A stretch of DNA of 23,938 bases, taken from Fidelibacterota bacterium (lineage in GTDB: Bacteria; Fidelibacterota; UBA2242). Position 1 is the first letter of the stretch; each line of letters begins with the position of its first letter. The position numbers and the translations under genes were made by a program. Positions 1-23,938 of this stretch are shown here, piece after piece. The DNA is taken from contig JBNGDF010000013.1 of the NCBI GenBank assembly GCA_049975265.1, positions 43,056 through 66,993 of the forward strand, in the 5' to 3' direction. The notes below the pieces were generated by a model that worked only from the letters and a program-made list of their open reading frames with translations, was not told the origin of the DNA and did not search any database.

Positions 1-269
1 TCCAGCTCCACAAATCCAAAACAAATCTGCGCACCAAGCAGGAGAGCGTCACGATGCAATCGGGAAGGTCGTCGGTTTCCCAGAAAAGCCGGGATTCCTA
101 CAGAACCCGACAGGTCGCAACCCGCTCCATTTATCATAAAAACGTTATTTACAATAGGCGTTTTTACGATGATCAATCGCAAAAACATTCACGATCATAT
201 TTTTACCATCAATCGCATACAAAATCCGGTTCCGGCAATGAAACAAAACATATCGCTCAGGATAAATTT

Positions 270-1385
270 CTATCTGGATTGAATCTGATTGATCATTTTT
301 TCCAGTTCGTTCAATCTCGCCCGGAATTGGGGGTGATCGGTAATTGAATCGTCCAGCTCGATTAATTCGTATGTCACCGGATTCACCACTTTCTGTATTT
401 CCGCCTGAACGATCTCCGTTTGCGTCGTGAGGCTGGTAATTGTCTGCAATAAATACGGATCGTTGGCATAATATTCTTCCAGAGATTTGTTACCGGCATT
501 TTTTTCAAAGGATTTCAGGCGCTTGTCAGCATAGTTTTTCTGGACAATTAAATTGGAAATATCCTGCAGCGGCTGATCCTTTTGTTGCAGATTGAACCGG
601 ATCAGACCCACATATTTTCCGAGATTTCCACAGCGGGCGATCAGCACTCCGTTCTTATTTTCAAGGCTGTGTGAGTAGCGATATGTTCCCGACTGCAGGA
701 TAAAGTCGATATCCAGTTCTTCCCCACCGAGCCTTGTCTCATCGTCACGTTCCAGGTAGGCTAACAGAATGATGTAATCTGCCCGCTTCCGGATTTCCGG
801 TAAATATTTATGAAGTGCGGCAAGCATATCGGTAAACATGACCCCTCTGACCGGTGCCTTCGGCATTGTCGTCACGCCGATGATCCCAAACTTCCTCCCT
901 GATAAATTGGTGATTAAATATGGCATAAAGAGCGGTTGAAGACTGGTACTGTCGACAATATTGGCACTGATAAACGGAAAATTGGCGATCTTTTTCAATT
1001 CCCGAATGCCCGTCAGACCTGCAGGAAAATCCCGGGCTGAAATGTTGTACGCCTGATATCCCAGATCGTTATAGCTGCGGAGCATGGTCCGGGCAATTTC
1101 CTGCCGCTTTGCCACCTCCCTGGGGCTGGGAAACAGCGAGCGGTAAAAGAGATCGCCGGCATCCAGAATCAGGGTATTACCATGCGTCCGGACATACCGT
1201 TCAATAATCGTTGCTTTCCTGGCCAGACCGCCAAGCCTGTTGGTCTTTCACCCACAGGGCTCGGTTTCACCCTGCACCGACGCCGAGAAAAGGATTGAGA
1301 ATTCCTCAGCCAGCAGTGCGGAGGCAAAGACCATCACCAGCAACCCGCACACCAGAAGTAATCGTACCGGATTCAATATTTTCAT
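270..1385 (-). CDS. Secreted UshA-like (5'-nucleotidase N-terminal/metallophosphoesterase-fold) selenoprotein, 371 aa, Sec at codon 46 (TGA 1250-1248)
   Basis: ATG at 1385 opens a signal peptide (MKILNPVRLLLVCGLLVMVFASALLA). The frame runs ...QGETEPCG-TGA-KTNRLGGLARKATIIERYVRTHGNTLILDAGDLF... with no other stop into ORF 270..1115 (1250-1115=135, same frame). GGLAR.AT and LDAGD are UshA-type motifs; FPFISANI and GIIGVT follow. Confidence 0.9.
1213..1247 (-). promoter_or_regulatory. Bacterial SECIS-like hairpin immediately 3' of the in-frame UGA
   Basis: mRNA reads UGA AAGACCAACAGG CUUGGC-GGUCUG-GCCAGG. The 6-bp stem (one G-U pair) spans 1235-1218. The G-initiated loop starts 18 nt after the UGA, and GGUCUG also occurs at the apex of the E. 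coli fdhF SECIS. Confidence 0.75.
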
Positions 1386-1410
1386 AAACAAAACAACCCC
1401 ATAATGTTCT

Positions 1411-2448
1411 TCATTCCCGCTTAGCGATAATAGCGTTATTGCCCCGGAATTTCGCCAAAGTCGGGCAGCCGGTGCAGAACATGGCAATCCGCAGTGTCTG
1501 TACGAAAACCCGGATCAGTTTATCAATTCCTGTCATGCCAGCGTGATTTCGCGCCTGGAGAAAAGGTTTTGCGGCGGCGGCAATTTCAGCACCCAGGGCA
1601 ATTGCCTTGGCAAATTTTAATCCCGTATCAATCCCGCCCGATGCGATAACGTGAATCCGGTTGGCTTTGACGGCAGCCTGCAACGCCTCGGCAGTGGGAA
1701 TCCCCCATTCAAAAAACTGGGCGGCAACGACCCGACTCTCCGCATCAGGAATACGCTGATGCTCAATCCGCGACCACGATGTTCCCCCCGCACCGGCAAC
1801 TTCAACCCACTGGATTCCGATCTTGTGAAGTCGTCTGATCACATCTGCAGACATGCCGAATCCCACCTCTTTCACAATTATCGGATAGGGTGATGTTTCC
1901 CGCAATATTTCAATCGCGCGACTGACCCCTTTAAACTGCGGTTCGCCTTCCGGCTGCAAGACCTCCTGTAGTGGATTCAGATGAACCGAAAGGGCATCCG
2001 CATGAATCTGTTTCAATACCGTAATCAACTGGCTTGCTTTGTACTGCTGAACGATCTGGGCGGCACCGATATTGGCAATGATCGGTATATCCGGGGCACG
2101 TTCCCGGGCAATCCGATAGCTGCCGAGACAGCTGCTGCTTTCCAGTGCCGGACGAATACTACCCAATGTCAAAGCGATTCCCGCCCGATTCGCCGCCGCA
2201 GCCAGGTCGCCATTTAGTGCCTGACTCTCATCATCACCACCGCTGATTGAAGAGATCATCAGCGGTGCATTTAAGCGGTAACCGAGAAAATCGGTCTGAA
2301 TATCGACATCCTCAAAATCAATTTCGGGTAGTGCGTTATGAATAAAGTGATACCGTTCAAAACCTGTTGTTATGTCATGAAAATGAATGGGTTCGCTACC
2401 GACAATCTGCAGATGTTCCCGCTTTCGGGAAGAGATTTGCTTGACCAT
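1411..2448 (-). CDS. fni: Type 2 isopentenyl-diphosphate delta-isomerase (FMN-dependent)
   Basis: Motifs RKREHL, HNALPEIDF, PLMISSISGG, ANIGAAQ, HLNPLQEVLQPEG, PIIVKEVGFG, AGAGGTSW, WGIPTA, IASGGI. Confidence 0.95.
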   Translation of the reverse strand: MVKQISSRKREHLQIVGSEPIHFHDITTGFERYHFIHNALPEIDFEDVDIQTDFLGYRLNAPLMISSISGGDDESQALNGDLAAAANRAGIALTLGSIRPALESSSCLGSYRIARERAPDIPIIANIGAAQIVQQYKASQLITVLKQIHADALSVHLNPLQEVLQPEGEPQFKGVSRAIEILRETSPYPIIVKEVGFGMSADVIRRLHKIGIQWVEVAGAGGTSWSRIEHQRIPDAESRVVAAQFFEWGIPTAEALQAAVKANRIHVIASGGIDTGLKFAKAIALGAEIAAAAKPFLQARNHAGMTGIDKLIRVFVQTLRIAMFCTGCPTLAKFRGNNAIIAKRE

Positions 2449-2451
2449 AGA

Positions 2452-3210
2452 CTACTCTTTGCGATAAATCGCCAGAGGTCCCCATGCCTGCATCGTGGGC
2501 ATCACTTCCAGCTGATTAATATTTACATGCTCCGGCAAGTTCGCCAGCCACCAGATGATCCCGGCGATGTCCTCCGCCGACAAAGGCTCGGTATTTTCGT
2601 AAACCCTTTCCGCCTGCTCTCTGTCCCCTTTGAACCGTACAACCGAAAATTCTGTCTCCGCAATTCCGGGCTCGATATTGGTTACCCGGATATTCTTTCC
2701 CAGCAAATCCGCCCGCAGATTGCGTGAAAACTGTTGCACGAACGCCTTGCTGGCACCATATACATTACCACCGGGATAGGGCCAGTTGCCGGCTACGGAA
2801 CCGATATTTATGATCAGTCCTCTGTTTCGGCGAACCATTCCGGGTAAAATCGCGCGGGTACAATATGTCAAGCCTTTGATATTGGTATCGATCATGGTAT
2901 CCCAGTCATCCAGATCACATTCCGGAGCCGGTAACAGACCAAGCGCCAGACCCGCATTATTGACCAGCACATCAACCACCGCAAATTCCGGCGGCAGGTT
3001 GCCGAGCTGATCCGACACAACCGATCGGTTGCGGACATCCAGAGGAATGGGATAAACCAGCGTTTTATGCGACAGGTTGTCAGCCAGACTCTTTAAGCGG
3101 CTTTTTCGCCGACCTGCTAAAATAAGCCGCCACTGATTCTCCGCAAATTTCTGCGCACAGGCTTTCCCAAACCCGGATGTAGCTCCCGTGATTAGTATTG
3201 TACCCGGCAT
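2452..3210 (-). CDS. SDR-family NADP-dependent oxidoreductase, YdfG-like (3-hydroxy acid dehydrogenase)
   Basis: TGATSGFG, VLVNNAGLALG, catalytic YGASK, PYPGGNVY, LPEHVNINQLEVMP. Confidence 0.9.
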   Translation of the reverse strand: MPGTILITGATSGFGKACAQKFAENQWRLILAGRRKSRLKSLADNLSHKTLVYPIPLDVRNRSVVSDQLGNLPPEFAVVDVLVNNAGLALGLLPAPECDLDDWDTMIDTNIKGLTYCTRAILPGMVRRNRGLIINIGSVAGNWPYPGGNVYGASKAFVQQFSRNLRADLLGKNIRVTNIEPGIAETEFSVVRFKGDREQAERVYENTEPLSAEDIAGIIWWLANLPEHVNINQLEVMPTMQAWGPLAIYRKE

Positions 3211-3270
3211 AAATTAAAATCCCTTTTATGATATATCTGAACCGCTTTTAATTCCAACTCTTACCGGGAA

Positions 3271-3299
3271 ATTTTACATAAAAGAACGGCGGATGTCAA
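3271..3299 (-). promoter_or_regulatory. sigma70-type promoter for the SDR-fni-selenoprotein operon
   Basis: Minus strand TTGACA (3299-3294), 17 nt, TAAAAT (3276-3271), about 60 nt upstream of the SDR start. Confidence 0.65.
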
Positions 3300-3360
3300 G
3301 TTCGGGCATGATTTTATTTTGAACATTGGTTTTTATCTGAATTAACCGTAACTTTTTTCT

Positions 3361-4197
3361 ATGAAATTATCAATCCCGGACAATCAATTCCATTCCGCCG
3401 TGGAGCGCTTTTTATCCATCGCCGGCATCGAACACCGCGAACCCGACCTTGACAATCTGAGGAAAATCCTGCACCGTTTTGCCCGTCTGCCCTATGAAAA
3501 TCTCAGCAAAATCATCAAACTCAATCGCCATTGGGAGACCAACCATTTCCGTTTCCCCGAAGAGGTCATTGAAGACCATGAGCGTCACCGGCTGGGCGGA
3601 ACCTGTTTCTCTCTCACCTTTTATCTCAAAACCATTCTTGATTATATGGGCTACCAAACCGACTTCCTCATGGCTGATATGCGCTCCGGCACAAACACCC
3701 ACTGCGCCCTGCTGTTAAACCATAATCGGCATGAATTCTTGGTGGACCCCGGCTATCTGCTCTTTGAACCGCTGGAAATTTCCGGTGCTGTCCGTTATCC
3801 GGAACGCTTACTCGCCAGAGAAACCGATACCGACCGTTTTTCACTCTGGACACTCAACGGCAGGCAACTAAAGAAACGCTATACCTTCACCAAAACCGCA
3901 ACTATTATCGAGCAGTTTTTCACCAACTGGGAAAATTCTTTCCATCTGATGACCATGCACGGCATCTGTCTTTCCAAAAGGGACGAAAGCGGTTTCGTCT
4001 ATCTGCACAATCACTATATCAAACGGGAAGGTGATGATCTGATTTACAAAGGCAAATTTTCAGAAGATATTGCAGTGGTCGCCTGCAGATATTTTGATAT
4101 TCCCGCCGAAATTGTCCAGAAAGCCGAACGTGCCCTGCAGGCGAATCTGCAATACGACAAAGAACTCGGTTTCAGAGTACCTCGCTGGGTCAAATAA
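3361..4197 (+). CDS. Arylamine N-acetyltransferase family protein
   Basis: LPYENL, RLGGTCF (catalytic Cys), THCALL (His) and LVDPGY (Asp) give the Cys-His-Asp triad pattern. Confidence 0.85.
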   Translation: MKLSIPDNQFHSAVERFLSIAGIEHREPDLDNLRKILHRFARLPYENLSKIIKLNRHWETNHFRFPEEVIEDHERHRLGGTCFSLTFYLKTILDYMGYQTDFLMADMRSGTNTHCALLLNHNRHEFLVDPGYLLFEPLEISGAVRYPERLLARETDTDRFSLWTLNGRQLKKRYTFTKTATIIEQFFTNWENSFHLMTMHGICLSKRDESGFVYLHNHYIKREGDDLIYKGKFSEDIAVVACRYFDIPAEIVQKAERALQANLQYDKELGFRVPRWVK

Positions 4198-4212
4198 AAT
4201 GAGCACTACAAA

Positions 4213-4749
4213 ATGATACCTCAGACAGTCCTACCGGTGAAATATTTCGTCGGTGCACTCTACTCATCAAATGCGGTGCTGGAAAAAGCGATCAAATTCC
4301 TGGAAAAAGAGCTAGGTCCGGTCGATTCACAAAGCGACTCCTTTCCCTTTCGGGCAACTCACTATTACGACGAGGAAATGGGAACTCCCCTATTTCGCAG
4401 GTTCTTTTCCTTCACCCGTTTGTCCGAACCCGACTCCTTGGCACCGGCTAAAATCATTACCAATCATGCAGAAGATCAATTTACCATCCACGGACGGCGC
4501 AAAGTCAATCTCGATATCGGTTATCTCGACTACGATAAAGTCGTCTTAGCCTCTGCCAAGTACGGAATCCACAAAATCTATCTCCGTGACGGCATCTTTG
4601 CGGACCTGGCTTTACATTACGAAAAGGGAAAATTTCAGCCCTATCCCTGGGCGTTTCTGGATTTCCGCGGAACGGAGTATTATCCATTTTTCCTGAAAAT
4701 CCGGACAATTTATAAAAGCCAGGTGAAGCGGTTTGCTCCACCCGGCTAA
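4213..4749 (+). CDS. DUF4416 family protein
   Basis: YYDEEMG..L.RRF, KIITN..E, R.VNLD.GY, VVLASAK, IYL.DGIFADL.L, PYPW.F.D. Confidence 0.85.
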   Translation: MIPQTVLPVKYFVGALYSSNAVLEKAIKFLEKELGPVDSQSDSFPFRATHYYDEEMGTPLFRRFFSFTRLSEPDSLAPAKIITNHAEDQFTIHGRRKVNLDIGYLDYDKVVLASAKYGIHKIYLRDGIFADLALHYEKGKFQPYPWAFLDFRGTEYYPFFLKIRTIYKSQVKRFAPPG

Positions 4750-4768
4750 TATATTCTATCATCGGCGG

Positions 4769-6076
4769 TTAGTCTTTCCAGACCGCCACTGCTTTTCTGA
4801 ACTGTTCAGTAGTTAACTCTTCCCGTGAAAAACGCTCCACGTCGGATTTGTTCACTTTAAGGTACAGAGTCCCGGGCGTTTCTGTCCAGAAGCGGTGACT
4901 GAGATTCACCGTCACCAGGATCGTTTCATCCTTTTTCACGCTGCGCAAGGTGGCACCATACTGACCGAGCACATCAATAATTTGTGCGGTGATCGCATCC
5001 ATCAGCGAGTCGATTTTAACATCCGGTTCCGTCACCTGCACATCAAAATCGACATCCACCGTGTCGTCATCACCGTGTACGAAAATTCGATTTTCTCTGC
5101 CTCCCGGCAATGCCGGCGCAGCCGGCGGAACGGGTAACTCAGCCTCTTCTAATTCACGGATACGCTCTTCATGTCTGTGAACATCCGTTTCAAACCAGCG
5201 CAGCTTTTTCTCGAGGTCACCGGCTTTCTTGATGATAATCTTTTCCAGGTGATCGTATCCCGTCACCGGCGTTAAGAAGATGACACCATAGTCCTCCAGA
5301 TACATGGCGCGGGTTTTCCCCGTCCAATGAATCCAGTGGTTTTCCGTATCCGCTCCGATCACACGGTCCAGAATCCGGCTGAAAATCTCCACATCGCGGT
5401 TGGCTTCGGTTTCGTAAAGACGTTCGATCTTGATCCTGGCTTTGAGCTTGGCTTCATTCATCTTACCAAGCCGGTAATCATTCAGGTCCCGCACCAGCGC
5501 ACAGGCACGCAACTGCTCCGGTACTTTCAGCTCCTCTGTGTTTTCGATTTTAAATCCCTTTGAGTTGCGGATATTCACACAGATCCGCTCGCGCTCGGGA
5601 AGAGATTTGACAGTACTGGCATAATCCCGAAAAAATTCGATGATCAGTTCCTCTGTTTTTTGCAGGGATTTTTCAATTTCCGCTTTTTCGTCCACCGTCG
5701 CCGAGTCTGTCTTTTTATCCTTGTCGAGAGTTACAATAATCTTTTCCTCTGAATCGGTATCGATCTTAACACGGGGCAGGGTCCGAATGGAACGGGTGAT
5801 CACGTCAGAGAGGCTCAGCAGTCCGTTGCTTTGCAGATCAAACATCAGTCCGAAGTCCTCCAGATAGAGACCGTGCACCTGATCTCCACCGCTAAATAGA
5901 AAGGGGCTTTCCTGAATGATCAACTGATCGAGAACCCCTTCCAGGACTTTAATGTCCTGCTTAATTTCCTCCTTCTGATCCGCAGCGGGCGTCCCGGAAA
6001 GCCCGCTGGAAAGCAACATTAAAAAGAGGATGAAAACCATCACCGGGATAACCAGCAAATCATTTAACTTCTTCAT
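4769..6076 (-). CDS. Exported hypothetical protein with two tandem copies of one domain; third gene of the ECF operon
   Basis: Likely start is ATG 6076 after AAGGAG (MKKLNDLLVIPVMVFILFLMLL.., signal or anchor), not the track start at 6160. Internal repeat GLYLEDFGLMF / AMYLEDYGVIF. Confidence 0.8.
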   Translation of the reverse strand: MKKLNDLLVIPVMVFILFLMLLSSGLSGTPAADQKEEIKQDIKVLEGVLDQLIIQESPFLFSGGDQVHGLYLEDFGLMFDLQSNGLLSLSDVITRSIRTLPRVKIDTDSEEKIIVTLDKDKKTDSATVDEKAEIEKSLQKTEELIIEFFRDYASTVKSLPERERICVNIRNSKGFKIENTEELKVPEQLRACALVRDLNDYRLGKMNEAKLKARIKIERLYETEANRDVEIFSRILDRVIGADTENHWIHWTGKTRAMYLEDYGVIFLTPVTGYDHLEKIIIKKAGDLEKKLRWFETDVHRHEERIRELEEAELPVPPAAPALPGGRENRIFVHGDDDTVDVDFDVQVTEPDVKIDSLMDAITAQIIDVLGQYGATLRSVKKDETILVTVNLSHRFWTETPGTLYLKVNKSDVERFSREELTTEQFRKAVAVWKD

Positions 6077-6131
6077 GTTTGGACTCCTTTTCTTGCATTG
6101 ACAATGTGCTCCTGTCCCCCGGATTAATTGA

Positions 6132-6794
6132 TTATCTTCCCCCACTCTGGGCACTGACATACTCGATCAATGTCCCCAACGTCCGGTCGGTCTGTTCCAG
6201 CCGCTGCGCGGTTCCGTATTGCAGCTGATCCATTACCGTTCCCACCATCCGCAGATCTTCCTCGCGCTGTCGTTCCAGCTCTTCGTAGAATTTGTCCAGC
6301 ATAACCGCCGTATCAATCTTACTGCGTTTGTCATACTCCTCAATAATGGCTGAAACAATCTGATAATTTTCCCGACGCAGCTGCTCCAGATCGGATTTCG
6401 TCACGAAATCCGCCGGATCAATGCGCTTGTGATTGAACAGTCCGGTTTCAAAGGCAAATTCCCCATCGGAAAAACGGATGCTGGTATTGAACAACGCCAA
6501 AAGTAACAGCAGCGCCGCTGTCGCTACTCCCAGCCGTCCCGCCAGAGTCCAGGATTTCAGTTGTCGGATCAATTCCGTAAACCGCCCCGTGGGTTGATTC
6601 ACAAACGTCAGATTTACATGAGGCTCCTGATCTTCCCACTGCCCCAATACCTCTGTCGTAGCCCGCAGTGCGGCATATTTCCGGCGACAAGCCGGACAGC
6701 TTTGGAGATGCATATCGAGAACTTCCTGATCCCCGGCGGAGATCTCATCATAAAGCGCGTCCATCATCAACAGACGAATATCATCACATTTCAT
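6132..6794 (-). CDS. Zinc-binding (zf-HC2/ZAS) transmembrane anti-sigma factor
   Basis: N-terminal C..IR..M..ALY and HLQSCPAC (HxxxCxxC), one TM helix (LGVATAALLLLLALF); overlaps the sigma gene by 11 nt. Confidence 0.88.
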   Translation of the reverse strand: MKCDDIRLLMMDALYDEISAGDQEVLDMHLQSCPACRRKYAALRATTEVLGQWEDQEPHVNLTFVNQPTGRFTELIRQLKSWTLAGRLGVATAALLLLLALFNTSIRFSDGEFAFETGLFNHKRIDPADFVTKSDLEQLRRENYQIVSAIIEEYDKRSKIDTAVMLDKFYEELERQREEDLRMVGTVMDQLQYGTAQRLEQTDRTLGTLIEYVSAQSGGR

Positions 6795-7386
6795 AGCTCA
6801 AATCCTCCCGGTCAACACCCCATTTCTGTAAAACCGAATGGAGGGCGTCCAGACCGTAATACATGCGTGATTTAATTGTATTTATCGGTGTTTTTAATAC
6901 ATCGGCGATTTCTGTGAATTTCATTCCGTGATACTGTTTCATAATCACCACAACCCGCTGCTCTTCCGGAATGGCGAGCAGCGCCTTTTGCAGCACGTCC
7001 GACAAATTTTCGTGATGTGCCAGTCTGGTGGTGTCCTGCTCCTCGTCTGCAATAATAATCTGCGGGGCGCCATTATCGCAATCATTGAAATCAGGGCTCT
7101 CACTCAGTGAGTAGGTAACAGATTTCCTCTTTTTCAATTCATCCCGGCAGAGATTGAGGGCAATCCGGTAAAGCCATGCTGAAAAACAGCGGCGGTCTTG
7201 CAGCTTTCCCAGCGATTTATACGCCCGGATAAAACACTGCTGCATTACATCCTTCGCCTGCTCACTGTCGCCGAGATACCTCAAAATAAAATTGTAGATC
7301 GGCTTTTCCCAGCGCCAGACCAGCGTATTGAAGGCGGCGGTGTTGCCAGCGGTAAATTCACGGATCAGGGATTCATCATTCATCAC
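6784..7386 (-). CDS. ECF RNA polymerase sigma factor (SigW/RpoE-like)
   Basis: DESLI, AFNTLV, AKDVMQQCFIRAY, FSAWLYRIALNLCRD, EIADVLKTPINTIKSRMYYG. Start is GTG 7386 or ATG 7383. Confidence 0.93.
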   Translation of the reverse strand: MMNDESLIREFTAGNTAAFNTLVWRWEKPIYNFILRYLGDSEQAKDVMQQCFIRAYKSLGKLQDRRCFSAWLYRIALNLCRDELKKRKSVTYSLSESPDFNDCDNGAPQIIIADEEQDTTRLAHHENLSDVLQKALLAIPEEQRVVVIMKQYHGMKFTEIADVLKTPINTIKSRMYYGLDALHSVLQKWGVDREDLSYEM

Positions 7387-7392
7387 GTATAA

Positions 7393-7421
7393 TAAGACTG
7401 GCTTGATGGAAAAATAGTTTT
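7393..7421 (-). promoter_or_regulatory. Putative ECF-type autoregulatory promoter
   Basis: Minus strand AAAACT (7421-7416), 17 nt, GTCTTA (7398-7393), ending 6 nt before the GTG; resembles the AAC...GTC ECF consensus. Confidence 0.5.
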
Positions 7422-7443
7422 AAGCCGCCGGTATTTTTTTTAG

Positions 7444-8322
7444 TCAGGCAGTATGACTGCCGGGCGTACCGGCTCTGAGCGTACCGAATATCACCTTCCG
7501 GATGATCCATTCGTTGCAGCGCCAGGGCAGAAACCGGTGGATTAACGCCCGGATTTTGGCACCGGGTCCCCGGACATTGCGAAAGCGGGGATTCCGGGTG
7601 GTTATCAGATGCTCAATCAAACGAACAATGTCCATGGGGTCGCTCTTCAGGGTCTCATTCCGCTTCTGATATTGTCGATAGACCGCCTGAGTAAAGCGGT
7701 AATTGGGGCTGGCAGGATCCAGTGCCTTTTTGGCAAAGCGGGTATTTTTGGTCAATACTTTCGTCGGAAACGGACCGGGCTCAATGAGCAAAACCCTGAT
7801 GCCATGCAGTGCCAATTCCTGTCGCAGACATTCTGAAAAGCCCTCCAGCGCCCATTTGCTGGCATTATAGGCACCCATGCCGGGAGTCGTGGTCAAACCC
7901 GCCACGCTGGAAATATTGATAATCCTGGGATCATCACCTTTCCGCAATAGCGGCAGCGCAGCGCGCACCACATTCAGCACTCCGAAAAAGTTGGTTTCCA
8001 TCTGGTCCCGAAACTCCCGGTCACTTAAATCCTCAAAAAATCCGCCGATCCCGTAACCGGCATTGTTAATCAGTACATCGAGCCGCCCAAACTCACCTGC
8101 AATCCGGTTGATACAGGTTTCGATGGACGCCACCTCTGTTACATCCAGTCGCAATATGGTGACCGGCAGCTGATCATCCTCCACCTTGCGCCTTAGTTCG
8201 TCGGCTTTATTCAGATCGCGCAGCGTGGCAAAAACCCGAAAGCCCATCGTTGCCAGATGGATTGCGCTAAGGTATCCGAATCCGCTGGAGCAACCGGTAA
8301 TCAATACGACTTTACTCCCCAT
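7444..8322 (-). CDS. SDR-family oxidoreductase (17-beta-HSD-like subgroup)
   Basis: True start is likely ATG 8322 (MGSKVVLITGCSSGFG) after AGGGGA. LDVLINNAGYG, YNASK, LIEPGPF. The 87-aa extension in the track overlaps the divergent gene. Confidence 0.9.
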   Translation of the reverse strand: MGSKVVLITGCSSGFGYLSAIHLATMGFRVFATLRDLNKADELRRKVEDDQLPVTILRLDVTEVASIETCINRIAGEFGRLDVLINNAGYGIGGFFEDLSDREFRDQMETNFFGVLNVVRAALPLLRKGDDPRIINISSVAGLTTTPGMGAYNASKWALEGFSECLRQELALHGIRVLLIEPGPFPTKVLTKNTRFAKKALDPASPNYRFTQAVYRQYQKRNETLKSDPMDIVRLIEHLITTRNPRFRNVRGPGAKIRALIHRFLPWRCNEWIIRKVIFGTLRAGTPGSHTA

Positions 8323-8546
8323 TTTTACTTCCCCTGTTAGCATGTCATGAATATCAGTAATTTTAGGTGTGAATCTCCATTTTTCCAAATATTCCGCGAT
8401 CCAAAAGGCGGATCCTCCGAAAAATTTCGAAATTCTCCCTGTCAATCGACGGTCATTATCCGCTGAGACAGAGTTTTCATTTTTAAATCCGGTCACATTT
8501 TTTAGATTTGGAGCAGTATCATTTTCAATAATTAAAGTGAGGACCC

Positions 8547-9932
8547 ATGGAAGACCAAAAAACCACACCAAAGACCAATCCACTACAGGAAATTCTGGAC
8601 CCCTTTATCAATCTTATTCGGGCACCCCGGGCACTTTGGGGAATCAATCTGTCCTACCTGCTGGAAGGGCTGACCTATTTTGGTGTGCTGGGACTCCTGG
8701 CGATCTTTTTCAATCAGTACATCGGTTTGAACGATATCGAAGCCGGGCGAATGGTGGGCATTCTGACCGCCGGAATCACACTAAGCATGCTGTTTCTGGG
8801 CGGGACAGTTGACTGGATCGGCGTCCGTAAAGCGCTTCTGCTCGCTCTGAGCGCGATGCTGATTGGCAGGGCATTACTGACCATCGCTCCGGGATTCGGT
8901 AGCGGTGGTTTATGGCACTCCGCTCATCTGGTAGCGATGCTGGGAATCCTCGGCATCGTCCTGGGTTACGGCATGTACCAGCCCGCCTGTTACACTGCGG
9001 TCAAACAGTTTACGACGGAAAAAACCGCCGCCATGGGCTACGCCATGCTCTACGCCATCATGAATCTGGGCGGTTTCCTGCCCGGATTAATCTCGCCGCC
9101 CATTCGCAGGCGCTATGAAATCATCGGTGTCTATTGGGTCTTTGTCGCTCTGACCGCCGCCGGGATTCTCGTCGTCGCTCTGATTCTTTCGAAGAAGACC
9201 GTTGCAACCGCCCTCGCCAACGCCGCCAAAGACAAATCCGCCGCGGACAGGGACGCCGACGACAAACTCGCCAGTATGACCACCAGGGAAAAATTTCTGT
9301 ACTATATGAAAAATTTTCCCATTCGCGACAGTCGCTTCATGTTCTTTATTTTTATTCTGATCCCCGTGCAAACACTCTTCGCCCACAACTGGTTGACCCT
9401 GCCCCAGTATTTCAGCCGTGCTTTCACGGGGGTGGTATCGGAAAATTTTGAATTTTTTGTCAACTTCAATCCCCTGTTGATTTTTATTCTGACACCCATG
9501 GTAGCTGCACTGACAGCCGAAAGAGATACCTACAAGATGATGATTCTCGGCACTTTCGTGATGGCGGCACCGACTTTTCTCCTGGCGCTGGGACCGAGCC
9601 TTTTCACCGTATTCGGATACCTGATCATCATGACCATCGGTGAAGCCATGTGGCAGCCGCGCTTTCTGCAGTGGGTCGCCGAAATCGCCCCGAAAAACAT
9701 GACCGGCATCTATATGGGCATCGGACAGTTTCCCTGGTTCCTGACCAAAATCATTACGGCAATGTACAGCGGCTGGTTTCTGATGCACTACTGCCCAGCC
9801 GGGGTTTCACCGGTGCAAATGAATACCGAAACCATGTGGTTGATTTACGGCATTATCGCCATGGTTTCACCGGTTGCGCTCTTTCTCGCCAAACGCTGGA
9901 TGGGAAAAGGACTGGACCGCCGACAGCGCTAA
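8547..9932 (+). CDS. MFS transporter (possibly peptide/POT-like)
   Basis: About 12 hydrophobic segments, motif A-like GGTVDWIGVRKAL, YLLEGLTYFG, IGEAMWQPR, APKNMTGIYMG; GAGGA RBS. Confidence 0.85.
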   Translation: MEDQKTTPKTNPLQEILDPFINLIRAPRALWGINLSYLLEGLTYFGVLGLLAIFFNQYIGLNDIEAGRMVGILTAGITLSMLFLGGTVDWIGVRKALLLALSAMLIGRALLTIAPGFGSGGLWHSAHLVAMLGILGIVLGYGMYQPACYTAVKQFTTEKTAAMGYAMLYAIMNLGGFLPGLISPPIRRRYEIIGVYWVFVALTAAGILVVALILSKKTVATALANAAKDKSAADRDADDKLASMTTREKFLYYMKNFPIRDSRFMFFIFILIPVQTLFAHNWLTLPQYFSRAFTGVVSENFEFFVNFNPLLIFILTPMVAALTAERDTYKMMILGTFVMAAPTFLLALGPSLFTVFGYLIIMTIGEAMWQPRFLQWVAEIAPKNMTGIYMGIGQFPWFLTKIITAMYSGWFLMHYCPAGVSPVQMNTETMWLIYGIIAMVSPVALFLAKRWMGKGLDRRQR

Positions 9933-10032
9933 GCGAATCCCCGCATCCGGTGGAAGATAAAAACTCTGGTTTTTTTCCTGTCTGTTTTCATGTAAATTAT
10001 GTTGTGAAACCAATTAACGAACAGGATAAAAA

Positions 10033-10392
10033 ATGCCACCGAAAATAGTCATCGTTGACGATGATCGGCAAATTTGCGAGTTATTTTCAGAATTCTTTCA
10101 GCAGAACGGGTTTACCGTCTATACGGCATTCTCAGCCGCAGATGCTCTGAAAATCATCCGGGAACGGGACCCGGATATTGTGCTTAGCGATATCATCATG
10201 CCCGGCGAGGATGGCTTCAGCCTTTATGAAAAGGTGCAGCTATTCAATCCCGATCTGCCCTTTGTTTTTATCACCGGTTATGAACATGACAAAAAAATTC
10301 TGGCACGTCTGAAAGAGACCGGGCGAAAGTGGATCGCCAAGCCGGTGACCCTGGAAGAATTGATGAGTCTGGTGAACAGCGAACTGAAATAA
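10033..10392 (+). CDS. Stand-alone (CheY-like) response regulator receiver
   Basis: IVDDD, SDIIMPGEDG, FITGY, AKP; no output domain. Confidence 0.92.
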   Translation: MPPKIVIVDDDRQICELFSEFFQQNGFTVYTAFSAADALKIIRERDPDIVLSDIIMPGEDGFSLYEKVQLFNPDLPFVFITGYEHDKKILARLKETGRKWIAKPVTLEELMSLVNSELK

Positions 10393-10409
10393 GCCTTTCT
10401 GTCAAATAG

Positions 10410-10444
10410 ACAAAGGCTGATCGCGGTGAACGGTCAGCCTTTGT
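10410..10444. terminator. Bidirectional intrinsic terminator-like hairpin
   Basis: ACAAAGGCTGATCG, 7-nt loop, CGGTCAGCCTTTGT between convergent genes. Confidence 0.75.
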
Positions 10445-10465
10445 GATTTATTATGCAAAAGAGCC

Positions 10466-11278
10466 CTATATTTCCATCGTTCCCTTCATATAAAACAGGT
10501 CCAGCGCCATGATCATTGCTCCGGTGTGTTTATCCAGATCGCCCATAATGTCTTCGATACCCTGCACGATTTCGGTCACATCCTTCTCCGGCACGACCGT
10601 CATAATTGTCTTGCTGACATCCGACCGCTCACCCAGAAAATTGAGAAAATCACTGAACAACGGAATGTTGGACAGCTGGTCTTTGATGCCACGGGACTCC
10701 AGAATATTAACTCCCCGTATACCTCTTTCCAGAAAGAGCTCCAGAATCGCATCCAGAAAGCGTTTTTCATAAAGAATCAGAACCAGCAACTTACTTTTCT
10801 CATCCTTATGTTTCATTGGTGAGGTGATCACATATCGTAAAAATGCCTCCTTCAGGGCAAGGGGTGAACGCGCTTTGCTCATCTCGCGCCGGGCGTTGGG
10901 ATTTCTGGATATCCGGGACACCTGCGCCAGAATCTGCAGATGCCGCTCCGGTCGCTTATCGGGACCAATGATTACGAAGAAAAACTGAGACCTTCTCCCG
11001 TCCACACTGTCAAAGGGCACACCCTTGCGGGAACAGGCGATAGCGATATGAAAATCCCGCAATCCGGGAATTGTGGCATGCGGAATGGCAATCCCCTCCT
11101 CAAAACCGGTGGAGCCCATCTCCTCCCGCTGCAATAACGCCTCATAAATCTCTTCCATACCGACTTCATAAATATCCACCGCCACAATCTCCGCCAGCTT
11201 GCGCAGAGCGGTACTCTTGTCCTTTGCCGAAAAATTCGGGACGCAGGTCTTTTCCGTCAGTATATTGAAAATATCCAT
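10466..11278 (-). CDS. PTS EIIA(Ntr/Fru-type) domain fused to a C-terminal PII-like domain
   Basis: REEMGSTG..GIAIPHA (phospho-His), GVPFDSVDG, HLQILAQVSR. The C-terminal ~105 aa have a PII-like pattern (LLVLIL..LDAILE...GIRGVNILES.G...SKTIMTVV...GAMIMALD). Confidence 0.82.
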   Translation of the reverse strand: MDIFNILTEKTCVPNFSAKDKSTALRKLAEIVAVDIYEVGMEEIYEALLQREEMGSTGFEEGIAIPHATIPGLRDFHIAIACSRKGVPFDSVDGRRSQFFFVIIGPDKRPERHLQILAQVSRISRNPNARREMSKARSPLALKEAFLRYVITSPMKHKDEKSKLLVLILYEKRFLDAILELFLERGIRGVNILESRGIKDQLSNIPLFSDFLNFLGERSDVSKTIMTVVPEKDVTEIVQGIEDIMGDLDKHTGAMIMALDLFYMKGTMEI

Positions 11279-11292
11279 CTTTGAACCCTCAT

Positions 11293-12549
11293 TTATTCAA
11301 GTTCCGACCCCCGGACAATGCCGTATTTCGTGATCAGTGGTCCGATCAACTCATTGATAAAAATACTGAACAGGACAATGTTCACGATCAGCACCATCAT
11401 CTCTCTCACGGCGGCAGGTGCCCCGGCTATTACCGGCGATGTCTGCACCAGCAGTACCAACCCGATGGCGACGCCTGCCTGGGGAAACAGACAGAAGCCG
11501 AGATAATTCCGTATATTGGCGGAGCTCCTGGTGATAAAGGCGCCAAACCAGGTGCCCAAATATTTTCCGGCGAACCGGGCTACTATATACAGAACACCGA
11601 ACAGAATGACAGTGATCTTTGTAAAAACGTACAGATGCAGCTCCGTTCCCGCCAGTACGAAAAAGAGCGCAAACAGCGGCGGAGTCAGCGGCTCAATCAC
11701 CCGAAAAATCCGCTTATTGCGGTGCGATAGATTGACCAAAACCGCTCCCATCATCATATTGCTGATCAGCAGCGACAGATTCAGCACAATGGCAATGGAA
11801 ATCGTCAGAAAAATGACCGCCACCGAAATGATCAAAATCTCATTCAGCCGATACTTTTTCCGGGTGAATTCATGCAGTAAAAATCCGCTCACAGCCCCCA
11901 ACAGACAGCTCAGCAGAATTTCCACGGCGGCATGGGTCAGACCACTCATTATCCCCAGCTCCTGAGCACTGATCTTCCCCGCCAGCGCCGGCGCCACCAG
12001 GGCAAAAATGATACTGAAAAAGAGAATACAGACGGCATCATCCAACGCCACAACACCGTAGAGATAATCAACAAATTCACCCCGGGCACGCAGCTCCCTG
12101 ACGATGACAACCGTCGCGGCAGGCGCAGTAGCCGTGGCGATGGCACCCAGAATCAGTGCATAGCTCAGCGCCATTTTCATTATATACAAACCGATTACCA
12201 CAAAAATAAAGGCGAACAGTGACTGCAAAAAGGTAATGATGATAATCGCCCGTCCGGTCTTTTTTAGCCGGGCAATCTCAAACTCCGCCCCAATCGTAAT
12301 CGCAATCATCCCCAGCGCAATTTCGGTAATGCTGGTTAGCTTATACGGCGCCGTCGCCGGAATGATACCGACCACACTCTCCCCCAGCACCAAGCCCGCC
12401 AGAATATAGCCGGTGATGGAGGGCAATTTAACCAGCTCCGCCAGGCGCCCGAAAAAGTAACCGGTGAGGAGTAATATTCCGGTACCGAAAATGACGTGAT
12501 GCCCAAAGAGATCCGTGACATTATTCAGTAGTTCAATCGCCGGTGCCAT
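11293..12549 (-). CDS. Cation:proton antiporter (CPA, Na+/H+ or K+/H+)
   Basis: LPSITGYILAGLVLG, ATATAPAAT, VVALDDA, FFVLAG, ARFAGKYLG, PQAGVAIGL, ELIGP. Confidence 0.9.
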   Translation of the reverse strand: MAPAIELLNNVTDLFGHHVIFGTGILLLTGYFFGRLAELVKLPSITGYILAGLVLGESVVGIIPATAPYKLTSITEIALGMIAITIGAEFEIARLKKTGRAIIIITFLQSLFAFIFVVIGLYIMKMALSYALILGAIATATAPAATVVIVRELRARGEFVDYLYGVVALDDAVCILFFSIIFALVAPALAGKISAQELGIMSGLTHAAVEILLSCLLGAVSGFLLHEFTRKKYRLNEILIISVAVIFLTISIAIVLNLSLLISNMMMGAVLVNLSHRNKRIFRVIEPLTPPLFALFFVLAGTELHLYVFTKITVILFGVLYIVARFAGKYLGTWFGAFITRSSANIRNYLGFCLFPQAGVAIGLVLLVQTSPVIAGAPAAVREMMVLIVNIVLFSIFINELIGPLITKYGIVRGSELE

Positions 12550-12589
12550 ACTTCAATGTCCGATTTTTTCCGTAAATTTCATCATTCCA

Positions 12590-12637
12590 TTGCCATTTAG
12601 CATGGGGTATATTACACTTAAGCAAAGTGAAAATCAA
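12590..12637. promoter_or_regulatory. Overlapping opposed sigma70-type promoters for yjbQ (+) and the antiporter operon (-)
   Basis: Plus strand TTGCCA(12590)-17-TACACT(12613); minus strand TTGATT(12637)-17-TAATAT(12614). Confidence 0.4.
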
Positions 12638-12683
12638 AGTATTTCATGTTCTTTTTAATCAAAATCACAATCGGGAGTAACCT

Positions 12684-13100
12684 ATGGTTTATGGACAAAA
12701 GATAACCCTGTCGACGCAGGGATTTTCAGACATCCAGGACATTACACAGAGTGTACAACAGGTTGTTGCGGTCTCGCAATGTCAGGCGGGCATCGTCACA
12801 ATCAGCGCCATCGGTTCAACCGCCAGCGTCACCACCATCGAGTTTGAGCCGGCGCTGGTGCAGGACATGCAGGAGCAGCTGGAGAAATTCGCTTCGCGAC
12901 ACATGCATTCCCGCCACTCCCAAACCTGGGGTGATGACAACGGCTTTTCACATCTCCGGGCAAGTTTCATGGGACCGGGGATAACGATTCCTTTTTCCAA
13001 CGGTAAACTGGTCCTGGGCACCTGGCAGCAGATCGTGGTCGTTGATCACGACAACCGCCCGCGGCAACGACAGGTGTATGTTCAGATAGTCGGTGAATGA
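12684..13100 (+). CDS. yjbQ: YjbQ/UPF0047 secondary thiamine-phosphate synthase family protein
   Basis: DIT, GSTASVTTIE.EP, DNGFSHLRAS, LGTWQQI...D.RPR.R, GE end; GGGAG RBS. Confidence 0.9.
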   Translation: MVYGQKITLSTQGFSDIQDITQSVQQVVAVSQCQAGIVTISAIGSTASVTTIEFEPALVQDMQEQLEKFASRHMHSRHSQTWGDDNGFSHLRASFMGPGITIPFSNGKLVLGTWQQIVVVDHDNRPRQRQVYVQIVGE

Positions 13101-13183
13101 CCAGTATCATTTACTTCTGAGACAGTTGAGATTTCTTCTCGTTCCGGACGTCCTTGTCCGGAAAAGTTGTACCCGCTCTACTA

Positions 13184-13266
13184 CTCGTCACGATGCTCCA
13201 ATGTCGTGACGCATCCTGCGCTCAGGTTCATCTTGCAGACTTACAGCACGGGAGCGCTGTAACCGG
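13184..13266. repeat. Inverted pair of REP-like palindromes
   Basis: CTC-GTCACGA-tgctccaatg-TCGTGAC-GC (13184-13212) and TTACAGC-acgggagc-GCTGTAA (13241-13262). The loops are GCTCC and GGAGC, in opposite orientation. Confidence 0.6.
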
Positions 13267-13273
13267 CGGGGTA

Positions 13274-13399
13274 TCTGATCTTTCATTTTCCCGTTCTGTT
13301 CAGCCATTCTGCGTATCTGATATATCATTTTTCCCACCTGTTCAGCCATTTTGCACACCTGATATACCATTTTCCCATCCTGATCAGACATTTTTTCTC
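13274..13399. repeat. Degenerate tandem repeat, 6 x 21 bp with a 42-bp higher-order period
   Basis: Units start at 13274, 13295, 13316, 13337, 13358 and 13379, consensus (T/C)CTG(A/T)TNNNNCATT(T/C)T. Odd units resemble CTGATNTNNCATTTTCCC; even units resemble CTGTTCAGCCATTNTG. Confidence 0.8.
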
Positions 13400-13538
13400 T
13401 CGTTCCGGGCATCCGCATCCGGAACGGGCATATTACCACAACAAGGCTCAGTGAAAATTTTGATTTTTTCCTAATCCTGCTAACTTTCCATGCAATGGTT
13501 TTTATTCTATTTTTATTCAACACTTAATGAGGAATTGT

Positions 13539-15146
13539 ATGAAGCGAATTCCATTAATTACATCTGTTCTGCTGATGTTAAGTACAGCTGCTTTTGCCTG
13601 TACCAATTTTCTTATCACGAAAGGCGCGACCACCGACGGCTCGACAATGATCACCTATGCCGCCGATTCCCATCTGCTCTATGGTGAGCTCTACTACACC
13701 CCGGCTGCCGACCACCTGCCGGGCGAAATGCTCGAGATTTACGAATGGGACACCGGCAGATATCTGGGGCAGATTCCCCAGGTTGACCATACCTATCAGG
13801 TGGTGGGCAATATGAACGAGCACCAGGTATCGATCGGCGAAACGACGTTTACCGGTCGCACCGAACTGATTGATACCACCGCGATCATGGACTATGGCAG
13901 TCTGATGTACATCGCCCTGCAGCGCGCCAAAACCGCCCGGGAAGCTATTCAGGTCATTACCGATCTGGTCGCAGAATACGGCTATTATAGCTCCGGTGAG
14001 TCCTTTTCCATCGCCGACCCCAATGAAGTGTGGATTATGGAGATGGTCGGTAAGGGACCCGGCAGAACCGGCGCCGTCTGGGTCGCCCGCCGGATTCCCG
14101 ACGGCTACATCAGCGCCCACGCCAATCAAGCCCGCATCCGCAGGTTCCCGCTGAAGGACCCCGAGAACTGCCTCTACGAAAAAGAGGTCATCAGTCTCGC
14201 CCGGGAAAAGGGCTGGTTCGACGGCAAGGACAGGGACTTCAGCTTCGCCGATACTTATGCACCCCTCGACTACAGCGCGCTGCGCTTTTGCGAAGCCCGC
14301 GTCTGGAGCATGTTCCGCCGGGCGGCGCCGTCGCAAAATATTTCTATGGATTATGTCAAAGGAATCAAAGGCACCAAGCCGCTGCCGCTCTGGATCAAGC
14401 CCGATCAAAAACTGTCTCACCGGGACGTCATGGAACTGATGCGCGACCACTTCGAGGATTCCGAATTTGATATGCGTAACGACATCGGCGCCGGACCCTA
14501 CCAGCTGCCCTATCGCTGGCGGCCACTGACCTGGGAAGTCAATGGCGTCAAGTACTGCAATGAACGGGCGACCTCAACCCAGCAGACCGGTTTCTCTTTT
14601 GTGGCTCAGGCGCGTGCCTGGCTGCCGGACCCCGTCGGCGGAATCCTCTGGTTCAGCGTAGATGACAGCTACAGCACCGTCTATGTACCCATGTACTGCG
14701 GCATCTCCAAAGTTCCGCACAGCTATGCGGTGGGAACCGGCGATTTTCACCATTTCAGCTGGGAATCGGCGTTCTGGGTTTTCAATTTCGTCTCCAATTA
14801 CTGTTACCAGCGTTACAGCGAGATGATCGTAGATGTTCAGAAATTGCAGCGGCAGCTGGAAGGTCAATTCGCCGCCGATCAGCCTGCAATTGACGCCGCC
14901 GCATCGAAACTGTACGAGCAGTCGCCGCAACTGGCAGTGGACTACCTGACCGATTACAGTGTCCGGGTCGGCAATGCCACGGTACAACGCTGGAAAAAAT
15001 TGGGTGAGGATTTAATCGTGAAATATCTGGACGGCAATCTAAAGGACGAACTGGGCAATGTCCAACATCCCGGCTATCCGGAATCCTGGTACCGTCGCAT
15101 TGTTGACGACACCGGCGATCACTTCAGGATGAAAACAGTGGAATAA
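13539..15146 (+). CDS. C69 family dipeptidase (Ntn-hydrolase), secreted
   Basis: Start is likely ATG 13539 after GAGGA. Signal peptide ends AFA, then CTNFLITKGATTDGS (N-terminal nucleophile Cys); MNEHQVSIGETT, ALQRAKTAREAI, GESFSIAD, HANQARI. Confidence 0.93.
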   Translation: MKRIPLITSVLLMLSTAAFACTNFLITKGATTDGSTMITYAADSHLLYGELYYTPAADHLPGEMLEIYEWDTGRYLGQIPQVDHTYQVVGNMNEHQVSIGETTFTGRTELIDTTAIMDYGSLMYIALQRAKTAREAIQVITDLVAEYGYYSSGESFSIADPNEVWIMEMVGKGPGRTGAVWVARRIPDGYISAHANQARIRRFPLKDPENCLYEKEVISLAREKGWFDGKDRDFSFADTYAPLDYSALRFCEARVWSMFRRAAPSQNISMDYVKGIKGTKPLPLWIKPDQKLSHRDVMELMRDHFEDSEFDMRNDIGAGPYQLPYRWRPLTWEVNGVKYCNERATSTQQTGFSFVAQARAWLPDPVGGILWFSVDDSYSTVYVPMYCGISKVPHSYAVGTGDFHHFSWESAFWVFNFVSNYCYQRYSEMIVDVQKLQRQLEGQFAADQPAIDAAASKLYEQSPQLAVDYLTDYSVRVGNATVQRWKKLGEDLIVKYLDGNLKDELGNVQHPGYPESWYRRIVDDTGDHFRMKTVE

Positions 15147-15157
15147 CAGAGCAATAA

Positions 15158-15222
15158 TCTCATTTTCCTGGTTCCAAAATTGGATGCCATAGTCAAACCT
15201 GGGAATGAGAGAAGCGTCTCTC
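15158..15222. terminator. Inverted repeats between convergent genes (REP-like and/or terminator)
   Basis: TCTCATTTTCCTGGTT (15158-15173) pairs imperfectly with AACCTGGGAATGAGA (15196-15210); small hairpin GAGAGA-agcg-TCTCTC followed by a T-run. Confidence 0.5.
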
Positions 15223-15887
15223 TATTTTTTGAGCATATTATAAATTGTCTGCTCTAAAAACCGAAATCGGTTTTCGATATGGTATTGTCGTTTTTCCTTT
15301 TCCAGAACGGAACCCAGTTTGGATGTATAGTCTGTTTTCCGAAAATGTTGAATAATATCTAAAATCTCTTTCAATACTTTTTCATCATCAGGCAAGGCAA
15401 CTGCTTTTCTGGCAAGAAATTCAAGGTCGTAGGCGTCGCGGATTTCCTTTCGGTCAAGCAATGCTTCGGCTTTCATCTCCGCCATAAGAGGCAGGGCGAT
15501 TGCATTGACCATGACCTGTATCGTGCTGAATGGCGACCAGGCGATCTCCTTTTTCATGTTTTCAATGTACCTGGTTTTGTTTATCTCAATCTTCAGTTTA
15601 CGGGGATAGTGATTTGACTGAATTTCCACCAGAAACGTACGGTGTTTATCAGCCTGATCGGTCAGGGTAAATTTTTTCGACAGGTTTTCAATGATTTTAT
15701 CAAACAGCCCGGACATTTCGCCGGGTTTATATAAAAAGAAATCCAGATCAGCGGAATACCGGTCAAGACCGTGACATAGGCGTAGCATTGTCCCGCCGCC
15801 AAAGATCAGGCTCGGCAGTACCCGGCTGGAGTTCAGCAGCTCCAGGACTTCCATTTCGAACTGCTCATGCTTGTGAAAGATATTCAT
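15222..15887 (-). CDS. AbiEii/AbiGii family nucleotidyltransferase toxin (type IV TA)
   Basis: FGGGTML...GLDRYSADLDF, LKIEIN, K..ALLDR..IRDAYDL. Start is likely ATG 15887 after GGAG, overlapping the antitoxin gene. Confidence 0.88.
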   Translation of the reverse strand: MNIFHKHEQFEMEVLELLNSSRVLPSLIFGGGTMLRLCHGLDRYSADLDFFLYKPGEMSGLFDKIIENLSKKFTLTDQADKHRTFLVEIQSNHYPRKLKIEINKTRYIENMKKEIAWSPFSTIQVMVNAIALPLMAEMKAEALLDRKEIRDAYDLEFLARKAVALPDDEKVLKEILDIIQHFRKTDYTSKLGSVLEKEKRQYHIENRFRFLEQTIYNMLKK

Positions 15888-16455
15888 ACCTTCTCCACCA
15901 TTGCTTAGTCTTTTGCGGGAAAAGATCCAGCCAGGTCCCAAGCTTCTTCCGGTCCATGCGTTTCCACTCTACCGCTGAAAAATCAAATGAATAACGGTTT
16001 AATGATACCAGGTAAATAATATCCGCCATTGCTTTTTCAGGCTCGGCGATAAATAGTCCATTCTTCAGTGTAAAGCCTTTGTAATAATCGGATTTTATCA
16101 GGTGGAAAGAGAAGACCGAAGATCCAAGCATGTATTCAATGCTTCTTTTTTGGGCTATTGATTCAATCCTGCTCCGATACATCTGAGTGGAGAGCTCATA
16201 GTAATCAACTGCGCTCGATAAAGAAATATAGGATGGCACCTGGATTCGATTGGCGATTCGCAGGCGGTCTTCCATGCCAAGGTATTGCCACCTTTCTTTA
16301 ATGATATAAAGATTGTTCCGGATTCGTAAAATTTTACCGGATTTATAGTAACGACTGCACAGGACCCGTGCCGAACTTTGATTAATACCCAGCTTGCGGG
16401 CAAGCTCGTCCACCGTGAAAACAATATCGGGCAACATGTCAGAGTCAATTTTCAT
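15865..16455 (-). CDS. AbiEi-type antitoxin / wHTH transcriptional regulator (type IV TA)
   Basis: N-terminal wHTH (FTVDELARKLG...G.ILRIRNNLY), PSYISL.SA..YY, AEPEKAMAD; directly upstream of AbiEii. Confidence 0.88.
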   Translation of the reverse strand: MKIDSDMLPDIVFTVDELARKLGINQSSARVLCSRYYKSGKILRIRNNLYIIKERWQYLGMEDRLRIANRIQVPSYISLSSAVDYYELSTQMYRSRIESIAQKRSIEYMLGSSVFSFHLIKSDYYKGFTLKNGLFIAEPEKAMADIIYLVSLNRYSFDFSAVEWKRMDRKKLGTWLDLFPQKTKQWWRRYEYLSQA

Positions 16456-16461
16456 GTTCTA

Positions 16462-16492
16462 AATATACATAATTAACAATTGTATTAACAAT
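16462..16492 (-). promoter_or_regulatory. abiE promoter with overlapping repeated motif (putative operator)
   Basis: Minus strand TTGTTA-18-TATATT ending 6 nt before the ATG; ATTAACAAT occurs twice (16472-16480, 16484-16492). Confidence 0.5.
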
Positions 16493-16613
16493 ATATTTTT
16501 GGGGAATAGCCCCAATACAATGCGTTATGATATTTTTAAGACATCAATAAGTATCCGGTCTTCGTCCGGCTCACGCAGTGATTTCGCCGGGCAAGCCAGA
16601 AGAAAGAAGACAG

Positions 16614-16754
16614 GAGTAAGGAGTAAGTAGTCATGAGTAATGAGCATCGATTCAAATTACTAATCACGATTCATGAGTTACGATTTCTCACTCGTTACCA
16701 GGTTGTACTTGGGGATGACGGCTATCGGTTCCTAAATACAATTGACAACTAGAG
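16614..16754. repeat. 7-bp-period degenerate repeats followed by a decayed REP-like palindrome pair
   Basis: GAGTAAG GAGTAAG TAGTCAT GAGTAAT GAGCATC ... TAATCAC GATTCAT GAGTTAC GATTTCT, then CTCGTTACCAGG-TTGTA-CTTGGGGATG (16691) and TTCCTAAA-TACAA-TTGACAACTAGAG. Confidence 0.5.
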
Positions 16755-16808
16755 TCGTGAGAATCAAGCCTTCAGACTTATAAATCGAGTACTCAATTTA
16801 CTCTCTTC

Positions 16809-18683
16809 CTAATCAAATCTCAGCAGGGCAACCGTACCGTCCATCGCCGTCGCCACGACCCGTCTCCCATCGAGTGGAACAACGGTATTAATCAGGGCAA
16901 CACTGAGGCGGTGGATACCGATCGTCTCTCCGGTTTCCGCGTTCAGGGCATAAATATAGCCGTCCTTAGTGCCGAAGAAAAGGGTGCCCTCCTTCTCCAC
17001 CGGCATTGACGGATCAATATCATAACCGTAACCGACGTTTTCAATCCAGACTGGCTTTAATTCACCTGCTTTCGGAGCAATGGCAATTACTGTATCCCAC
17101 ATCGTTCGGGCATAAATAACTGATTTATCCTGTGAAATACCGATTGTCTCGCGAACTTTGAATTTATTCGACCTCCAGAGCGTTTCTCCGTTGCGGGCAT
17201 TAATACAGGATAAATACCGATCCGGCGCTGCGATAAACACCTTATTCATCGTCGCAACCGGCCAGACCGCCGCCGGAGAATAGAGAGTCCCCGGTAGACC
17301 AGCCGCCCATTTCCAGCGCAGCCGACCGGTCTTTTTTTCCAAAGCATAGAGGTGCTCATCCCAGGCACCGAAAATGACCAGATTTTTATAAATACACGGT
17401 TTCGCTTCCACGTACCCCGGAACGCCTTCGTATTCCCAGGTCAATTTTCCGGTATTCAGATTCAGGCAGCGAAACTTACCGTCGCTGGCGCCAACAAAAA
17501 CCCGTTTTTTTTCAAGCGCCGGAATTGATACCAGCGGTGCAGTAGTTTTATATTGCCAGTGCAACCTGCCGTTTTTTTCATCCAGACAGTAAACAGAGGA
17601 ATCGGTGGATGTGATCACAATCTGCCCTTTGCTAACCGCCGGAGTGGAATAAATCGCCTGCCCGGTCTGAAAACGCCAGACCGGCTCACCACTCGCCAAA
17701 CTATAGGCTTGCACCGCCCCGGAAGCGTTTGCCACGACAACGATATTCCGCCCGACCGCCGGTGACCCGGCTATCGCCCAACCGGTTTTGCGCATCCAGA
17801 CCGGTCTGACACCGGGATATTCCTGATTGACGCTGAAATCGGGTCGCTGATAATGAGTGGAATCCGCCCGCCAGTTGTGGGTTTTGAGCGGCAGCGTCGC
17901 CCAGGGAGCCTGAACTGTACCATCCAGATGGCGTTCCTGAAACAGGACCGAATCCGGTCGCACGGTCACAACGGTATAGCCGCCGGATTCGTCGCGCCCC
18001 CGCAACAGGGAGCGGCTCATCACGCCGGGAATGCTTTCGTAATTGGTCAGACGGTTACGGTGTCCATGCCCGTGCAGAATCGCCTGAATGTTGTAGTTTT
18101 TTATAATTGATACAACTTCAAACCAGTTACTGACCGACTCATCCAGCGGATAATGATTGATCAGAAAAATAGGTTGAGTGTGATCGGGAATTTCCGCCAG
18201 TATTTTTTTCAGCCAGCGGAGTTTGTCGGGCGTGACATAGCCGTCGCCCATGCGCAGCAGCGGTCCCTGATCGAACCCGATGAAGCGAATGCCCTGATAT
18301 TCAAAATTAAATCTATCTTCCCCGAAAAGCGCGGCGTATTTCCGGGTGCCTGATGCCGACCACTTTGTATCGTGATTGCCGGGAATGATGTAATACGGCA
18401 GGCGCAAGTGACTCAGAATCGCAGCCGCCGTATCTAAGCAGCCACCGATATCATACTCGGTGATATCACCGGAGATGATTGTGAAAGCGAGGTTCTCCCG
18501 AGAATTGACATCCGCCACCGCCAGACGCAAATCTTCCGCTCCGGTTCGTCCGCCCACATGGGTATCCGTCAACCAGGCGAAGCAAAAAGTATCCGATCCT
18601 GATTCCGCCCGCAGCAAACCGCTAATCAGTAAAACCAGTATGACTATTTTTCGATTCACAAGTTTAATACTCCCAATATTCAT
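16809..18683 (-). CDS. Secreted calcineurin-like metallophosphoesterase fused to PQQ/BamB-like beta-propeller repeats
   Basis: TDTHVG, SGDITE, PGNHD, NHYP and HGHGH motifs, followed by repeated S.P.....V..G..DG..Y.L...TG...W units. Confidence 0.92.
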   Translation of the reverse strand: MNIGSIKLVNRKIVILVLLISGLLRAESGSDTFCFAWLTDTHVGGRTGAEDLRLAVADVNSRENLAFTIISGDITEYDIGGCLDTAAAILSHLRLPYYIIPGNHDTKWSASGTRKYAALFGEDRFNFEYQGIRFIGFDQGPLLRMGDGYVTPDKLRWLKKILAEIPDHTQPIFLINHYPLDESVSNWFEVVSIIKNYNIQAILHGHGHRNRLTNYESIPGVMSRSLLRGRDESGGYTVVTVRPDSVLFQERHLDGTVQAPWATLPLKTHNWRADSTHYQRPDFSVNQEYPGVRPVWMRKTGWAIAGSPAVGRNIVVVANASGAVQAYSLASGEPVWRFQTGQAIYSTPAVSKGQIVITSTDSSVYCLDEKNGRLHWQYKTTAPLVSIPALEKKRVFVGASDGKFRCLNLNTGKLTWEYEGVPGYVEAKPCIYKNLVIFGAWDEHLYALEKKTGRLRWKWAAGLPGTLYSPAAVWPVATMNKVFIAAPDRYLSCINARNGETLWRSNKFKVRETIGISQDKSVIYARTMWDTVIAIAPKAGELKPVWIENVGYGYDIDPSMPVEKEGTLFFGTKDGYIYALNAETGETIGIHRLSVALINTVVPLDGRRVVATAMDGTVALLRFD

Positions 18684-18729
18684 TTTCTAAAAAATAGTAA
18701 TCACTTTTGATAAGATAGACAAGAAATAA

Positions 18730-18751
18730 AAATGAAAATTTATTTTCATTT
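18730..18751. promoter_or_regulatory. Inverted repeat in divergent promoter region (candidate operator)
   Basis: AAATGAAAAT-TT-ATTTTCATTT, perfect 10-bp arms, though AT-rich. Confidence 0.4.
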
Positions 18752-18783
18752 CCATATATTACATCAATTACAGAAGGAATATT

Positions 18784-19704
18784 ATGAGCAGGAAACCAAC
18801 TCCCCAAAAACCAATAAGCCGTCTTGAGATGGAAAGAGATATGGCTGATCTGACCAAACATCTGGAATCGCAAAGTTTCGCATCCATCGAAGAGGCTAAC
18901 GCCTATCTCCAAACATTTGTTGGGAAAAAAATCGGGACTGGCACAAAGAAAAAAAAGACCAACAAGGACAAAGCCTTTGATCTGATTATTGAAGCCGAAG
19001 ATGCATCTCTATATCGGGGAACCAAACTGGCGCACAAAGCCCTTGAACTCGATCCCGAATGCGTTGACGCCTACAATTATCTGGCTGATCATGCCGACAG
19101 TCTGGAAAATGCCATGCAACTTTTTCAAAAAGGCGTGACTATCGGCAGACAAGCGCTTGGCGAGGACTATTTCGCCGAAAATACCGGCTGTTTCTGGGGA
19201 CTCCATGAAACCCGTCCGTATATGCGGGCAAAAGAAGGCTATGCCCGGACATTGGCGATGAGTGAACGTTATAAGGAAGCCATTGGGGAATACCGGGCAA
19301 TGCTGGTGCTGAATCCCACGGATAACCAGGGCATTCGCTTTCTGCTGGCGCCGCTTCTGATCCGACAGAATTTTTTACATGAATATGACACCCTTTTTAA
19401 AGCCTATAAGGACGACGCAAGCACTTCCTGGCTCTTTAACCGGACGCTTTACCTTTATCTGCGGTATGGCGGAGTCGTCCGGACAGTTGCCATGCTGCGC
19501 AAGGCGATTGACTCAAACCCGCATGTCATCGAGCTGCTGATTGGTGAAAAAGATTTGCCTGACACTCCTCCGGAATACTATCGCATGGGTAGTTTTGAAG
19601 AGGCAGTCATCTATTTCGAGGAATCCGCGGCAGCCTGGTACTCCCACGAAAAAGCCCTTTACTGGCTGGCGGACTACTGGACGCGACATTTGAAAATGGA
19701 CTGA
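18784..19704 (+). CDS. TPR-containing hypothetical protein (ST7-like helical repeat family)
   Basis: AHKALELDPECVDAY, FWGLHETRPYMRA, LNPTDNQGIRF, KAIDSNPHV; AAGGA RBS. Confidence 0.75.
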   Translation: MSRKPTPQKPISRLEMERDMADLTKHLESQSFASIEEANAYLQTFVGKKIGTGTKKKKTNKDKAFDLIIEAEDASLYRGTKLAHKALELDPECVDAYNYLADHADSLENAMQLFQKGVTIGRQALGEDYFAENTGCFWGLHETRPYMRAKEGYARTLAMSERYKEAIGEYRAMLVLNPTDNQGIRFLLAPLLIRQNFLHEYDTLFKAYKDDASTSWLFNRTLYLYLRYGGVVRTVAMLRKAIDSNPHVIELLIGEKDLPDTPPEYYRMGSFEEAVIYFEESAAAWYSHEKALYWLADYWTRHLKMD

Positions 19705-19727
19705 TCGGTTTAATCAGTGTTTAGTGT

Positions 19728-20765
19728 TCAGTTTTCACCAAACTTTTCCAGAACACCATCGAACCAGACGATGAGGTCCTTGAGGGCGAAGATGAGGGCG
19801 TTGACCGTGTCGGTCGTCGGCTGAAAACCGGGCGGTGGATGATGTGCACCGAAATCGCTTGAAATTTCGTAAATATTATAGCAGAAATCTTTGATAATCG
19901 AATTCGTATCAAACTGATAATGATTCGTTCTCGTCTCACTGTTATATTGCACCAACCAATTGATGACACTACGGGCTTTGATATTTCTGACATTATCCCA
20001 GCAATCATCTGGAGCGTTTAATTTCTGAGCCGTGACTCTCATAATATTTTCCAGGAGAACTCTTATCGCTCCGAGATTTGTTTGAACATAATCTTTATTG
20101 TTTCTGTTTACCAGAATATACCAAAAACTGTCGCTTACGTTCTCATCAATTCTCTGTTTTAAAATCTCCAGGTACTTCACATTTTCGTGACGAATCAGAA
20201 AAGTCTGCTGATTCTCGATAATGTTCTGAAGGCGGGTGATGTCATTACTATTGGCTTTCTCGATAAAATTTTCCCTGCCAAATTGGTTAAACTCAATATG
20301 ATTCTTCAGATCCTCGGCACCCTTGATTTCACTGTCAAATGAATAGGCTGTTAAAAAATAAAAGCACATTGCTACACTAATCTTTTGGTAAATCAATTTG
20401 TGCAGAAAATAATCGCCTTCCCGCTCGAAAAACTTATCATACTGTGCTTCCGAAAATTTTTGATCAATTGTTCTGACTTCTGCGAAGTCATATTCGGTTA
20501 ACGACAGATTCCGGTCAATGATGAATAATGCATATTTGTTGGCGTTCGTTACGATCTCTTTTAAAGCATCGGGGAAACGGTATTCAATTCTGAAAAGGTC
20601 TTTACGCTCCATAATCGTCTTGATCTGTTCGGGCGTCGCGCCATATTCATCATTTTCCAGGGCTTTTAGTTCATCTTTCTGATTTTTACTCAGGAATTTC
20701 CCAAAGAGCCGGAGCAAGCGGGGAATATTCTTTTCGAGTTCGTCTTCAACAAATAAAATCCTCAT
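19728..20765 (-). CDS. Atypical response regulator: expanded receiver plus a helical C-terminal domain of unknown (HEPN/DUF4145-like?) function
   Basis: Receiver signature VEDE (7-9), IID84RNL, LT139AY and IEK170, with insertions. The C-terminus has R..LE (235-239) and SDFGAH308 and no HTH. ATGA overlap with the kinase gene. Confidence 0.75.
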   Translation of the reverse strand: MRILFVEDELEKNIPRLLRLFGKFLSKNQKDELKALENDEYGATPEQIKTIMERKDLFRIEYRFPDALKEIVTNANKYALFIIDRNLSLTEYDFAEVRTIDQKFSEAQYDKFFEREGDYFLHKLIYQKISVAMCFYFLTAYSFDSEIKGAEDLKNHIEFNQFGRENFIEKANSNDITRLQNIIENQQTFLIRHENVKYLEILKQRIDENVSDSFWYILVNRNNKDYVQTNLGAIRVLLENIMRVTAQKLNAPDDCWDNVRNIKARSVINWLVQYNSETRTNHYQFDTNSIIKDFCYNIYEISSDFGAHHPPPGFQPTTDTVNALIFALKDLIVWFDGVLEKFGEN

Positions 20766-22033
20766 ACCTTACTCCCCTCCCAGAAATTTGGAATTTTAAA
20801 TTTGACGGAATAGATATTTTTCGCATTCTTGATTTCCAGCGCAGTGTTCAGCATCTCGGAAAAGTTTTTCAGAATGACATGTCCCATGCCAGTGGTTTTG
20901 ACTTTTACACGTGGTTTAAACTTATTTTCGACCAATAAGGTTACATACTTTTTATAACCGGAGAATTTTATCCTGATGAAGCGTTTTTCAGGCTCAACGA
21001 AAGCGGAATATTTAACCGCATTCAGGATCATTTCCTGGATGATGGTCAGGAGTTTGACTGCCGAACCCCTGTCATTGCCGATTGCCAGATTTCCAACATC
21101 TTTCAGATCAATGTCAATTTTTAATAAATGCTTTTCAATAAAGGCGGTAATCTCATTTATGCTTTCCTTATCCGTAATCCTTGCCCAGTCACTTTTAGCC
21201 AGATTGAAAGATTCTCTGTCGGAGAAATATTTCTTTGAGAACGTCGAGAAATACTTCGTATCGAACATATTGGCAACCGAATTCTGTAAAGCAATAGTGA
21301 CCATGTCAGACAGGGTTTGCGAGTCGCGCCTCTGATTGTTATGAGCATCGTAGAAAAAATCATTAGCACTGCCTTTCAGGGAATAATTCATCGCATTGGC
21401 TAATTCACGCACAATATTGGTACCCCGCAAGGCAGCATCAATCGTGGACTGGAGATACTCTTTAGCTTCCTTGAGATTTTCAAGAGGGTCTACGACAGTG
21501 CCGATGATATTCTTGATTGAATGTGACAAGTCAGCGATGACCTTTTTACGCTCTTCGAGACGGGCAAGGAGCTCTTTAAAGTGCATTTCAGATTCTACTA
21601 TATCTTGCATTTCCCAAGCTAAAGGATAACCCATACAAAGTTCAAAATCAATAGTACTTGCTTCGGAAAAAAGTTCTTTAGCAATATCAAATTGCTTATT
21701 TTCAACCAATATATTTTTTAAAGATTCAAGTTTTTTAAAATCCTCTTCTGAATTAATATCGGAAACAATTTTTGATAGACAATCACGGGCTTGTGAAAAT
21801 TTACCTAACTTAATATATATCTCTCCAAGCAGAAAATTGGCATCATATGAAATCGGATCGTTTGATAGAAATAATTTTAAGTGATTGATTGCTGAAGAGT
21901 ATTTTTTTAGATTGTATTCTATTAGGCCTTGGTAATAATTAAGTAAATTCGGATTATTATTAATATCTTCTTCAATATCTGCGAAAAAACTTTCAGCCGT
22001 TGTTTGTGCTGATTTTTTTAGTTCATCTGTCAT
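20762..22033 (-). CDS. Soluble TPR-sensor histidine kinase-like protein (GHKL ATPase)
   Basis: Two TPR-like repeats (YYQGLIEY..KKYSSAI; ANFLLGEIY..LGKFSQA), H-box LSH171SIKN, N-box EMILNAVKY, G2-like TTGMG. No DxGxG (VEN instead) and no TM helix. Confidence 0.8.
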   Translation of the reverse strand: MTDELKKSAQTTAESFFADIEEDINNNPNLLNYYQGLIEYNLKKYSSAINHLKLFLSNDPISYDANFLLGEIYIKLGKFSQARDCLSKIVSDINSEEDFKKLESLKNILVENKQFDIAKELFSEASTIDFELCMGYPLAWEMQDIVESEMHFKELLARLEERKKVIADLSHSIKNIIGTVVDPLENLKEAKEYLQSTIDAALRGTNIVRELANAMNYSLKGSANDFFYDAHNNQRRDSQTLSDMVTIALQNSVANMFDTKYFSTFSKKYFSDRESFNLAKSDWARITDKESINEITAFIEKHLLKIDIDLKDVGNLAIGNDRGSAVKLLTIIQEMILNAVKYSAFVEPEKRFIRIKFSGYKKYVTLLVENKFKPRVKVKTTGMGHVILKNFSEMLNTALEIKNAKNIYSVKFKIPNFWEGSKV

Positions 22034-22057
22034 AGATTACCTAACATTGAATTATTT

Positions 22058-22075
22058 AAGATTTTCGAAAATCTT
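22058..22075. promoter_or_regulatory. Perfect 18-bp palindrome in the kinase leader
   Basis: AAGATTTTC|GAAAATCTT, 24 nt upstream of the start codon. Confidence 0.5.
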
Positions 22076-22135
22076 TACATCTCTTTTTTACCAGTTATCA
22101 TGTTTATCACTTTCACGAATATAATATGCACAAAT

Positions 22136-22164
22136 ATAATACCAAGAATCAATGAGTTTGTCAA
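22136..22164 (-). promoter_or_regulatory. Near-consensus sigma70 promoter for the kinase-receiver cassette
   Basis: TTGACA (22164-22159), 17 nt, TATTAT (22141-22136) with TGn extended -10. Confidence 0.7.
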
Positions 22165-22366
22165 ATATGATTTTTGTCGTCGGGTGGCTGTATTGTTCAA
22201 TTGCTATTTGGAATGATCACAGGCTCGACCTTCGTAAAATCATTTATTCCCGAGCGTAAGGATTTTTACGAATTACTGGTGTGTCAATCTTTATACAACC
22301 ATGCAAATTGAAACCCCGCCTTTAAAAATACAAGGTTGTATTTAAAACTGTGATAATGATTTTTTA

Positions 22367-22395
22367 TTGCGGTAATACCGGTAATACCGTATATT
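22367..22395 (+). promoter_or_regulatory. TA promoter with tandem palindromic operator
   Basis: TTGCGG-17-TATATT, overlapped by GGTAATACC twice (22371-22379, 22380-22388); each copy is a GGTA-N-TACC palindrome. Confidence 0.7.
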
Positions 22396-22419
22396 ACCAA
22401 CAGGATTTTTGGAGTTAAT

Positions 22420-22635
22420 ATGAAACCGGTAACCTTTAAAATTGATGAAGAACTTATTAGTGAGATTGACGCTCTGGCGCAGGAAGTCCACGAGAACCGC
22501 AGTTCGCTGATCAAGAAAGCCATCACATTCTATCTTGACAATTACGATGGCGTCATCGCCAAAGCCCGGCAGGATGATCCGGACAGCGTTATGATCGCAC
22601 ATGAAGATGTGCTGAAAGAATATGGGCTCCTGTAA
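22420..22635 (+). CDS. Ribbon-helix-helix (CopG-like) antitoxin
   Basis: MKPVTFKIDEEL..EID.LA....NRSSLIKKAI, acidic C-terminus (HEDVLKE), GGAG RBS, overlaps the toxin gene. Confidence 0.88.
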   Translation: MKPVTFKIDEELISEIDALAQEVHENRSSLIKKAITFYLDNYDGVIAKARQDDPDSVMIAHEDVLKEYGLL

Positions 22636-22882
22636 AATTCAGTGGGATTCACGGGCGCTAAAGGAGCTGCGTAAACTTCCGCAGGAAACCGCTGTTCGTA
22701 TTTTAAAAGCCGTTAGCGGTCTAACCGATGATCCTTTGTCCGGGCTACCTCTTAAAGGTGCATTTCAGGATTTTCGTAAATTGCGCGTTGGTGAATATCG
22801 CGTCATCTATTCATTTCTGAAAGATGTTGCTATAATTCAAATTTTGCGGGTAGCGTACCGGCAGGAAGTCTACCGTTCGTAA
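22622..22882 (+). CDS. relE: RelE/ParE family type II toxin
   Basis: ALKELRKL, PLKG, RKLRVGEYRVIY, VAYRQEVY. Confidence 0.88.
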   Translation: MGSCKIQWDSRALKELRKLPQETAVRILKAVSGLTDDPLSGLPLKGAFQDFRKLRVGEYRVIYSFLKDVAIIQILRVAYRQEVYRS

Positions 22883-23016
22883 AAATTACTTTTTACCGCA
22901 AAGGCGCAAAGACACTAAGATTTAATACGTTTAGTACTTTTCAGGTAAAACCCTCGAATTTCCCATCATAGACTCCTGTTGCAGAATTCGGGGGGCACTC
23001 TCAAAAGGACTATCCG

Positions 23017-23036
23017 AAAACCGTTTCAACGGTTTT
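23017..23036. terminator. Short palindrome directly after the sigma-54 activator stop (terminator or REP-like)
   Basis: AAAACCGTT-TC-AACGGTTTT. Confidence 0.45.
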
Positions 23037-23938
23037 TATTCCTTGTTAAGGTCCAGTTTTCTCAGTCGGGCGCGGAAAGTGGCGGGCTCTAAGCCCAGCA
23101 ACTGCGCCGCGGCAGCCGCATTGCCGTTGGTTTGGCGCAAAGCCGCCTGATAGTATTGGGGAATGATGTCATTATCGAGATCAACGCCTTCGGGTGGAAT
23201 TGAGATAGCGGTAGATTTATCAGTCAGTTCGATAATATGCAGATGTTCCGCAGTGATTTCATCACCCGGATAGACAAAGGCGGCGGCGAGCGCGCTTTTC
23301 AGTTGGCGGATGTTACCCGACCAATGGTAATTCCGAATTTTATCGAGCGCGGATTCTGTCAGGTATTTCCGTTTGTCCTGGAATTGATTGAGCGCTTTTA
23401 CCAGACTTTGTGCGACTAAAATTTTGTCGTTCCCGCGTTCACGCAAAGGCGGCAGAAAAATTTCAGTTTGAACCAAGCGGTAGAAAAGGTCTTCGCGAAA
23501 CTGACCGTCCTTGATCATTTGGCGCAGATTTTTGTTGGAAGCCGAGATCACCCGGACATTGATCTTTTCCTCTTTGCCGCCGACAACCTGGATTGTACCG
23601 TAATCCAGAAAACGGAGCAATTTGACCTGCATCTCCAGCGGCAGATCACCGATTTCATCAAGAAATATGCTACCCTGATCAGCGAGTTTGAATTTGCCCT
23701 CTTTATCTGCGATTGCACCGGTAAAACTGCCTCTTTTATGCCCGAAGAACTCACTTTCAAACAGCTGCGGACTGATAGCGCCGCAATTGACTTTAACCAG
23801 GGGTTTTTCACGTCGTCCGCTCGTGTAGTGTAACGCTTCAGCGACTAATTCCTTCCCGGTGCCGCTTTCGCCGCTGATGAAAACCGGAAGTCCAGCATCC
23901 GCCAGCAGGCGGATTTTTTCTTTGACCGATTGAATCGC
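23036..23938 (-). CDS. Sigma-54-dependent enhancer-binding protein (AAA+ plus Fis-type HTH), 5' end outside the window
   Basis: Frame is open to the window edge: GESGTGKE, VNCGA, ESEFFGH.RGSFTGA, FLDEIGD, QVKLLR, FREDLFYRL, PPLRER, WSGNIRQL, GN...AA.LLGL. Confidence 0.93.
   Translation of the reverse strand, partial: AIQSVKEKIRLLADAGLPVFISGESGTGKELVAEALHYTSGRREKPLVKVNCGAISPQLFESEFFGHKRGSFTGAIADKEGKFKLADQGSIFLDEIGDLPLEMQVKLLRFLDYGTIQVVGGKEEKINVRVISASNKNLRQMIKDGQFREDLFYRLVQTEIFLPPLRERGNDKILVAQSLVKALNQFQDKRKYLTESALDKIRNYHWSGNIRQLKSALAAAFVYPGDEITAEHLHIIELTDKSTAISIPPEGVDLDNDIIPQYYQAALRQTNGNAAAAAQLLGLEPATFRARLRKLDLNKE

Follow-up and report, generated by a model that had tools for sequence, protein, structure and literature searches.

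The question raised by this locus is whether two adjacent reading frames, separated by a TGA codon, are the remains of a broken gene or a single gene in which the TGA encodes selenocysteine (Sec). The window, by which we mean the whole stretch of 23,938 nucleotides that was analysed, had been described in a first-pass annotation as holding one secreted UshA-like coding sequence read through UGA. On the minus strand the frame 1385..270 spans 371 residues and its only internal stop is the TGA at codon 46 (window 1250-1248), and the plus strand of the same interval is full of stops. The arrangement described earlier could be reproduced in full: a signal peptide, EPCG, the TGA, and then 44 sense codons (from 1247) that lead to the GTG at 1115 and are in frame with the ORF 270..1115, giving the peptide context GETEPCG-U-KTNRLGGLARKAT...LDAGD. 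We regard it as close to certain that these frames form a single gene and that the in-frame TGA encodes selenocysteine. The features of the gene are:

270..1385, minus strand: coding sequence of a UshA-like selenoprotein without a haem domain, 371 aa, with ATG at 1385 and a TAG stop at 272-270
1308..1385, minus strand: signal peptide predicted for the Sec pathway, residues 1-26, with likely cleavage between ALLA and EE (hydropathy and orthologue alignment)
1248..1256, minus strand: Cys44-Gly45-Sec46 motif, with the TGA at 1250-1248

The N-terminus has a basic start followed by a hydrophobic segment whose Kyte-Doolittle mean over 11 residues reaches 3.15, and past the signal peptide hydropathy gives no strongly hydrophobic or transmembrane segment (best 19-residue mean 0.98). 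In the orthologue alignment the conserved part starts at EEFSILF. Judged from hydropathy and conservation the protein is likely to be exported, as had been claimed.

The most direct evidence on the TGA comes from homologues, where the first-pass annotation had expected Cys or TGA at codon 46 and had taken Trp at this position as evidence against Sec. The equivalent codon was read in 94 distinct homologous loci, made up of the loci from relative genomes and the best 80 GTDB loci (2 of them without a motif match) after removal of duplicates; the GTDB search used two patterns, one that required Cys and another that was independent of codon 46. The codon is TGA in 85 loci and Cys (TGT or TGC) in the other 9, and TGG occurs in none. 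Cys44 is invariant, and no motif-bearing locus has anything but TGA or Cys at position 46. The TGA is retained in two phyla and in homologues as distant as about 25% identity, and is exchanged only with Cys. A set of 30 Desulfobacterota loci, one of which (L120) is already counted above, gave 25 TGA and 3 TGT, the remaining 2 having no match to the motif. At the level of genomes, an orthologue (E <= 1e-35) was found in 35 of the 41 searched and carries TGA in 34, with selA present in 32 of those 34; the two TGA genomes without a selA match are 71% and 82% complete, and both have a tRNA-Sec. The relative genome G027 (99% complete), which gave no match for selA, selB or tRNA-Sec, has a syntenic C-P-T-C form, and G040 is without both the Sec machinery and an orthologue. 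The homologue P0021 (41% identity) reads PCGC at the motif. In a FastTree tree of the N-terminal 290 residues, built with half of the TGA loci and with the W-form proteins left out, this Cys form falls inside the Sec clade, and the haem-less forms from Marinisomatota group together with weak deep support. The close homologues that carry a title are from Candidatus Neomarinimicrobiota/Marinimicrobia, which makes this phylum the very likely origin of the window.

Protein databases would at first sight suggest otherwise. Almost half of the motif-bearing database proteins (49/104) read PCGW, and the 40 closest database proteins comprise 36 truncated ones that begin after the TGA, 3 with W and 1 with Cys. 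These entries are what could be offered for a true stop (a pseudogene, a split gene or an assembly error) or for Trp under another genetic code, a reading to which we give hardly any weight. The two PCGW proteins that were traced to DNA (P0005 and P0006, 2 of 49) both come from TGA, as they are identical to the TGA loci L016 and L053 across the 40-60 residues that follow the W. The other PCGW proteins are mostly on short contigs, and the marine orthologues in GTDB all have TGA. We infer that the PCGW entries were produced by gene callers choosing code 4. In the host itself TGA is an ordinary stop, ending 326 of its 1124 long non-overlapping ORFs as well as the gene directly upstream. Code 4 was therefore rejected, given also that no locus has TGG. 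A sequencing or assembly error, or a recent nonsense mutation, was rejected as well: the TGA is found in 34 of the 35 genomes with an orthologue, and the letters of the codon (1248-1250) and of the hairpin discussed below are unchanged in the contigs that cover them from three of four runs, which stem from three studies and of which one is possibly the source sample; the fourth run gave no contig. The truncated database entries bear out the earlier expectation that standard annotation would split or shorten the gene.

The host also has the means to read the codon. Profile searches of the genome, which is 95% complete, found selA (526 bits), selB (380 bits), selD (396 bits) and a tRNA-Sec (56 bits) with anticodon TCA, all above their cut-offs and with selA and selB adjacent. 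The look for the sel genes that had been proposed thus had a positive outcome, and the earlier view that this organism uses Sec holds. The selD match lies within a 747-aa ORF (host C19:16971-19211, L004) that has no in-frame TGA, and whose N-terminal half, judged from its sequence, resembles a NifS-type cysteine desulfurase or Sec lyase.

Downstream of the TGA lies the second element that recoding requires:

1218..1235, minus strand: bacterial SECIS hairpin with a 6-bp stem and a GGUCUG loop, overlapping codons L51-G52-G53-L54-A55-R56

The hairpin CUUGGC/GGUCUG/GCCAGG has a folding energy of -9.8 kcal/mol. It had been placed 18 nt downstream of the UGA, which is right for the GGUCUG loop but not for the stem, which itself begins 12 nt after the UGA. 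According to the parts of PMC13188914 covered, a bSECIS element has a 3-9 nt loop with a G within its first two nucleotides, a 4-16 bp stem, a spacing of 16-37 nt and an MFE <= -7.5; the 6-nt loop, the 6 bp stem, the 18 nt spacing and the energy of this hairpin all fall in these ranges. The E. coli fdhF SECIS has GGUCUG at the identical 18-nt offset from its UGA; it differs in that the hairpin here pairs over 6 uninterrupted positions and lacks both a bulged U and a conserved lower stem. Taken by itself, the folding energy does not exceed chance (z from +0.64 to -1.47 against shuffles). The support for the hairpin is comparative and comes from codon fixation and covariation. The codons for L-G-G-L-A-R are held to GGC-GGT-CT(G/T) in 83 of 85 TGA loci, compared to 2 of 9 Cys loci, where 0.06 would be expected for GGC-GGT-CT from the Gly usage in the same genes. 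The spacing from UGA to hairpin is likewise fixed in 83/85, and a stem of at least 5 bp around the GGUCU loop forms in 75 of the 85 as opposed to 1.8% of synonymous recodings. For covariation we used 44 rows (43 of the 49 loci of the 6-nt-loop class plus the window, which replaced its own locus). In these, 98.9% of the cells pair and there are 19 double changes, a level that none of 500 shuffles attained and to which slid controls, with at most 56% of cells pairing, do not come near. As the rows are related to each other and were picked by their best stem with a 6-nt loop, they are biased toward that structure and this result should be read as supportive rather than as a probability. With the codon, the hairpin and the machinery taken together, we have very little doubt that the TGA is recoded through SelB and the SECIS. 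Two Cys forms keep the SECIS codons. One of them (L099:491-1654, TGC) still has GGCGGTCTT in a genome with selA and looks like a recent Sec-to-Cys change; L038 likewise retains the SECIS codons.

The protein belongs to a family that is already known, and the haem-less form is a further member of it. Its CxU in a PCGU..GGL.R context is that of the COG0737 UshA-like CxU family, whose 2008 listing from GOS data counted 76 selenoproteins and 92 Cys sequences (PMC2398784). A fragment in the supplement of that work by Zhang and Gladyshev, GQLDPCGUKKNPMGGLSRR, matches the marine Marinisomatota orthologues L071 and L085, so that marine members of the same lineage were among the 2008 data. In the parts of that source covered there is no substantive difference from our protein, other than that the entries are read fragments without a function test. 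Reviews from 2022 and 2026 list the family along with NF041198 (PMC9312934, PMC13188914). The covered portions of these three papers give no function for it, in line with the first-pass description of the family as described and functionally uncharacterised. The best family match is NCBIfam NF041198 (UshA_like_PCGU; E 6e-66, residues 23-369 on model positions 18-382 of 519). With U read as C, the score of 223 bits stays below the cut-off of 275: the PCGU/PCGC motif on a UshA-like domain is there, and the C-terminal part of the model is not. The 371-aa protein has no CxxCH and thus no C-terminal cytochrome c domain of the kind that passing members have. None of the 12 haem-less homologues reaches the cut-off and each of the 3 haem-fused ones passes it, which suggests that the tail of the model may be a multihaem cytochrome c domain. 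Because the short form misses this cut-off, public protein sets hold a shortened product of the gene or one wrongly translated with Trp; correcting this matters for a gene found in most of the Marinisomatota genomes searched. A second NCBIfam model, NF049981 (UshA-like (seleno)protein family 2), describes the same fold with Sec in the same loop; it has a CxxU motif where ours is CxU, and it scored 51 bits against a cut-off of 140. Pfam gave no match to the selenoprotein.

What the protein could do is best approached through its fold:

273..1307, minus strand: mature domain with the 5'-nucleotidase N-terminal (calcineurin-like) fold and a degenerate metal site (AlphaFold2, structure alignment)

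The AlphaFold2 model, in which U was modelled as C, has a pLDDT of 94.6. By VIA-align it matches 3ivd (Z 33.1, rmsd 2.2 A over 275 residues) and residues 32-362 of UshA in 1ush (Z 32.4), and it aligns to SoxB at Z ~31. The calcineurin-like N-domain fold is thus present, with an added pair of long helices inserted at approximately residues 277-332. The metal and catalytic positions read S36, Q38, D78, A117, R118, Y210, G233 and Y235, so that only 1 of 8 is kept. The set of dimetal ligands and catalytic His (DxH, GD, GNH, H, GHxH) is therefore lost. Among 69 TGA loci 1-3 of the 8 residues are kept, compared to 7-8 in nine true nucleotidases; Asn116 is kept in none of the 69, His43 in 46 and Asp84 in 53, and the last two counts would be compatible with a metal site that has been remodelled. 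The C-terminal substrate domain is missing too, as there is no Pfam match to 5_nucleotid_C and the model aligns only to UshA 32-362. Compared with E. coli UshA, CD73 and CpdB, the protein shares the N-domain fold (Z 32-33, rmsd ~2.1-2.4 A, ~270 residues) and the predicted export; it differs in having no C-terminal substrate domain, 1/8 of the metal and catalytic residues, a CxU loop and the helical insertion. The covered literature on the 5'-nucleotidase architecture (PMC10454023) and on UshA/CpdB, where His117 is essential (PMC7922932), gives the background to this comparison. With the dimetal site and catalytic His lost and no substrate-binding C-domain, nucleotidase or other hydrolase activity is unlikely, and the sequence points to a likely pseudo-phosphatase whose conserved chemistry would be in the CxU loop. 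The label UshA-like therefore holds for the fold and not for a nucleotidase function.

Neighbouring genes give further indications. The gene directly upstream is:

1411..2448, minus strand: type 2 isopentenyl-diphosphate isomerase (IDI-2), TIGR02151 above cut-off

It lies 25 nt upstream of the selenoprotein gene, is full-length and ends in TGA as a true stop. The SDR gene, IDI-2 and the selenoprotein gene are probably in one transcript; a promoter-like match at 3299-3271 is not above chance counts. In relatives the arrangement with IDI-2 upstream recurs at 32 of 36 loci, and the gene is syntenic within the order. A functional link to it was rejected, as the synteny is confined to the order and is absent in marine and Desulfobacterota loci.

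Recurring partners are seen in other genomes. At 35 of the best 80 GTDB loci the immediate neighbour in the same orientation is a gene for a rhodanese, for MauE or, in 33 cases, for each of them; it lies upstream at 11 loci and downstream at 24, and some loci have the two as a fusion. Marine-type Marinisomatota, or MAGs of that cluster, account for 34 of the 35 and a Syntrophobacterales genome for the other. Within flanks of about 1.5 kb the genes are adjacent neither at the present locus nor in any of the 36 closer-relative loci, and the pair occurs in 1 of the 30 Desulfobacterota loci (1.5 kb flanks), that one being the query's own genome. Since it is scarce elsewhere, the adjacency comes down to one marine lineage and one outside genome, and members of the former are kin rather than independent cases. 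The neighbouring rhodanese has an invariant CxxxxC and matches NF041203 and TsoB below cut-off; TsoB is listed with a UxxxxU motif akin to the rhodanese CxxxxC (PMC13188914, parts covered). On host contig C22 (L125:435-1432, minus strand) there are overlapping genes for a CxxxxC rhodanese and a CGC-motif MauE. This MauE is the only one in the host genome and the sole DsbB-like oxidase found, with no match to DsbB, VKOR or DsbA-type (Thioredoxin_4) proteins in the 95% complete assembly. Nine of the 41 relatives gave no match to MauE, among them G037, a genome with the TGA form at 96% completeness, and G027, one with the Cys form at 99%. Fusions occur elsewhere in the family, either to cytochrome c554 or to both DsbA and c554. 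Two of about 1200 aa (P0128 and P0131) have two UshA-like domains, a DsbA-like domain and a cytochrome c554. At another locus (L117:2-9207) a CPTU form lies between an apparent formate dehydrogenase operon and an apparent selA.

According to the parts covered of a recent preprint, a CGC-motif MauE can replace DsbB in E. coli (bioRxiv 10.64898/2026.03.05.709764). The host fits this disulfide pathway in that it encodes a MauE with the CGC motif and that neither DsbB nor VKOR could be detected. The covered main text of the preprint makes no mention of rhodanese, UshA or selenium, and we infer the tie to the selenoprotein from neighbours in other genomes. A complex of DoxX and a rhodanese oxidoreductase is described in mycobacteria (PMC6930017, parts covered), and in our incomplete coverage of the literature we found no paper on MauE and rhodanese with DoxX or a selenoprotein.

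These observations can be combined into a proposed mechanism. SelB would bind the GGUCU-looped hairpin 18 nt downstream and deliver Sec-tRNA; the sequence and the machinery are observed, and the recoding would follow from them. The predicted 26-residue signal peptide would then be cleaved, and the protein may fold in the periplasm as a 5'-nucleotidase N-domain. From the alignment, the loss of the dimetal site and catalytic His and the lack of a C-domain would make hydrolysis unlikely, and the Cys44-Gly-Sec46 loop could instead cycle between dithiol/selenol and selenylsulfide on an envelope substrate. Re-oxidation in the long members may proceed by the fused multihaem cytochrome c, and in the haem-less forms it might go through the rhodanese, with its two cysteines, and on to MauE, a membrane oxidase resembling DsbB. 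A thiol/selenol redox role in the envelope is suggested by the haem and DsbA fusions and by the rhodanese-MauE pair next to the gene in marine relatives, and we lean slightly toward it. The specific route through MauE is a good deal less assured and is put forward as a tentative proposal. Equally speculative is the extension of it across Marinisomatota, in which the haem-less form might be the soluble arm of a DsbA-free relay from the CxU protein to the CxxxxC rhodanese, MauE and quinone. This would be a Sec redox enzyme that uses the fold of a defunct phosphatase, and its setting would be genomes without a recognised DsbA, DsbB or VKOR. Should the relay be true, an orphan family of selenoproteins would gain a function and the MauE pathway its missing DsbA step. 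The lost metal site and the recurring redox partners by themselves already narrow the function of a family listed since 2008.

Other functions for the CxU loop have to be weighed against this redox role. Cys44 and Sec46 could be ligands for a metal or metalloid (Zn, Cu, Hg, As) in place of the lost His and Asp, making the protein a periplasmic metal-binding, carrier or detoxifying selenoprotein. The CxU motif comes directly after the first metal-binding strand, D78 is D or N in 69/69 TGA loci and H43 is often kept, but the window protein itself has Q at the His43 position. A Syntrophaceae locus (L118) has two copies of the gene among what by sequence inspection are ACR3-transporter-like and ArsR-like genes, yet such an arsenic-like context is seen in just 1 of the best 80 loci, and the c554 and DsbA fusions and the MauE neighbourhood are better suited to electron or disulfide transfer. 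We consider the ligand role unlikely. The two UshA-like genes of that locus (L118:2080-6068) carry CGC and CPSU.

A transferase is less probable again. Here Sec46 would be the nucleophile in a transfer of sulfur, selenium or sulfonate, acting on a carrier protein as SoxB does, with the rhodanese as sulfur carrier. SoxB has the same fold (TIGR04486 E 6e-15), and the neighbouring rhodanese-fold protein is related to the selenoprotein rhodanese families NF041203 and TsoB. However, SoxB fits no better than ordinary nucleotidases (54 bits against a cut-off of 550), and it requires the dimetal site that the window protein has lost; the rhodanese, having two cysteines, is closer to a disulfide carrier. 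The remaining alternative, to which we attach only a very small probability, is that a metal-dependent nucleotidase or phosphodiesterase activity is retained and the CxU is regulatory or structural. The fold is fully preserved, and in the covered parts of PMC7922932 a lone CpdB N-domain retains phosphodiesterase activity, but this is when its site is intact; here 7 of the 8 metal and catalytic residues are replaced, and the host has two other, longer 5'-nucleotidase-like genes. The envelope redox role is thus the one we prefer for the CxU loop.

The selenoprotein is not alone in its genome. A motif scan had suggested that it was the only one, and this was rejected when a coding-score scan of read-through candidates, in which the best 70 of 354 were inspected and which is not exhaustive, turned up two others. 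One is a PrxU selenoperoxiredoxin on host contig C1 (L127:191-886, minus strand; NF040737 398 bits, cut-off 270). The other, on contig C6 (L126:189-1244, minus strand), is a predicted exported thioredoxin-like UxxC selenoprotein with TPR repeats; it has a GGUCU motif about 26 nt past its UGA and no NCBIfam model over cut-off.

Several other features of the window may be useful to note. Just left of its position 1 a block of N, flanked on each side by a short duplicated sequence, is probably a scaffold join, and the plus-strand ORF 54..347 that starts there is likely spurious. At 4769-7386 (minus strand) there are an ECF sigma factor, a zf-HC2 anti-sigma factor and a 463-aa protein without a family match that is syntenic in close relatives. 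An AbiEi/AbiEii-type toxin-antitoxin pair is found at 15222-16455 (minus strand), a calcineurin-like phosphoesterase fused to a PQQ-type beta-propeller at 16809-18683 (minus strand), and a ParE/RelE toxin gene at 22342-22882.

Follow-up and report, generated by a model that had tools for sequence, protein, structure and literature searches.

A TPR histidine kinase coupled to a receiver with a predicted HEPN output domain: a candidate phosphorylation-triggered anti-phage module

Two adjacent minus-strand genes in a 23,938-nucleotide stretch of a Fidelibacterota genome (the window) raise the question of what is switched on when a soluble histidine kinase is paired with a receiver that ends in a HEPN-like domain. 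An initial annotation had proposed the pair as a two-gene variant resembling the Detocs anti-phage systems. The open reading frames of the 423-aa kinase (20762..22033) and the 345-aa receiver protein (19728..20765) overlap by ATGA, and their GC contents (36% and 40%) are below those of the window (48%) and of the genome (48.7%), so the translational coupling and AT richness originally described both hold. Judging from sequence comparisons, we consider the pair likely to be a new type of phosphorylation-triggered anti-phage defence, because a conserved pair joins a kinase to a receiver with a predicted HEPN end, usually behind a CARF regulator.

The Pfam TPR matches in the kinase span residues ~35 to 102 and are followed by an H-box (H171), an N-box (E334/N338), a G1 asparagine (N370), and a G2 motif (G382-x-G384), while the Pfam matches of the catalytic domains were weak (HisKA, E of 0.015; GHKL HATPase_c_5, E of 0.003). 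Given that the maximum 19-residue hydropathy was only 1.28, the protein has no transmembrane helix, in agreement with the first description of a kinase with TPRs, H171, and an N-box. The lack of DxGxG had also been read correctly, although the G1 Asp position is occupied by an Asn that is invariant among 29 kinase sequences, as are H171, E334, N338, and G384. Since G2 is retained as well and AgrC, with the same Asp-to-Asn change, is nevertheless an active kinase (PMC10482373), we rejected the idea that the lack of DxGxG makes this a dead kinase. The H-box His, N-box Asn, G2 glycines, and G1 Asn together correspond to an HPK10/AgrC-like CA domain, a likeness at the level of motifs. Across the family, kinase length ranges from 423 to 1311 aa around a fixed core.

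The receiver protein comprises a divergent REC part (residues 1 to 190), with two large helical insertions and D8, D84, T139, and K170, and a HEPN-fold output domain (residues about 204 to 341) with R235, E239, S303, and H308. The phosphorylation residues noted at the outset (D84, T139, and K170) are all present, and the R..LE and SDFGAH stretches of the output domain correspond to R235-x3-E239 and S303-D-F-G-A-H308. Among 219 full-length homologues, D84 was kept in every one, D8 in 216, T/S139 in 218, and K170 in 214; in the C-terminal domain, R235 was found in 214, H308 in 213, E/D239 in 188, and S303 in 183. R235 and H308 head the conservation ranking of this domain, ahead of its core hydrophobics. 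The 345-aa protein matched no family of Pfam or NCBIfam and PADLOC gave nothing meaningful (one row at an E of 0.093), nor did 84 aligned members find a meaningful match in these three collections. A PDB sequence-profile search returned only noise, and residues 185 to 345 retrieved from the ESM Atlas two unnamed clusters, below 0.9.

In the structural model, residues 1 to 190 matched receivers (Z of about 9 to 9.7) and residues 204 to 341 matched the HEPN protein AF0298 (2hsb; Z of 12.1, rmsd of 2.6, 119 residues). The C-terminal domain taken alone reached a Z of 11.8, and 20 chains, mostly HEPN-superfamily entries, had a Z of at least 8; pLDDT of the HEPN-fold model was 96, and the Z values of 11.8 to 12.1 are below the caution line of about 13 that the tool sets for helical bundles. 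Csm6 structures were among the fold matches. Foldseek, the check proposed for this domain, placed HEPN proteins at ranks 1 to 7 with nonsignificant E values (0.12 to 1.3), while the full-length model was uninformative. An HMM of the C-terminal domain alone reached the DUF4145 domain of P0148 (E of 1.4e-5), and the model has the four-helix fold with an insert between helices 2 and 3. Together, the fold Z of about 12 and the HMM link bear out the HEPN/DUF4145-like effector first suggested, and we describe the domain as a modelled HEPN fold, linked by sequence to DUF4145, with predicted RNase activity. The top fold matches include the HEPN domains of sacsin and MtlR-like proteins, thought to be noncatalytic, and of Roquin, which we take to be noncatalytic too.

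The conserved acidic residue of HEPN RNases is found in helix 2 (E/D239), but helix 3 does not end in the catalytic Rx4-6H motif, the window having S-x4-H instead; only 4 of the 219 homologues carry an Arg five residues ahead of the His. The initial annotation had found the HEPN Arg not evident, and the motif Arg is indeed replaced by Ser; the "missing" Arg probably corresponds to R235 in helix 2. Of the five homologues without R235, four carry Rx4H, and no sequence has both. These four score poorly against the C-terminal-domain HMM (E of 0.34 to 770) and may therefore be separate HEPN fusions; because of this, and because three of them are close kin, they lend weak support to the replacement of the motif Arg by R235.

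A homodimer through the HEPN helices was predicted with a score of 0.65 versus 0.00 for the best control (the mark set for this score was reached by 20/30 solved pairs and 1/23 single chains), with 100% agreement between runs and a pLDDT of at least 87; resemblance to HEPN dimers of solved structure may account for the prediction. Since H308 is outside the interface and helix 3 packs antiparallel (297-297, 304-289), a composite active site is not seen in the dimer model. The domain could then be only a HEPN-shaped dimerization or protein-binding module, devoid of nucleic acid activity, with the pair regulating some other partner. The hydrophobic packing of helices 3 and 4 at the interface, a Z of <13 for a four-helix bundle, and the lost motif Arg would all agree with this. 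We nevertheless find it very improbable given the sequence link to DUF4145 and the fact that R235 and H308, more conserved than the core, are placed where HEPN active-site residues lie, that is, on helix 2 and at the end of helix 3 or the following loop (PMC3710099).

Returning to a predicted ribonuclease output, we examined how consistently it is associated with the kinase, which lies immediately upstream of the receiver-HEPN gene at 36 of 37 loci and at 16 of 20 Cloacimonadota loci, and the two genes are tightly coupled by ATGA at 14 of the 26 loci that were measured. All six kinase matches in 401 phylum genomes adjoin a receiver-HEPN match. Conversely, five receiver genes have no adjacent kinase (L039 and L115 to L118), and in four of the five genomes, which are incomplete MAGs, no clade kinase was found. 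The receivers of L115 to L118 have D84, R235, and H308 intact, and that of L116 sits directly behind an intact activator. These cases bear on the inverse polarity, in which phosphorylation of D84 would hold a HEPN toxin off and its loss, e.g., through a fall in ATP or inhibition of the kinase during infection, would release it. Under such guard logic no buffer receiver is needed, the tight coupling would be expected, and the G1 Asn would make sense, as in AgrC it is said to tie kinase activity to the cellular energy level (PMC10482373). However, intact receivers that persist with no kinase adjacent or found in their (incomplete) genomes, one of them right behind an activator, fit a harmless unphosphorylated state, and we judge the inverse polarity improbable. 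L055 and L100, in which a related HEPN domain is joined to a receiver of classical length, were left out of the coupling counts; the former lacks an upstream kinase.

The same receiver was also found with Schlafen AlbA_2, DUF4145, a PtuA-like (Septu-like) ABC ATPase, an EAD8 insert, and a ParA fusion. Presence of the system is patchy (12/401, 3/401, and 33/232 genomes in three phylum samples), some loci have tandem variable copies, and at the syntenic site of a same-genus genome the kinase and activator are gone and the receiver gene is reduced to ~30 codons. No relatives were found in IMG/VR viral contigs, INPHARED phages, or PLSDB plasmids. One match (G138; E of 3e-4) lies in a gas-vesicle-like cluster and was dropped as spurious.

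A third part, a CARF-AAA+-HTH sigma54 activator with its palindromes and -24 box, had been missed in the earlier reading. Its AAA+ and HTH domains are inside the window (23036..23938, minus strand) and the CARF N terminus is beyond the edge, across a 100-N assembly gap. The combination of CARF, sigma54 AAA+, and Fis-type HTH is that of the RtcR/PspF2 type, and the protein matched PADLOC RtcR_PspF2 (328 bits) and Pfam Sigma54_activat/HTH_8; rpoN was found in the genome. Such an activator is located upstream in 17/20 and 14/17 loci of two sets, and the same clade heads type III-A CRISPR loci, type I restriction-modification (RM) loci, and a sister pair of TPR kinase and receiver-HEPN in which the motif is canonical (RNWxSH). 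We think it likely that the activator senses broken RNA.

The promoter first assigned to the pair, a near-consensus sigma70-like TTGACA-17-TATTAT (22136..22164, minus strand; 11/12 match), is real as a sequence, being the best of 17 matches where 9.1 are expected in shuffles. Its -10 hexamer overlaps a predicted sigma54 -24/-12 site before the kinase (22129..22144, minus strand) with a conserved -24 GG (22143-22142); the -12 element is GT rather than GC in the window and GC in L033, L053, and L054, and at several loci the sigma54 box is missing. A pair of palindromes of the CGTAAA-N4-TTTACG type (22233..22270) precedes the -24 box by about 90 bp, with one copy at 22255-22270 and a weaker one at 22233-22248. 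Relatives retain the -24 box and the upstream palindromes but not the -35, which is why the kinase promoter is probably sigma54/enhancer driven rather than sigma70 dependent. We predict that the CARF activator binds at the palindrome pair, which would serve as its enhancer.

The initial annotation had also placed the pair in a defence setting. An RHH antitoxin and RelE/ParE toxin (22420..22882, plus strand) do lie between activator and kinase, and AbiEi/AbiEii (15222-16455) is 3.3 kb away, but both are local neighbours, many homologous loci having housekeeping-like flanks. RelBE, missing from most homologous loci and retained at the syntenic site of the relative that lost the system (G077), was rejected as a component and is best seen as a passenger. 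AbiE, absent at that site, was rejected likewise, as was a convergent gene for a 306-aa TPR protein (18784-19704), which among the fetched loci recurs only in L027.

Housekeeping contexts had been named as evidence against defence, and the flanks at most of the 20 Cloacimonadota loci, read from translations, are of this kind. They would suit stress signalling, in which the CARF activator induces a two-component system and its HEPN output acts as a posttranscriptional regulator, binding or trimming particular RNAs without stopping growth. Along similar lines, no canonical Rx4-6H is present, HEPN domains without the motif can be noncatalytic RNA binders (PMC3710099), and RtcR itself governs RNA repair, not defence (PMC7790460). 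On the other hand, the patchy presence, the loss in a close relative, the tandem variable copies, the kinase length variation around a fixed core, the receiver swaps to Schlafen and Septu-like effectors, and an activator clade that heads CRISPR and RM loci all argue against it, and we regard stress signalling as unlikely.

With somewhat better than an even chance, in our estimate, the three parts form a defence that is inducible and acts by abortive infection or dormancy. The CARF-sigma54 activator would induce expression of the kinase and the receiver-HEPN protein, the TPR kinase would phosphorylate D84, and the phosphorylated receiver would turn on the predicted HEPN ribonuclease. An extended version is possible but doubtful: a self-amplifying three-tier immune circuit in which broken-RNA sensing licenses expression, the cytoplasmic TPR kinase adds an independent second trigger, and the HEPN RNase freed by phosphorylation has a rebuilt site (a helix-2 Arg together with S-x4-H) and reactivates CARF through its products. 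Transcriptional licensing would here replace the Detocs buffer, and the receiver would be a socket into which HEPN, Schlafen, or ABC-ATPase effectors plug.

In order to put the module into perspective, we compared it with known systems. In Detocs (Rousset et al., 10.1101/2023.01.24.525353), too, a TPR sensor kinase signals to a receiver whose fused effector does not bind DNA, effectors being swapped among members, and the TPR, H-box, and GHKL domains (in architecture only) and the intact phospho-acceptor found here agree with this. However, Detocs detection calls for DtcA, DtcB, and DtcC, and kinase and effector abut in the window and in paired loci with no gene between, confirming that a buffer receiver is absent; the only lone receiver in the window (10033-10392) is 9 kb off and kept in G077. 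At ~190 aa and with D84, the receiver differs from that of Detocs (~140 aa, D58), the kinase has a G1 Asn, an activator and predicted enhancer are attached, and the output is HEPN-fold, while Detocs effectors are described as PNP, REase, TOPRIM, TM, and hydrolase and the term HEPN is not found in the available main text. Neither PADLOC nor NCBIfam gave a Detocs match for the pair, in copies that possibly hold no Detocs models. By the three-gene definition, and because there is no DtcB, our analysis places the module outside Detocs; of the proposed two-gene variant, the Detocs-like logic stands, with a third gene usually added.

RtcR-like activators are likewise found at the 5' end of defence operons (Makarova 2014, PMC4012209; CoCoNuTs, PMC11090510), where the cargo described is RM or McrBC-type CoCoNuT rather than a TPR kinase and receiver-HEPN; a HEPN/cyclic-phosphate feedback loop has been proposed for CoCoNuTs (PMC11090510). 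DUF4145-like HEPN domains (Anantharaman 2013, PMC3710099) share the four-helix fold, the helix-2 R-x3-E, and the His after helix 3, with Rx4-6H in place of S-x4-H, and c2405 and Parep1/8 are HEPN families with the His and without the motif Arg; no receiver fusion downstream of a kinase was found in the available text, whose one "receiver" refers to a TM domain. Ambrosia (10.1101/2025.09.30.679545) has a two-component module in a validated anti-phage operon, but its receiver carries a wHTH and has been suggested to regulate a methylase and an HNH nuclease at the level of transcription, with neither HEPN nor CARF in the portions available. No description of the kinase/receiver-HEPN/CARF unit was found in full-text literature; Burroughs and Aravind 2020 (PMC7685563), a 2020 NAR CARF classification, or Detocs Table S5 may list such fusions.

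If our reading is true, RNases would join the outputs fired directly by a two-component phosphorelay, and an AND gate of RNA-damage and kinase signals would be an alternative to the Detocs buffer against autoimmunity. CARF sensing and HEPN output also co-occur in Csm6/Csx1, the type III CRISPR RNases, in one chain gated by cyclic oligoadenylate, unlike the separate genes found here, joined by transcription and a proposed phosphorelay. For RtcR_PspF2 CARF activators, whose targets have so far been deduced only from neighbourhoods, the locus would provide a candidate site of binding along with a concrete regulon; it would also be a case for asking whether a helix-2 Arg can serve HEPN domains that lack the motif Arg. 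Family members are found in cultured, nonpathogenic hosts, namely, Desulfatirhabdium butyrativorans (receiver, WP_028323220.1) and Desulfonema magnum (kinase, WP_207680783.1).

The kinase/receiver-HEPN unit is real and conserved. ORF calls in the window confirmed both genes proposed in the initial annotation, a 423-aa TPR histidine kinase (20762-22033, minus strand) and a 345-aa receiver-HEPN protein (19728-20765, minus strand), which share an ATGA overlap. Every residue named for the two proteins was found in the translations, the kinase had TPR matches and no hydrophobic segment, in keeping with the proposed absence of a TM helix, and both genes were AT-rich relative to the genome, as claimed; each is single copy there. 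The Pfam matches of the kinase to HisKA and GHKL were weak, and the receiver-HEPN protein had none in Pfam or NCBIfam. Where 300 nt or more of upstream sequence was present, the clade kinase lay directly upstream of the receiver gene in 36 of 37 loci (window included; six loci with ≤156 nt, duplicates, and the classical-receiver locus L055 left out), the exception being L039, and a -4 ATGA overlap was present in 14 of 26 loci measured. Across 401 genomes of the window's phylum, kinase hits adjoined a receiver hit in six of six cases. Receiver matches occurred in 33 of 232 Cloacimonadota genomes; of the 20 loci examined there (on longer contigs, three repeating earlier loci), 16 had the kinase and four were orphan receivers with intact motifs, in whose genomes the clade kinase was not found. 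At the loci examined, a stand-alone receiver was neither between nor beside the pair, bearing out the reported absence of a buffer receiver. Relatives of the module were not found in phage, viral, and plasmid sequence sets.

Within the kinase family, H171 (H-box), E334 and N338 (N-box), N370 (G1), and G384 (G2) were invariant in 29 catalytic cores. The G1 Asp is thus replaced by Asn, as the available text of PMC10482373 describes for AgrC, an active kinase. Lengths ranged from 423 to 1,311 aa, varying in the N-terminal TPR region, and since a hydropathy peak of ≥1.8 occurred in 7 of 84 longer homologues, most, perhaps not all, of these kinases are soluble.

A word-index search gave 202 relatives of the receiver-HEPN protein and exhaustive phmmer 195 cluster representatives, with "hypothetical" as the best description among the matches listed (120 of 202 and 150 of 195). 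In its AlphaFold model (pLDDT 94), residues 1-190 form a receiver fold (Z of ca. 9 to 9.7 to many receivers) and residues 204-341 a HEPN fold, with a top Z of 12.1 to AF0298 (rmsd 2.6, 119 residues). Folded by itself, the C-domain reached pLDDT 96 and Z 11.8, and its 20 rows at Z≥8 were mostly HEPN-superfamily chains, including HepT, RnlA, LsoA, and Csm6. The HEPN call rests on the consistency of the hits and on sequence, because the tool urges caution with helical bundles at Z values this low. Foldseek ranks 1 to 7 were HEPN proteins at E values of 0.12 to 1.3, and a C-domain HMM, built with P0148 excluded, matched the DUF4145 domain of that protein (E 1.4e-5). The proposed HEPN/DUF4145-like output holds in fold matches and the DUF4145 link, tempered by the Z and Foldseek values.

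Conservation was counted over 219 homologues of 290 aa or more, without seven whose C-terminus was degenerate or of another kind. D84 of the receiver was invariant in this set, and D8, T/S139, and K170 were kept in 216, 218, and 214. In the C-domain, R235 (214) and H308 (213) were the most conserved columns; E/D239 was present in 188 and S303 in 183. R235 occurred without a motif Arg in 214 sequences, Rx4H without R235 in four, neither in one, and both in none; the four Rx4H sequences are far from the main clade, so this exclusivity is suggestive only. According to PMC3710099, the catalytic His of HEPN domains follows helix 3 while helix 2 supplies the acidic residue, and some families have lost the Arg but retain the His. 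A homodimer via HEPN helices 3 and 4 was predicted with a score of 0.65 (best control, 0.00; the score mark was reached by 20 of the 30 solved pairs and 1 of the 23 single chains), with 100% agreement between runs and pLDDT of ≥87, a score that may possibly stem from likeness to solved HEPN dimers. In this model, H308 was outside the interface and no composite active site was seen.

The third gene of the unit, overlooked in the initial annotation, is a CARF-AAA+-HTH sigma54 activator (23036 to 23938, running past the window edge; PADLOC RtcR_PspF2), whose CARF end lies beyond an assembly gap. It was present in 17 of 20 loci with at least 4.5 kb upstream (one a contig-edge fragment only, one lying downstream in convergent orientation; L005, L015, and L039 lack it) and, among Cloacimonadota, in 14 of 17 loci once three truncated by contig ends were set aside. 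Activator plus pair spans Desulfobacterota, Cloacimonadota, a spirochaete MAG, and the window's own family, in co-occurrences that are not independent events because many loci are kin. The activator clade occurred in 21 of the 401 phylum genomes; one member directly precedes a type III-A CRISPR-Cas operon (L096:1548-12501; Cas10 confirmed by Pfam), another heads a type I RM system (L094), another is followed by housekeeping genes (L097), and several loci end at contig edges. Four Cloacimonadota loci whose genomes keep rpoN carry CARF-coiled coil-HTH regulators with the AAA+ domain cleanly missing (L102:4093-4944, L104:4358-5074, L107:6374-7105, L009:5519-6244), and a good sigma54 box was absent at the three tested; a switch to a plain ligand-sensing regulator is possible. 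Behind the same activator, a sister system (L093:3844-7883, L099:4951-8615, L054:6654-9329, L089:6456-8108) combines a TPR kinase (H-box of QYSHTLAN type, G1 Asn) with a 360- to 520-aa receiver-HEPN protein bearing canonical RNW(S/T)SH. The RNWxSH motif was found in L093, L099, and the second L054 pair, and the receiver-HEPN protein had no Pfam match. L054 and L004 each hold two tandem kinase/receiver pairs.

A palindrome pair of CGTAAA-N4-TTTACG type is common to the regions upstream of the kinase in the window and in close relatives, and ca. 90 bp farther on a TGG(C/T)A box follows in 7 of 8 aligned regions (L052 carries an inserted gene). The palindrome recurs, in front of the kinase or immediately behind the activator, in L004, L005, L016, L032-L034, L051, L053, L054, L059, L089, L090, and L094, compared with 10 matches with no more than one mismatch across the 2.86-Mb genome. 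Near-consensus -24/-12 boxes (11 to 12 of 12) follow the activator in L008, L017, L045, and L112, and weaker ones were seen in L013, L052, L053, L109, L111, L113, and L114; none was found in the remaining loci scanned. The box predicted in the window (22144-22129, -12 = GT) overlaps the -10 of the near-consensus promoter first proposed. The TTGACA (-35) of that promoter is not conserved. Given the conserved palindromes and -24 box, the unconserved TTGACA, and the rpoN of the source genome, we favor a sigma54-type kinase promoter with an enhancer over a less probable sigma70 start. Direct repeats of GGTAATACC type at 22370-22398, just upstream of the RHH antitoxin and also in L033, are probably its operator.

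With somewhat better than even confidence, we read the module as a predicted HEPN RNase under two controls: the CARF activator would license expression of kinase and receiver-HEPN protein, the kinase would trigger the RNase, and its output would cause abortive infection or dormancy. Annotation of a subset of neighbours (103 and 50 chosen proteins) identified type I RM near the pair (L004, L008, L013), pAgo-like and ABC ATPase genes (L015), WYL (L017), Cap4-nuclease/STAND and ImmA-like genes (L052), and TA pairs and transposases. Ordinary flanks in L009, L016, L034, L045, L053, L059, and most Cloacimonadota loci count against a defence context. The same-genus relative G077 (79-87% identical to the window region) lacks activator, kinase, and all but ca. 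30 codons of the receiver gene and retains RelBE. Of the rival readings, we give a non-lethal, RNA-directed stress regulator roughly one chance in five, regard a guard polarity of the module as improbable, and consider an output domain without nucleic-acid activity very unlikely. The module resembles Detocs in the working logic of the pair, as far as its main text (bioRxiv 2023.01.24.525353) goes, but DtcB, the buffer receiver, is missing and the effector is not of a type listed there, so the proposed Detocs-like variant stands in logic and not in composition. Ambrosia differs from the module in the portion available, and the legend to one DefensePredictor candidate system names TPR, HATPase, and REC together with further domains (PMC13092281). 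The kinase/receiver-HEPN unit is not described in the accessible parts of PMC8195603, PMC7159879, and bioRxiv 2026.10.19.760177, nor was the unit with CARF found in a full-text search, which did not cover two likely comparative papers.

Other effectors occurred on receiver-only matches (7 of 150 phmmer matches listed): C-terminal Schlafen AlbA_2 (P0147), DUF4145 (P0148), or PtuA-like ABC ATPase (P0215), an EAD8 insert (P0197), an N-terminal ParA-like ATPase (P0153), and two unclassified domains (P0146, P0216). The S-x4-H HEPN domain of the receiver-HEPN family is also present on classical-length receivers at L055:9409-10275 and L100:7249-9434, which the C-domain HMM matches at E 1e-15 and 1e-22, respectively, the former preceding AbiE and McrBC-like genes and the latter following a kinase-like gene.

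Verrucomicrobiota locus L015:4840-13846 has no CARF gene; its kinase comes after a pAgo-like gene (PADLOC E 1e-11), and next to its receiver gene, on the downstream side, is an ABC ATPase. A 306-aa TPR protein in the window (18784-19704, plus strand) converges on the receiver gene, has a paralogue of 44% identity on contig C20, and is absent from the syntenic G077 site. Beyond the window, RNase_H_2/TPR, DEAD-box helicase, and PADLOC PDC-S11-like genes come after the activator on the opposite strand (G000:C13:67207-72192; L060:9208-14192), and in G077 a type II RM system follows them. The window also encodes an ECF sigma factor and then a zf-HC2 anti-sigma gene (6132-7386, minus strand), followed by an unannotated 463-aa ORF (4769-6160).
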